Source: Lachnospiraceae bacterium (GTDB lineage: Bacteria > Bacillota > Clostridia > Lachnospirales > Lachnospiraceae). Taken from it: DNA of 64,000 nt. The notes beneath the pieces are model-generated. The model was not told where the DNA came from. It saw only the letters and a program-made list of their open reading frames with translations, and did not search any database. The stretch's first letter is position 1. Each line of letters opens with the position of its first letter. This document shows positions 1 to 64,000 of this stretch, in pieces. Both the position numbers and the translations under genes were made by a program. The stretch is from contig JAFQOW010000015.1 in assembly GCA_017412055.1 (NCBI GenBank), positions 77,602 through 141,601 of the forward strand, written 5' to 3'.

Positions 1-2
1 AT

Positions 3-170
3 ATGGATACAGAAAAAGTTTTAAAAATAATCAGTGAAGCGAAAAGTGTTGGTATTATGCTTGAGAGTGATATGCAGATTAACAAGCAGGATCAAAATAT
101 TATTAATGTAGTCAAGGTAATTAATAATTTGCTTGGAATGGCATTGGATAATTTTTCAAAGGATAAATAA
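3..170 (+). CDS. small hypothetical protein (56 aa)
   Basis: ATG at 3 to TAA at 168-170. Below the 60-aa cutoff of the ORF track. No recognisable motif, so coding status is uncertain. Confidence 0.25.
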   Translation: MDTEKVLKIISEAKSVGIMLESDMQINKQDQNIINVVKVINNLLGMALDNFSKDK

Positions 171-193
171 AAGGTATATGCAGGAGCATATAC

Positions 194-490
194 CTAAGAA
201 ATTGTATCAATGAAATCTTGTAACAATTTGTGCTGGGAAGCGGATAAATTAGATGTATCAATATATGATGAACAGTTAGTTTTATCAAGACCTAATAAAT
301 AATCTGTTGAACAACGATATAAGCCGGCTAGAGCCATTAGACATTCTACACTAGGTGTACGTTCACCACTTTCATAATTTGAAATAATAGAGGGGGATAC
401 ACCGATAGCTTTGGCAACTTCTTTTTGAGATAATTTTGAAAGCTTGCGTTGTTCTTGTAGTCTAATATTTAATTTATTAACCATAAGCAA
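194..490 (-). CDS. XRE-family helix-turn-helix transcriptional regulator
   Basis: Cro/C1-type HTH signature (QEQRKLSKLSQKEVAKAIGVSPSIISNYESGERTPSVECLMALAGLY). GGAGG SD 7 nt upstream of the ATG (rc of 488-490). Divergent from the sigma-factor operon. Confidence 0.8.
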   Translation of the reverse strand: MLMVNKLNIRLQEQRKLSKLSQKEVAKAIGVSPSIISNYESGERTPSVECLMALAGLYRCSTDYLLGLDKTNCSSYIDTSNLSASQHKLLQDFIDTIS

Positions 491-630
491 ATCCTCCTTT
501 TCCTAAAGTCATTATATGATATAAAGTATGACTTTAGGGAATGGCAATTATGCTAAAAGTGTTGATATAAGATGAGAAAAATGGTAAAATAGTTGGAAAA
601 GTGGTGCGTTATAAAAAAGGATTGGTGTAT

Positions 631-798
631 ATGGAAAAGGAAGAGATAAATATTGTTAAAAATTCTAAAGATGATAATAGAATATCGCATAATAATTTAT
701 TGTGGCTAATTTATAGAAGGTTAGCTGAAGAGATAGATATAAGCACATTTGATAATAAACCATTTATTGTAAGATATACGGAGGAAATAGATGAATAA
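631..798 (+). CDS. small hypothetical protein, translationally coupled (ATGA overlap) to the downstream sigma-factor gene
   Basis: The tracked ORF is 601-798; the internal ATG at 631 is the more plausible start. Its stop overlaps the start of the 791 ORF. Confidence 0.4.
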   Translation: MEKEEINIVKNSKDDNRISHNNLLWLIYRRLAEEIDISTFDNKPFIVRYTEEIDE

Positions 799-2818
799 TG
801 AAAAATACGCAAAGCAGGATGAACAGCTTTTCTTTCACATTAGAAATATGCAAGCTGGGAATACGAATAGTTATACAGAAGTATATAATCTTTCATCAAA
901 ATATTTATATAAGATAATTTATGATATTGTTCAGGACTATCATACAACAGAGGATATGCTACAGGAGACATTTTTAAAAATATATAACAATATAGGAAGT
1001 CTTCAAAATCCAGAGGCATACTTTGTGTGGGCAGGCCGAATAGCGACAAATCTTTGTGTAAGATATATACATAAGTATCGCAAGGAAATTCTTAGTACAG
1101 CGACAGAGGATGGCGAAGGCAACGAAGAGTTTATATTTGATACTGTAGCGGATGACAATGAGATGTTTATACCTGAATCTGTGCTTGATAATAAGGAACA
1201 ACAGCGAATGATAGGAGAGGTTATTGATTCATTATCTGTTGAGCAAAAGCTTGCTGTACAGTGCTTTTACTTTGAAGAGATGTCAGTAAAGGAAATTGCT
1301 GCTCTTATGGAGTGTTCTGAGGGTACTATAAAGAGCAGACTCAATTACGCTAGAAAGTCTATAAAGGAATCAGTTTTAAATATAGAAAAAACTCAGGGAA
1401 CAAAGCTTTACAGCTTTGGTGCGATACCTGTATTGCTTTTTGTTTACAAAAGCTTTGCCAGGGCAGCAGTTCCCACAGCAGCGGTTGCAGGCACAGGGGC
1501 AGCACTTGCCGGAGCGTGTGGAACCAGTGGCTCTGTGGTAGGAGCATCGGTTTCTACAGCAGCCACAGCAGGTATATCTGGAAAATTAGTTGCTATCATA
1601 GCATCAGTAGCAATTGGCACAGGAGCAATCGTAGGTGGAACAATTTGGGCAGTTACAGAGGAAAGCAAAAAGGAAGCATATGTAGAAGAGAGTGCCACAA
1701 GTAATCAAGAAACATTGCCTTTGACGGACATAGAGAATATTACGGTGGAAAGTGGAATTGTAGTTGGCGATGAAATTCCAATAGGCGGAAAATATGTTGT
1801 GGCTTCTACTGGAAAAGAATTAAAAGCTGGAGATAAAATGCCAGAAGCACCAGAACAAGATGATTGTTATTATTATGAAGATTATAAATATACATATGAT
1901 TATTTTAATGGTGGCTGGAAAGTTGAGCTAGACAATAAAGAAGAATATAAGCTTCAGACATCTTTTGGAGAAATTATAGAATCTATAGCAGGAGTTAATG
2001 TTGTAGATGTATCAGAACTGTTTTTGGGATGCTCAAATTTAAAAGAAACTCCAAAGCTTCCATCAGGAGTTTTATATATGAATAGAACATTTCAAGAATG
2101 TACTATTCTTGAAAAAGTAACAAATATTCCAGAAGGAGTTGAAAATATAGACGCTGCTTTTAGTTATTGCGAAAATATAAAAGAGATTCCTAGGATACCA
2201 TCTAGTGTAAAAAATATGAATTCTACATTTTATGGATGTAAGAGTTTAATAAAAACTCCAAATATACCAGATGGGGTAATGGAATTGAGAGAAACATTTA
2301 AGAATTGCGAAAGTTTAATAGAAGCGCCAGAATTGCCAGTAGGGATTGTGGATATGTCAGGAACATTTTCTGGGTGTAAGATATTGAAGGAAGCGCCAGA
2401 ATTGCCTAATAGTGTGACAGATTTAAGCCAGACTTTTGAACACTGCACAAGCTTATCAATGCCACCTGATATACCAGAAAATGTAATATATATGTCGGGA
2501 ACATTTGATGAATGTTGGAATTTGGAACAAGCACCACAGATACCGTATGGAGTTACAGATATGAAATTTGTAATTAGAGGTTGCAAATTGATAACTATGG
2601 CACCGGTAATACCTGGTACTGTTGAAGATATGACAGCGGCATTTCAAGATTGTTCCGGACTGACAGGAACAATTATTATTGATGCTAATCCTACATATTA
2701 CGAACAGTGTTTTAGTAGAGTGGATTTTGAAAAGCAAGGTATAGTGCTTGGCGGTTCTTCTAATATGTTAGAAGAACTTAAAGTAACCAGTGAGCTTTAT
2801 GAACCAGATGAAAATTAA
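791..2818 (+). CDS. ECF-type sigma-70 factor (regions 2 and 4) fused to a Gly/Ala-rich transmembrane segment and a C-terminal BspA-type leucine-rich-repeat ectodomain
   Basis: N-terminal region 2 (LQETFLKIYNNIGSL...FVWAGRIATNLCVRYIHKYRK). Region 4 HTH (LSVEQKLAVQCFYFEEMSVKEIAALMECSEGTIKSRLNYARKSIKE). Hydrophobic helix LVAIIASVAIGTGAIVGGTIWAV. About ten ~23-aa repeats of IPxGVxxMxxTFxxCxSLxExPxIP (BspA/LRR_5 type). Confidence 0.75.
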   Translation: MNNEKYAKQDEQLFFHIRNMQAGNTNSYTEVYNLSSKYLYKIIYDIVQDYHTTEDMLQETFLKIYNNIGSLQNPEAYFVWAGRIATNLCVRYIHKYRKEILSTATEDGEGNEEFIFDTVADDNEMFIPESVLDNKEQQRMIGEVIDSLSVEQKLAVQCFYFEEMSVKEIAALMECSEGTIKSRLNYARKSIKESVLNIEKTQGTKLYSFGAIPVLLFVYKSFARAAVPTAAVAGTGAALAGACGTSGSVVGASVSTAATAGISGKLVAIIASVAIGTGAIVGGTIWAVTEESKKEAYVEESATSNQETLPLTDIENITVESGIVVGDEIPIGGKYVVASTGKELKAGDKMPEAPEQDDCYYYEDYKYTYDYFNGGWKVELDNKEEYKLQTSFGEIIESIAGVNVVDVSELFLGCSNLKETPKLPSGVLYMNRTFQECTILEKVTNIPEGVENIDAAFSYCENIKEIPRIPSSVKNMNSTFYGCKSLIKTPNIPDGVMELRETFKNCESLIEAPELPVGIVDMSGTFSGCKILKEAPELPNSVTDLSQTFEHCTSLSMPPDIPENVIYMSGTFDECWNLEQAPQIPYGVTDMKFVIRGCKLITMAPVIPGTVEDMTAAFQDCSGLTGTIIIDANPTYYEQCFSRVDFEKQGIVLGGSSNMLEELKVTSELYEPDEN

Positions 2819-2934
2819 GAAAAATAGAGATGAAATAAAAAAATATAAATTTTTTAAAAAATATAAAACCTATAGATAAGTTCGTGTATCTATATACCAT
2901 AACCGATAAAATTAAATTTAAGGAGGAAATTATT

Positions 2935-3351
2935 ATGGGTTTAGTATTATTATTAATTGCAGCGGTGTTATTTGTACCACCATTTTATCAGAAGAAGTAT
3001 TTTGCAGAGTATAACACAATTACAAAGGGTAAAGCATTTGCATTAGGTTTTGGATATTATACTATATTGATATTTATGGCATTCTTTCCAATTATAATTG
3101 CATCAGAGTATGGAACAGTTGCTACTGTAATTACAACAATTGTTTCACTAGCAGCTACAGGTGGTGTATTATATCTTATCTATAAAAAGAGAATGGCAAA
3201 GTTTGAAGAGGAATATCCAGAGGACAAGCTTTTACCTATAAAAGAAATGGTTGCTTGTATAGGTGCAGTTACATATCCGATAATTTTAGTATTTGGATTT
3301 GTATTTATAATAGTACTTAAAATTTCAGGTGGAAGTAAAAGAAGAGCATAA
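2935..3351 (+). CDS. small integral membrane protein (about 4 TM helices)
   Basis: AGGAGG SD at 2921-2926 then ATG at 2935. The tracked ORF starts upstream at 2884 without an SD. The protein is hydrophobic. Confidence 0.6.
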   Translation: MGLVLLLIAAVLFVPPFYQKKYFAEYNTITKGKAFALGFGYYTILIFMAFFPIIIASEYGTVATVITTIVSLAATGGVLYLIYKKRMAKFEEEYPEDKLLPIKEMVACIGAVTYPIILVFGFVFIIVLKISGGSKRRA

Positions 3352-3378
3352 ATAATAAAAGAAAGAGGAGTTGAGCCT

Positions 3379-4764
3379 ATGAAAAAAGGATTTGCATTTG
3401 TTTTAACTGCAGTAACCATGATGGCGCTGGCAGGATGTGGTGGCAATGTAGAAAGTAAGGATAATAAAACAACAGTGGAAAGTAGTATGGAGATAACATC
3501 AAATGAAGAAGCATCTTTGAACGTAGATGATAATGAAGAAGCTTCATCTGAAGAGAAAACAACTGTAGAAGCAACAAAAGACATTTCTTCAGAAGAAAAT
3601 AAAACTGTTGCAGAGCAGGAGACAACAACTAAGGTAGTTGTGAGTGAAAATACATCCACAACGAAGAAAACCACGGAAACCACGAAAAAGCCGGCTGAAA
3701 CAACTACAAAGAAGCCTGTAGAAACAACAAAGAAACCAATAGAGACAACAACTAAGAAGCCTATACAAAAACCAACAGAGACAACGACTAAGAAACCGGT
3801 GGAAACTGAGGCTCCTATCGTTACAAAGATAGGTAATGTAGATAATACGCAATATAGTAAGGTAGTAAAGGCATTTGAAAGTATTGTAAAAAAGATGCGT
3901 CAGGATGGCATAGTTAAAAAATCGGATGTATGTGTAACTATGGAAGGTACAACTATCAAGGTTGATATAAATTATGCAGATAAGGATTCTGATTTGGTAT
4001 TAATTTATAATGCAAATAGCAAGGTTTATGAATTAGTTGTGGATTATGGATTTCAATGGGCAGATGGATTTGGAACAAAGATTAATGGTAAAGATTCGGC
4101 GCCGTATAATAGAGAATTGATTAAATCTGTATTAAGCGTAATAACAAGTGAAAAGGATGTTGTTTTTGAACGAATAGACTTAGATTGTTATTCAGCGATG
4201 GGACTTTATGCAGATAAGTGGACACAGATAGCTGATTGTTCTATTATGAGTGGACAATTTAAACTGGATGAATATTTTTCATATTTTATCACTATGGAGG
4301 ATGTGGACAGCAGAGATAAGTCATTTACATTACTTGGAAAGAATAGTGCTGGAAAGACTATTGAATGCATATTAGAATATGATTCAAGTGTAGTTAAATA
4401 TGAAGCAATAGAAAATGGCGTACATTTGGAAGGCAATGATACAAATAATATATTTGGAAATGCAGCAGTTAAGACAGGAAGTAGTTCCTATGAGAATTAC
4501 AAAAAAGGATTAATCGATAGCTGGAAGGCAAAGGGAGATTCTAATCCTATGATTGATGAGATGACATCTCATCGTGTAAATGGATATACATATTATTGGT
4601 TTGAATTATTTTATGAAACTGCGGATGCAAAAGGTGATCCAGAAGTGTTATATGTACAGATAGGTGAAAATGAATATCTTGAGTTGTTTGGATTTGAATC
4701 ATGGATTAGATTTGAAGATTTTGTAAATGGAGCTTTGTTTATTAAGGAAGTAAAAGTTAAATAA
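3379..4764 (+). CDS. lipoprotein with T/K-rich linker repeats (TTKKP x about 7) and a C-terminal globular domain
   Basis: Signal peptide plus lipobox MMALAGC. Repeats ETTTKKPVETTKKPIETTTKKPIQKPTETTTKKPVETE at about nt 3660-3815. GAGGAG SD. Confidence 0.7.
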   Translation: MKKGFAFVLTAVTMMALAGCGGNVESKDNKTTVESSMEITSNEEASLNVDDNEEASSEEKTTVEATKDISSEENKTVAEQETTTKVVVSENTSTTKKTTETTKKPAETTTKKPVETTKKPIETTTKKPIQKPTETTTKKPVETEAPIVTKIGNVDNTQYSKVVKAFESIVKKMRQDGIVKKSDVCVTMEGTTIKVDINYADKDSDLVLIYNANSKVYELVVDYGFQWADGFGTKINGKDSAPYNRELIKSVLSVITSEKDVVFERIDLDCYSAMGLYADKWTQIADCSIMSGQFKLDEYFSYFITMEDVDSRDKSFTLLGKNSAGKTIECILEYDSSVVKYEAIENGVHLEGNDTNNIFGNAAVKTGSSSYENYKKGLIDSWKAKGDSNPMIDEMTSHRVNGYTYYWFELFYETADAKGDPEVLYVQIGENEYLELFGFESWIRFEDFVNGALFIKEVKVK

Positions 4765-4811
4765 GGGTGTTAAATATATATTTTATTATAATAAAGAAGG
4801 AGACTAAAATT

Positions 4812-5585
4812 ATGAGAAAGAATTTATTAGTAAAAACATTATTGATTGGAGCTTTATGTGGTACATTGTGTTTATGTGGATGTGGCGGCGATAAGGAAAA
4901 GGATAGTTCTACAGAATCAGTGAAGCAAACAGATGTACAGAATGATAAGGAAGATAATGGTGGAGAGTCAGATAGTGATTCAGGTGTAACTGAATTTACA
5001 CTTACAGAAGATGGTGGATACATAATACCAGGTAAGGTAATAGAAGAAAGTGAGAATGAATATAGAATATATGACACAGGATTTTTTGAGATTTTAGGTG
5101 GCGAAGGTAACGACTTAAGTATGGGTATGTATGCTAGCCAGTATAAATTTATTAAGGAAAAAGGTGCTGATAAGATAGTTATATCGTGTGCAAATATTAA
5201 AAAAATGGCTGGTTATGATAATTTTTCTTATGAGTTATACATAGTTGGAGATACAAAAATATCCGAGGATGCATTTAGAGATAATGATTCGTTAATTAAA
5301 GTATATATTTATTCAAAAGCAGGAGAAATTTCAAATTATGCTTTTTATAGATGCACGAATTTAAGGGAAGCCGTTTTAGGCTCAGGAGTTGAAGTGATTA
5401 ATAGTCTTAGCTTCGGTGAATGCAAAAGCTTGAAGGATATATCATTTTCAGAGGGATTAAAAGAAATAAAAGGGCATGCATTTGATGGATGTACGTCGTT
5501 ATTGTATGTAACAATACCAGCTTCAGCAAAAGATGGTGTAGCAGAAAATGTATTTCCTAACTATACAGAAATAGAGTACAAATAG
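4812..5585 (+). CDS. lipoprotein with BspA-type leucine-rich repeats
   Basis: Start MRKNLLVKTLLIGALCGTLCLCGCGG (lipobox) with AAGGAG SD. C-terminal repeats (AFxxCxxLxxxxLxxGVxxI...). The tracked ORF begins at 4767. Confidence 0.7.
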   Translation: MRKNLLVKTLLIGALCGTLCLCGCGGDKEKDSSTESVKQTDVQNDKEDNGGESDSDSGVTEFTLTEDGGYIIPGKVIEESENEYRIYDTGFFEILGGEGNDLSMGMYASQYKFIKEKGADKIVISCANIKKMAGYDNFSYELYIVGDTKISEDAFRDNDSLIKVYIYSKAGEISNYAFYRCTNLREAVLGSGVEVINSLSFGECKSLKDISFSEGLKEIKGHAFDGCTSLLYVTIPASAKDGVAENVFPNYTEIEYK

Positions 5586-5610
5586 AAGGAAAATAATAAA
5601 ACTATAAAAA

Positions 5611-5656
5611 TTAGCACTTACCACTTGACATTGCTAACGGTAAGTGCTATTTTATA
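5611..5656 (+). terminator. inverted repeat TTAGCACTTACC-N16-GGTAAGTGCTA followed by a T-run. Likely terminator of the upstream gene, with an embedded TTGACA (5625-5630) -N17- TATTTT candidate sigmaA promoter for hrcA
   Basis: Arms 5611-5622 and 5639-5649 are complementary, followed by ATTTTAT. The arms resemble CIRCE half-sites. Confidence 0.45.
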
Positions 5657-5664
5657 TGTAGTTG

Positions 5665-5691
5665 TTAGCACTCAAATCAACGGAGTGCTAA
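5665..5691 (+). promoter_or_regulatory. CIRCE operator (HrcA binding site) of the hrcA-grpE-dnaK-dnaJ operon
   Basis: Exact consensus TTAGCACTC-N9-GAGTGCTAA (TTAGCACTCaaatcaacgGAGTGCTAA), 110 bp upstream of hrcA. Confidence 0.92.
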
Positions 5692-5800
5692 TATAGTTAG
5701 GAGGAAGCCGAAGTCTGAACCGAAGGTTCAAGACAAGGACAGAGGCTCCTAACACAGTTAGGAGGAAGCTTCTAGCAATTATTGAAAAGGAGGTAACCGG

Positions 5801-6850
5801 ATGGAATTAGAAGGAAGAAAACTTAAAATCCTTCAAGCAATTATTCGTAATTACTTAGATACTGGTGAACCTGTAGGTTCACGAACCATTTCAAAGTACA
5901 CCGACTTAAATCTTAGTCCGGCGACTATCCGAAATGAGATGGCTGATTTAGAAGAACTTGGATATATATTCCAGCCACATACATCAGCAGGAAGAATTCC
6001 TTCCGATAAGGGCTACAGATTATATGTAGACAATATGATGAAGGATAAAGAGCAGGAGCTTAAAGCTAGAGAAAAAGAAGTTGACGATATGCGTGAGTTT
6101 CTTAATGATAAGGTAGATAAAGTTGAAACCTTACTTAAGAATATGGCTAAGATGTTAGCGAATAACACTGATTACGCAGCGATGATTTCAGCGCCTCAGG
6201 CTCGAAAGAATAAGGTCAAATTTATTCAGTTATCACAGGTTGAAGATCACAGAATGCTTTGCGTAATAGTTCTTGAAGGTAATATTATTAAAAATAAAAT
6301 AATTAATGTAAAAGAAGACATTGATAATGAGACGTTACTAAAGCTCAACATATTGTTTAATAGTAGCTTGAATGGATTAACCTTAGAAGAGATAAATCTT
6401 GGAATTATTTCAAAGATGAATGGTCAGGCTGGTGAGCAGCTAGAGATTGCAAGAAGCGTGTTGGATGCTGTTGCAGAGGCCATAAGTACAGAAGACAATT
6501 TAGAGATTTATACAAGTGGTGCGACGAATATATTTAAGTACCCAGAGCTAAGTGATAATAATAAAGCCAAGGAGCTTATTAGCACATTCGAGGAAAAACA
6601 GCTCTTAACCACTCTTATAGAGATGGATAATGAGAATATAGAAACTGGTATAAGGGTTTATATCGGTGAAGAGACACCTGTTCATACTATGAAGGATTGT
6701 AGTGTTATAACGGCAACCTACGAATTGGAAGAAGGTGTACATGGTACTATAGGAATTATAGGACCAAAACGAATGGATTATGAGAAGGTTGTTGATACCT
6801 TAAAGAATATCAAGGACCAGTTAGATTCCGTATATAAGAAAAAGGAGTAA
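5801..6850 (+). CDS. hrcA: heat-inducible transcription repressor HrcA
   Basis: N-terminus MELEGRKLKILQAIIRNYLDTGEPVGSRTISK is typical of HrcA. Position is first gene of the dnaK operon behind CIRCE. AAGGAGG SD. Confidence 0.95.
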   Translation: MELEGRKLKILQAIIRNYLDTGEPVGSRTISKYTDLNLSPATIRNEMADLEELGYIFQPHTSAGRIPSDKGYRLYVDNMMKDKEQELKAREKEVDDMREFLNDKVDKVETLLKNMAKMLANNTDYAAMISAPQARKNKVKFIQLSQVEDHRMLCVIVLEGNIIKNKIINVKEDIDNETLLKLNILFNSSLNGLTLEEINLGIISKMNGQAGEQLEIARSVLDAVAEAISTEDNLEIYTSGATNIFKYPELSDNNKAKELISTFEEKQLLTTLIEMDNENIETGIRVYIGEETPVHTMKDCSVITATYELEEGVHGTIGIIGPKRMDYEKVVDTLKNIKDQLDSVYKKKE

Positions 6851-6864
6851 AGGAGGCGTATTAA

Positions 6865-7485
6865 GTGGCTAAGAAAGAAAAGACTAAAGCTGAAGAAGCA
6901 TTAAATCAAGAAGCTACTGTGGAGGATACAGCTACTGAAGCTGTGAGTGATGAGACAGTAGAAGCTACTGAGGAGAGTGCTGAGGATAAGGCAGAGGCAG
7001 AAAATGATGAGGCTGCATCAAATGAAGAACAGCCAGCAGAAAAGGATAAGAAGGATATTCTCATAGAGGAGCTTAATGACAAGTACATGAGAACATTTGC
7101 AGAGTTTGATAACTTCAGAAAGAGAAGTGAAAAGGAAAAGGCTGCAATGTTCGAAGTAGGTGCAAAGAGTATTATTGAGAAAATTCTTCCAATTGTAGAC
7201 AGCTTTGAGCGAGGCCTTGGAACATTAACAGAAGACGAGATTAAAGCTAATCCATTTGCAGACGGAATGGATAAGGTCTACAAACAGATGGTAAAGGCTC
7301 TTGAGGAAGTAGGAGTTACACCGATAGAAGCAGTAGGAAAGGAATTTGATCCAAATCTTCATAATGCAGTAATGCATGGAGATGACGAACAGTATGGTGA
7401 GAACATCATATCAGAAGAATTCCAAAAAGGATATATGTATCGTGACACAGTAGTTAGATATAGCATGGTAAAAGTTATTAATTAA
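6865..7485 (+). CDS. grpE: nucleotide exchange factor GrpE
   Basis: GTG start with AGGAGG SD at 6851-6856. Acidic N-terminus then the conserved GrpE core (FDNFRKRSEKE...ILPIVDSFERGL...GVTPIEAVGKEFDPNLHNAV). Confidence 0.95.
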   Translation: MAKKEKTKAEEALNQEATVEDTATEAVSDETVEATEESAEDKAEAENDEAASNEEQPAEKDKKDILIEELNDKYMRTFAEFDNFRKRSEKEKAAMFEVGAKSIIEKILPIVDSFERGLGTLTEDEIKANPFADGMDKVYKQMVKALEEVGVTPIEAVGKEFDPNLHNAVMHGDDEQYGENIISEEFQKGYMYRDTVVRYSMVKVIN

Positions 7486-7663
7486 GTGTTAAACAATGAG
7501 GAAAGAAATTAAGGCGTATGTGCTTGCACATAAAGAATTAATTTCTCGACGAATGTACAGTTTGAGCAATGTAGAGCGATAGCTCGAAATTGCGAAAGCT
7601 GCGAATGCGAGAGTTTCGAAGAAACGTAGCATTCGGTTAACACAGTTAAAGAGTTAAGAATAA

Positions 7664-9547
<1,884 letters not shown>

Positions 9548-9680
9548 AGTATAGCTAGATGATATAAGATGATATAAAATGTTATAAGGGCATGATTTCA
9601 TGTCCTTATAGCACGTATTACATTACTTATTGGTAGAGTTGTTATATGATAATTTAGTGAATAACAGAACGGAGTAAGAT

Positions 9681-10847
9681 ATGGCAGATAAGAGAGATTA
9701 CTACGAGGTTCTAGGCGTAGATAAGAATGCCGATGATGCAGCAATTAAAAAAGCATATAGACAGTTGGCTAAGAAGTATCATCCAGATACAAATCCTGGC
9801 AATGCAGAGGCAGAGGCTAAGTTTAAAGAGGCTTCTGAGGCTTATGCTATATTAAGTGATGCTGAGAAGAGACGTCAGTACGACCAGTTTGGTCATGCTG
9901 CCTTTCAGGGTGGTGGTGGCCCAGGTGCTGGTGGATTTGATTTCTCAGATATGGGTGATATTTTCGGCGACATATTTGGTGATTTCTTTGGTGGTGGAAG
10001 AAGAAGTTCTTCTAACAATGGTCCAAGAAAGGGTGCAAACATCAGAGTTGGCGTACGTATAACATTTGAGGAAGCTTGCTTTGGTACTGAGAAGGAAATA
10101 GAGGTTACTCTTAAGGAAGACTGTACTACATGTAAGGGAACAGGTGCTAAGGAAGGTTCTTCTCCTGTGACATGTTCTAAATGTGGTGGTAAGGGTCAGG
10201 TTGTATATACACAGCAGTCACTTTTTGGAATGGTTAGAAATGTTCAGACATGTCCAGAATGTAATGGAAAGGGCAAGATTATTAAGGATAAGTGTCCAGA
10301 CTGTCGCGGTACAGGATATACATCAGCAAGAAAGAAAATTCAAGTTACTATACCGGCAGGTATTGATGACGGTCAGAGCATCCGTATTGGATCAAAGGGT
10401 GAGCCAGGTATAAATGGTGGTCCAAGAGGAGATTTACTTGTAGAAGTAACTGTTATGAGACACCCTATCTTCCAGAGAGATGGATATGACTTATTCTCTA
10501 CAGCACCTATCTCATTTGCTCAGGCAGCACTTGGTGGTGACGTAAGAATCAGTACAATAGATGGAGATGTGCTCTTTAACATAAAAGCAGGTACACAGAC
10601 AGATACAAGAATAAGACTTCGTGGCAAGGGTGTGCCATCCCTTAGAAATAAAAATATGCGTGGTGACCAGTACGTTACATTGGTAGTACAGGTACCAGAA
10701 AAGCTGAACAGCGAACAGATAGAGGCATTGAAGGCATTTGATGCAGCTATGGGTGGAACCTTGGAAGAAGGAAAAAATGGCGATGAGCCTGAAAAGAAAG
10801 AAGAAAAAGGTAAAAAGAAGAAAGGGTTAAAGGACCTTTTCTCATAA
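9681..10847 (+). CDS. dnaJ: molecular chaperone DnaJ (Hsp40)
   Basis: J-domain with HPD ([10 protein letters not shown]), G/F-rich region, four CxxCxGxG zinc-finger repeats and a C-terminal domain. Confidence 0.95.
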
Positions 10848-10851
10848 ATAA

Positions 10852-10890
10852 AAAGGCGCGTAGAGATAGTTTCTATGCGTTTTTTTATGG
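10852..10890 (+). terminator. rho-independent terminator after dnaJ
   Basis: GC-rich hairpin GCGCGTAGAGATAGTTTCTATGCGT followed by TTTTTTT. Confidence 0.6.
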
Positions 10891-11035
10891 GGTTCACTAA
10901 ATAAGAGAGTAGTTTGATCTAACAAAGGAGAAGAAACGACATAAGGTGCATATAAATGAATGGTATATTTGGTAAGGATTTTGAGATAACATAATAAAAG
11001 CGATTATTTGTTGACGGTGCAGTTTTGTTAAAAAC

Positions 11036-11064
11036 TTGACAATGAATATATATTTATATACAAT
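11036..11064 (+). promoter_or_regulatory. sigmaA-type promoter TTGACA-N17-TACAAT for the peptide/ABC cluster
   Basis: TTGACAatgaatatatatttataTACAAT, about 45 bp upstream of the first small ORF. Confidence 0.5.
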
Positions 11065-11107
11065 ACAATAGTTAATAAGGATTATATTTAGAGGTGAAAA
11101 AGTTAAA

Positions 11108-11236
11108 ATGAAGAGAAGACGAAACTTATTATTAGTTTTGATATGCACATTAGTAATAATGAATACAGCAGTAATTTATGTTGCAGCGATGCAAACTTTA
11201 GACGTGAGTAGTGATGATTATCAAGGAAACATATAG
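11108..11236 (+). CDS. 42-aa membrane peptide (MKRRRNLLLVLICTLVIMNTAVIYVAAMQTLDVSSDDYQGNI)
   Basis: AGAGGTGA SD 9 nt upstream of the ATG. N-terminal basic segment, a single hydrophobic helix, then an acidic tail. Not in the ORF track because it is under 60 aa. Confidence 0.45.
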   Translation: MKRRRNLLLVLICTLVIMNTAVIYVAAMQTLDVSSDDYQGNI

Positions 11237-11251
11237 GGATATGCAAGTGCT

Positions 11252-11506
11252 ATGATTGTGGAAAGTGGATGGTTTAAGCACCGTGGGCGTTCGTATGTAT
11301 CCTTAATGGGAAGTGACAAAGAACTTTTGAATAAAACATATGATGCATACTCATCAATTGGATCATTATATTGTCTTGGACGTTTAGGAAATTGGAACGC
11401 GGCAGTTGTAACACATGATGAATGTACAAAACATGGTTATTTTTCTAGTGTTAAAACAACTTTAGAAACAGAAAATTCAGAAATATCAGTAACAGCAAAA
11501 GACTAA
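11252..11506 (+). CDS. hypothetical 84-aa protein
   Basis: Tracked ORF. No clear SD and no recognisable domain. Two Cys residues. Only its position between the peptide and the permeases supports it. Confidence 0.3.
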   Translation: MIVESGWFKHRGRSYVSLMGSDKELLNKTYDAYSSIGSLYCLGRLGNWNAAVVTHDECTKHGYFSSVKTTLETENSEISVTAKD

Positions 11507-11563
11507 TTTAAGGGGAAAGGAAAATATAATCTTTATTAACAGTAATTTCAAGGAGTTGGCATA

Positions 11564-12670
11564 ATGTATAGCGTTAAGAAGTTTTTTAGAAATATACCTA
11601 CAGGTATATTGATGATAGTAGGTTTTAGTATTCTGATGTTTATGATATTCAATACTTTAGTATTATTGAATTCTATTAATATGAAATCTAGTAACATTTA
11701 TAAATATAATCAAGAGTTAAGTATTTTTTTAGATTCAACTGAAAATAATTATGAGATTGATAGCTCTGAATTAGTAATTGGCAAAGGAAATATATATATT
11801 AATAATGAATCAGCGTATATTAATGAAATTAATATGGAAACAGTAGTACATGGTCTGGTGCAGTATAAAGAAGATTTAAAGTATGAGTTGAGTTATGGAA
11901 AATATCCCGCTTTGGATATAGAATACAATCAGCCTTCAGTGGTAGTGGGGTATGATATTTATAAAGAGGCAAGTGAAAAAGGAAATGACAGATACATTAC
12001 TATATTAGGAGTAGAATATAAGATAGTTGGTGTCCTACAAAAGAAAGTAGCGGACAATATAGATTACACAGTAATAGCTTTTATTGAATCTTTGCCTGAG
12101 AAAGACAGAAATGAGTATATAAGAAAAAGTACAAATAATTATAAAAATTATTATCTAGATTATCAAAGTGATAATTCTGATTATAGAAATGATGTAGAGA
12201 ATTTGATTGCTAAGTTAAAAAGTGACGAAATAAAAATTTTTTTATTGGAAGAACGTTTGACTGCAGGAGTTCATAGTGTTAACGATGGTATAGGTAGTTT
12301 TAAGAAGAATACTATATATTTGGTAGTAGTATGTTGCTTATTTAATTGTTTTGCAATAACTAATTTGTGGATAAGAAATAGATATATAGAATTGTCTATA
12401 AGAAAAGCTTATGGATATAACACAATTCAGATACTTTTACTATTAGCAAAAGATTTGGTTAAGTATGTGATAATATCAGTAGCGTTGGGTTTTGTAATGC
12501 AGATAATATATAATTTAATTAAAGGAACCAATCTGATAAGTGAAGCGGTGTTAGAGGATGTAATGAAGGTTTTTATTATGGGAATTATTGTGGTTTTTAT
12601 TACTGTAGCATTACAAGTATCAAAAGTAATTAAAATAGCACCTGCAAGTAGTATGAAGGAGGTGTTGTAA
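11564..12670 (+). CDS. FtsX/MacB-type ABC transporter permease
   Basis: TM1, a large extracytoplasmic loop, then 3 C-terminal TM helices (FtsX-like topology). AT-rich. AGGAG SD. Confidence 0.65.
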   Translation: MYSVKKFFRNIPTGILMIVGFSILMFMIFNTLVLLNSINMKSSNIYKYNQELSIFLDSTENNYEIDSSELVIGKGNIYINNESAYINEINMETVVHGLVQYKEDLKYELSYGKYPALDIEYNQPSVVVGYDIYKEASEKGNDRYITILGVEYKIVGVLQKKVADNIDYTVIAFIESLPEKDRNEYIRKSTNNYKNYYLDYQSDNSDYRNDVENLIAKLKSDEIKIFLLEERLTAGVHSVNDGIGSFKKNTIYLVVVCCLFNCFAITNLWIRNRYIELSIRKAYGYNTIQILLLLAKDLVKYVIISVALGFVMQIIYNLIKGTNLISEAVLEDVMKVFIMGIIVVFITVALQVSKVIKIAPASSMKEVL

Positions 12671-13938
12671 TGAGCATAAAGAATATATTTAAGTTTTCGC
12701 TTGATAATATGTCTAGGAGTAAAAAGAAATTAGCAATAGTCGTGCTATTACAGGTTGTTGTTTTTATTTTAGTAGGACAAGTTTTAATAGAATATAATAA
12801 ACAGAAATATATACTTGATAAATGTGAAAATATATTATCTGCTCCTCCAGAAAAGTGTGAGGCAATAGATTTTGAAAGTGCTGATTTGTCAGAAGAGAAG
12901 ACTATAGAATTTGTAAAAGAAATATATAAGACAGAGGGACTTTTGGCAGTTGGTCATGATTGTGCTGGAGTACAAGGTATAGTGAGTACAATCTTTAATG
13001 GAGAACTTCGAAACATACAAAGTAGTAATCCCTACAAAACATATATTGAAATGGATGACAGTTTACGATGTAGAGATACTCAGAAAAGTTTGATACCATA
13101 TTATGAGTTTGATTATGTAGACAAGCTGGATATTTCTAAAAATCAGCCTATGGATACAGCGTATCTGATATTAGGAAATGCCTATAAAGATATTAAGGTT
13201 GGCTCAGAACATATAGAAGTATTAGAGAATGGTATTGAAGTGCATTTTGTTGTAGTGGGAATACTTGAAAAAGGCGAAGAGTTTGTCGAAACAAAACTTG
13301 TAGATCCTCAGGAAATAGAAATTATAAATTGTGATTATGAGATTTTTATTATGTATCCAATGGAGGATTACCAATATTCAAGACCTTATGTTAGCTATGC
13401 GATAGATAAAAAGCATACAGTAGAAGAGATACATAATAAAATAATTGAAACTGCTGAGAAATATGGTCTTGCAAGAGATGATATATCTTTTTTAAATGCA
13501 AAAAAGAGTTTGGAAATATATAATGAACCAATGAATTATGTGGTAGGGATGATTCTGGATATTGCTATAATTATTACGATAGCAACAGTATTAGTGAGTA
13601 TATGTATTCAGTCTGTTACAATAATTGATTCTATGAATGTGTATGGTATTATGTATGCAAATGGTGTAACAAGAAAAGATGTGACACTGATGCTGGTATT
13701 AGAAAATTTAGTTAAATTGATTCTTTCGATAATAACGGCATACGCATTTGCAAGATGTTATTATAGTCTTGCATTTGATGAAACAGTTACCTTTTCAAAT
13801 GAATTAGCAGTGCTTAACAGTATAGTAATATATCAGGTGATAGGAATAGGTTTGCTTGTTATGGTAGCGTCAACGATTGTGCCATTAATAATAATAAATA
13901 GAAATACACCGTCTAAACTAATTAGGGAGATAATGTAG
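12670..13938 (+). CDS. FtsX/MacB-type ABC transporter permease (second subunit)
   Basis: Same topology as the preceding permease. ATGA overlap with the upstream gene. Confidence 0.65.
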   Translation: MSIKNIFKFSLDNMSRSKKKLAIVVLLQVVVFILVGQVLIEYNKQKYILDKCENILSAPPEKCEAIDFESADLSEEKTIEFVKEIYKTEGLLAVGHDCAGVQGIVSTIFNGELRNIQSSNPYKTYIEMDDSLRCRDTQKSLIPYYEFDYVDKLDISKNQPMDTAYLILGNAYKDIKVGSEHIEVLENGIEVHFVVVGILEKGEEFVETKLVDPQEIEIINCDYEIFIMYPMEDYQYSRPYVSYAIDKKHTVEEIHNKIIETAEKYGLARDDISFLNAKKSLEIYNEPMNYVVGMILDIAIIITIATVLVSICIQSVTIIDSMNVYGIMYANGVTRKDVTLMLVLENLVKLILSIITAYAFARCYYSLAFDETVTFSNELAVLNSIVIYQVIGIGLLVMVASTIVPLIIINRNTPSKLIREIM

Positions 13939-13940
13939 AG

Positions 13941-14612
13941 ATGATAAGATTAAATAATGTTACAAAAATATATGAAACACAGGGTATTAAAACAAATGCG
14001 CTTAACGGAATTAGTCTCGAAATAGAAGATGGAGAAATGATTGCGGTAATGGGACCTAGTGGTTCTGGAAAGTCAACGCTACTTAATATTATAGGTTGTA
14101 TGGATACGCTCACAAGTGGTAAATATGAATATAATGAGTGTGAAGTTAGTGCATTAAAACAAGGTCAGTTGAATGCATTTAGAAAAAAACATGTAAGTTT
14201 TGTTTTTCAGAATTTTGCATTAATGAAAGATTACACGGTATATGAAAATGTAGAGTTACCACTTTTACCAAGAAATATATCTAAAAAGGAACGAAAGAAA
14301 ATTGTTAATGAAAAGCTAGAGCTTATGGGTATATCTGAACTTGCAAAAAAGTTTCCTACACAAATTTCAGGAGGACAGCAACAAAGGTGTGCAATAGCAA
14401 GAGCCTTGGTCGCAGAAAATGATATAATCTTGGCAGATGAACCTACAGGCGCATTGGATAGTAAAACTGGCGATGATATTATGGAGATATTTAAACAAGT
14501 AAATAAAATGGGTAAAACTGTTATTATAATAACTCACGACCAGAAAGTTGCGGAAAAGTGTAATAGAATAATTAAAATCGAAGATGGAAAGATTAAGATC
14601 AATGCAAAGTAA
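13941..14612 (+). CDS. ABC transporter ATP-binding protein (MacB/LolD-type)
   Basis: Walker A GPSGSGKST, Q-loop, signature LSGGQQQRCAIARAL, Walker B ILADEPTGALD, H-loop ITHD. Confidence 0.9.
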   Translation: MIRLNNVTKIYETQGIKTNALNGISLEIEDGEMIAVMGPSGSGKSTLLNIIGCMDTLTSGKYEYNECEVSALKQGQLNAFRKKHVSFVFQNFALMKDYTVYENVELPLLPRNISKKERKKIVNEKLELMGISELAKKFPTQISGGQQQRCAIARALVAENDIILADEPTGALDSKTGDDIMEIFKQVNKMGKTVIIITHDQKVAEKCNRIIKIEDGKIKINAK

Positions 14613-15615
14613 AACGATAAAGAAAATAGAGATTATTATAATATTTATTGTGCTAATATATGGTATACAGCTTATATATGTGTGGAATTCGCACCAACAA
14701 TTCTATAAAGAGGGATATATTCTGGCAGAAATAGGTCGGGATGATTTGTCAGTTGGTGAGTATGTTTCGTTTTATATTGATGATTATATAAATAAAGAGA
14801 CACAGACTTATCTAGGTAATGAATATGATATTTATACGGTATTGATAGAGCGAAAAACCAGTGAGCATGAAGATATTTACATACAAGTAATGGCTAAGGA
14901 ACAAGAGACAAAACAGAAATTGAATAATAAGGGGAATAATAAGGTGTATTTTCAAGGGGAAGTGATTAGTGCACCCTTTGGTGGATTTGAATTTAATAAA
15001 GATATACATAAAAACACGGATGAAGTTGATTATTATGATGTTGGTAAACTTATACTTAATGAAGCAATTATAGAGACAGAAGTACCAGATGAAGGGTATA
15101 AACTGTATTTAGGAATTGCGTTAGTAATTCTTTCGCTTGTCGTGTATCGTCTTATAGGAGGAATAGAAAGTTGTGTTCCTGATGTGAAAATAAAATCTAA
15201 TAAATATGATGAATACAACTTTGAATATTATGCTAATACACATAATATGGAAAATGAATTGCTATGTGAGAAGGATAATTTAATAAGCCTTCAAAGGGAG
15301 CAGATTGTTAATAAAAAAGTTAGCAATATATTGTGTGCTATATTTGCTGTGGGATTCTTATTATTTGTAGGAGATGCAACCTATTTTCGAGGAACGATTA
15401 TAGGGGTAATAGCCTTAGTTATAAAAATGTTTGGTTGTATTCTTATGTTTATCAGCATAGGTGGTGTTTGGTCTAGATTTATTAATTCGTCACATAAGTT
15501 GGCAGTTTATATTGCTCATAAATTTGATAAGAGATCTATTCATTTGGAAATAGAAACTTGTAAGAAAAATATAGAATATCTCGAAAGAATAATGGAAGAA
15601 AAAAATATAAATTAG
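14584..15615 (+). CDS. hypothetical membrane protein (last gene of the peptide/ABC cluster)
   Basis: Hydrophobic helices at the N-terminus and around residues 180-280. Overlaps the ATPase stop. No recognisable domain. Confidence 0.5.
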   Translation: MERLRSMQSKTIKKIEIIIIFIVLIYGIQLIYVWNSHQQFYKEGYILAEIGRDDLSVGEYVSFYIDDYINKETQTYLGNEYDIYTVLIERKTSEHEDIYIQVMAKEQETKQKLNNKGNNKVYFQGEVISAPFGGFEFNKDIHKNTDEVDYYDVGKLILNEAIIETEVPDEGYKLYLGIALVILSLVVYRLIGGIESCVPDVKIKSNKYDEYNFEYYANTHNMENELLCEKDNLISLQREQIVNKKVSNILCAIFAVGFLLFVGDATYFRGTIIGVIALVIKMFGCILMFISIGGVWSRFINSSHKLAVYIAHKFDKRSIHLEIETCKKNIEYLERIMEEKNIN

Positions 15616-15659
15616 CAACACGGCTTAAATTATATTATGAAAAGCTGCCAATTGAAGAT

Positions 15660-15690
15660 TGTTAAAAGCCCCCTTTACAGTGGGGCTTTT
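15660..15690 (+). terminator. rho-independent terminator
   Basis: AAAGCCCCctttacagtGGGGCTTTTgtgtt. Confidence 0.65.
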
Positions 15691-15736
15691 GTGTTGTAAA
15701 ATAGACATAGCTATGTTATTTAGGAGGCATTTAAAA

Positions 15737-17395
15737 ATGGAAGAAACAGTAGTTTCAAAAAATTTTATTGAACAGATTATTGAGAAAGATTTAGCGGAAG
15801 GCGTATACGACCATGTGATGACTCGTTTTCCACCTGAACCAAATGGATATCTTCATATAGGACATGCTAAGTCTATATTATTAAATTATGGCTTGGCCAA
15901 GCAGTATGGTGGTAAGTTTAACCTTCGTTTTGATGATACTAATCCTACAAAGGAGAAGACAGAGTTCGTTGAGTCTATTAAGGCTGATGTAGAATGGCTT
16001 GGTGCAGATTTTGAAGACAGATTATTCTATGCATCTGATTATTTTGATAAGATGCATGAGGCTGCCATAGAGCTTATTAAGAAGGGTAAGGCATTTGTAT
16101 GTGACCTTTCAGCAGATGAGATTAGAGAATATAGAGGTACTCTTACAGAGCCAGGTAAGAATAGCCCATACAGAGATAGAAGCATCGAAGAGAACTTAAA
16201 GTTATTCCAGGAGATGACAGATGGAAAGTATGAAGATGGTTCTAAGGTTCTTCGTGCGAAGATTGATATGTCATCACCTAATATCAATATGAGAGATCCG
16301 GTTATCTACAGAGTGGCTAGAATGACTCATCACAATACTGGTGATAAGTGGTGTGTATATCCTATGTATGATTTTGCTCATCCTATCGAGGATGCTATCG
16401 AGGGTATTACACATTCTATTTGTACACTTGAGTTTGAAGATCATAGACCACTTTATGACTGGGTAGTAAAGGAACTTGGCTACGAGCAGCCACCTAAGCA
16501 GATTGAGTTTGCAAAGCTTTACCTTACAAATGTTATCACAGGTAAGAGATATATTAAAAAGCTTGTAGAAGATGGTATCGTAGACGGTTGGGATGACCCA
16601 AGACTTGTATCTATAAGTGCTCTTAGAAGAAGAGGCTTTACACCAGAGTCTATTAAGAAGTTCGTTGAGCTTTGCGGTGTATCTAAGGCTAACAGTTCTG
16701 TAGATTATGCAATGCTTGAGTACTGTATCAGAGAAGACTTAAAGCTTAAGAGACCAAGAGCTATGGCTATTCTTGACCCTATTAAGCTTATAATAGACAA
16801 TTATCCAGAAGGTGAAGTTGAGTATCTTGATGCTGACAATAACCTTGAGAATCCTGAGCTTGGTTCAAGAAAGCTTCCATTTAGCAGAGAGTTATATATT
16901 GAGAGAGATGACTTTATGGAGGAGCCACCTAAGAAATATTTTAGACTCTTTCCAGGTAATGAAGTTCGTCTTATGAATGCGTACTTTGTTAAGTGTGAAA
17001 GCTTTGTAAAGGATGAGAATGGCAATGTAGTAGAAGTACATTGTACATATGATCCTGAGACAAAGAGTGGAAGCGGATTTGAAGGTAGAAAAGTAAAAGG
17101 TACTATTCATTGGGTAAGTGCAAAAGAAGCAATTAAAGCTGAAGTGAGACTTTACGAGAATATCGTTGACGAGGAGAAGGGCAAGCTTAATGAGGATGGA
17201 ACTCTAAATCTTAATCCTAATTCTTTAACAGTACTTAAGGATTGTTATGTTGAACCTAGTCTTGCCAGCGCAAAAGCATATGACAGCTTCCAGTTTGTAA
17301 GACAGGGATTTTTCTGTGTGGACTGTAAGGATAGTACAGAAGACAATCTTGTGTTCAATAGAATTGTTTCTCTTAAGAGCTCATTTAAGTTGTAA
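15737..17395 (+). CDS. glnS: glutamine--tRNA ligase
   Basis: Class I HIGH motif ([14 protein letters not shown]) and GlnRS-type core ([10 protein letters not shown]). AGGAGG SD 9 nt before the ATG at 15737. The tracked ORF starts at 15659, inside the terminator. Confidence 0.9.
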
Positions 17396-17420
17396 AATAC
17401 ACATAGAGAGAAGGTAGCCT

Positions 17421-18263
17421 ATGAGCGATAGTTTATTTTCTGACCTTAGTAAGGTTGGACTAAATATGCTCTCAGATATGGATTTATATGGGAGCGACAG
17501 TAAAGATGATGAAATGGAAAAAAAGGAGAAAGCCGTACCAGCAGGACCTGTAGAGAAGGATTTCTTATTTGATAAGGGCTATAGATGTCCGGTGTGCGAT
17601 TCTGAATTTAAAGCTAAGGCTGTAAGAGTAGGAAAGGCTAAGATGATAGGTGCAGATACTGATTTGCGCCCTAAGTATCAGGGAATAGATTCACTTAAGT
17701 ATGATTGTATCGTGTGTAACAAGTGTGGATATTCTTCTCTTAGCAGATTTTTCAATAATATTACAGCAGGACAGGCAAAGCTTATTAAAACTAATATTTC
17801 ACCTTATTTTAAGGGTGTGGATGATAAGTGTGAGACATATTCCTATGATGAAGCTATTCTTCGTCATCAGTTGGCACTTGCCAATACTGTTGTTAAGAAA
17901 GGTAAGGCCAGTGAAAAGGCATATACTTGCTTGAAATTAGCATGGTTAATAAGAGGACAGATGGAAAATCTTCCATCTGATACTCAGGATAAGGCGAAGG
18001 TTATAGAAGGTCTTAAAGCAAAAGAGAAGGAATACATATCAAAGGCATATGAGGGCTTTGTAGTAGCTATGGCTAAGGAGATGCCACCTATATGTGGAAT
18101 GGATGAGTGGACCTGCGTATATTTAGTAGCTGAGCTTGCAAGACAATGCGAAGATTATGCTAAATCTATGAAACTGTTGTCAGATTTGATTGTTTCAAAG
18201 GCTGCATCTACAAAGCTTAAGGATAAAGCAAGAGAGATGCGTAAGCTTTTACCAAAGGAGTAA
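17421..18263 (+). CDS. hypothetical protein with N-terminal zinc ribbons (DUF2225-like)
   Basis: CPVCDSEF...CIVCNKCGY pairs followed by a helical domain. The family name is from memory and not verified. Confidence 0.55.
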   Translation: MSDSLFSDLSKVGLNMLSDMDLYGSDSKDDEMEKKEKAVPAGPVEKDFLFDKGYRCPVCDSEFKAKAVRVGKAKMIGADTDLRPKYQGIDSLKYDCIVCNKCGYSSLSRFFNNITAGQAKLIKTNISPYFKGVDDKCETYSYDEAILRHQLALANTVVKKGKASEKAYTCLKLAWLIRGQMENLPSDTQDKAKVIEGLKAKEKEYISKAYEGFVVAMAKEMPPICGMDEWTCVYLVAELARQCEDYAKSMKLLSDLIVSKAASTKLKDKAREMRKLLPKE

Positions 18264-18265
18264 TT

Positions 18266-18976
18266 ATGGCAGAAAAACTATATACAATACCAGTTAATGA
18301 TACATTTGATATGGATTGTGAATGTCCAGTATGTGAAATGTATAGAAAGCTGGAAAATGATGCACTGGATTTTACGTTGGGACCTTCCTATATGGAAGAA
18401 GATATTCGTGCTATGACAGATAAGGCAGGTTTTTGTAAGGATCATGTAGCTAAGATGTATGTAAAAGGCAATCGTCTAGGTATGGCACTTATGTACCAGA
18501 CACATACATATGAGTTAATCAAGCAGCTAGAGAAGATTAAGCCAGAGTCAAAGGGCGGATTTTTAAAGAAGGCGGATAATTCTAAGCTTGAATCGTATAT
18601 AAAGGAGCTTAGTGGTTCATGCTTTATTTGTAACAGAATAAATGATGTATTCGAAAGATATATTATTACAATAATGTATCTTTGGAAAAATGATAATGAT
18701 TTCAAAGAAAAGTATAAGAAATCAAAAGGCTTTTGTATTGAGCATTATGGAATGCTTATTGAATATGCTTCAAAGGAATTATCAGGAAAGAATCTTGAAG
18801 AATTTGTGGAAGTAACTAGAAGCTTATTTTTAGATAATATGAAGAGAGTAAAGGAAGATCTCGACTGGTTTATCGATAAGTTTGATTATAGATATAAGGA
18901 TGAACCATGGAAGAACAGTAAGGACGCACTTCCTAGAATGCTTCAGAAGGTAAATGGCTCAGACATAAAAGAGTAG
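18266..18976 (+). CDS. hypothetical Cys-rich protein (CPVCEMY...CFICNRIND...FCIEHYG)
   Basis: Tracked ORF lying 3 nt after the previous stop. Conserved-looking cysteine and histidine pairs. Confidence 0.55.
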   Translation: MAEKLYTIPVNDTFDMDCECPVCEMYRKLENDALDFTLGPSYMEEDIRAMTDKAGFCKDHVAKMYVKGNRLGMALMYQTHTYELIKQLEKIKPESKGGFLKKADNSKLESYIKELSGSCFICNRINDVFERYIITIMYLWKNDNDFKEKYKKSKGFCIEHYGMLIEYASKELSGKNLEEFVEVTRSLFLDNMKRVKEDLDWFIDKFDYRYKDEPWKNSKDALPRMLQKVNGSDIKE

Positions 18977-18977
18977 A

Positions 18978-19016
18978 AAATATCCCACCAGCTATGCTGG
19001 TGGGATTTGTTGTTTT
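18978..19016. terminator. bidirectional rho-independent terminator
   Basis: ATCCCACCAGCatagCTGGTGGGAT flanked by A/T runs. It separates convergent genes. Confidence 0.7.
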
Positions 19017-19027
19017 AGATAATCTAA

Positions 19028-19294
19028 TTATTCTGTAACCTCTGCGTCAGCTGCATCTGTAGCATCAGCATCTTCAGCAGCAGTGTTATCTGTTGTAATA
19101 GATGTGTAATTTCTTGAGTCAACGTCTAAATCTAAATCGTCGAAGTCATCATCGAAATCGTCATCATCGAAATCATCGAAATCGTCATCACAATCAAACT
19201 TGTTCTCTTGAACCTTCTTGTATATTGCAATTCCGCCTGCTACTGCAGCAGCTGTAAGAGCTGTGTAAGTAAGAAATTTCTTAAAACTAGCCAT
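19028..19294 (-). CDS. small membrane-anchored protein with an extremely acidic D/F-repeat tail
   Basis: N-terminal TM helix (LTYTALTAAAVAGGIAIY) then DDDFDDFDDDDFDDDFDDLDLDVD. GGAGG SD. Confidence 0.5.
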   Translation of the reverse strand: MASFKKFLTYTALTAAAVAGGIAIYKKVQENKFDCDDDFDDFDDDDFDDDFDDLDLDVDSRNYTSITTDNTAAEDADATDAADAEVTE

Positions 19295-19467
19295 TTAAAA
19301 CCTCCATTCTGTCGTTTGCACGACACCCTTTTCTTTATAATATATTCTATTGTAATACTTTTTTTGGAAAAAATAAAGTATAAAATTGGTGCAATAAGTA
19401 TTATTTTTTGTTAAAATGAAAAAGCTGAAGAAAAAATACTTAAGGATGAGGTTAACAGTTAAAGTAT

Positions 19468-20292
19468 ATGGAAGAAACGAATAAATTATGTAATACAGAA
19501 GAAAAAAAGGCAATTTTCTTTGATATAGATGGAACACTTCATTGTGCTTCTGTGGGTATTCCTTTATCGGCTAAGGAAGGAATTAAAAAATTAAAAGAAA
19601 AAGGACATTTGGTATTTATTTGTACTGGCAGAACAAAGGCTATGTTGTTTAATGAATTAGATGATATGGGATTTGATGGTATAATAGCAGGTGCTGGAAC
19701 ATATGTTGAATATGAAAAAGAAGTCTTATATCGCTATGATTTGGATGAGGAAACTGCAAGATGTATTGCCACTGATTTTAGAGCTAAAGATATTATACCA
19801 GTTCCAGAAGGACATGATATTTTTTATTTGGAGGATGAAAGTAAATGGTCAGAGGAATATAGGTATGTATATGAAAAATATTATTCTAATGTAGGCGGAC
19901 ACATAGAGAAAATGCCAAAGGATGATAAAGGCATCAAATGTGCAAAGATGAGTGGTATCCTTCATAAGGATTCGCATATAGAAAAGGCTAGAGCTACTTA
20001 TGAAGAGGATTATCACGTAGTATTTCATGGCAATGTGATAATTGAACTTATACCAAAGGGATTTTCAAAGGCTGAAGGTATAAAGCTAATTCTTGATAAG
20101 CTGGGAATAAGTAAAGAGAATACCTACGCTTTTGGCGATAGCATGAATGATTATGAAATGCTTGAGTATGTACAATATGGTGTAGCTATGGGACATTCAG
20201 ATGAGAGACTCCTAAAGGTAGCTTCATATGTGACAGATACAGTGGAAAATGACGGAATATACAAGGCTCTTGAAAAGTATGGTTTGATATAA
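19468..20292 (+). CDS. Cof-type HAD-IIB family hydrolase (sugar-phosphatase-like)
   Basis: Motif I FFDIDGTL, motif II ICTGR, motif IV GDSMNDYEML. Confidence 0.85.
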   Translation: MEETNKLCNTEEKKAIFFDIDGTLHCASVGIPLSAKEGIKKLKEKGHLVFICTGRTKAMLFNELDDMGFDGIIAGAGTYVEYEKEVLYRYDLDEETARCIATDFRAKDIIPVPEGHDIFYLEDESKWSEEYRYVYEKYYSNVGGHIEKMPKDDKGIKCAKMSGILHKDSHIEKARATYEEDYHVVFHGNVIIELIPKGFSKAEGIKLILDKLGISKENTYAFGDSMNDYEMLEYVQYGVAMGHSDERLLKVASYVTDTVENDGIYKALEKYGLI

Positions 20293-20306
20293 ATAAGGGT
20301 GATAAA

Positions 20307-21176
20307 ATGCGTATTGAAGAGAAAAATGGCAATTTAATATTAACTAAAGTTAAGGACTTTAATATTGAACAGATTTTAGAATGTGGACAATGCTTTCATT
20401 TTGTTAAATTAAATGAGATGGAATATGTAACTGTGGCTTATGACAGGGCATTACACATAAAGCAAGAGGCTGACACGGTAATTTTGTATAATACAGATAT
20501 GAAGGAATATGATTCCATATGGAAGCATTATTTTGATATGGATACTGATTATGGTAAGATTAAACAATATCTTATGGATAATTGTGAGGAGCTTAAAGAG
20601 GCTATAAAACAAAAATCAGGAATTAGGATTTTAAGACAGGATTTTACAGAGACATTATTATCCTTTATAATATCTCAAAATAAGCAGATTCCCCATATAA
20701 AGCAAATAGTGGCAAGTATTTCTAAGGAATATGGCAAATTAGCAGGAGTTATTGATGGCGTAGAATTTTATTGTTTTCCCAAGCTTGATGAATTACTTAA
20801 GATTTCAGAGGATGATTTTAGAAGCTTAAAGACTGGATTTAGAGCTCCTTACCTGTGTGATGCTATTAGACATTTAAAGGAATGGGGTGAATTGGAGGGC
20901 TTTGTACAGTTATCCTTTGAAGAAGCTAAAAGCAAGCTAATGACTATAAAGGGAGTGGGGGATAAGGTTGCTAACTGTGTTTTATTATTTGGTTTAGGAT
21001 ATACAAGTGCATTTCCAGTGGATGTATGGATTAAGAGAATTATGGAAAGTATATATTTTAAAGAAGATACACCAAAAGAAAAGATTATGGATTACGCTAA
21101 AGAAAGATTTGGCCAATTCGGGGGATATGCACAACAGTATTTGTTTTATTTTGCAAGAGACGGAAAAATAAGTTAA
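20307..21176 (+). CDS. 8-oxoguanine DNA glycosylase / AP lyase (Ogg1-type HhH-GPD)
   Basis: HhH-GPD element IKGVGDKVANCVLLFGLGYTSAFPVDVWIKR closely parallels the Ogg1 catalytic Lys/Asp motif. Length about 289 aa, as in clostridial Ogg. Confidence 0.7.
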   Translation: MRIEEKNGNLILTKVKDFNIEQILECGQCFHFVKLNEMEYVTVAYDRALHIKQEADTVILYNTDMKEYDSIWKHYFDMDTDYGKIKQYLMDNCEELKEAIKQKSGIRILRQDFTETLLSFIISQNKQIPHIKQIVASISKEYGKLAGVIDGVEFYCFPKLDELLKISEDDFRSLKTGFRAPYLCDAIRHLKEWGELEGFVQLSFEEAKSKLMTIKGVGDKVANCVLLFGLGYTSAFPVDVWIKRIMESIYFKEDTPKEKIMDYAKERFGQFGGYAQQYLFYFARDGKIS

Positions 21177-21182
21177 TACTAT

Positions 21183-21211
21183 TGACATATGTGGGAATGA
21201 GGTATAAAATA
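21183..21211 (+). promoter_or_regulatory. sigmaA promoter of groESL (TTGACA-N17-TAAAAT)
   Basis: TTGACAtatgtgggaatgaggtaTAAAAT, immediately upstream of CIRCE. Confidence 0.6.
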
Positions 21212-21222
21212 CATTTTAGATA

Positions 21223-21249
21223 TTAGCACTCTAATTAAATGAGTGCTAA
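21223..21249 (+). promoter_or_regulatory. CIRCE operator of the groES-groEL operon
   Basis: Exact TTAGCACTCtaattaaatGAGTGCTAA, 49 bp upstream of groES. Confidence 0.92.
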
Positions 21250-21297
21250 CTTATAAAATTATGGTAAATTGAAAATTATTTATAGGAGGAATTAATT

Positions 21298-21561
21298 ATG
21301 AATTTAAAGCCATTAGGTGACAGATTAGTAATCAAGCAGGTTGTAGCAGAAGAGACAACTAAGTCTGGTATCGTTATTCCAGGACAGACAAAGGAAAAGC
21401 CACAGGAGGCAACTGTTGTTGCAATCGGTAGTGAAGTAAAGGAAGATTTAAAGGTTGGAGATACTGTGGTATATTCTAAGTACGCAGGAACTAGCATTAA
21501 GGTTGAGGATGAGGAATACATAATCGTTAAAGAAGAGGATGTATTAGCTGTATTTGAGTAA
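21298..21561 (+). CDS. groES: co-chaperonin GroES
   Basis: MNLKPLGDRLVIK...GIVIPGQTKEKPQEATVVAIG...VKVGDTVVYSKYAGT. AGGAGG SD. Confidence 0.95.
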   Translation: MNLKPLGDRLVIKQVVAEETTKSGIVIPGQTKEKPQEATVVAIGSEVKEDLKVGDTVVYSKYAGTSIKVEDEEYIIVKEEDVLAVFE

Positions 21562-21747
21562 GGTGTAACTAGAATTCTACGGATTGTTACGTGCTACGCA
21601 CTTTCACAATCCTACACAATATTCGTATATCGTGGAGCTAGCGCCCCACTTTTATACTCATATTGTGGCGTGTCAAGACGTCATATAACCACCTATGTGC
21701 AAGCACATGTGGTTAATGAGTTTTTGACACTGAAATCATCATAATAA

Positions 21748-23388
<1,641 letters not shown>

Positions 23389-23415
23389 TAAGACACATAC
23401 AGATAGGAGAAACAA

Positions 23416-23931
23416 ATGAATGATGTATATTGCGAACATATAGTTAAGCGTAAAACAGGCAAATGGGCACTTACTTGTAGATATATGATAGTTGGTGCAA
23501 CTATTCTGGTGACCTACTATGGTATGTTCTTATTGGCGTTTTATGGTTTATTCTTAGGATTATTACTTGCATTTTTATGTGTGTATGTATTTAAGAATAC
23601 AAATATAGAGTACGAATACCAGTTTATAAGTGGTGATTTGGACATTGATGTAATATTCTCAAAGAAGAAAAGAAAGAGAGCTAGAAGATTTAATATCAGA
23701 AATGTAGAGGTGTTTGCACCTGCTGATAGTGATGTGTTTAAACAGTATGAGCATTTCAAAGAAAATAAGGCATATAAGGTTGTAGATTATTCTTCTGGTT
23801 ATCCGGATAGAGAAAAATATGCGTTTGTGGTTTCCATGGGAGAAAATGGAATGGCAAAGGTTATATTTGAGCCAAATAAGAAGATGGTAGATGCTATTAG
23901 GAATTATATTCCAAGCAAAATGCATGCATAA
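23416..23931 (+). CDS. hypothetical membrane protein (2 N-terminal TM helices)
   Basis: Tracked ORF. AGGAGA SD. No recognisable domain. Confidence 0.5.
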   Translation: MNDVYCEHIVKRKTGKWALTCRYMIVGATILVTYYGMFLLAFYGLFLGLLLAFLCVYVFKNTNIEYEYQFISGDLDIDVIFSKKKRKRARRFNIRNVEVFAPADSDVFKQYEHFKENKAYKVVDYSSGYPDREKYAFVVSMGENGMAKVIFEPNKKMVDAIRNYIPSKMHA

Positions 23932-23943
23932 TTAAAAAAAGTG

Positions 23944-23972
23944 TTTGACATTTTGTCGTAAAAAGTTTATAC
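23944..23972 (+). promoter_or_regulatory. sigmaA promoter of guaB (TTGACA-N17-TATACT)
   Basis: TTGACAttttgtcgtaaaaagttTATACT. Confidence 0.6.
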
Positions 23973-23986
23973 TTTAACGAAATTGA

Positions 23987-25504
<1,518 letters not shown>

Positions 25505-25659
25505 ATATTAGTGAATTTAAATAAGGCTGTTAAGTCCAATTGGATTTGACAGCCTTTAACTTTGTTAATTGCGTATTAAAATAGTTGGTTGAGATTTTTT
25601 TAGTAAAGTGATATACTTTATTGCATATTTGGAAAATAATGAAAATGGAGGATAAGATA

Positions 25660-26892
25660 ATGGTTAAAGTTGATATAATCTCAGGATTTTTAGGTGCAGG
25701 AAAGACAACACTTATTAAGCATCTTCTTGCACATGTATATGCAGGTGAAAATGTAGTTTTAATAGAAAATGAATTTGGTGAAATAGGTATTGATGGTGGC
25801 TTCTTAAAGGAGGCTGGTATCGAAATAAGAGAGATGAATTCTGGATGTATCTGTTGCTCTTTAGTAGGTGATTTTGCTACATCTTTAAAAGAGGTTGTAT
25901 CACGCTATAATCCAGACAGAATACTTATCGAGCCATCAGGTGTAGGTAAGCTTTCTGATGTGGTTAAAGCAGTTGAGAATGTAAAAGATGAATTAGAGCT
26001 TGATATCTGTTATAAGGTAGCTGTTATAGATGTGACAAAGTGTAAGATGTATCTTAAGAATTTTGGAGAGTTCTATAAGAATCAGATAGAGAGTGCAAGC
26101 ACAGTTATTTTCTCAAGAACAGATATCGCTAAGGCAGAGAAAGTGGAGGAAGCACTTGAACTTGTAAAGTCTCTTAATAAGGAGGCAGCAGTTATCACAA
26201 CTCCTGTACAGGAATTAGATGACGAGATACTTATCAATGCATTGAAGAATGAAGGTGCAGCTAAGGACCTTATTCATGAAGAAGAGTGCTGCTGTGGTCA
26301 TCACCATGAGCATGGACATCATCATCACCATCATCACGAGGATGGAGAAGAATGTTGCTGTGGCCATCACCATGATGAAGAACATGAGCACCATCATCAC
26401 CATCATCATCACGAGGATGGAGAGGAATGTTGCTGTGGCCATCACCATGATGAAGAACATGAGCACCATCATCATAACCATCATCACGAGGATGGAGAGG
26501 AATGTTGCTGTGGCCATCACCATGATGAAGAACATGAGCACCATCATCACCACCATCATCATGAGGATGGAGAAGAATGCTGCTGTGGTCATCACCATGA
26601 GCATGGACATCATCATGCAGATGAGGTATTTACAAGCTGGGGTATGGAAACTTCTAAGGCATACTCAAAGAATAAGCTTGAAGAAATATTTACAAGATTT
26701 GATAATGAGACAAAGGGAACAATACTTCGTTCAAAGGGTATATTAAAGTCAGAGGAAGGCGATAACTGGTTATACTTTGACTATGTTCCAGGTCAGTTTG
26801 AGATAAGAGAAGGCAACAAGGATTATATCGGTAAGGTGTGTGTAATAGCAGCTGGATATACAGAGGAAGAATTAAAGGAATTTTTTGTATAA
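25660..26892 (+). CDS. COG0523 (CobW/YciC/ZigA-type) metallochaperone GTPase with an internal His/Cys-rich tandem repeat
   Basis: Walker A GFLGAGKTT, metal-binding CxCC (GCICCS), then about 4.5 copies of a 25-aa unit EDGEECCCGHHHDEEHEHHHHHHHH, then a CobW C-terminal-like domain. GGAGG SD before the ATG at 25660. Confidence 0.85.
   Translation: MVKVDIISGFLGAGKTTLIKHLLAHVYAGENVVLIENEFGEIGIDGGFLKEAGIEIREMNSGCICCSLVGDFATSLKEVVSRYNPDRILIEPSGVGKLSDVVKAVENVKDELELDICYKVAVIDVTKCKMYLKNFGEFYKNQIESASTVIFSRTDIAKAEKVEEALELVKSLNKEAAVITTPVQELDDEILINALKNEGAAKDLIHEEECCCGHHHEHGHHHHHHHEDGEECCCGHHHDEEHEHHHHHHHHEDGEECCCGHHHDEEHEHHHHNHHHEDGEECCCGHHHDEEHEHHHHHHHHEDGEECCCGHHHEHGHHHADEVFTSWGMETSKAYSKNKLEEIFTRFDNETKGTILRSKGILKSEEGDNWLYFDYVPGQFEIREGNKDYIGKVCVIAAGYTEEELKEFFV
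26281..26625 (+). repeat. tandem 75-nt repeat (about 4.5 copies) encoding the His/Cys-rich segment
   Basis: Near-identical nucleotide units (gaagaatgttgctgtggccatcaccatgatgaagaacatgagcaccatcatcaccatcatcatcacgaggatgga...). They also generate the spurious overlapping ORFs 26215-26616(-) and 26249-26746(+). Confidence 0.9.
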
Positions 26893-26951
26893 AAAGATTT
26901 AATTCTAACATTAGATATTTATGTTAACATAGAAAGGTATCAGGTGTTGAT

Positions 26952-27899
26952 ATGGAACAGAAAATACAGGTATATATGATATATGGCTTTCTTGAAAGTG
27001 GAAAGACACAGTTTATAGACTTTACCACATCTCAGGATTATTTTAAGCAGGATGAACCAACACTTATTCTTCAGTGTGAAGAGGGAATGGAAGAATATGA
27101 TGTAGATAAATTAAAATCGCTAAATACAACATTGGAGACAATAGAAGAATTTGACGATTTCAATCCGGAAAATCTTGCAGCTATAGCAAAGAAGCATAAT
27201 CCAGATAGAATCATTATAGAATATAATGGAATGTGGAGTGCTAAGGATATAGAAGAAAGAATGCCAGCAAACTTCGAGATACGTCAGCAGATTACAATCG
27301 TGGATGGAGTGACATTTGAAACATATGTAACTAATATGCGATCGCTGTTTGCTGAAATGGTTAGAAATTCAGAGCTTGTAATAATGAATCGCTGTAGGGA
27401 CATAGACAAGCTTCAGGGTTATAAGAGAACAATAATGTCTCTTAATCAAGGAGTAGAAGTAGTATTCGAAGATGAAGAGGGTGAAATCGATTTGCCTATC
27501 ACAGACGAAGATTTACCATATGACCTTAAAGCAAATCCAGTGGAAATAGAGCCAGAGGATTACGGCATTTTTTACTTAGATGTATGGGAAAATCCAGATA
27601 GATACGCAGGTAAAATGTTCCATCTCCAGACAATGGTAATGAAGGAGCCAAGCTTGCCAAAGAATTACTTCGTAGCAGGAAGACCAGCCATGACATGCTG
27701 CGCAGACGATATTGTATTTATGGGATTAATCTGTAAATCAAGAGAAGCGAAAAATTTAGAGAACAAGGATACAGTAGATATGCTAGTATCTGTAGTAAAA
27801 GAATATAGAAGTGATTACAATGGAGAAGGGCCAGTACTCTATGCCGACAAATTAGTGGTAACAGCCCCAATGGAAAATCCAGTCGTAAACATGGTATAA
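26952..27899 (+). CDS. COG0523-family paralog (degenerate P-loop GTPase with CobW C-terminal-like domain)
   Basis: GFLESGKTQF P-loop variant. Lacks the CxCC motif. C-terminal PAMTCCADD. AGGTG SD. Confidence 0.65.
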   Translation: MEQKIQVYMIYGFLESGKTQFIDFTTSQDYFKQDEPTLILQCEEGMEEYDVDKLKSLNTTLETIEEFDDFNPENLAAIAKKHNPDRIIIEYNGMWSAKDIEERMPANFEIRQQITIVDGVTFETYVTNMRSLFAEMVRNSELVIMNRCRDIDKLQGYKRTIMSLNQGVEVVFEDEEGEIDLPITDEDLPYDLKANPVEIEPEDYGIFYLDVWENPDRYAGKMFHLQTMVMKEPSLPKNYFVAGRPAMTCCADDIVFMGLICKSREAKNLENKDTVDMLVSVVKEYRSDYNGEGPVLYADKLVVTAPMENPVVNMV

Positions 27900-27916
27900 A
27901 CAATGAGTCAAATAGA

Positions 27917-27964
27917 AAAGCTAGGATAAGCTTGTGCTCGCACAAAAGCTTATCCTAGCTTTTC
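27917..27964 (+). terminator. long hairpin terminator
   Basis: AAAGCTAGGATAAGCTTGTGctcgCACAAAAGCTTATCCTAGCTTTTc, a stem of about 20 bp. Confidence 0.65.
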
Positions 27965-27987
27965 TATTTGACGAATGTCCTCCATGA

Positions 27988-28124
27988 GTAACGAAGAGCG
28001 AAGCTCGAAGTTACGAATGGAGTCAACTGCGAAGCAGTTGGATTACACCATATGGTAGTAACGAAGAGCGAAGCTCGAAGTTACAAATGGAGGCAACTGC
28101 AAAGCAGTTGGTTTATACCATATG
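27988..28124 (+). repeat. two tandem 67-bp direct repeats (about 90% identical), each with an internal hairpin CAACTGCgaaGCAGTTG
   Basis: Copy 1 at 27988-28054 and copy 2 at 28058-28124. A related ~55-bp segment lies at 7543-7600. Confidence 0.8.
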
Positions 28125-28281
28125 CTATGAAAGATAATAAATTGATAAATAATAAAAAGAAGCTGGTCTTAAAATAGTAAAGAAGATTGTATTTCGACAA
28201 ACGTTGTGTTATCATTTATTTTAGATATATTCAGTGAAGATTGTTTTTAGTTGAATAATGTAGATTTTTGGAGGTTTAGTT

Positions 28282-30717
28282 ATGTCAATGGCGTGTAAAA
28301 CATGTGGTGGTACAGTAATTCGTGAAGGTAATTATTATGTATGTGAATATTGCAGTAATAAATGGGAAATTGATAGCGGAAATGATGTACATGCAGTTGA
28401 TCGTGCAAATGCATGGTCTGCTCTTCGTGATGGTGATTTTGAAAAAGCATCTGAACTTTTTGAAAATATTATTATTAAAGAAGAAAATAATTATGAAGCA
28501 TATTGGGGACGTGCGCTTGCATTTGCTGGAATAGTATATGTTACAGATATGAATGAAAATAAAAAGGTTCCTACTTGTAACAATATCACAGAAGAATCGT
28601 TTGCTAATAATAAAGATGTGCAGAAAGCAATTTCGCTTGCGCCTGTAGATATTGCTGAAGGATATAAGCAACAAGTTGGATATATTGAAAAGGTTCGTAT
28701 TGAATGGTTGGAAAAAGCCAGTAAAGAACCTGCATATGATGTATTTATTAGTTTTAAGGATAGTGATCGTGAGAATGGAATTGAACGAACACAAGATAGT
28801 GTAGATGCACAAGATCTTTATAATGCACTTGTTGATGAGGGTTATAAGGTATTCTTTAGTAGAATTAGTCTTCGTGATAAAATTTCCGAGCAGTATGAGC
28901 CTTATATTTATAATGCAATTAAAACTGCCAAAGTTATGATTGTATTTGGTGAAAAACCAGAATATTTTAGTTCTGCGTGGATTAAGAATGAGTGGAATCG
29001 TTATAAGAATAGAATTGAAAAAGGTGAAAAACATAAGAACTCTCTTGTTGTAGTCTATAAGAATATGGATCCGGGAGAGCTTCCTATAGTTCTTAAATCA
29101 CGCCAGTGCTTGAATGCAGGGGATATGACGTTTCTTTCTGATTTGAATCGTCATATTAAACGTGTTGTAGATGAATCGAAAAAGTATGTTCAACTTGAAA
29201 GAATAGAGATTACAGGTGGTCAGATTGCAAAGAAGGCAACTACCCTTAATATAAATTCTTTAGAAACTAGAGAAGTTGGTCAAGGGGCAATTGCAGAAAC
29301 TGATATTACAGAACAAGAGTCAATAAAGTTGAGTTATGTGTATTTATCAACGGGACAATGGAATGAAGCAAATGCACTTCTAGAAGATGTATTATTTAAT
29401 AATCCGACTTGTGCGGAGGCAATATGGTGTAAATTAATGGTAAAACATAAAAATTCTGAGGATTCAGATTTTGTAAAAAAGGTGAATGTATTAAGTAACG
29501 ATGATTTTATAATGATAGAAAAAGTATTAAATTGCGCTTCTAAAGAGTTCGCAGAGAAAATACTTGAGTTATTGTATAAATCTGAGGAGTATGTTACTGA
29601 TGGAGTTTATAAAAAAGTATTAGAAGTAATTTTACCATTTAAAATAAATAAACGTCAAAATAGAATAAAGGAGGCATTCTGTGGAGTTATAAATAATAGC
29701 AAATATGATAGCTTTGATTTATTATTAAATACGTTAGAGTCAGATGATGTTGAACAATACATAAAATATAATTATGACTATGCAATGAAGACCGCATCTG
29801 TAATTGAGAAAAGAGCATGTTTGAATAATATTATAAGGGTTGATGAAGGGAATTTATCGGCATTACGTTTGATTGTTAAAATAGATTTAGAATTTTCTAA
29901 TACTTTAGATGAAATGATAAAAAGTATTGAACATTTACTTAAATATGCTTCAGATACAGATAAGGAAATAGAAGAGTGCATAAATTGGTTAACTAATAAG
30001 ATAAATAGAGTTATACATTGTTTAATTGCTAAAAAAATGTTGTGTTATTATAAAAAAGATATTTCGCAACTTAAGGAACAGCTTATAATCCTAAGTTATA
30101 AGATGATTGAGAAAAAAATGTTTGCTGAAGTAGAATATTTCTTGAATTTAATTCTTTCATTTGATGCTAATAATGCTGAGGTATATTGGGCAATTTGTCT
30201 TATGAAGCTTGAAGCGACAAATGAAGAAAATATTGTAAACAAGAAAAGATTGTTAAAAGATGTAGCTGAATTTAATAGATATTTAGTATTAGTTAGTGAT
30301 GATAGAAAGAAAAAGTGTATATATATATCAAAAGAGCAAATAGAGAAACAAGAAAGAGTAAAACAACAACAATTAAATAAAATAAAAGAAGAAATACAAA
30401 CTAAAAAACAAATAAATATGCAAATGAATATAGAAATGGAAACTATTAAGCATAAAAAGTATGGTAGTAGATTTTTAATGTATCTATATGTTTTTATTAT
30501 TGTAGTAGGGATTGGGTTGAGTTGCTTAGCTTTTTCGGAAACAGAGTGTAAATCTTTTGGTTATCCAGGTTTAGCTATAATAACTATTGGCTCTTGTGGA
30601 ATATGGAGTGAATATAAAAAAACCAAGGAACAAAAAGAAAAGATAAATGAGATTCAAACAAGGATTTTAGAGGTGGAAAGAGAAATTGAGGAATTAAATA
30701 CGAAACTGACTAATTAA
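28282..30717 (+). CDS. zinc-ribbon + TIR-domain protein with a long helical/TPR-like region and a C-terminal transmembrane anchor
   Basis: N-terminus CKTCGG...CEYCSN. TIR-like block YDVFISFKDSD...LVDEGYKVFFSRISLRDK...KTAKVMIVFGEKPEYFSSAWIKNEWNRY at about nt 28735-29092. Repeated EAYWG/EAIWC/EVYWA helical motifs. Hydrophobic FLMYLYVFIIVVGIGLSCLAF near the C-terminus. GGAGG SD. Confidence 0.75.
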   Translation: MSMACKTCGGTVIREGNYYVCEYCSNKWEIDSGNDVHAVDRANAWSALRDGDFEKASELFENIIIKEENNYEAYWGRALAFAGIVYVTDMNENKKVPTCNNITEESFANNKDVQKAISLAPVDIAEGYKQQVGYIEKVRIEWLEKASKEPAYDVFISFKDSDRENGIERTQDSVDAQDLYNALVDEGYKVFFSRISLRDKISEQYEPYIYNAIKTAKVMIVFGEKPEYFSSAWIKNEWNRYKNRIEKGEKHKNSLVVVYKNMDPGELPIVLKSRQCLNAGDMTFLSDLNRHIKRVVDESKKYVQLERIEITGGQIAKKATTLNINSLETREVGQGAIAETDITEQESIKLSYVYLSTGQWNEANALLEDVLFNNPTCAEAIWCKLMVKHKNSEDSDFVKKVNVLSNDDFIMIEKVLNCASKEFAEKILELLYKSEEYVTDGVYKKVLEVILPFKINKRQNRIKEAFCGVINNSKYDSFDLLLNTLESDDVEQYIKYNYDYAMKTASVIEKRACLNNIIRVDEGNLSALRLIVKIDLEFSNTLDEMIKSIEHLLKYASDTDKEIEECINWLTNKINRVIHCLIAKKMLCYYKKDISQLKEQLIILSYKMIEKKMFAEVEYFLNLILSFDANNAEVYWAICLMKLEATNEENIVNKKRLLKDVAEFNRYLVLVSDDRKKKCIYISKEQIEKQERVKQQQLNKIKEEIQTKKQINMQMNIEMETIKHKKYGSRFLMYLYVFIIVVGIGLSCLAFSETECKSFGYPGLAIITIGSCGIWSEYKKTKEQKEKINEIQTRILEVEREIEELNTKLTN

Positions 30718-30731
30718 CTTGTAACGTGGGA

Positions 30732-30762
30732 AAGATGGTTAGCGATAGCCATCTTTTTAGTT
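30732..30762 (+). terminator. rho-independent terminator after the first TIR gene
   Basis: AGATGGttagcgatagCCATCTTTTTAG. Confidence 0.55.
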
Positions 30763-30814
30763 TGAATTGATAAGAAAATAGTTTGATTGTTATAATTGTC
30801 GTAAATTGTTGAAA

Positions 30815-30850
30815 ATACATTGTATATATGTTAGAATACAATTGTATTCT
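30815..30850 (+). promoter_or_regulatory. tandem palindromic operator-like sites (ATACA-N1-2-TGTAT x2) upstream of the RHH gene
   Basis: AATACATTGTAT at 30814-30825. Perfect 18-bp palindrome AGAATACAATTGTATTCT at 30833-30850. Centres about 21 bp apart. Confidence 0.55.
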
Positions 30851-30912
30851 TTGATGCCATGGTAGGCGTATATTATTATGTGAATATTAAGTAATTTGAT
30901 AGGAGTTGTTAT

Positions 30913-31104
30913 ATGGACGAAGAAAAGAAATTAGTCATTTTACCACTAAAATATAGTGGTGAGACAACGGTAATATCTATGCGAATGCCGAAAGATATGT
31001 TGGCAGATATAGATAAAATAGCTGAAAAAACAGGAAGAACGCGTAATGAAATACTGATGTTGAGTATGGAATTTGCTATAGAACACATAACTACGAAAGA
31101 ATAA
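30913..31104 (+). CDS. ribbon-helix-helix (CopG/Arc-type) DNA-binding protein
   Basis: TVISMRMPKDMLADIDKIAEKTGRTRNEILMLSMEFAIEH fits a beta-strand-helix-helix pattern. 63 aa. Confidence 0.65.
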   Translation: MDEEKKLVILPLKYSGETTVISMRMPKDMLADIDKIAEKTGRTRNEILMLSMEFAIEHITTKE

Positions 31105-31118
31105 GGAGGATTTAGGTT

Positions 31119-32882
31119 ATGGCTAAATTTGCGATTGCATGCCCTGTATGTGGAAAATATGCGGAGGCTAAAACAGGTTTTTTTGCGAGAAAGAAAATTG
31201 ATTGTTCATGTGGAAATGTAATTAATGTTAAGCTGGATAAGCTTGCGTCAAGAGAGTGTCCGCATTGTGGTAATCAAGTTGCATATGATCAGAGTCAAGG
31301 TGAACATGCATTGTGTCCAGTGTGTCATCAAGGCATAAATACTATGGCATTGCAGCAGAAGATAGAAGAGTTTTCATGTTCTCAATGTGGAGTAAGATTG
31401 ATAACCTCTAAAAGTGCGGCAACATATACATGTCCAGTATGTGATTGTGTTAATGATATTCAGGAACGTCTTGTGTCTGAAAATATTAAGAAAGATGGTC
31501 TTGCTAGTATTATTAAGTATGAGGGAAATAACGATACGTTTATATGGAAACATCCAATTGAAGATTTTAATTATGGTTCACAGCTTATTGTACATGAGAG
31601 CCAGGAAGCAATATTTTTCAAGGATGGACAGGCATTAGATATATTTGGACCTGGTAGATATACTCTTGAGACGCAGCAATTACCACTTATAGAGAAAGCT
31701 TATAAGTTGCCAACAGATACAGAAGGTACATTTCATTCGGAAGTTTACTTCATTAACAAGACAGTACAAATGGCAGTTAAATGGGGGACAGCTGAGAAAG
31801 TAAGATTCATAGATCCGCTTACAGGTGTTCCATTGGAACTTGGTGTGTCAGGTGAAATGAATATTCAGGTGTGTAATTCAAAGAAATTATTGGTAAAGCT
31901 TGTAGGTACAATGAGTGGATTATCTTGGGATGAAGAAGCAGAAATGACTAAGTCATTGAAATCGTCTTTTAGACCAATGATAGCAAATGCGGTGAAGACT
32001 AATCTACCATCTGTAATTAAAAATGAAGCAATTGATCTTCTTGAAATTGATGAAAAATTAGATATTATTTCAGAATGTCTTAAGGAAAAGGTGCAAGCAG
32101 GATTTGAAGAATATGGTTTGACTGTGCCGCAGTTTTATGTAACTACTGTAGTTCTTCCAGAAGATGATCCTAATTTTAGGAGAATTCGTGAATTACATAC
32201 AATAACACTTCAGACAAGAATGTTACAAGCTGAAGCTACTATAAAGACAGCACAGGCTCAAAGTGAAACTATGTATAGAACTGCTCAGGAGCAGAGCAAG
32301 GCGGCTATTGAAGTAGCACAACGAGAAGCAGAGTTACAGAGGCAGATAACAGAAACAGAAATTGCAAAAAGAGAGGCTGAAAGAAAAATTATTGCTGCAC
32401 AAGCTGAAGCACAAGCACAGAGAATGGCTGGTTTGACTGAAGCTGAAATTATGCAGGCAAAGGGGTATTCTCAAAAGGATGTACTTCAGGCAGATGTGCA
32501 GAAAGCATATGCAGAAGGTATTGGTAATATGGGACCATCTATAAGTGCAGGTGGAGGAAGTAATATAGTTGGAGATATGCTTGGACTTGGGGTTGGAATG
32601 GCAGCAGCAAATGCGGTTGCACCACAGATAGGTAATATGATACAAGGCTTTACTAATCCTATGAATCAGCCACAGATACAGCCACAGATGCAACCACAGA
32701 TGACAGTTGGAGGTTCATGGGATTGTAGTTGTGGACAGAAAGGAATAGTGGGTAATTTCTGTAGTAACTGCGGAGCAAAGAAGCCACAACCTGCGATGCC
32801 TGAAATGTGGAATTGTACATGTGGACAGGTAGGTATAACAGGAAATTTCTGTAGTAATTGTGGTAAGAAGAGAGGTGAATAG
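31119..32882 (+). CDS. SPFH/band-7-like protein (COG4260-like) with three N-terminal and two C-terminal zinc ribbons and a coiled-coil
   Basis: N-terminal CxxC pairs x6. Central block WKHPIEDFNYGSQLIVHESQEAIFFKDGQALDIFGPGRYTL resembles the SPFH fold. E/A/Q-rich coiled coil. C-terminus CSCGQKGIVGNFCSNCG...CTCGQVGITGNFCSNCG. AAGGAGG SD. Confidence 0.55.
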   Translation: MAKFAIACPVCGKYAEAKTGFFARKKIDCSCGNVINVKLDKLASRECPHCGNQVAYDQSQGEHALCPVCHQGINTMALQQKIEEFSCSQCGVRLITSKSAATYTCPVCDCVNDIQERLVSENIKKDGLASIIKYEGNNDTFIWKHPIEDFNYGSQLIVHESQEAIFFKDGQALDIFGPGRYTLETQQLPLIEKAYKLPTDTEGTFHSEVYFINKTVQMAVKWGTAEKVRFIDPLTGVPLELGVSGEMNIQVCNSKKLLVKLVGTMSGLSWDEEAEMTKSLKSSFRPMIANAVKTNLPSVIKNEAIDLLEIDEKLDIISECLKEKVQAGFEEYGLTVPQFYVTTVVLPEDDPNFRRIRELHTITLQTRMLQAEATIKTAQAQSETMYRTAQEQSKAAIEVAQREAELQRQITETEIAKREAERKIIAAQAEAQAQRMAGLTEAEIMQAKGYSQKDVLQADVQKAYAEGIGNMGPSISAGGGSNIVGDMLGLGVGMAAANAVAPQIGNMIQGFTNPMNQPQIQPQMQPQMTVGGSWDCSCGQKGIVGNFCSNCGAKKPQPAMPEMWNCTCGQVGITGNFCSNCGKKRGE

Positions 32883-32885
32883 TCT

Positions 32886-33572
32886 ATGCATAAAAACAAA
32901 GTAAGAGGATGTATAACATTAGCAGTAATAGCAATTGTATTAAGTGTAATAGCGTTTGTTGCACCATTTTTAATGAATGCTACATTTTGGATAGCATATT
33001 TGTTTTCAGTTATAGCTATAGCATTTCAGATATATATATTTAAGATATCTTTTTCAGAAACAGAAGATGTAAAGAGTAAATTTTATGGTTTTCCTATCGC
33101 TCAGATAGGCGTAATATATCTTGTGGCGCAACTTGTAATAAGTATAGTGGAAATGATTCTTGCTACATTGATTCCAAGCTGGGTTGCAGTTGTGATTAAC
33201 ATAATTGTAACAGCGGCAGCGGTTCTTGGTTGCATTGCCGCAGATACTGTGAGAGACGAGATAGTAAAGCAGGATGATAAATTAAAAAAGAATGTCACAA
33301 ATATGAGAAGCATGCAGTTATTGTCGGCATCTATCGCAGGACAATGTACAAGTGAAATAAAATGTGAATTAGAGAAATTAGCAGAAGAGTTCAAGTATAG
33401 TGATATAGTGTCATCAGAGGCAACTGTTGAATTGGAAAATGAGATAAAACAACAATTAGATGAACTTCAAAGTTCAGTAATAGAAGGAGATATTGAATCA
33501 GCGAAGGTTTTGTGCGCTGGAATTCATGCAAAACTTAACGAGCGTAACAGATTGTGCGCACTAAATAAATAG
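32886..33572 (+). CDS. integral membrane protein (about 4 TM) with a C-terminal coiled-coil
   Basis: Hydrophobic helices, then ELEKLAEEFKYS...LQSSVIEGDIESAK. Lies 4 nt after the previous stop. Confidence 0.5.
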   Translation: MHKNKVRGCITLAVIAIVLSVIAFVAPFLMNATFWIAYLFSVIAIAFQIYIFKISFSETEDVKSKFYGFPIAQIGVIYLVAQLVISIVEMILATLIPSWVAVVINIIVTAAAVLGCIAADTVRDEIVKQDDKLKKNVTNMRSMQLLSASIAGQCTSEIKCELEKLAEEFKYSDIVSSEATVELENEIKQQLDELQSSVIEGDIESAKVLCAGIHAKLNERNRLCALNK

Positions 33573-33599
33573 ATATAAGTAGCTTAGGAGGAATATACA

Positions 33600-36014
33600 A
33601 TGGCAGTAATAAAATGTAAAATGTGTGGTGGTCAACTTAAAATTATTGAAAATTCAAGTGTTTGTGAATGTGAATACTGTGGTACAAAACAGACAATACC
33701 AACAGTAAAGGATGAAAATATACAGTCTTTATTTAATCGTGCCAATCATCTTCGTATGAAGGCAGAGTTTGATAAGGCTTCAGAAATATATGAAAAGATA
33801 ATATCAACTAATGATAAAGAAGCAGAAGCATACTGGGGACTTATATTATGTAAATATGGCATAGAATATGTAGAAGATCCAACAACTTACAAGCGTATTC
33901 CAACTTGTCACAGAGCATCTTATGAAGCTGTCGTTGTAGATGAAGATTATAAATTAGCACTTCAATATGCTGATATGTTTCAGAAGGAAATATATGAAAG
34001 AGAAGCAAAAGCAATTGATGATATTCAAAAAGGTATCGTGCAGATAGCGCAGAAGGAAGAACCTTATGATGTGTTCATATGTTATAAAGAGACTGACGAA
34101 GATGGTAAACGTACACAGGATAGCGTAATAGCTAATGATATTTATTATCAGTTAACACAGGAAGGATATAAGGTATTTTATGCGGCTATAACTCTTGAGG
34201 GCAAGTTAGGACAGGAGTATGAACCATACATATTTTCAGCGCTTAATTCTGCAAAAGTTATGTTGACAATAGGAACAAAAACAGAATATTTTAATGCAGT
34301 GTGGGTAAAAAATGAGTGGAGTCGATTCCTTAAAATATTGAAAAATGATCGTTCTCGTATGCTTATTCCTTGTTATAGAGATATGGATGCATATGATTTA
34401 CCAGAAGAATTTGCACATCTTCAGGCTCAAGATATGAGTAAAATAGGATTTATTAATGATCTTGTAAGGGGAATAAAGAAGATAGTAGGTTTGGAGGAAA
34501 AAGCAGTATCTGAATCACCAGTTGTACAACAGACAGTAGTTGCAATGTCTGGTAATGTAGAAGCGTTGTTAAAAAGAGGAAATTTAGCACTTGAGGATAT
34601 GGAATGGGAAAGAGCAGATGGTTTCTTTGAGGAAGTGCTTAATCACGATGCAGAAAATGCATATGCTTATTTAGGAAAAATGTTGGCAGAGTTGAAGTTG
34701 TCAAGTGCTTCTAAAATATCAACAATTTCACATATTTCATTTACTGAAAATAAGGATTTTATTAAGGCGTTAAGATTTGCTGATGATAAATTGAAAGAAG
34801 AACTAAATGGTTATGTAAAAAAAAGAATGGAGGAAGAAGAAAAGAGAGTATTGAATGAAAAAAGGGTTATGGATGAAATAGAATGGCTTTTGAGTGAAAA
34901 AGAGACAAAAAAAGAAATAGATAGTTTAGTTGCGTGTGGTGATGATTATAGTATAGGCCTGAAAAAAGATGGGACAGTAGTGGCGACAGGAGATAATGAT
35001 AGTAGAAAACGTGAAGTAGAGACATGGCGAGATATAGTAGCGGTTGCGTTTGGTTTTCGTCATAGTATAGGCCTAAAAAAAGATGGGACAGTAGTGGCGA
35101 CAGGAGATAATAAGTATGGTCAATGCAAAATAGAGACATGGCGAGATATAGTAGCGGTTGCGTGTGGTGATGATCATAGTATAGGCCTGAAAAAAGATGG
35201 GACAGTAGTAGCGACAGGAGATAATGGAGAAAGTCAATGCGAAGTAGAGATATGGCGAGATATAGTAGCGGTTGCGTGTGGTGGTTATCATAGTATAGGT
35301 TTAAAAAAAGATGGGACAGTAATGGCAACAGGAGAACATGTGTATGGTCAATGCAAAGTAGAGACATGGCGAGATGTAGTAGCGGTTGCGTGTGGTAATG
35401 CTCATAGTATAGGCCTAAAAAAAGATGGGACAGTAGTGGCAACAGGATATAATTATAATAGTGAATGTGAAGTAGAGACATGGCGAGATATAGCAGCGGT
35501 TGCGTGTGGTCGTAAACATAGTATAGGCCTAAAAAAAAGTGGTACAGTAGTGGCGACAGGAGATAATAAGTATGGTCAATGCAAAATAGAGACATGGCGA
35601 GATATAGTAGCGGTTGCGTGTGGTGATGATCATAGTATAGGCTTAAAAAAAGATGGGACAGTAGTGGCTACAGGAAATAATAAGTATGGTCAATGCAAAG
35701 TAGAGACATGGAAATTATTTGATAATGTTTATAGTTACTTAGAAGAAAAGGATATAGAATGTAAAGCAGAAGAGGAAAAACGTAAAGTAGAAGAGGAAAA
35801 ACGTAAAGCAGAAGAGGAAAAACGTAAAGCAGAAGAGGAAAAACGTAAAGCGGAAGAGGAAAAACGTAAAGCAGAAGAGGAAAAACGTAAAGTAGAAGAG
35901 GAAAAACAAAAATTTGAATGGCGACAATTAGGATGTTGTCAGCATTGTGGTGGCATGCTTAAAGGCTTTTTTATAAAAAAATGTGTATCATGTTGTAGAG
36001 AAAAAGATTATTAA
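33600..36014 (+). CDS. zinc-ribbon + TIR-domain protein fused to an 8-repeat RCC1-like beta-propeller, an E/K-rich single-alpha-helix repeat and a C-terminal zinc ribbon
   Basis: N-terminus CKMCGG...CECEYCG plus EAYWGLIL motif (paralog of 28282). TIR block YDVFICYKETDEDGKRTQDSV...GYKVFYAAITLEGK...SAKVMLTIGTKTEYFNAVWVKNEWSRF at about nt 34065-34410. Eight copies of VACGDDHSIGLKKDGTVVATGDNxxGQCKxETWRDIVA. (EEKRKAEE)x7. CCQHCGG...CVSCC. Confidence 0.8.
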   Translation: MAVIKCKMCGGQLKIIENSSVCECEYCGTKQTIPTVKDENIQSLFNRANHLRMKAEFDKASEIYEKIISTNDKEAEAYWGLILCKYGIEYVEDPTTYKRIPTCHRASYEAVVVDEDYKLALQYADMFQKEIYEREAKAIDDIQKGIVQIAQKEEPYDVFICYKETDEDGKRTQDSVIANDIYYQLTQEGYKVFYAAITLEGKLGQEYEPYIFSALNSAKVMLTIGTKTEYFNAVWVKNEWSRFLKILKNDRSRMLIPCYRDMDAYDLPEEFAHLQAQDMSKIGFINDLVRGIKKIVGLEEKAVSESPVVQQTVVAMSGNVEALLKRGNLALEDMEWERADGFFEEVLNHDAENAYAYLGKMLAELKLSSASKISTISHISFTENKDFIKALRFADDKLKEELNGYVKKRMEEEEKRVLNEKRVMDEIEWLLSEKETKKEIDSLVACGDDYSIGLKKDGTVVATGDNDSRKREVETWRDIVAVAFGFRHSIGLKKDGTVVATGDNKYGQCKIETWRDIVAVACGDDHSIGLKKDGTVVATGDNGESQCEVEIWRDIVAVACGGYHSIGLKKDGTVMATGEHVYGQCKVETWRDVVAVACGNAHSIGLKKDGTVVATGYNYNSECEVETWRDIAAVACGRKHSIGLKKSGTVVATGDNKYGQCKIETWRDIVAVACGDDHSIGLKKDGTVVATGNNKYGQCKVETWKLFDNVYSYLEEKDIECKAEEEKRKVEEEKRKAEEEKRKAEEEKRKAEEEKRKAEEEKRKVEEEKQKFEWRQLGCCQHCGGMLKGFFIKKCVSCCREKDY
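34920..35700 (+). repeat. eight tandem ~153-nt repeats, near-identical at nucleotide level, encoding the RCC1-like blades
   Basis: Repeating ggcctgaaaaaagatgggacagtagtggcgacaggagataat...gagacatggcgagatatagtagcggttgcgtgtggt units. Source of the spurious minus-strand ORF 34867-35595. Confidence 0.9.
35760..35925 (+). repeat. seven tandem 24-nt repeats (gaagaggaaaaacgtaaagcagaa) encoding EEKRKAEE
   Basis: Perfect or near-perfect copies. Source of the spurious minus-strand ORF 35739-35927. Confidence 0.9.
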
Positions 36015-36036
36015 ATTTAGGAAGGGATTTTTACAT

Positions 36037-36972
36037 ATGAGTCAAGTAAAAGAACAAAAGTATCTACAAGTGTTATTGTTAGGGAATGGTATTAATCAAT
36101 TAAATGGCGGTAAGTCATGGAATGAATTTTTGCGAGATATAACCACAAAACAAGAGATTTTAGATGGTATTATCCAGTTGGAAAAACTGCAGTGTCCAGA
36201 ACCATTAAAAGCAATTTTGGTAACAGAAGATCATATTGATGTTGCTATGAAAAATTACTGTAAAAAGATTGCTTTTGAGAAGCAAGCACCACAAATATGT
36301 GAAATATATAAAACTATATTAACTATGGGATTTGACGATATCCTTACTACAAATTACACATATGAATTAGAAGTGGCAGCGGCTACACCAAAAGAAATAA
36401 ATGAATCTAAAGTAAGAGCAATGGCGCGTAATACATTAGGACGCAGGGTTGAGAATAAGTATCTTTTGCATACATATAATTGCTTGAAAGTTCTTGAGTG
36501 TGAAAATAGAGTATGGCATATTCATGGAGAAGCGAGAAAACCAGATAGTACAGTTTTAGGACATTATTACTATGGGAATTTACTTTTTAAAATAAAAAAT
36601 TTTTTGGAAAGAAGAAAATATGCATATATTACAGAAAGTGAATCGTGGATTGATTCGTTCATAATGGGTGATGTTTATATTCTTGGATTTGGATTTGCTT
36701 TTTCTGAAATGGATTTATGGTGGCTTTTAAATCGTAAAGCAAGAGAAAAAAGTGATGTGGGCAAGGTGTATTTTTATGAAGCAAAGCCAGATGGTTTTAA
36801 TGAGAAGCAAGAAATATTACGTATGATGAAATGTGCATCAGATGGAGAACCACTGGTGGAAATCATTGATTGTGGATTTGATGAAAAAGAATTGAAAACA
36901 TTTAATGATAAATATGAAGCTTTTTATAAAGCTGCGATTGAAGATATTTATACTAAAATGAATAAAGGATAG
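36037..36972 (+). CDS. SIR2_2-family (sirtuin-like, predicted NAD+-consuming) protein
   Basis: SIR2_2 motif series LLLGNGINQ (GAG-type Rossmann), DDILTTNYT (TTNYD motif), WHIHGEA (HG motif), YILGFGFAFSEMD (GYS..D motif). Start chosen at MSQVKEQ (36037), 23 nt after the TIR-RCC1 stop. The tracked ORF starts at 35983 inside the upstream gene. Confidence 0.75.
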   Translation: MSQVKEQKYLQVLLLGNGINQLNGGKSWNEFLRDITTKQEILDGIIQLEKLQCPEPLKAILVTEDHIDVAMKNYCKKIAFEKQAPQICEIYKTILTMGFDDILTTNYTYELEVAAATPKEINESKVRAMARNTLGRRVENKYLLHTYNCLKVLECENRVWHIHGEARKPDSTVLGHYYYGNLLFKIKNFLERRKYAYITESESWIDSFIMGDVYILGFGFAFSEMDLWWLLNRKAREKSDVGKVYFYEAKPDGFNEKQEILRMMKCASDGEPLVEIIDCGFDEKELKTFNDKYEAFYKAAIEDIYTKMNKG

Positions 36973-37051
36973 CTATATAGTGTTTTGGAATTAAATGTAT
37001 AAAGTATTAAAAAACACTTTACAAATCCGTTAATCGTGTTAAAATATATAT

Positions 37052-37300
37052 GTGTTTTAAACATAATTTAAAAACTGAAATTAAAACGTTGACGAGGACA
37101 GTAGATTAGCAAAAAGGAATCAAAGAGAGAAGCAGGTGGTGTGATTGCTTCATTCCCGGCTACATTGAAAACCACCTCTGAGTGACTCTAATAAAGTCCG
37201 GTGATTACGTTATAATCATAAGAGTGGTAGCTTTTTTGCTACAATTTGGGTGGAACCGCGATAATATCGTCCCTTGCAGATTTATATCTGTAGGGGATTT
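37052..37300 (+). ncRNA. T-box riboswitch leader (Thr specifier ACC) with terminator/antiterminator
   Basis: Promoter TTTACA-N16-TAAAAT at 37018-37045. AGAGA stem-I start. Specifier-like GAAAACCAC. T-box consensus AATTTGGGTGGAACCGCG at 37243-37260. Terminator CCCTTGCAGATttatATCTGTAGGGGATTTTT. Confidence 0.8.
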
Positions 37301-37378
37301 TTATATTTGTAGAATTACTAAGTTTATCAAACGTAGTAATTCGTATATCATACGGTAGTTAACAGAAAGGAGTTCGTT

Positions 37379-37879
37379 ATGGCTTTTGAACTAGCAAGAA
37401 TATCAAACGATGAACAACTTAATATTTTAGCAGGTGTTGCAAATGAAGTCTGGCATGAATTCTTTCCCTGTATTTTATCTGATGAGCAAATTGACTATAT
37501 GGTTGATAAGTTTCAATCTTACCCTGCCATGAAAAAACAGATGGAAGATGGTTATGAATATTATTTTATAAAGGATAATGATGAAATCTGTGGATATATG
37601 GGTATACATGAAGAAACAGAGGATAATAAAATGTTCCTTAGTAAGCTATATTTAAAGAAGGCACATAGAGGAAAAGGTTATGCTGGTCAAACTCTTAAAG
37701 AACTCTTTAAAATGAGTAGGGAGAGAGGGCTTAATATGGTATGGCTAACGGTTAATAAGCATAATGAACATACTATTGAAGTATACGAGCATATGGGCTT
37801 TGCAAAAGCTCGAACTCAGGTGGCTGATATTGGCAATGGCTTTGTAATGGATGATTACATTATGGAGAAGGTGCTTTAA
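37379..37879 (+). CDS. GNAT-family N-acetyltransferase
   Basis: Acetyl-CoA binding motif region (KAHRGKGYAGQTLKELF). 166 aa. AAAGGAG SD. Confidence 0.85.
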   Translation: MAFELARISNDEQLNILAGVANEVWHEFFPCILSDEQIDYMVDKFQSYPAMKKQMEDGYEYYFIKDNDEICGYMGIHEETEDNKMFLSKLYLKKAHRGKGYAGQTLKELFKMSRERGLNMVWLTVNKHNEHTIEVYEHMGFAKARTQVADIGNGFVMDDYIMEKVL

Positions 37880-37934
37880 AATATATTAAGAAAATAGTAA
37901 ATATCAGATAGGTTTAGAAAGGTTAGGTAACATT

Positions 37935-39893
37935 ATGAAGATTACATTAAAAGACGGTTCAGTAAAAGAATACGCACAGGCAATGTCTGTTATAGATGTT
38001 GCAAATGACATTAGCGAAGGTTTGGGTAGAGCAGCTTGTGCTGGTGAGGTAAATGGAGAAGTTGTAGATTTAAGAACAGTTATAGAAGAGGACTGCAATT
38101 TAAGCATTCTTACATTTAATGATGAGGCAGGTAAGGCTGCATACAGACATACATGTTCACATGTATTGGCAGAGGCTGTTAAGAGACTTTATCCAGAAGC
38201 AAAGCTTGCGATTGGACCATCAATAGACACAGGATTTTATTATGATTTCGAGCATGCTCCATTTTCAAGAGAAGACCTTGATAAAATTGAGGCAGAGATG
38301 AAGAAGGTTATTAAGGAAAATGCTAAAATCGAAAGATTCACAATGCCAAGAGCAGAGGCTATTAAGTTTATGGAGGAGAAGGGCGAGCTATATAAGGTAG
38401 AGCTTATCCGTGATCTTCCAGAGGATGCGGTTATTTCATTCTATAGTCAGGGTGATTTCGTGGACCTTTGTGCAGGACCACACCTTATGAAGACAGGTGC
38501 TATTAAGGCATTTAAGCTTATTTCATCATCTGGTGCATACTGGAGAGGTAAGTCGGAGAATCAGATGCTTGCTAGAATCTACGGTACAGCATTTGCTAAG
38601 AAGGATGAGCTTAATGCATACTTAGAGCATCTTGAGGATATTAAGAAGAGAGACCATAATAAGCTTGGTAGAGAGATGGAAATCTTTACAACAGTAGATG
38701 TAATAGGACAAGGCCTTCCACTTCTTATGCCAAATGGTGTAATTATGCTTCAGGAGCTTCAAAGATGGATTGAGGACGAGGAGACAAAGAGAGGATATGT
38801 TAGAACAAAGACACCTCTTATGGCTAAGTCTGATTTATATAAGATTTCTGGACATTGGGATCACTATAAGGATGGTATGTTCGTTCTTGGTGATGAAGAG
38901 AAGGATGATGAAGTATTTGCCCTTCGTCCTATGACATGTCCATTCCAGTATTATGTATACAAGAATAGTCAGAAGAGCTACAGAGACCTTCCATTGAGAT
39001 ATGGTGAGACATCTACACTTTTCAGAAATGAAGATTCAGGTGAGATGCATGGTCTTACAAGAGTTCGTCAGTTTACAATTTCAGAGGGACACTTAATCGT
39101 TCGCCCAGACCAGATGGTTGAGGAGTTTAAGGGATGTCTCGCACTTGCTAAGTATTGCTTAGAGACACTTGGTGTTCAGAGCGATGTAACATATCATCTT
39201 TCTAAGTGGGACCCAGATAATAGAGCAAAGTATATCGGCGAGCCAGAGGTATGGGAAGAGACAGAGCAGCATATTAGAGATATCTTAAATGAGCTTGAAA
39301 TTCCATTTACAGAGGATGTAGGAGAGGCTGCATTCTATGGACCAAAGGTAGATATCAATGCTAAGAATGTATACGGCAAGGAAGATACAATGATTACAAT
39401 CCAGTGGGATCCATTACTTGCTGAACAGTTTGATATGTACTACATTGACCAGAATGGTGAGAAGGTTAGACCATACATTATCCATAGAACATCTATGGGA
39501 TGTTATGAGAGAACACTTGCTTGGCTTATCGAGCATTACGCAGGACTTTTCCCAACATGGTTATGTCCAGAACAGGTGAGAGTTCTTCCTATTTCGGAGA
39601 AGTATGCTGATTATGCTCACAAGGTAGAAGAAGAGCTTAAAGCAAACGGTATCCGTTGCTCAATGGATAACCGTTCCGAAAAGATTGGTTTCAAGATTAG
39701 AGATGCAAGACTTAAGAGAGTTCCATATATCCTTGTAGTAGGACAGAAGGAAGAGGAAGAAGGAAAGGTATCTGTAAGAAGCCGTTATCTTGGGGATGAA
39801 GGTCAGAAGGAGCTTTCTGTATTCATCGACGAAATCTGCAAGGAGATTCGTACAAAGGAAATCAGAGAGATTAAAGTAGAAGAAAACCAGTAG
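37935..39893 (+). CDS. thrS: threonine--tRNA ligase
   Basis: N-terminal TGS domain, editing domain, class II core (motif 2 FRNEDSGEMHGLTRVRQFT, motif 3) and anticodon-binding domain. Confidence 0.95.
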   Translation: MKITLKDGSVKEYAQAMSVIDVANDISEGLGRAACAGEVNGEVVDLRTVIEEDCNLSILTFNDEAGKAAYRHTCSHVLAEAVKRLYPEAKLAIGPSIDTGFYYDFEHAPFSREDLDKIEAEMKKVIKENAKIERFTMPRAEAIKFMEEKGELYKVELIRDLPEDAVISFYSQGDFVDLCAGPHLMKTGAIKAFKLISSSGAYWRGKSENQMLARIYGTAFAKKDELNAYLEHLEDIKKRDHNKLGREMEIFTTVDVIGQGLPLLMPNGVIMLQELQRWIEDEETKRGYVRTKTPLMAKSDLYKISGHWDHYKDGMFVLGDEEKDDEVFALRPMTCPFQYYVYKNSQKSYRDLPLRYGETSTLFRNEDSGEMHGLTRVRQFTISEGHLIVRPDQMVEEFKGCLALAKYCLETLGVQSDVTYHLSKWDPDNRAKYIGEPEVWEETEQHIRDILNELEIPFTEDVGEAAFYGPKVDINAKNVYGKEDTMITIQWDPLLAEQFDMYYIDQNGEKVRPYIIHRTSMGCYERTLAWLIEHYAGLFPTWLCPEQVRVLPISEKYADYAHKVEEELKANGIRCSMDNRSEKIGFKIRDARLKRVPYILVVGQKEEEEGKVSVRSRYLGDEGQKELSVFIDEICKEIRTKEIREIKVEENQ

Positions 39894-39903
39894 GAGTAAG
39901 TAA

Positions 39904-40860
39904 ATGTTATTAGATAACCTTTTTTTTAGCCTAAATGCTACCATGCCATTATTCTTTGTCATGGTAGTAGGCTGGTTTCTTAAAAATAGAAATTTTATAA
40001 ATGATGAGTTTGTCAAGGTTTCAAATAAGCTTAATTTCAATGTGACATTGCCGTGCTTTTTATTTCTTGATATGAAGAATTGTAATATAAGACAGAATTT
40101 TAATGGTAAGTATGTGTTATATTGCTTTCTAGCTACGTTGACATGTATTTTAGCTACATGGATATATGGGCGAATATTTATAAAGGATAAGTCCGTAATT
40201 GGAGAGTTTGTACAAGGCTCTTATAGAGGAAGTGCAGCGGTGCTTGGCATTGCATTAATCGCTAATGTGGCAGGAGATGTGGGTATGGGACCTATTATGA
40301 TAGTAGGTGCAGTGCCTTTATATAATATATTTGCCGTAATTATACTTGCTGTTGAAAATAGAAATGATGCTGACAGAAATCTTAAGAAATTGATAATGCA
40401 AGCAGTTAAGGGTGTGTGCACAAATCCTATAATTATAAGCTTGTTTGCAGGTTTGTTCTTTTCGTATATAGAAAAAGATTTGCCAGGAGTTGTTAATGAT
40501 ACTATAGGGTGCATAGCAAGGATAACTACACCTTTAGCACTTATTTGTATAGGAGCAAGCTTTAAGGGTACAGCAGCCATAAAAATGTTAGGTCCTACAT
40601 TGACAGCTACACTTATTAAACTTGTCATTCAGCCATTGGTTTTTTTGCCAGTGGCGGCAAAACTTGGATTTGGTGTGGCAGAGATGGCAGCAGTTTTAGT
40701 TATGTTAGGTGCTCCTACTACGCCAAGCTGTTACATAATGGCAAAAAATATGGGACATGAAGGTACGCTTACAGCTAGTATAGTGGCATTGACTACGCTA
40801 TTATCTGCATTTACAGTTACATTTTTCGTGTTTTTTATGAAAAGTGTAGGCTGGATATAA
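39904..40860 (+). CDS. AEC (auxin efflux carrier) family transporter
   Basis: About 10 TM helices. N-terminus MLLDNLFFSLNATMPLFFVMVVGWFL typical of the AEC/malate permease family. Confidence 0.8.
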   Translation: MLLDNLFFSLNATMPLFFVMVVGWFLKNRNFINDEFVKVSNKLNFNVTLPCFLFLDMKNCNIRQNFNGKYVLYCFLATLTCILATWIYGRIFIKDKSVIGEFVQGSYRGSAAVLGIALIANVAGDVGMGPIMIVGAVPLYNIFAVIILAVENRNDADRNLKKLIMQAVKGVCTNPIIISLFAGLFFSYIEKDLPGVVNDTIGCIARITTPLALICIGASFKGTAAIKMLGPTLTATLIKLVIQPLVFLPVAAKLGFGVAEMAAVLVMLGAPTTPSCYIMAKNMGHEGTLTASIVALTTLLSAFTVTFFVFFMKSVGWI

Positions 40861-40905
40861 AAGGGAATATGGGAAAGGTTTTGTTGTAGAAGGTATGGGT
40901 GTGAT

Positions 40906-41910
40906 ATGAAGAAGAAAATACATATTAATTGGAAAGTAATAGCTATTATTATACTGTTTATTTGGGGTATGTATTGTGTGGTAGTAGGCGCAAGCAGATT
41001 CTCTAAATGCGAGAAAGCAGTATCGTTTGATGAATTAGCGTACTCGGACATTGAGGATGGCGCTTATGTGTGCGGATACATTAGTAATTTTGTCATAAGA
41101 AGAGAAATGGTTAATGATACGCCAGTAAAATCAGCTGTTTCTCAAACACTTATAGATTTCAAGGGTGAAAGCGATATATATACGATACCTGTTAAAGAAG
41201 AAAAATATATACAATTGATGGCAAGAAATGATAATACCAAGAAAGAATTGGAAAATATGCTGGAGGATACTTCTGATAAGGCATATTTTGAGGGTATCAT
41301 AGAAAAAAAGAATATTGAGGTAAATGAGGCTTGGTATGGTGCTGTAGATGAACGTGTATACCCAGGGATAAATAATATTATTTCAGGCTATTATATTAGA
41401 GAAATTGATAAAGAGGATTATTGGAATAATATAAGAACTGGCGCTATATTAGTGTTGCTTGCAGTATTATTGTTTATAGATGGAGGTGGATTTGAAAGTC
41501 TTATCGATGAAACAGTAGTACAACCAAAGCTAAGTACTTACAAAACCTTTGAATTTGTTAATGACAAGGATGATGAGCTTGTCAATAGAGAGAATATACT
41601 GAGGCATCTTAAAAGAAGACAGAAGAGAATTAAGAAGAAAAAAACTGGCAGCATTATTATGCTGATTTTGGGTATTGTTAGTATTATTCTATTGCCGAAG
41701 CTAATTCTTGTAGGTATTACCTTGTTATTGTTTGGAGGAAAAGGATGTCTTGAATGGTTTATCAATTCTTCAAATATATATGGAATTAAGCTGGCTAGAA
41801 AGATAGGATATGACTCTTTGTATCTGATGATTGAGCAGTGTAAGAGAGACATAAAAGAATTAGAGGAGCTTGTGTATAATGAGCAGAAAGATCAAGGGAT
41901 TGATTTGTAA
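40906..41910 (+). CDS. hypothetical membrane protein
   Basis: N-terminal TM helix, two TM helices mid-protein, C-terminal basic segment and TM helices. No recognisable domain. Confidence 0.5.
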   Translation: MKKKIHINWKVIAIIILFIWGMYCVVVGASRFSKCEKAVSFDELAYSDIEDGAYVCGYISNFVIRREMVNDTPVKSAVSQTLIDFKGESDIYTIPVKEEKYIQLMARNDNTKKELENMLEDTSDKAYFEGIIEKKNIEVNEAWYGAVDERVYPGINNIISGYYIREIDKEDYWNNIRTGAILVLLAVLLFIDGGGFESLIDETVVQPKLSTYKTFEFVNDKDDELVNRENILRHLKRRQKRIKKKKTGSIIMLILGIVSIILLPKLILVGITLLLFGGKGCLEWFINSSNIYGIKLARKIGYDSLYLMIEQCKRDIKELEELVYNEQKDQGIDL

Positions 41911-41933
41911 TTAAATATATATAGGCAAAATAA

Positions 41934-41975
41934 AAAGCGACGAATAGAAATTAAACTAATTCGTCGCTTTTTTAA
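41934..41975. terminator. bidirectional rho-independent terminator between convergent genes
   Basis: AAAAAGCGACGAATagaaattaaactaATTCGTCGCTTTTTT. Confidence 0.75.
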
Positions 41976-41981
41976 AACCCA

Positions 41982-42866
41982 TTAGGTTTGGTATAACCTT
42001 CTAAATTCACTTGGTGTCATATCATACTTCTTTTTAAATAATCGGTTAAAGTATGATAAGTTATCGAAGCCTGATTCCATGGAAATGGCGATTATGGATG
42101 AAGATGAAGAAATCAATAATCGTGATGCCATAGTCAAGCGATAGTTGTTCAAGTATTCGATAAACGAAACTTCCATATTGTTTTTGAAGAATTTCATAAA
42201 ATGAGACTGGCTGAAATCGCAAAGGTTAGCCATATCTTCGATTGTGATATTGTCTGCATAGTTGTTTTCAACATATTTTACAATCAGCTTCATCTTGTCC
42301 AAGGATTTCTTTTTCTTTGTAGGTGGCTTTTCTTTTGGAAGATTTGTAAATATTACAAAGAACATTTGGAAAAGATAACTCTTAATGGCAAGCTGATAAC
42401 CATGAGGAAATGTTTTGCATATCTCGTCTGCATTATCTATGCAGCGAGCTATATCATGGTAATACTTACATGTTGTCTGATTGAATATTGTTGGGTATTG
42501 GAGAGTTCTCTTTGTTAAAAAACTAAAGTAGTTGTTATAGCAATAATCATTGTGTTTGCTCGCTATAATATCTGCTCCAAATATGATGTTCTCATATTCC
42601 ATAGTCTCTTCATCTTTTTGTTCAATGGAATGGAGTTGACCTGGTACTATGAGGATAATATCACCGGCTTTTACGTTGTGATATTCTAAATCTAGAGAAA
42701 TAACACCCTGTCCCTTTTTAACGTAAATTATTTCGTATTCATTGTGCCAATGAGTTGGGACGATTTTAAAATCAAGAGGAATTGTACATAAATAGGTTAT
42801 GTAAGGAAATTCATCTTCACCATGTGTCTTTTTCTCTTCATAGTTTTCGTATTCAAGTATATTCAT
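41982..42866 (-). CDS. AraC-family transcriptional regulator (cupin sensor + AraC HTH)
   Basis: C-terminal HTH_AraC (ITIEDMANLCDFSQSHFMKFFKN...SIIAISMESGFDNLSYFNRLFKKKYDMTPSEFRR). N-terminal cupin-like domain. Divergent from the alpha-glucosidase gene. Confidence 0.85.
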   Translation of the reverse strand: MNILEYENYEEKKTHGEDEFPYITYLCTIPLDFKIVPTHWHNEYEIIYVKKGQGVISLDLEYHNVKAGDIILIVPGQLHSIEQKDEETMEYENIIFGADIIASKHNDYCYNNYFSFLTKRTLQYPTIFNQTTCKYYHDIARCIDNADEICKTFPHGYQLAIKSYLFQMFFVIFTNLPKEKPPTKKKKSLDKMKLIVKYVENNYADNITIEDMANLCDFSQSHFMKFFKNNMEVSFIEYLNNYRLTMASRLLISSSSSIIAISMESGFDNLSYFNRLFKKKYDMTPSEFRRLYQT

Positions 42867-43061
42867 GTATGCATCCTTTCTTGAAATACCTTATGATAGA
42901 ATTATATCAAATTAAGGCATATTACTAGAAGTATTTACAAAATTACAATAGTATTATATAATAGAAAAAGATATGTGTAAGTATAAAAAAAACCATAATT
43001 ATATCAAATTGGTTAGAAGCATATAAGAAATTTATATTCATATAAGAGTATGGAGGTATAT

Positions 43062-44723
43062 ATGAGCGAGAGACGTTGGTGGAAGGAAGCGGTAATATAT
43101 CAGATTTATCCACGTAGCTTTAATGATAGTGACGGAGATGGTATTGGTGATATTAAAGGTGTCACTGAGAAATTAGATTATTTTAAATGGCTTGGCGTAG
43201 ATGCATTATGGTTAAGTCCAGTATATAAGTCGCCTAATGATGATAATGGTTACGATATTTCCGATTACTATGATATTATGGATGAGTTTGGAACCATGGA
43301 GGATATGGATAATCTTATAGCTGAAGCTAAGAAGCGTGGCATCAAGATTATTATGGATATGGTGTTTAATCATACTTCAGACGAACATCCTTGGTTTATC
43401 GAATCTCGTAAATCTAAAAATAATAAATATAGAGATTACTATGTATGGAGAGATCCTGTGGATGGTAAGGAGCCTAATGATATGGGTTCTGTATTTTCAG
43501 GTAGTGCATGGCAGTTTGATGAGAAGACGGGACAGTATTATCTTCATGTATTTAGTAAGAAACAGCCTGATTTAAATTGGGAAAACGAAAAGGTAAGAAA
43601 AGATATAGCTAAGATAGTAGAATTCTGGCTCGACAAGGGAGTGGAAGGTTTTAGACTTGATGTTATCGAAAATATTGGTAAGATTCCTGATGATATGATA
43701 GTTGCCAATGGACCAAAGCTTCACGATTATATTCATGAATTGTATGAGAAGGGCTTTGATTCTCTCGGTACAGGAAAGGATATAGTGACTATAGGTGAAT
43801 GCTGGTCAGCAAACATTGACATAGCTACACAGTATACTGCACCAGAAAATGAAGAGTTATCTATGGTGTTCCAGTTTGAACATGTCAGCTTAGATGAACA
43901 AAAAGGAAAGGCTAAGTGGGATACAAAGCCATTAGATTTATTAGAGCTTAAGAATGTGTTATTTAAGTGGCAGTTAGAACATACTAAGGGTTGGAATACA
44001 TTGTTCTGGGATAATCATGATTTGCCAAGAATAGTATCTCATTATGGTAATGATACAACATACAGAGTTGAGAGTGCAAAGATGTTTGCGACACTTCTTC
44101 ACGGAATGAAGGGAACACCGTTTATATATCAGGGTGAAGAGATAGGTATGACAAATATAAAGTTTGATGATATTTCAGACTATAGAGATATAGAGACACT
44201 CAATATGTATAAGGAACGTATGGAACAGGGATATGAAGTAGAAGACATAATGAAATCTATCTATATCAAGAGTCGTGATAATGGTAGAACACCTATGCAG
44301 TGGACAAGTGGTAAGAATGGAGGATTTACTACAAGTAATCCTTGGTTGGGTGTAAATCCAAATTATAGAGATATAAATGTTGAGAGCGAATTGGCTGATG
44401 AAAATAGCGTTCTTCATCACTATAAGAAGCTTATTAGCTTAAGAAAAGAAGAAAAAGCATTTGTATATGGAGATTTTAGACCAATTCTTGTTGACGATAA
44501 GGAAATTGTAGCCTATTATAGAGTATATGGTAAGGACAAGTTCTTGGTAATTTGTAATTTCTATGGAAGAGATAGAATTATTGAAATTGCAGATTTTGAT
44601 GGTACAAATGTAAATGTGACAGAAATTATTAGTAATTATTGTGACTCGAGTACAGAACTTGGTAAACTTAAACTTAGACCATATGAATCTGCTATATACA
44701 AAATTGATAGTATTGTACAATAA
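43062..44723 (+). CDS. GH13 alpha-glucosidase / oligo-1,6-glucosidase
   Basis: WWKEAVIYQIYPRSFNDSDGDGIGDIKGV, DMVFNHTSDEHPWF, GFRLDVI, catalytic-region motifs. GGAGG SD before the ATG at 43062. Confidence 0.85.
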   Translation: MSERRWWKEAVIYQIYPRSFNDSDGDGIGDIKGVTEKLDYFKWLGVDALWLSPVYKSPNDDNGYDISDYYDIMDEFGTMEDMDNLIAEAKKRGIKIIMDMVFNHTSDEHPWFIESRKSKNNKYRDYYVWRDPVDGKEPNDMGSVFSGSAWQFDEKTGQYYLHVFSKKQPDLNWENEKVRKDIAKIVEFWLDKGVEGFRLDVIENIGKIPDDMIVANGPKLHDYIHELYEKGFDSLGTGKDIVTIGECWSANIDIATQYTAPENEELSMVFQFEHVSLDEQKGKAKWDTKPLDLLELKNVLFKWQLEHTKGWNTLFWDNHDLPRIVSHYGNDTTYRVESAKMFATLLHGMKGTPFIYQGEEIGMTNIKFDDISDYRDIETLNMYKERMEQGYEVEDIMKSIYIKSRDNGRTPMQWTSGKNGGFTTSNPWLGVNPNYRDINVESELADENSVLHHYKKLISLRKEEKAFVYGDFRPILVDDKEIVAYYRVYGKDKFLVICNFYGRDRIIEIADFDGTNVNVTEIISNYCDSSTELGKLKLRPYESAIYKIDSIVQ

Positions 44724-44878
44724 TCTGTATAAATAATACAAGCAATATCTGGAAAATACTATTATAATTTGTGATACGGTGGGTTAAAATGTTGGGGCTC
44801 ATTAAATATGGAACCTTAAAAACATTATATAAACTAAGATGCGTAGGAGAAGGTTGCATCGAAAAACAGGAGGTAATT

Positions 44879-47134
44879 ATGTTAAAGGAATTTTGTAACA
44901 ACAAGTACGGTAGAGATTTAAGCGCATGCTCTAATGAAGAGATTTATGTAGCACTTCTCGAGATGACAAAGGAACTCTCTAAGAACAGAGTGTCTGAGGA
45001 AGGTAAGAAGAAGATTTACTACATCTCAGCTGAGTTCCTTATCGGTAAGCTTTTATCTAACAACTTAATTAACTTAGGTGTGTTCGCTGAAGTTAAGGCT
45101 GAGTTAGAAGCTGCTGGAAAGAGCATTTATGATATTGAAGAGATCGAGCCAGAACCATCACTTGGTAACGGTGGTCTTGGTAGACTTGCTGCATGTTTCC
45201 TTGATTCTATGGCTAGCATTGGTCTCAACGGTGACGGTATCGGTTTAAATTATCACTTTGGTCTTTTCAAGCAGGTATTCGAGAATAACTTCCAGAAGGA
45301 GACAAAGAATCCTTGGATTGAGAATACAAGCTGGCTTACAAAGACTGATAAGACATACGAAGTTCAGTTCGGTGGATTCTCAGTTAAGTCTGTACTTTAT
45401 GATATAGATGTTACAGGTTATGAGAATAGAACAAATAAGCTTCATTTATTTGATATTGAGTCAATCGATGAGAGCCTTGTTTGGGGTGATGATATTCACT
45501 TCGATAAGACACAGATTGCTAAGAACCTTACATTGTTCTTATATCCAGATGATTCAGATGAAGCTGGTCATATGCTTAGAATTTATCAGCAGTACTTTAT
45601 GGTATCATGTGGTGCTAGATTAATCCTTGATGAAGTTAGAGCTAAGGGCTGCAATCTTCATGATTTACATGAGTATGCTACAATTCAGATTAATGATACA
45701 CATCCTTCAATGGTTATCCCAGAGTTAATTAGACTTCTTACAGCAGAAGGTATCTCACAGGATGAGGCTATTGAAATCGTATCTAAGACTTGTGCATATA
45801 CAAACCACACAATTCTTGCAGAGGCTCTTGAGAAGTGGCCAATCCATTACCTTGAGAGAATCGTACCACAGCTTGTTCCAATCATCAGAGTATTAGATGA
45901 GAGAGTAAAGGCTAAATATAGCGATCCTTCAGTTCATATTATTGATGGACAGGGTAGAGTACACATGGCTCATATGGATATCCACTATGGATATAGCGTA
46001 AATGGTGTTGCTTACCTTCATACAGAAATCTTAAAGAACAGCGAATTAAATAACTTCTACAAGATTTATCCTGAGAAGTTCAATAATAAGACAAACGGTA
46101 TCACATTCAGAAGATGGTTACTTCACTGTAACGAGGACCTTGCAGCTTACATTGAGAAGCTCATCGGACCAGACTTCAAGAAGGATGCTACAAAGCTTGA
46201 AGAATTACTTAAGTTTATCGATGACGAGGAAGTTCTCAATGGAATTCTTGAGACAAAGAAGGCTAGAAAGGTTGTTCTTAAGAACTACTTAAAGGCTACT
46301 CAGAATGTTGACATTGACGAGAACTCAATCTTCGATATCCAGGTTAAGAGACTTCATGAGTATAAGCGTCAGCAGTTAAACGTACTTTATGTAATCCATA
46401 AGTACTTAGAGATTAAGAAGGGCAATAAGCCAGAAACACCTATCACAGTTATCTTCGGTGCTAAGGCTGCTCCAGCTTACCAGATTGCTAAGGATATCAT
46501 TCATGCAATTCTTTGCTTACAGGATATTACAGCTAACGATCCAGAGGTAGCTCCATACCTTAAGGTTGTTATGGTTGAGAACTACAATGTATCTAAGGCT
46601 GCTAAGTTATTCCCAGCTTGTGATATTTCAGAGCAGATTTCACTTGCTTCTAAGGAAGCTTCAGGTACAGGTAACATGAAGTTCATGCTTAATGGTGCTG
46701 TTACACTTGGTACAATGGACGGTGCTAACGTAGAAATCGCTGAGCTCGTTGGTAAGGATAATATCTATACATTCGGTGAGAGCAGTGAACAGGTAATCGA
46801 GCATTACGCTAAGGGTGACTATGTTGCTAAGGATTACTATATCAATGATGCTGATATCAGAGAGTACATCAACTTCCTTATCAGCCCAGAGATGATGAAG
46901 GTTGGTAATGCTTATGTATTATTAAGACTTCATGCAGAGCTTATTCAGAAAGACTGGTTCATGACATTGCTTGATGTTAAGGATTACATCAGAGTTAAGG
47001 AGACAGCTCTTAAGGATTACGCTGATAGAAAGACATGGGCTAAGAAGATGCTTACAAACATCGCTAAGGCAGGATTCTTCTCATCAGATAGAACAATTGA
47101 AGAGTACAACAGAGATATCTGGCACTTATCATAA
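44879..47134 (+). CDS. glgP: glycogen / maltodextrin phosphorylase (GT35)
   Basis: [39 protein letters not shown]-site region [23 protein letters not shown] before the ATG at 44879. The tracked ORF starts at 44771. Confidence 0.9.
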
Positions 47135-47160
47135 TAAGAAATAAAATATTTCACATATTA

Positions 47161-47187
47161 CCCTCGGTCATAAGACCGAGGGTTTTT
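47161..47187 (+). terminator. rho-independent terminator of glgP
   Basis: CCCTCGGTCataaGACCGAGGGTTTTT. Confidence 0.85.
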
Positions 47188-47860
47188 GCATCTATCTCCC
47201 CTGCCATCACATTCCATTATATAATTCATATTATCGGAATTTTATAAATTATATGAAACGATTTTCTGCCATATACGTATATGACTGCGTACGAAGTATC
47301 CATCTATTTTTTACCGCCTCTCGAGGGTTCCGATGATTTGCTTATATGCCCCTCTTGATACTAAGGCTGTGTGTATTTTCGTTAAAAACACAACATAGCT
47401 AGTGGTGTTCACAGGACGCGGACAACGATTCGATTTTCTATTTTCAGTATCCCACACCAAAGAATGCTTATTATCCACCTGCCGCCATAACTCATCAGCT
47501 TGGCCGATTAACTCTCGCGCAGCGAGAGTAGCCAAGCTTCTTCAAACAGTATTCTGGCAGGTGGGCATTATCTTTGATGTGGGATGCTGAAAATTTAACG
47601 AAAATCTCCATATGTTGTCCGCCGTCCTGCGAACATCCACTTAGCTAAGGTTGTGTTTTATCGAAAATATCACACAGTAATAAACTTGTATCAAGAGGGC
47701 ATTTAGCAAATCACGGGTTCATCGAAACAGCGGTAAAAAGTAGATGGATATTCGTAGCAGTATTTTACTGTGTATAAGCAGAAAATCGTTATTTAATACA
47801 CATAATATTCCGATAATATGAATTATGAAAAGACAGATGGTGGCAGGGGGGATAGATGCA
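47188..47860. repeat. ~670-bp imperfect palindrome: inverted arms of ~335 bp each at ~75-80% identity, centred near 47524, relatively GC-rich
   Basis: Three segment pairs were checked by eye. rc(47730-47860) aligns to 47188-47318. rc(47545-47729) aligns to 47319-47490. The central ATAACTCATCAGCTTGGCCGATTAACTCTCGCGCagCGAGAGTAGCCAAGCTTCTTC is partly self-complementary. Confidence 0.8.
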
Positions 47861-47939
47861 AAAAAAGGTTGATATTTTGCCTGAGAAATATTAAAATACA
47901 ATAGTATTAATGTATATTCTGAACATTTGGAGGAAGCTA

Positions 47940-49469
47940 ATGTATAAAATATTAGTTTGTGATGACGAGAAGATAGAAAGAAAAGGAGTTATATTCCTTT
48001 TTAAACAGATGGATATAGACTGTGAAATAGAAGAAATTGTCAATGGCCAGGCTGCTCTAGAGTATTTGGAAACACATGAGGTAGATATATTGCTTACTGA
48101 TGTGAAGATGCCACATATGGATGGAATGGAGCTTATTAAGAAGATTAAGGAAAGAAACCTTAATCCAAATATGAAGATAATTATCGTAAGTGGATACAGT
48201 GATTTTGAGTACGCTAAGCTTGCAGTTAAGCTTGGTGTATCCGATTATATACTTAAGCCTGTAGACCCTAAGGAATTTGAACCTACATTGAGAAAGCTTC
48301 TTGATGAATTAGATAGTCAGAAGTATGAAAAGGATTTAAAAGAGAAGAGTATGTCCTTTATGAAACAGCATTATTTGTATTCTCTCGTAAATGGCTTGAA
48401 TGCAAAAGAGGTTGAAGACCTTGGCTTGTCTAAGGGCGAATTAAATGTTGATTATCATAGACTTATGCTTTTGGAGTTTGAACAGAGCTTTTTTGGTAAG
48501 TCAGATGATGGATTTATGCAGAATTTGCATGAATGTATAGAGGATGCAGAGTTTCAGTATCTTAATTTGAATACGGATCAGTGTGTTATTTTCTTTGACA
48601 AGATGGAAACTGATGAAAGATATTGGAAGGAAATGGCTTCTAAGATTCAGAAGATGATTTTGAATAAATATAAAATGACAGTTTATATTGCTATCTCTAA
48701 GGAATTTGAAGATGTGAGAGATGTAACTGCAGCATTTGAGGAAACAGAAAATCTTATGGAAAATAGATTTTATGTAACTGAGTCTAAAATATATATTTCC
48801 TATGCTGATGATAAAGTAGCCATAGATGAACATGCGGATGATGATACTCTTATGAAGCAGATGAAGCAGGATATTAAGATGAAGGATACAGAAAATCTTA
48901 AGGTTCATTTTGCAAAGCTTTGTGCTAAGTATAAGAAGAAAAATGATTTTTCTCAGGTATATATTAAATTTATATTCTCCAACTTACTTAAGGATTTTTA
49001 TGATAATTTACCAGATGTTGGAGCACGTGATTTGAATAGTGAGATTGAAAGACTTTATAAGTCAGCAGATTTTCAGACAGTTATAGATATTGTTAATGTG
49101 AACATAAAGAGACTTGAGGAAACCTTCCAGTCAAATCCACAGATGATTCACAGAGAAATAGAAAGTGTTAAACAATATATCTATGAGCATTATGGTGAGG
49201 AAATCAGTGTTGAATATCTTGCAGATTTGGTTTATATGGCACCTAGCTACTTAAGCTGCGTGTTTAAGAAGGAAACAGGACAGAATCTTAGTAAGTTTAT
49301 TAAGGCTTATCGAATGGAGAAAGCTAAGGAAATGCTTGAAGAAAGCCATAAGAAAATTGTAACTATTAGTAACGAAGTTGGATATCCAAATGTATCTTAT
49401 TTCTGTCAGAGTTTTAGAGAGTATTTTGGAATAAGTCCTCAGAAATTTAGAAGTCAGGGGGAGAAGTAG
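47940..49469 (+). CDS. two-component response regulator (CheY-like receiver + AraC-type HTH; YesN-like)
   Basis: Receiver MYKILVCDDE...DILLTDVKMPHMDG. C-terminal HTH_AraC. GGAGG SD before 47940. Confidence 0.85.
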   Translation: MYKILVCDDEKIERKGVIFLFKQMDIDCEIEEIVNGQAALEYLETHEVDILLTDVKMPHMDGMELIKKIKERNLNPNMKIIIVSGYSDFEYAKLAVKLGVSDYILKPVDPKEFEPTLRKLLDELDSQKYEKDLKEKSMSFMKQHYLYSLVNGLNAKEVEDLGLSKGELNVDYHRLMLLEFEQSFFGKSDDGFMQNLHECIEDAEFQYLNLNTDQCVIFFDKMETDERYWKEMASKIQKMILNKYKMTVYIAISKEFEDVRDVTAAFEETENLMENRFYVTESKIYISYADDKVAIDEHADDDTLMKQMKQDIKMKDTENLKVHFAKLCAKYKKKNDFSQVYIKFIFSNLLKDFYDNLPDVGARDLNSEIERLYKSADFQTVIDIVNVNIKRLEETFQSNPQMIHREIESVKQYIYEHYGEEISVEYLADLVYMAPSYLSCVFKKETGQNLSKFIKAYRMEKAKEMLEESHKKIVTISNEVGYPNVSYFCQSFREYFGISPQKFRSQGEK

Positions 49470-51191
49470 TTGTTTAAAAAGTATTTTTCATTTTTGAACA
49501 ATATGAAGGTTCGTAATAAGCTTATTATGATTTACTGTGTAATAGGAATTATTCCTATGCTTGTAATTGTTGTTGTATGTGCGTTTCTTTTGTCGGATAT
49601 ATTACGAGAAAGAGAGGAACAAAATTTACAAACATATCTTAAACAAGCTACATATTCGGTTGATTCAGAATTGATAACATATAATAATTTGTCTAGTTAT
49701 ATATCGTTTAATGAGATAATCGGTAAGGTGCTTACTGCGAAATATGACAATACTTATGATATGTACGAACAAATAACAACTATTGTAAAGCCACAGCTAG
49801 AAACTGTGGCTTATTTTGGAGATAGTGTTAAGCAAGCTACATTTTATATGGATTTATATGGTAAAACGATTGGCGATGTTATTGTTCCTTTGTCTGAAAT
49901 AAAAAATGAATATTGGTATAAAGAGGTATGTAAGGATGTAAATCCTCACTGGTATGTGGATATGGAGAATAAACTGGTATTTTCGGTAAGGCGCTCTGCT
50001 ATTTTGAAAAAAAATGGCGTATTAGGTCTTTTGTATATATCAGTGGATTACGATGAATTGTTTAAAGGCCTTACTTATAATATGGGGACGAATTATGGAA
50101 TGTTTATCGTAGATAATAATGATAATGTAGTATATGAAACATGTACTTTTGAAGAGAAGTATGCACAGTATCATCTTGAATACAAAGATTTTAAAAGCTT
50201 AGAAACGAAATCGAAATATAAAGTGTTGAGCGAAGATTTTGAGCAAACCAACTGGACTATATATTTATATAAACCAGATGTTTCTATAATAAGTGACACA
50301 AGACCGATTAAATTATTGGCAACAGTCGTTATAATTGTGGGTATTGCAACATTGTGTCTTGGTATGGTATGGGTTGGAAGATTTATTACAAAGAGACTTT
50401 CGTATTTGAGAAAAGGAATGGTAGCAGCAGAGGAAGGTGATTTTAGCCTGAGACTTGAAGATGAGTATAATGATGAGATTGGTAAAGTTATAAGTGGCTA
50501 CAATACGCTTCTTGGAAAGATACAGACCTTGATAAAGGAAGTATATGAAAGCGAAATTATACAAAAGAAATATGAGATGAAGGCGTTACAGAATCAGATA
50601 AATCCACACTTCTTATACAATACATTATCACTTATTAATTGGAAAGCTATAGAAAATGGTAATAAGGATATAAGTGAAATAACACTTGCACTGTCGCATT
50701 TTTATCGAACGTCATTAAATAAAGGGAAAAATGTATTGCCTATTTCTGATGAAATAAAAAATGTGAAATCATACATTGCAGTACAGCTATTTATGCATGA
50801 TTATGGTTTTGATGTGGAATATGATATAGATGAAGAAATTTTAAAATATGATTCTCTTAATCTTATTCTTCAGCCGATTGTTGAGAATGCCATAGAACAT
50901 GGTTTGGAAGTGATGAATGAGGACAAACGTGGAATTATAACTATAAAAGGTTGGCTAGATAATGATAAAATATATATTAGTGTGACGGATAATGGCGTAG
51001 GAATGGATGAAGAAAAAGCAGCGTCTATAATTACTCAGCATTCAAAAGGCTACGGGATTCGTAATGTAAATGAGAGAATACATCTATTTTATGGCAAAGA
51101 ATATGGTTTGACGGTTCATAGTGAAATAAATATAGGGACTACTATTACTGTATGTATACCGGCTAATTGTGCATTGTGTTTAGAAAAGTAA
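49470..51191 (+). CDS. sensor histidine kinase (YesM-like: 2 TM + HAMP + His_kinase + HATPase_c)
   Basis: H-box NQINPHFLYNTLSLINW. HATPase motifs (ENAIEHG, DNGVGMD, GYGIRNV). TTG start overlapping the RR stop, with AGGGGGAG SD. Confidence 0.85.
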   Translation: MFKKYFSFLNNMKVRNKLIMIYCVIGIIPMLVIVVVCAFLLSDILREREEQNLQTYLKQATYSVDSELITYNNLSSYISFNEIIGKVLTAKYDNTYDMYEQITTIVKPQLETVAYFGDSVKQATFYMDLYGKTIGDVIVPLSEIKNEYWYKEVCKDVNPHWYVDMENKLVFSVRRSAILKKNGVLGLLYISVDYDELFKGLTYNMGTNYGMFIVDNNDNVVYETCTFEEKYAQYHLEYKDFKSLETKSKYKVLSEDFEQTNWTIYLYKPDVSIISDTRPIKLLATVVIIVGIATLCLGMVWVGRFITKRLSYLRKGMVAAEEGDFSLRLEDEYNDEIGKVISGYNTLLGKIQTLIKEVYESEIIQKKYEMKALQNQINPHFLYNTLSLINWKAIENGNKDISEITLALSHFYRTSLNKGKNVLPISDEIKNVKSYIAVQLFMHDYGFDVEYDIDEEILKYDSLNLILQPIVENAIEHGLEVMNEDKRGIITIKGWLDNDKIYISVTDNGVGMDEEKAASIITQHSKGYGIRNVNERIHLFYGKEYGLTVHSEINIGTTITVCIPANCALCLEK

Positions 51192-51388
51192 TATGTAAAA
51201 AAATAATACTTGACAAATATTGTGCAATATGTATAAAAATGTGAATGTTGTAATACTAAAATATTAATATTAAATAATAAAAAAACAACATATTTCTATA
51301 AATTTTAATATATATTTTATATGTATTAAACATTATAATAGTTTCATACGAATTGCCTCGATGATACATCGGAAAGGCAAAAAAAAAT

Positions 51389-51401
51389 TGCATTTAATGC
51401 A
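51389..51401 (+). promoter_or_regulatory. 13-bp palindrome TGCATTtAATGCA immediately upstream of the SD of the sugar-binding protein gene (candidate operator)
   Basis: Perfect odd-length palindrome. Preceded by a TTGACA-N17-TATAAA promoter-like element at 51222-51250. Confidence 0.3.
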
Positions 51402-51416
51402 TATAGGAGGAAAAAA

Positions 51417-52706
51417 ATGAAGATTAAGAAGTTAACAGCACTTGCTATGACTACAGCAATGTGCGCAGCAACAATTTTTGGTTGTGGTGGCTCTGACGAT
51501 AAGAAAGAGACAACTACAGCACCGGGTGCAACAACACAGGAAGGCGGCGAGACAACAACAGCTGCTCAGGAAGAAGCTCTTACAGCTGAGCTTAAGGTAT
51601 GGTGTCCAGCAGAGGATCAGGAGTCTGGTTGGATGAACAAGATGCTTGAGAACTTTAAGGCAGCTCACCCAACATGGAACCTCACATTCACAGTTGAGAC
51701 ATGTTCAGAAGGTGATGCAGGTAAGAATGTAAAACAGGATCCTACAGTTGCAGGTGATGTTTATTTCTTCGCTAACGATCAGTTAATCGACCTTATCAAT
51801 TCAGATGGTATTGCTAAGCTTGGTGGTTCAACAGCTGATTATGTTAAGAGCACAAATAGCGAGAAGCTTGTAGCTACAGTTACACAGAACGGTGATATCT
51901 ATGGTATTCCATTCACAGATAATACATGGTTTATGTATTACAACAAGAGCATCTTCACAGAAGATGATGTAAAGAACCTTGATACAATGCTTTCAAAGGC
52001 TAAGGTAGCATTCCCTCTTACAAACACATGGTACTTCCAGGCATTCTACGCTGCTGTAGGTGGTGTATTCTGTGGTGCTAATGGTGACGATGAGGCTGCT
52101 GGTATTGTTCTTGGTGACAATGCAAAGGCTGCTACAAAGTACATTGTTAACTTAGTAAACAACCCTAACTTCGTAAACGATGCTGACGGTGTTGGTATAG
52201 CAGGTCTTGGTGATGGTTCAATCGGTGCTTTCTTCTCAGGTACATGGGATTACCAGAACGTTGTTAAAGCAATCGGTGAAGAGAATGTTGGTATCTGTCA
52301 GCTTCCTACAATTACTGTAGATGGTAAGGATTACACACTTAAGGCATTTGCTGGTTCAAAGGCTATCGGTGTTAACCCTAACTGTCAGAATCAGAAGGTT
52401 GCTGTTGCTTTAGCTCAGTACTTAGCAAGCGAAGAAGCTCAGTTAGCTCATTATGAGATGAGAGGTATCATCCCATGTAACACAACATTACTTGCTACAG
52501 AAGCTTTACAGAAGGATGCTTTAGCTCAGGCTCAGGCAAACACAGTTGCTAATACATCTATCAACCAGCCAGTTAATACAACATTCAACACATACTGGTG
52601 GTCAGTAGCTGGTACTATGTCTACAAACATCTACAATAAGGAAATCACACTTGATAATGCTGATGCTAAGACAGATGAGTTCCAGAGTGCTCTTAAGGGC
52701 GAATAA
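51417..52706 (+). CDS. ABC transporter substrate-binding lipoprotein (maltodextrin/oligosaccharide-type)
   Basis: Lipobox IFGCGG. Family-1 solute-binding protein. AGGAGG SD. Confidence 0.85.
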   Translation: MKIKKLTALAMTTAMCAATIFGCGGSDDKKETTTAPGATTQEGGETTTAAQEEALTAELKVWCPAEDQESGWMNKMLENFKAAHPTWNLTFTVETCSEGDAGKNVKQDPTVAGDVYFFANDQLIDLINSDGIAKLGGSTADYVKSTNSEKLVATVTQNGDIYGIPFTDNTWFMYYNKSIFTEDDVKNLDTMLSKAKVAFPLTNTWYFQAFYAAVGGVFCGANGDDEAAGIVLGDNAKAATKYIVNLVNNPNFVNDADGVGIAGLGDGSIGAFFSGTWDYQNVVKAIGEENVGICQLPTITVDGKDYTLKAFAGSKAIGVNPNCQNQKVAVALAQYLASEEAQLAHYEMRGIIPCNTTLLATEALQKDALAQAQANTVANTSINQPVNTTFNTYWWSVAGTMSTNIYNKEITLDNADAKTDEFQSALKGE

Positions 52707-52752
52707 TTAATTGGTTCGCATATAAGATAGTTATATCTTGAAAATGTAAAAT

Positions 52753-52797
52753 ATCTCCATGGTATCAGCAATGTACCGATGCCATGGAGATTTTTTT
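52753..52797 (+). terminator. rho-independent terminator/attenuator between the binding-protein and permease genes
   Basis: ATCTCCATGGTATCagcaatgtaccGATGCCATGGAGATTTTTTT. Confidence 0.75.
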
Positions 52798-52816
52798 AAG
52801 ACAGCGAGGTGGAATT

Positions 52817-54202
52817 GTGAAAAATATTTTTAAAAGAAAACCATCAGATTTCCCAACGGAGTATACTGTAAGTAATGCCTTTAAAAAAGGTGATGCACTT
52901 ACAAAGTTATCATTTCTTTTATTAGGTGTTGGCAATGTTGCCAAGAAACAGGTGGTTAAGGGAATTCTCTTTTTAATTACAGAATTAGCTTATATTGGTT
53001 ATATGATATCGTATGGTTTCTATTCATTAAAGGAACTTACGACACTTGGACATTATGAAAAAATAGAAACATGGTCTGAGGAAGATGGATGTTATATATA
53101 TGAACAGGTGGGTATTGAATCAATTCAAGTGCTTCTTTTTGGTGTGTTCACGATTATTTTAACATTACTCTTTATTGCTTTTTGGCGTGAGTGTGTTAAG
53201 AGTGCTTATAAAGCGCAGTGTTTAGCTAAGGAAGGTAAGCATATTAATTCATTTAAGGATGATATTAAAGATTTATTCAATGTAAATTTGCATAAGTTAT
53301 TGCTTACTTTACCACTTGCGGGTATACTTACATTTTCAGTATTGCCGTTGATATTTATGATACTTCAGGCGTTTACAAATTACTCAGATGTAGATAATAA
53401 ATTATTGAAATTTGATTGGACTGGATTTGATGCATTTAAGCAGGTTCTTAGCTTAAAGGGTGATATCGGTAGACAGTTCTGGTCAGTTTTACTTTGGACA
53501 GTTATTTGGGCAATTTTTGCAACAGTATTGAATTATATCTTCGGTATGATTCTTGCTCTTGTTATCAATAGAAAAGGAACTAGATGTAAGGGTATGTGGA
53601 GATTCTTCTTCATCTTATCTATTGCTATACCACAGTTCGTATCGTTACTTATCGTAAGAACAATGCTTAAGGATAACGGTGCTATCAATAACATACTTAT
53701 GGATTGGGGTCTTATTGATACACCATTACCATTCTGGACAAATGCTACATGGGCAAGAGTTACAGTTATCGTTGTAAACTTATGGGTAGGTATACCATAT
53801 ACAATGCTTCAGATGACAGGTATTTTACAGAATATTCCAGCAGATCTTTATGAGGCAGCTAGAGTAGACGGAGCTAATTCATTTGTTGTATTCTTTAAGA
53901 TTACACTTCCATATATGCTCTTCGTAACTATGCCACATCTTATTACAACATTTACAGGAAATATAAATAACTTTAACGTTATTTATCTCTTGTCAGGTGG
54001 TGGACCAGCGTCCGAACATCTAAAAGATACAGCCGGACAGACAGATTTGCTTGTTACATGGTTATATAAGTTAACTATTGATCAAAATGATTTTAACATC
54101 GGTGCAGTTATTGGTATTATGACATTCATAGTACTTGCTATCGTTTCATTAGTAACTTATAGGAATACAAATTCTTATAAGGACGAGGAGGGATTCCAGT
54201 AA
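52817..54202 (+). CDS. sugar ABC transporter permease (MalF-like, extended N-terminus)
   Basis: ABC-TMD signature region (EAARVDGANSFVVFFKITLP). The GTG at 52817 with GAGG SD is the chosen start. The tracked ATG at 52784 lies inside the terminator stem. Confidence 0.8.
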   Translation: MKNIFKRKPSDFPTEYTVSNAFKKGDALTKLSFLLLGVGNVAKKQVVKGILFLITELAYIGYMISYGFYSLKELTTLGHYEKIETWSEEDGCYIYEQVGIESIQVLLFGVFTIILTLLFIAFWRECVKSAYKAQCLAKEGKHINSFKDDIKDLFNVNLHKLLLTLPLAGILTFSVLPLIFMILQAFTNYSDVDNKLLKFDWTGFDAFKQVLSLKGDIGRQFWSVLLWTVIWAIFATVLNYIFGMILALVINRKGTRCKGMWRFFFILSIAIPQFVSLLIVRTMLKDNGAINNILMDWGLIDTPLPFWTNATWARVTVIVVNLWVGIPYTMLQMTGILQNIPADLYEAARVDGANSFVVFFKITLPYMLFVTMPHLITTFTGNINNFNVIYLLSGGGPASEHLKDTAGQTDLLVTWLYKLTIDQNDFNIGAVIGIMTFIVLAIVSLVTYRNTNSYKDEEGFQ

Positions 54203-54203
54203 A

Positions 54204-55100
54204 ATGAGTACAGGTAATTTAGCAAAAAAACAATCAAATAGTGCTAAGACATGGAAAACTGTTAAGAACAGTTTAGTACACGTTGGCTTGGCAATTATGT
54301 CAGCAATCTGGTTATTCCCTATTTTCTGGGTTGTAATGACAAGTTTAAGAGTTGAGAATGGCGGTGTAGGTTCATATACTAGCTATTTCTTCCCTAAGGA
54401 GCTTGGTTTTGATAACTACGTTAAGTTATTTACTGATACAAAGCTTCTTAACTTCCCTAAGATGTTTATGAATACATTGATAGTAGCTATATTTTCATGT
54501 ATAGTAGCTACATTCTTTACAATTTCAGTTGCTTACTGTATGTCAAGACTTAGATTTAAGGTTAGAAAGACATTTATGAACATTGCCATGATTATGGGTC
54601 TTTTCCCAGGCTTTATGTCAATGATTGCTATCTATTATATCTTAAAAACAGTAGGTTTAACAGAAGGTTCTAACATTCGTATAGCAATGGTACTTGTATA
54701 TTCAGGTGGTGCTGGTTTAGGTTTCTTGGTAGCAAAGGGCTTCTTTGATACTATTCCAAAGACACTTGATGAGGCAGCTCTTATCGATGGTGCTACAAAG
54801 TGGCAGGTATTTACAAAGATTATTATGCCTCTTAGTAAACCAACAATCGTTTATACAGTATTAGGTGCTTTCATGGGACCTTGGGTAGATTTCATCTTTG
54901 CTAAGGTTTTATGTGGTGTAAAGAAAGATTATTATACTGTATCAATCGGTTTGTGGAATATGCTTGAGAAGGAATATGTACATCAGTACTTCACAAGATT
55001 CTGTGCTGGTGCGGTATGTATTTCTATTCCAATTTCTATAGTATTCTTAAGTATGCAGGGATGCTACAAGGAAGGTATGTCAGGTGCCGTAAAGGGTTAA
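54204..55100 (+). CDS. sugar ABC transporter permease (MalG-like)
   Basis: EAA motif DEAALIDGATKWQVFTKIIMP. 6 TM helices. Confidence 0.85.
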   Translation: MSTGNLAKKQSNSAKTWKTVKNSLVHVGLAIMSAIWLFPIFWVVMTSLRVENGGVGSYTSYFFPKELGFDNYVKLFTDTKLLNFPKMFMNTLIVAIFSCIVATFFTISVAYCMSRLRFKVRKTFMNIAMIMGLFPGFMSMIAIYYILKTVGLTEGSNIRIAMVLVYSGGAGLGFLVAKGFFDTIPKTLDEAALIDGATKWQVFTKIIMPLSKPTIVYTVLGAFMGPWVDFIFAKVLCGVKKDYYTVSIGLWNMLEKEYVHQYFTRFCAGAVCISIPISIVFLSMQGCYKEGMSGAVKG

Positions 55101-55220
55101 TAGACAAATCAAATATTAAAAAATTGACAACAAAATATTGCAATCTTAGATTGCAGTATTTTGTTGTTTTAGGTTATAATCATAGTAATAAAGTTATTAT
55201 GATTATAAATAGGTGACAGA

Positions 55221-56891
55221 ATGAAAAGAATTACAGGTTTAATATTATTTGTAAGTATAATTGTTGTGTTGAGCACCAGTTGTGAGAAGAAAAAAGTGCA
55301 ATCGGTAAATAATGTGGTTAGCAATGAAGAACAAATGAAGCTTGCTTCGACGACTTCATTTGAAAAGTATCCAGAGCTTATAACTTACACGCTGGGAAAA
55401 GAGATAAGTACCAATAATTCTAACATGCCAAGTGAAGATACTTACGAGGATAATGCATATACAAGGTATCTATTAGAAAAGCTTAATGTACAAAATGTTA
55501 ATGAATTTGAAGCAATGGGAGATTTGTACAATACAGAGGTATCAATGTCAATTGCCATGAGTGATATACCAGATATTATGGTTGTTAATAATTATAGTGA
55601 TGTTGCGTTGATGTATAAGATGGGATTGCTAGCTGACCTTTCAGAGAGCTATGAGAATTGTGCCAGCGATGCTATAAAGGAAATGTATGAAAGTTATGGA
55701 AGTGAATTGCTGGATAGTGTGACGATTGATGGAAAGATTATAGCTATTCCTGAAACAAATATTGCAGAAGGACCAAATCTTGTGTGGTTAAGAAAAGATT
55801 GGATGGATGAGCTGCAATTGTCAGAACCTAAAACCCTCGAGGATGTAGAGTATATAATATCAAAATTTATAGAAGCTGATTCTAATAGGGTTGGACTGGT
55901 AACTACAGCAGTTCTTTGTGGTGAAAGTGGTTATAGTAGCCAATATCTTACAGATATAATATTTGCGAATTTTGGGGCATATCCAAAGCAGTGGATTCAA
56001 AAAGAAGATGGAAGTGTTGTGTACGGTTCTGTACAACCAGAGGTAAAAGAAGCATTAAGACACTTAAATATGTTATATGAAAAGGGAATTTTGGATAAGG
56101 ACTTTTTATTTAGAACAACATCTAACATAATAAGTTTAATAGAAGATGGAAAGTGTGGCTCATTCTTTGGACCATGGTGGTCACCAAATAATCCTCTAAT
56201 GTATACAGTAGAAGAAGATGAGAATGTGGAGTGGAAGGCATATCTTATTTCAACTAATGATGAAGGTGTTACAGTATATCCGTCTACCAGTCCTACTAGC
56301 TATAAATATGTAGTGGTTAGCAAGGAATGTGAGCATCCGGAGATTGCATGGAAAATTATAAGTACGCTATTTGATTATGCAAGATATCAGGATAAGGAGA
56401 ATACTGCAGAACTGGAAGAATATGATAAAAATGCGGTTGACCCAACAGCGAGACCGTTTGTTATAAATGTAGATTACAAGGATGCATTGAAAAGAAGCTA
56501 TTCAAATATAAGTATGGCAGTTAATGGCGAAAAAGATATAAACGATATAAATTCATTGGAAAAATCATACGCAGAGCAATGCATAGAATATTTGAATAGT
56601 GATGGAGAATTTTCAGCCCAGCAATGGGCAGCATATGAATCGCGAATCAGCGCGTGTTCACTTATAACAGGTGAGAATGTAAAAGAGATTAAGTCGTTAT
56701 TTTTTACAGCTACACCTACTATGGAACTGTATTGGTGGAAGTTAAAGGAACTAGAAAGTAATGTGTATTTACGAATTATTACAGGTGAAGTAAGTGTAGA
56801 TTATTTTGATAATTTTGTTAGTGAATGGGAGAACCAAGGCGGTGAAACCATTTCGAAAGAGGTTGAAGAATTAATCAACCAAAATAAATAA
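55221..56891 (+). CDS. large extracellular solute-binding lipoprotein (about 550-aa family-1 type)
   Basis: Signal peptide plus LSTSC lipobox. Size and composition typical of polysaccharide-ABC binding proteins. Confidence 0.7.
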   Translation: MKRITGLILFVSIIVVLSTSCEKKKVQSVNNVVSNEEQMKLASTTSFEKYPELITYTLGKEISTNNSNMPSEDTYEDNAYTRYLLEKLNVQNVNEFEAMGDLYNTEVSMSIAMSDIPDIMVVNNYSDVALMYKMGLLADLSESYENCASDAIKEMYESYGSELLDSVTIDGKIIAIPETNIAEGPNLVWLRKDWMDELQLSEPKTLEDVEYIISKFIEADSNRVGLVTTAVLCGESGYSSQYLTDIIFANFGAYPKQWIQKEDGSVVYGSVQPEVKEALRHLNMLYEKGILDKDFLFRTTSNIISLIEDGKCGSFFGPWWSPNNPLMYTVEEDENVEWKAYLISTNDEGVTVYPSTSPTSYKYVVVSKECEHPEIAWKIISTLFDYARYQDKENTAELEEYDKNAVDPTARPFVINVDYKDALKRSYSNISMAVNGEKDINDINSLEKSYAEQCIEYLNSDGEFSAQQWAAYESRISACSLITGENVKEIKSLFFTATPTMELYWWKLKELESNVYLRIITGEVSVDYFDNFVSEWENQGGETISKEVEELINQNK

Positions 56892-56912
56892 AAGTCTGAA
56901 AGGAGATAAGAC

Positions 56913-58592
56913 ATGAAGAAATTTAAAAAGATAGCATCGTTATTTTTTTCGATAGTTATGGTATGTTCTGTATTTACAGGATGCAGTAAAGGAAATGGTG
57001 ATGATGGAGCAACTACTGAACCAACTACAGTAGATAAGGCTAGTATGACACCAGAGGAGTATTACAATATAGATAGTTGGGAAAGCAGCGAGAATGTAAT
57101 TGATGATAATTATAGAAATTATTATCATATATTTGTGTATTCTTTTGCTGATAGTGATGGTGATGGTGTAGGTGATTTAAATGGTATTACATCTAAGCTT
57201 GATTACATTGAAGAGATGGGATTCAATGGTATCTGGCTTTCACCAATTCATCAGTCTACAACATATCATAAGTATGATGTAGTTGATTATTATAGTATTG
57301 ATGAAGAATATGGTACTATGGAAGACTTTGAAAAGTTTATGGAAGAGTGTGAGAAAAGAGGAATTAAGGTTATTCTTGATTTAGTATTCAATCATACTTC
57401 TACAAAGCATGAGTGGTTTAAAGAAGCTTCTGAGTATTTAAAAGGTTTAGAGTCAGGTGAAGAAGTAAATCTTGAAGAGTGCCCATATGTTGATTATTAT
57501 CATATAATGAAGAGCGATGAAGTGACAACTGGAAAGTATTATAAGATTACAGGCTCTGATTATAGTTATGAGGGTCAGTTCTGGGATCAGATGCCAGACT
57601 TAAATCTTGCTAGCAGTGAAGTTAGAAAGCAGATTGAAAAGGTTGCACAGTTTTGGGTAGATAAAGGTGTAGGCGGATTTAGATTAGATGCTGCTAAAGA
57701 ATTTTATACAGGACAAACAGAAAAGAATATTGAAGTGCTTAGCTGGTTTACAGATTATTGTAAGAGTTTAGATGAAGATTTATATTTGGTAGCAGAGGTT
57801 TGGGATAGCTTTTCAACTATTTCAAAATATTACACAAGTGGAATTACAAGTATATTTGACTATGCATATGGAGATTCTTCGGGGCATATTATTAGAGCAA
57901 TTCAATCAGCAGGTGATGGTAAAACAGGTAAGAGTTTAGCATCTACATTTGTAAAGACACAGGATGCATATTTAAATAGCAATCCTAATATGATTAATGC
58001 ACCATTCTTAAGTAATCATGACTGTGGTAGAATAGCTGGATTTTCTTCTGGTAAGCAGGAGAGAATAAAGATGGCAGGTGCTCTTAACGCGTTTATGAGT
58101 GGTAGTTCATTCACATACTATGGTGAAGAGCTTGGTATGAGTGGTTCTGGTAAGGATGAGAATAAGAGAGCGCCAATGTATTGGAGTGATTTTGGACAGA
58201 TGGATGGAGTATGTGCAGGTCCTTCAGCAATGGATGAAGTAAAGCAGAAGTTTGGTTCACTTGAGACACAGAAGCAGGATAAGTATTCAATTTACTGGTA
58301 TTACAGAAATATTTATCATATCAAAAATATGTTCCCTGAGATAGCAAGAGGTAAGGTTGCAGTTATGGATGCTATCGAAGATGGAAATGTATGTGCAATC
58401 AGCAAAACATATAATGACGAGACAATTTATATCTTATTTAACATCAATAAGGAAGCTACAACTGTTAAGGTTCCAACAGACAAATATAGCTATGAAGGTC
58501 TTGTAGCAAGTCTTGCAATTGATGAAAATGAAGTATCAATGGAAGGAGATACAGTTACACTTCCAGCATATGGAATAGCTGTGATAAAATAA
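56913..58592 (+). CDS. GH13 alpha-amylase-family lipoprotein
   Basis: Lipobox FTGCSKG. GH13 regions YYHIFVYSFADSDGDGVGDLNGI, DLVFNHTS, GFRLDAAKE, FLSNHD. Confidence 0.8.
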   Translation: MKKFKKIASLFFSIVMVCSVFTGCSKGNGDDGATTEPTTVDKASMTPEEYYNIDSWESSENVIDDNYRNYYHIFVYSFADSDGDGVGDLNGITSKLDYIEEMGFNGIWLSPIHQSTTYHKYDVVDYYSIDEEYGTMEDFEKFMEECEKRGIKVILDLVFNHTSTKHEWFKEASEYLKGLESGEEVNLEECPYVDYYHIMKSDEVTTGKYYKITGSDYSYEGQFWDQMPDLNLASSEVRKQIEKVAQFWVDKGVGGFRLDAAKEFYTGQTEKNIEVLSWFTDYCKSLDEDLYLVAEVWDSFSTISKYYTSGITSIFDYAYGDSSGHIIRAIQSAGDGKTGKSLASTFVKTQDAYLNSNPNMINAPFLSNHDCGRIAGFSSGKQERIKMAGALNAFMSGSSFTYYGEELGMSGSGKDENKRAPMYWSDFGQMDGVCAGPSAMDEVKQKFGSLETQKQDKYSIYWYYRNIYHIKNMFPEIARGKVAVMDAIEDGNVCAISKTYNDETIYILFNINKEATTVKVPTDKYSYEGLVASLAIDENEVSMEGDTVTLPAYGIAVIK

Positions 58593-60544
58593 TGAAATTT
58601 GTATATAACAAGAATGATTTAAGAACTCTAGCAAGAGCTGAGGAGAATTGTTACCTTATAACAAATGGTTTAGGTGGATTTTCATCATTAACTATAGGTG
58701 GTTCGTGTGCCAGAGGAGACCAGACTCTCCTCATGGCTGCACTTACTGCACCAAATAAGAGATATCAGCTCATAGCTAACACAATTGAAAAGCTTTATAT
58801 AGATGGTAAAGAATATCTATTGTCAGCTCAGCGTTTCTTAAAGGACGAAGATGAGTGGCAGGGCTTTAAGTATTTAAATGGATTTTCTTATGAGTATTTA
58901 CCTGAATATGTTTACAAGGTAGGTGCTGTAGAGGTTGTAAAATCTGTTGTGATGAAGCAGGGAGTTAATACGCTTGGTGTTAAGTATGAGATTATTAATT
59001 ATGGCGACGAGAAGGTTAGCTTAGAGGTTACACCTCTTCTTAATTTCTCACCTAAGGGTAAGATGCCAGCAAAGGACCAGAAGTTTGAATTTGCTGATAA
59101 CACAATTAAGAGTGAAGGTATAACCCTTAAGTTTACAACAGATGGAAAAGTTTCTTCATATCCAACAAAGAAAATAGAAGATTTTTATTATGCGTATGAT
59201 GAGAGAGATGGTAGAAATAGTGAGGGCTATGCTTTTTATAACCATACACTCACATTTGAAGGTGCTAAAGAGCATTATGTTATCTATAGCACAGATAATG
59301 CAGATGAGAATATTGATGAATTATTTGCAGGTGAAATAGATAGACAGGAGGAGCTTATTAAGACAGCTGGTTTAAAGAATGAGACAGCAAAGTGCTTAGT
59401 AAGAGGAGCAGATGCCTATATTACTTACAGAGAGTCTACAAAGGGTAAGTCAATCTTAGCTGGTTTCCCATTCTTTGAGGATTGGGGAAGAGATACTATG
59501 ATAGCTCTTGGCGGTTGTACTATATCTACAAAGCAGTATGACACTGCAAAGAGTATTCTCAGAACATTTATGAAGTATTGTAGAAAGGGTATTATGCCAA
59601 ATCTTTTCCCAGAGGGAGAGGATGCTCCTATGTACAATACTGTAGATGCTGCATTATTATTTATTAATGCTGTGTATGAATACTACAAGGCTAGCAAGGA
59701 TGTGGAATTTGTTAAGGAAGCTATGCCAACTATCAATGAGATTATTCATTGGTATAAGGAAGGTACAGATTTCCATATTAAGATGGATACAGACGGACTT
59801 ATTATGGCAGGAAGTGATTTAGAGCAGCTTACATGGATGGATGTTCGTGTAAATGATATACTTCCAACACCTCGTCATGGAAAGCCAGTAGAGATTAATG
59901 CATATTGGTATAATGGACTTATGATAGCTGAGGAGTTTTCAAAGCTTCTTAAGCTTTCAGATGAGGAAAAGGTAGCTGATTACAAGACACTTGCTGCACA
60001 GGTTAAAGAAAGCTTTATTAAGGAATTCTGGAATGAGAAGGAAAATTGTCTTAAGGATTTAGCATCTGGTACAAAGGCTGATTGTCAGATAAGATGTAAT
60101 CAGATATGGGCTGCATCTATGCCATATTCTATGCTAAATAAGGAGCAGGCAGATGGTGTTATAAGAAAGGTATTTGAAGAGCTTTACACACCAGTTGGTT
60201 TAAGAAGCTTATCACCAAAGGATGAAGAATTCCATCCTGTATATGTTGGTCCGATGGTAGAGCGAGATATGGCATATCATCAGGGAACTGTATGGGGATT
60301 CCCATTAGGAGGATATTATATAGCATATCTTAAGTGGGCAGAGGATAAAAAATACGCTGCCAAGGTATTGTATCGTCAATTAGAGGGTATTACAGCTACA
60401 CTTAGAGAGGGCTGTATCGGACATATTGCTGAGATATATGATGGTCTCAATCCAACAGATTCTAAGGGATGCTTTGCACAGGCATGGAGTGTTGGGGAGA
60501 TTTTAAGAGTATACGAAGCGTTAGAGGTTATAGAAAACAACTAA
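58592..60544 (+). CDS. amylo-alpha-1,6-glucosidase-family protein (glycogen debranching, GDE_C type)
   Basis: GFPFFEDWGRDTMIALGG and a downstream (alpha/alpha)6-barrel-like region typical of GDE_C. Confidence 0.7.
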   Translation: MKFVYNKNDLRTLARAEENCYLITNGLGGFSSLTIGGSCARGDQTLLMAALTAPNKRYQLIANTIEKLYIDGKEYLLSAQRFLKDEDEWQGFKYLNGFSYEYLPEYVYKVGAVEVVKSVVMKQGVNTLGVKYEIINYGDEKVSLEVTPLLNFSPKGKMPAKDQKFEFADNTIKSEGITLKFTTDGKVSSYPTKKIEDFYYAYDERDGRNSEGYAFYNHTLTFEGAKEHYVIYSTDNADENIDELFAGEIDRQEELIKTAGLKNETAKCLVRGADAYITYRESTKGKSILAGFPFFEDWGRDTMIALGGCTISTKQYDTAKSILRTFMKYCRKGIMPNLFPEGEDAPMYNTVDAALLFINAVYEYYKASKDVEFVKEAMPTINEIIHWYKEGTDFHIKMDTDGLIMAGSDLEQLTWMDVRVNDILPTPRHGKPVEINAYWYNGLMIAEEFSKLLKLSDEEKVADYKTLAAQVKESFIKEFWNEKENCLKDLASGTKADCQIRCNQIWAASMPYSMLNKEQADGVIRKVFEELYTPVGLRSLSPKDEEFHPVYVGPMVERDMAYHQGTVWGFPLGGYYIAYLKWAEDKKYAAKVLYRQLEGITATLREGCIGHIAEIYDGLNPTDSKGCFAQAWSVGEILRVYEALEVIENN

Positions 60545-60633
60545 GCTATAATTATTCAGAGCTATTAAAAAGGGTTTTGAATAGTTAGTTAAAAGGACTA
60601 CAACTATGAAAAAAGATAAGGAGTTTAGCTTGT

Positions 60634-62499
60634 ATGAAGAGTAGTTTAAAATTAAAGAAGCTGTATGAATCAGCAGAATTTAAGAGTCACCATATATATG
60701 ATGGCAATGATCTTGGTGCAACTTATAAGGACGGAAATGCTATATTTAAAGTATGGGCACCGATTGCAGATAAGATTAGTGTAAATATATATGAAAAAGG
60801 AACTCCTAAGGAAGAGGGAGATAAGTTATTAGCTACAAAGCCTATGACAAAGGGCGATAAGAGTGTATATCAGTGTGTAGTAGATAATTTAGGTGACCTT
60901 CACGGAAAATTTTACACATACGTTATCGAAACTGATGGTGAATCTGTAGAGACAGCAGATCCATACTGTGTGGCTTGCGGTGCTAACAGTATGCGTTCAA
61001 TGGTAGTTGATTTATCAAAAACAAATCCAGAAGGCTGGGAAAATGATAAGAAGCCTTCTATTCCACTTGAGGAAGCTGTAATATATGAAACTCATGTTAA
61101 GGATTTTTCATATGATGAGAATTCGGGTGTGTCAGAAGAAAAGCGTGGAAAGTATATTGCATTTACAGAGGATGACACTTATTATACAGCAGAAAATGGA
61201 GATAAATATCCAACATGTGTCAATTATTTAAAGCAATTAGGTGTAACATATGTACATTTGCTTCCTATAGCAGATTCTGGCTCAGTAGATGAGGCAGAGG
61301 CATATTATAATCCTGGTGACCAGTTTAACTGGGGATATGACCCTATGTTATACAATGTTCCTGAAGGATATTATTCTACAAACCCTTTTGATGGAACTGT
61401 TCGTATCAATGAGATGAAGCAGCTTGTCATGGCACTTCATAAGGCTGGAATCGGTGTAGTTATGGATGTGGTTTACAATCACACATATCACACAGATAAT
61501 CCACTTCATCACACAGCGCCATACTATTATCATAGAATAGATGAGAATGGTAATTTTTCAAATGCTTCAGGCTGTGGTAATGAAACAGCCAGTGAGCATG
61601 AGATGTATAGAAACTTTATGGTAAATTCTATTCTTTATTGGGCTAAGGAATACCATATTGATGGATTTAGATTTGATTTAATGGGTATTCATGATACAGA
61701 GACAATGAATGCTATTAGAACTGCATTAAATAAGCTTCCAAATGGAGAAAAAATTCTTCTCTACGGTGAGCCTTGGACAGCAGGTCCTACAGCTATGGCA
61801 GAAGGCTTTATTAGCTCTGTAACAGCCAATGCAGAGCATCTTATGGATGGTATATTTATATTCAGTGATACTATAAGAGATGCTGTAAAGGGTAGCGTAT
61901 TCGAGGCAGATGAGCCAGCGTATATTAACAGTACAGTGGAGGGCGCTAAAGCATTTGTTGATGAATTAAAGAAGGCTATTACATTGCCAAATCGTATAAC
62001 TTATGTATCAGCACATGATAATTTTACATTATATGATAAGCTTCTTATGTCAGTGGAATCAGAAAAAGAAGAGACTGTGGAAGCTGTGAAGAAGTATGGT
62101 AAGGGCACACCAAATGATGCATTTGCTCGCAAGGAAAATATCGCTAAAATCAATAAGATGGCGGCAGGTATTTATATGACAGCAGCAGGCATTCCATTCT
62201 TTCAGGCAGGAGAAGAGTTCTTAAGAACAAAGTATGGTGAAGATGACAGCTATAAGTCATCAGCTAAAATAAATATGCTTGATTGGAAGAGAGCATATGA
62301 GAATAAAGATATAGTAGAGTATTATGCTAATCTTATTAAAATTAGAAAAGAGCACAAGGAATTATTCCATATGTCAGATAATGGCGGTGCATCAGTTGAG
62401 TTTAAAGCAGCTGATGAACCTAAAGTTGAATTTGTAGTGGATAAAAAGGTGGAGGTGGTGTATAATCCATCTGAGGCTTGTGTCGAGATTAAAGCATAA
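60634..62499 (+). CDS. type I pullulanase (GH13_14-like)
   Basis: N-terminal CBM48-like region (GATYKDGNAIFKVWAP). Catalytic regions GVVMDVVYNHTY, GFRFDLMG, YVSAHDN. AAGGAG SD. Confidence 0.8.
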   Translation: MKSSLKLKKLYESAEFKSHHIYDGNDLGATYKDGNAIFKVWAPIADKISVNIYEKGTPKEEGDKLLATKPMTKGDKSVYQCVVDNLGDLHGKFYTYVIETDGESVETADPYCVACGANSMRSMVVDLSKTNPEGWENDKKPSIPLEEAVIYETHVKDFSYDENSGVSEEKRGKYIAFTEDDTYYTAENGDKYPTCVNYLKQLGVTYVHLLPIADSGSVDEAEAYYNPGDQFNWGYDPMLYNVPEGYYSTNPFDGTVRINEMKQLVMALHKAGIGVVMDVVYNHTYHTDNPLHHTAPYYYHRIDENGNFSNASGCGNETASEHEMYRNFMVNSILYWAKEYHIDGFRFDLMGIHDTETMNAIRTALNKLPNGEKILLYGEPWTAGPTAMAEGFISSVTANAEHLMDGIFIFSDTIRDAVKGSVFEADEPAYINSTVEGAKAFVDELKKAITLPNRITYVSAHDNFTLYDKLLMSVESEKEETVEAVKKYGKGTPNDAFARKENIAKINKMAAGIYMTAAGIPFFQAGEEFLRTKYGEDDSYKSSAKINMLDWKRAYENKDIVEYYANLIKIRKEHKELFHMSDNGGASVEFKAADEPKVEFVVDKKVEVVYNPSEACVEIKA

Positions 62500-62507
62500 T
62501 GTAGGTT

Positions 62508-62535
62508 TAAACCCTCGCCCTGTCGGCGAGGGTTT
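62508..62535 (+). terminator. rho-independent terminator after the pullulanase gene
   Basis: AAACCCTCGCCctgtcGGCGAGGGTTTT. Confidence 0.85.
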
Positions 62536-62900
62536 TATATGTGTTGGATAAGAATTTCAGAATCAAACGCTTTGTTAATTATATTTAGTCATTTTATAAG
62601 CTCTATGCTGTCTTTTCACATGCTACAAATATATGATTTTCTAAATACTTTGATTTAGGTTAATAATATAGAACGTGACCGGCGCCTATTCGCCATCCAT
62701 GGCTCAGAGACGCCTTATTCCAACATCGTGTTGGAATATCACTAGTTGAGAGCAAAGTATTAAGAAAATCTATATATTCTTCGCTATCGTGAAAGTGACA
62801 GCATAAAGTTATAAAATAACTAATTAAAACTTTTTATAAAGCGTTTGATTCTGAAATTCTTAATGGAATATATAAAACCCTGCCGACAGAGCTAGGGTTT
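62508..62900. repeat. ~390-bp imperfect palindrome with a terminator-like hairpin at each end
   Basis: AAGAATTTCAGAATCAAACGCTTT (62551-62574) is perfectly inverted at 62840-62863. The inner arms are inverted at ~75% identity. A second hairpin AAAACCCTgccgacagagcTAGGGTTTT at 62873-62900 is roughly the reverse complement of the 62508 terminator. Confidence 0.8.
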
Positions 62901-62912
62901 TAAGAAGTGAGT

Positions 62913-64000
62913 AGGAGTGCAGGATGAGACAGATTTGGATGTATATGAAAAATTATAAAAAGGAGACGGTGCTGGCACCTTTATTTAAGATGCTTGAGGC
63001 GTGCTTTGAGCTTTGTGTACCTCTTGTTATAGCTGGTCTTACAGATGTAGGTATTAGGAATGGTGACAAGGGATATATCGCAAAGATGGGACTTGTGCTT
63101 TTTGTACTTGCGGCTATAGGTTTTTGCTGCTCAGTGGTGGCACAGTTTTTCTCTGCAAGAGCAGCTGTAGGTGTGGCTACAAAGCTTAGACATAATCTAT
63201 TTAAGCATATTGAGAGCTTTTCATTTACTGAGATTGATAAGGTGGGAACATCTACGCTTATTACCAGAATGACCAGTGACGTTAATCAGGTTCAGTCTGG
63301 TGTAAATATGCTTCTTAGACTGTTCCTTCGTTCGCCGTTTATTGTATTTGGTGCTATGGTTATGGCATTTACTATAGATGTGAAATCAGCACTTATATTT
63401 GTGGTAACTATAATTGTATTGTTGATAGTTGTATTTGCCATTATTTTGTATACGATTCCAATGTATAAGAGAGTACAGAGCGCACTTGATAGAGTACTTG
63501 GAATTACGAGAGAGAATCTTACTGGTGCCAGAGTCATCAGAGCCTTTGGTATGGAAGATGAGGAGATAGAAGAATATGATAACAGGACTTCGCTTTTATT
63601 TAAGCTTCAGGTAGCTGTAGGTAGAATATCAGCACTGATGAATCCTGTTACTTTATTTATAATAAATTTAGCAACTATAATTTTGATTTGGACTGGTGGT
63701 ATTCAGGTAAATGATGGAAGACTTAGCCAGGGTGAGGTTATAGCCCTTGTTAACTATATGTCACAGATTTTGGTAGAGCTTGTAAAGCTTGCGAACTTGA
63801 TTGTAACCCTTACTAAGGCAGTAGCTTGTGGCAATAGAATAGAGGGTATCTTTGACATTCAGTCTACATTGGAATTAAAGGATATTATTGAAAATGAAAC
63901 TAAAGATAATAAGGATATATCGTCAAGTGAATATGCCATAGAATATGATAATGTATCTATAAAGTATAGTGGTTCACAAGAGGAAGCAATGAAGGATGTA
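62913..64000 (+). CDS. ABC transporter permease/ATP-binding protein (type I exporter, MsbA-like), 5' portion; runs off the window
   Basis: ATG at 62913 with GGAG SD. Six TM helices of an ABC exporter TMD. The ORF is open to the window end. Confidence 0.8.

What the first reader, a model, noticed from the sequence alone, without database searches (positions are those of the whole stretch)
62508..62900. Second long imperfect palindrome (~390 bp) incorporating the pullulanase terminator and a mirrored terminator-like hairpin
AAGAATTTCAGAATCAAACGCTTT is perfectly inverted about 290 bp downstream, and the sequence between is itself palindromic. The 3' hairpin AAAACCCTgccgacagagcTAGGGTTTT is roughly the reverse complement of the 5' terminator hairpin. 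The element would therefore act as a terminator for transcription arriving from either side, and it may have arisen by inverted duplication around a terminator. It sits directly upstream of an ABC exporter gene.
Basis: seen in the sequence. Interest (0 to 1): 0.6.

Follow-up and report, generated by a model that had tools for sequence, protein, structure and literature searches.

The report
TwoAYGGAY hairpin repeat with mirrored terminator
The 400-bp palindrome is a copy of a known but uncharacterised hairpin-forming repeat of gut Lachnospiraceae (the TwoAYGGAY RNA motif), inserted between two genes and extended here by a mirror copy of the upstream gene's terminator; the copy is ordinary, but the family looks more like an interspersed palindromic repeat than a classical small-RNA gene.

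Summary
Positions 62506-62903 form a 398-bp imperfect palindrome (arms 125/144 complementary; fold z-scores -16 and -20). It is not a home-made terminator duplication. Its apex (62620-62786, minus strand) matches Rfam TwoAYGGAY (RF01731) at 129.8 bits against a threshold of 43.

In 100 Lachnospiraceae copies the known 168-nt motif always tops a 226-441-bp palindrome, so the long stem is a family trait. Copies are multi-copy per genome, intergenic and randomly oriented relative to neighbouring genes. They show no promoter or terminator of their own and no recurrent neighbouring gene. None was found in phage or plasmid collections.

At this locus the element is dispensable and derived. Two sister lineages have only the terminator in a 65-71-bp spacer, and two of three outgroups have overlapping genes. 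Only the outer 35 bp on each side is terminator-derived, and the right hairpin is an inverted copy of the left one.

The arms co-evolve between orthologues. The apical helices covary almost without G-U pairs. My best reading is a non-autonomous palindromic interspersed repeat. A CsrA-type protein-binding sRNA remains a rival. It is a new member of a known kind, of modest interest.

The parts
60634..62499 (+). Type I pullulanase gene (context; upstream neighbour)
   Evidence: ORF list; Pfam CBM_48 + Alpha-amylase on the identical protein; homologues named type I pullulanase
62509..62535 (+). Native intrinsic terminator of the pullulanase gene (h1): 11-bp stem with 7 G-C pairs, followed by a T-run
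   Evidence: Terminator scan. The same hairpin is the only element in the 65-71-bp spacer of the empty sister loci L127 and L128
62506..62540 (.). Outer left arm of the palindrome (terminator plus TTTTATAT)
   Evidence: Inverted-repeat pairs I3 and I9; 31/35 identity to the reverse complement of 62870-62903
62870..62903 (.). Outer right arm (h2): a degenerate inverted copy of the pullulanase terminator, terminator-like on the minus strand
   Evidence: In the orthologous element L129, h2 likewise mirrors that lineage's own, different h1
62549..62862 (-). TwoAYGGAY element proper, a 314-bp palindromic unit of the usual size for the family
   Evidence: Family spans are 226-441 bp. In 12/100 copies a terminal 17-mer lies about 160 and 150 nt from the apex, the same distance as this copy's ends. 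Paralogue alignment
62549..62578 (.).
   Evidence: Pair I1: 30 nt, 93% complementary; exact 24-mer pair
62833..62862 (.). Right terminal inverted repeat of the unit; contains the inverted 24-mer (62838-62861)
62620..62786 (-). Match to Rfam RF01731 TwoAYGGAY, full length (model positions 1-168)
   Evidence: 129.8 bits against a gathering score of 43, E 2.6e-25, with no comparable hit on the + strand
62716..62738 (-). Apical hairpin P2: 10-bp stem with loop CACGAUG, a variant that lacks the GGA
   Evidence: Cmscan alignment. The same loop occurs in 40/100 family copies, and P2 shows 3-4 Watson-Crick pair types per position
62681..62714 (-). Apical hairpin P3: outer 7-bp stem, tandem G-A internal loop (CUGA/GAAU), inner GCC/GGC stem, and loop AUGGAU (62695-62700 on +)
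   Evidence: Cmscan alignment; register and pair counts
62925..64000 (+). Start of the ABC exporter gene (runs off the window), with RBS AGGAG at 62912-62916; downstream neighbour
   Evidence: Sequence; gene call with ABC_membrane + ABC_tran on identical contigs

Best explanation
The palindrome is one copy of the TwoAYGGAY element. This is a roughly 250-320-bp hairpin-forming interspersed repeat of Lachnospiraceae chromosomes, and its conserved apex is what Rfam models as the TwoAYGGAY RNA.

Shown: the copy was acquired at the junction of an ancestrally contiguous pullulanase/ABC-exporter gene pair. It is dispensable. It carries no detectable promoter or terminator of its own. It lies antisense to both neighbouring genes.

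Shown: the long stem is the family's closing helix. The arms differ between copies but stay complementary within each copy, and they co-evolve between orthologues.

Inferred: pairing is maintained by arm-to-arm gene conversion, by template switching, or by selection for a hairpin on whichever strand is exposed. It is not maintained by strand-specific RNA selection. The same process has extended this copy outward, so that an inverted copy of the pullulanase terminator now sits on the far side.

Inferred: the element behaves as a non-autonomous palindromic repeat, comparable to MITE or ERIC elements. Its asymmetric apex, a three-way junction with two G+C-rich hairpins, would be the recognition module for an unknown trans-acting factor acting on a single strand. 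At this locus the expected effect is a strong structural and termination barrier between the two genes.
For: Identity: the Rfam match scores 129.8 bits. All 22 tested relatives, including the orthologue L129, score 100-136 bits.

The long stem is family-wide. In about 100 copies the enclosing hairpins span 226-441 bp. Weinberg 2010 already noted that P1 is 'often very large'.

Repeat-like behaviour:
- A strict pattern found 119+ stretches, almost all in Lachnospiraceae, with 4-9 or more per MAG or genome.
- Core sequences align in 71% of copy pairs, but arms align in only 4%.
- Orientation relative to neighbouring genes is random: ++ 25, -- 26, +- 9, -+ 7.
- A terminator lies downstream on the sense strand in only 3/98 copies; the flanking terminators that do occur point into the element.
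- Promoter-like sites show no sense-over-antisense excess.
- No neighbouring protein family recurs.
- A 145-bp palindrome in L058 has the same termini but no apex.
- In 12/100 copies both arms carry the 17-mer GATTCGGGTGTCAAAAG at a fixed distance from the apex.

Acquired and dispensable: sister lineages L127 and L128 are empty. In outgroups L141 and L142 the two genes overlap, and L140 has an unrelated 139-bp spacer.

Arm co-evolution: between the window and L129 there are 15 sites where both arms changed together, concentrated in the outer arms. My rough independence estimate, not a tool output, expects fewer than about 1-2 such sites.

No RNA-type wobble signal: arm mismatches are G-U 188 against A-C 202. 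P2 and P3 together hold about 1568 Watson-Crick pairs, 9 G-U pairs and about 8 true A-C pairs. tRNAs from the same loci have 162 Watson-Crick, 10 G-U and 0 A-C pairs.
Against: No target-site duplication is visible. No near-identical paralogues were found; the best within-genome arm identity is about 90% over about 95 nt, so recent transposition is not shown. No transposase was found.

The apex is conserved across genera, with strand-specific features: AYGGAY-type loops and a tandem G-A. That is what a functional RNA would look like.

A weak excess of G-U over A-C on the strand transcribed with the neighbouring genes (++ 81/53, -- 71/86) could reflect RNA-level selection, or only compositional skew.

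The tRNA control is small (8 tRNAs). At this locus the occupancy pattern needs two or more events, and gain, loss and recombinational transfer cannot be separated. There are no expression data.
Confidence: 0.55

Rival explanations
1. It is a genuine trans-acting small RNA gene. The minus-strand transcript folds into a long rod, and its apical GGA-type loops sequester an RNA-binding protein. CsrA was proposed by Gardner & Eldai (2015). The multiple copies per genome would be paralogous sponge genes, like the multiple Rsm sRNAs.
For: The Rfam match is strong and the apical hairpins covary. Loop 2 is GCCAUGGAUGGC. The RMfam paper reports two strong CsrA-motif matches in this family. csrA is present in the flagellar loci of motile Eubacterium and Roseburia species. 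The apex is conserved across genera while the arms drift.
Against: Loop 1 of this copy, and of 44/100 relatives, is CACGAUG or CACGACG with no GGA. No dedicated promoter or terminator signal was found. Orientation relative to neighbours is random and the intergenic fit is tight. G-U pairs are almost absent. The element is dispensable in sister lineages. A stem of about 150 bp of near-perfect duplex would be an RNase III substrate (my inference). The CsrA link has never been tested in the held literature.
Confidence: 0.25
2. It is a locally evolved bidirectional terminator or insulator, made by inverted duplication of the pullulanase terminator region.
For: h1 is a good + strand terminator and h2 is terminator-like on the - strand. 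h2 is an inverted copy of h1. Four terminator-like sites were found in the region against 0.4 expected.
Against: The inner 314 bp is homologous to 100+ elements at unrelated loci. Only 2/100 copies have mirrored terminators. Both neighbouring genes are on +, so nothing needs a minus-strand terminator. The empty sister sites manage with h1 alone.
Confidence: 0.05
3. It is a cis-regulatory leader or attenuator of the downstream ABC exporter operon.
For: It lies directly upstream of the exporter's RBS. Rfam labels the family 'Cis-reg'.
Against: The Rfam strand is antisense to the exporter gene. Across the family, orientation relative to the downstream gene is random. Weinberg 2010 scored the motif as not cis-regulatory. 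Downstream genes are unrelated between copies.
Confidence: 0.03
4. It is a single-stranded-DNA mobile element of the IS200/IS605-PATE or REPIN type, mobilised by an HUH (Y1) transposase that recognises the folded apex.
For: Covariation uses Watson-Crick pairs only. The element is palindromic, multi-copy, intergenic and often next to terminators. The Psychromonas copies are embedded among REP-like repeats.
Against: Orientation shows no bias relative to co-directional genes, which serve as a proxy for replication direction (25 against 26). No Y1 transposase-like family recurs within about 4 kb. The elements are far longer than known REP or PATE hairpins (own knowledge).
Confidence: 0.1

Closest known systems
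TwoAYGGAY RNA motif (Rfam RF01731; Weinberg et al. 2010)
   Same: Full-length covariance-model match at 129.8 bits. Same three-way-junction apex, AUGGAU loop on P3, tandem G-A internal loop and long closing P1. Same taxa (Clostridiales and the gut).
   Different: Loop 1 is CACGAUG rather than AYGGAY. The closing stem runs about 115 nt beyond the Rfam model on each side. The outer 35 bp is a mirrored host terminator, seen in only 2/100 copies.
ERIC/IRU, Correia and bcr1-type intergenic palindromic repeats or MITEs (own knowledge of the literature)
   Same: Imperfect palindromes of 100-400 bp. Multi-copy, intergenic, found in either orientation, co-transcribed with neighbours, with presence/absence polymorphism and pairing preserved by correlated changes.
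   Different: No target-site duplication and no known transposase. A terminal sequence is conserved only in a subfamily. There is a large, conserved, asymmetric apex with its own covarying hairpins.
CsrB/RsmZ-type CsrA-sequestering sRNAs
   Same: GGA in a hairpin loop resembling the CsrA SELEX consensus. Several copies per genome.
   Different: This copy has only one GGA loop. It has no promoter or terminator of its own and sits in a rod-like 400-nt palindrome. No binding has been tested.
REPIN/RAYT systems and IS200/IS605 PATEs
   Same: Hairpin-forming non-autonomous repeats in intergenic DNA whose arms keep their pairing.
   Different: Ten times longer than these; no RAYT or TnpA found nearby; no orientation bias.

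Membership tests
TwoAYGGAY (RF01731) | Covariance-model score above the curated gathering score (43 bits) | tested here: met
   129.8 bits, model positions 1-168, minus strand
TwoAYGGAY (RF01731) | AYGGAY in the terminal loop of the second hairpin (P3) | tested here: met
   GCCAUGGAUGGC; loop at 62695-62700 on +
TwoAYGGAY (RF01731) | AYGGAY in the terminal loop of the first hairpin (P2) | tested here: not met
   The loop is CACGAUG, one G short. The same variant occurs in 40/100 Lachnospiraceae copies, all of which pass the Rfam threshold where tested
TwoAYGGAY (RF01731) | Large P1 stem closing the structure | tested here: met
   The hairpin spans 398 bp with arms 125/144 complementary; described by Weinberg
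TwoAYGGAY (RF01731) | Tandem G-A in one apical stem | tested here: met
   CUGA/GAAU flanks the inner P3 stem; feature noted in PMC4333381
MITE-like interspersed repeat | Terminal inverted repeats | tested here: met
   30-nt arms, 93% complementary, at 62549-62578 and 62833-62862. A conserved terminal 17-mer is present in only 12/100 copies
MITE-like interspersed repeat | Target-site duplication (direct repeat) at the ends | tested here: not met
   The flanking hairpins match better in inverted than in direct orientation. No short direct repeat is visible at either boundary
MITE-like interspersed repeat | Many copies per genome at unrelated loci | tested here: met
   4-9 or more copies per MAG or genome with the strict pattern. 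The window's own genome holds one copy in 64 kb
MITE-like interspersed repeat | Empty and occupied alleles at orthologous sites | tested here: met
   Occupied: window, L126, L129. Empty: L127, L128 and outgroups L140-L142
MITE-like interspersed repeat | Cognate transposase with matching ends | tested here: inconclusive
   No protein family recurs within about 4 kb of 119 loci. Whole genomes could not be searched
CsrA-sequestering sRNA | Several GGA motifs presented in loops | tested here: not met
   Only loop 2 carries GGA in this copy
CsrA-sequestering sRNA | Own promoter and intrinsic terminator | tested here: not met
CsrA-sequestering sRNA | Binds CsrA; csrA present in the same genome | not testable with these tools
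   The only available fact is that motile Eubacterium and Roseburia species carry csrA
Bidirectional intrinsic terminator | G+C-rich hairpin with a U-tract on both strands, placed between convergent genes | tested here: not met
   The hairpins exist, but both neighbouring genes are on the + strand

The most novel reading that the evidence does not exclude
TwoAYGGAY may not be a conventional RNA gene at all. It may be a previously unrecognised class of palindromic, non-autonomous DNA element in Lachnospiraceae. On this reading the conserved three-way-junction apex is read in single-stranded form. The 100-190-bp arms are kept complementary by arm-to-arm conversion and can grow outward by copying flanking DNA, here capturing the pullulanase terminator in inverted form. 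The almost G-U-free covariation would be the signature of folding at the DNA level or on both strands.
Probability: 0.3. Interest if true: 0.6.

Novelty: new member of a known kind. Interest (0 to 1): 0.38.

Why it matters
At the level of this locus, the finding is explained by an existing Rfam family and does not need to be treated as a new feature.

At the level of the family, TwoAYGGAY has been an orphan motif since 2010, and its only functional proposal (a CsrA sponge) is untested. The comparisons made here show several things:
- The modelled 168 nt is only the tip of a 230-440-bp palindrome.
- Copies lack transcription signals of their own.
- Copies insert in either orientation.
- Copies come and go between close lineages.
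- The helices covary almost without wobble pairs.

If these results hold up, annotation pipelines and microbiome studies that count TwoAYGGAY as an sRNA would be counting an interspersed repeat. The family would also become a tractable case for how long palindromes are maintained and extended in bacterial chromosomes.

Tried and rejected
- Rfam on the sister palindrome 47184-47864 gave no hit at E<=1. It has no relative in about 1 Mb of fetched loci, so the two palindromes are not the same family.
- The core pattern was not found in viral contigs, and distant blastn of the element against the phage and plasmid collections found nothing. It is not phage- or plasmid-borne.
- All-against-all blastp of 1015 neighbouring ORFs found no transposase or other recurrent partner.
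- The terminator and promoter scans, oriented on the Rfam strand, found no signals belonging to the element.
- Reading the flanking hairpins as a target-site duplication was rejected, because the loops match in inverted orientation in two lineages.
- G-U against A-C asymmetry was tried as a strand and RNA test. There is none on the Rfam strand. The weak excess on the host-transcribed strand could be compositional skew, so I do not rely on it.
I report this as a hint, not a finding.
- The metagenome scan for the subfamily inner-arm 20-mer gave only 10 loci. Seven have a core in new contexts, and none is near-identical to this copy.
- Gain and loss at this locus could not be separated, because the four lineages are nearly equidistant.

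Full report
**1. Observation**

The region was read directly. Five collinear inverted-repeat pairs nest around a centre near 62704, from 62506-62535/62874-62903 inward to 62635-62669/62736-62770. A local alignment of the left arm with the reverse complement of the right arm gives 125/144 matches over a 398-bp span.

As single strands, both strands fold into one long rod. The minimum free energy is -167 kcal/mol (z -15.8) on + and -178 kcal/mol (z -20.4) on -. The left hairpin, 62509-62535, is a canonical intrinsic terminator directly after the pullulanase stop codon at 62499. The right hairpin scores as a weaker terminator on the minus strand. It matches the left one better in inverted orientation (31/35) than in direct orientation (27/35, gapped).

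**2. What it is**

A scan of the whole window against Rfam places the apex of the palindrome, 62620-62786 on the minus strand, in RF01731 TwoAYGGAY. The score is 129.8 bits against a gathering score of 43, over the full model.

The alignment shows the family's three-way junction. P2 is 62716-62738 and P3 is 62681-62714. P3 carries the tandem G-A internal loop (CUGA/GAAU) and the AUGGAU loop. Loop 1 is CACGAUG, one G short of AYGGAY.

The motif was described by Weinberg et al. 2010 as probably an RNA, neither cis-regulatory nor a riboswitch. Their supplement remarks that the closing P1 stem "is often very large". Gardner & Eldai 2015 proposed, without testing, that it is a CsrA-binding sRNA. 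I found no experimental work on it in the held literature.

**3. The long stem is a family trait**

One scan of 185,579 species genomes used a strict core pattern: AG-N10-GCCAYGGAYGGC-N10-CGG-N3-CGT. Almost all are in Lachnospiraceae, with 4-9 or more stretches per MAG or genome. Examples are Hespellia sp., Eubacterium sp. MSJ-21, Coprococcus hominis and a fecal MAG closest to the window. All 22 copies that I re-tested against Rfam score 100-136 bits.

Folding 840 nt around each copy, or aligning its flanks as inverted repeats, shows that the 168-nt motif always tops a palindrome of 226-441 bp. The arms are 75-90% complementary. The window's copy, at 398 bp, lies in the upper tail.

Core sequences of different copies align in 71% of pairs, but arms align in only 4%. 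Within the window's own subfamily, homology between paralogues covers about 240-250 nt, that is, the core plus the inner arms. The outer arms are locus-specific, yet each is still palindromic.

In 12 of 100 copies both arms carry the same 17-mer, GATTCGGGTGTCAAAAG. It sits at a fixed distance from the apex, about 160 nt on the 5' side and 150 nt on the 3' side. The unit proper in the window is therefore about 62549-62862 (314 bp).

**4. It does not look like a self-standing gene**

The following tests were oriented on the Rfam strand.
- Neighbouring genes are ++ in 25 copies, -- in 26, convergent in 9 and divergent in 7.
- Only 3/98 copies have an intrinsic terminator downstream on the sense strand. 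The flanking terminators that do exist point into the element, so they belong to the neighbouring genes.
- Sigma-70-like promoter matches are no better on the sense side than on the antisense side, either outside or inside the arms.
- No protein family recurs nearby.
- The family was not found in 2.9 million viral contigs with the core pattern, and the element has no match in the phage and plasmid collections.
- A 145-bp palindrome in Maccoyibacter carries the same termini but no apex.

In the window the Rfam strand is antisense to both neighbouring genes.

**5. History of this locus**

Homologues of the pullulanase gave the orthologous loci.

| Locus | Pullulanase aa identity to window | State of the junction |
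|---|---|---|
| L127 | 92% | Empty: stop, terminator, about 10 nt, RBS, ATG; 65-71-bp spacer |
| L128 | 89% | Empty, same layout as L127 |
| L129 | 88% | Occupied by a homologous element (114 bits) |
| L141, L142 (outgroups) | 72-73% | Pullulanase and exporter gene calls overlap |
| L140 (outgroup) | 75% | Unrelated 139-bp spacer with its own terminator |

The element is therefore a derived insertion into an ancestrally contiguous gene pair, and it is dispensable. The four close lineages are nearly equidistant at 85-86% nucleotide identity, with L128 and L129 slightly closer at 88.6%. At least two events are therefore needed, and I cannot separate gain, loss and transfer by recombination. L006 has a pullulanase gene identical to the window's but an L129-type terminator and outer arm. 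This shows recombination exactly at this junction.

**6. The arms co-evolve**

I made a four-way alignment of the left arm and the reverse-complemented right arm of the window and of L129. It has 15 sites where both arms of one lineage differ together from both arms of the other, and these lie mostly in the outer arms. Another 15 sites are arm-to-arm mismatches shared by both lineages, and these lie mostly in the inner arms covered by the Rfam model. Under independent change at the observed single-site rate I estimate fewer than about 1-2 joint sites; this is my own rough calculation, not a tool result.

In both lineages the right terminal hairpin mirrors that lineage's own left terminator, although the two terminators differ by an indel. 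Mirrored terminators at the palindrome ends occur in only two of 100 copies, the window and L113. Those two are among the longest, and in both the extra copy is the more degenerate one. I infer that it arose by outward extension or homogenisation of an existing palindrome. Intramolecular template switching or arm-to-arm conversion are established mechanisms for quasi-palindromes; they are not demonstrated here.

**7. RNA or DNA?**

The apical helices covary strongly, with three to four Watson-Crick pair types at most P2 positions. Wobble pairs are almost absent.

| Structure | Watson-Crick | G-U | A-C | Note |
|---|---|---|---|---|
| P2 | 941 | 3 | 35 | 32 of the A-C count are one loop-closing position |
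| P3 | 627 | 6 | 5 | |
| Eight distinct tRNAs from the same loci (control) | 162 | 10 | 0 | |
| Arms beyond the Rfam model | 4815 | 188 | 202 | Counted on the Rfam strand |

When the arm mismatches are split by neighbour orientation, there is a weak excess of G-U on the host-transcribed strand (++ 81/53, -- 71/86). This could be selection on read-through transcripts or simply compositional skew. These numbers argue against ordinary strand-specific RNA selection. They are compatible with pairing that must hold on both strands or in DNA. However, the control is small and the arm alignments are crude.

The strand-specific apex (AYGGAY-type loops, tandem G-A) still indicates that one single strand, RNA or DNA, is read by something.

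**8. Verdict on mechanism**

Best supported, at about 0.55: a non-autonomous palindromic interspersed repeat, comparable to MITE or ERIC elements. The TwoAYGGAY motif is its apex. The arms are kept complementary by conversion or two-strand constraint. The local consequence is a large structural and termination barrier between the pullulanase and exporter genes.

What is shown:
- the identity of the element;
- the family-wide palindrome;
- multi-copy distribution, random orientation and absence of transcription signals of its own;
- insertion polymorphism;
- arm co-evolution.

What is inferred:
- how the arms are maintained;
- the capture of the terminator;
- the role of the apex.

The main rival, at about 0.25, is a real protein-binding sRNA. 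Against it for CsrA specifically, loop 1 lacks GGA in this copy and in 44/100 relatives. A cis-regulatory leader of the exporter is contradicted by strand and context (about 0.03). A single-stranded-DNA element of the IS200/REPIN type remains possible (about 0.1). It lacks the expected orientation bias and any transposase nearby.

**9. Novelty**

The feature belongs to a family described in 2010, and its large P1 stem was noted then. This copy is a new member with two local peculiarities: a stem about 115 nt longer on each side than the Rfam model, and a mirrored host terminator. Interest in the locus itself is low. The family-level observations are, as far as the held literature shows, not published, and they would change how this orphan motif is interpreted if confirmed. 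Overall interest is modest.

Noticed in passing
window 47184-47864: A second, larger rod-like imperfect palindrome of 681 bp. RNA minimum free energy is -374 kcal/mol (+) and -368 kcal/mol (-), z -29 and -24. It begins right after a terminator (47161-47187) and is bounded by T5 and A7. It has no Rfam match at E<=1 and no relative in about 1 Mb of fetched Lachnospiraceae loci, so it is not a TwoAYGGAY element and remains unexplained.
   Followed up: partly
window 7485-7644 (+), 21571-21738 (-), 27904-28047 (+): Three Clostridiales-1 RNA (RF01699) copies lie in the same 64 kb. One contains 30-bp arms that are 97% complementary (27907-27936 / 27943-27972). Together with the two long palindromes, this window is unusually dense in hairpin-type repeats.
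   Followed up: no
L009, L019, L024, L030, L033, L057, L073, L094 (e.g. L019 5867-6032 minus and 6232-6396 plus): Several genomes carry two TwoAYGGAY copies back to back on opposite strands, 370-870 bp apart. In L033 and L094 the paired arrangement is conserved between two MAGs.
   Followed up: no
L058 3667-3812: A palindrome of about 145 bp has the same termini (GATCAGGGTGTCAAAAG...) and arm-like sequence as TwoAYGGAY elements but no apex. It is either a core-less derivative or the kind of hairpin into which the apex inserts.
   Followed up: partly
L004, L005, L126 (contig ends): Three independent Logan assemblies all stop 216 nt after the pullulanase stop codon. That corresponds to about window position 62715, roughly 10 nt from the palindrome centre. 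Short-read unitigs appear to break inside this element, so it may be under-represented in such assemblies.
   Followed up: no
L006 3039-3165 compared with window 62500-62655: This contig has a pullulanase gene 100% identical in DNA to the window's, but its terminator and outer arm are of the type seen in the 85%-identical lineage L129. There is a recombination breakpoint right at the end of the gene.
   Followed up: partly
window 62438-62466 (+): A promoter-like site, TGGATA-17-TATAAT (10/12), lies inside the 3' end of the pullulanase gene, upstream of the terminator and the exporter gene. In two of three outgroups the two genes overlap, so how the exporter is transcribed in terminator-bearing lineages is an open question.
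   Followed up: no
Psychromonas ingrahamii NC_008709, in Weinberg's alignment (paper supplement): At least five gammaproteobacterial TwoAYGGAY copies have ACAUGGAUGU loops and are followed by REP-like repeated hairpins (GUAACACGCCGUCAGGGCGGAAGACC...). There too the motif lies within repetitive DNA.
   Followed up: no
L001 16773-18285: On contigs identical to the window, a gene with an AbiEii toxin domain and a small upstream ORF lie about 5 kb downstream of the element, beyond the window's end.
   Followed up: no
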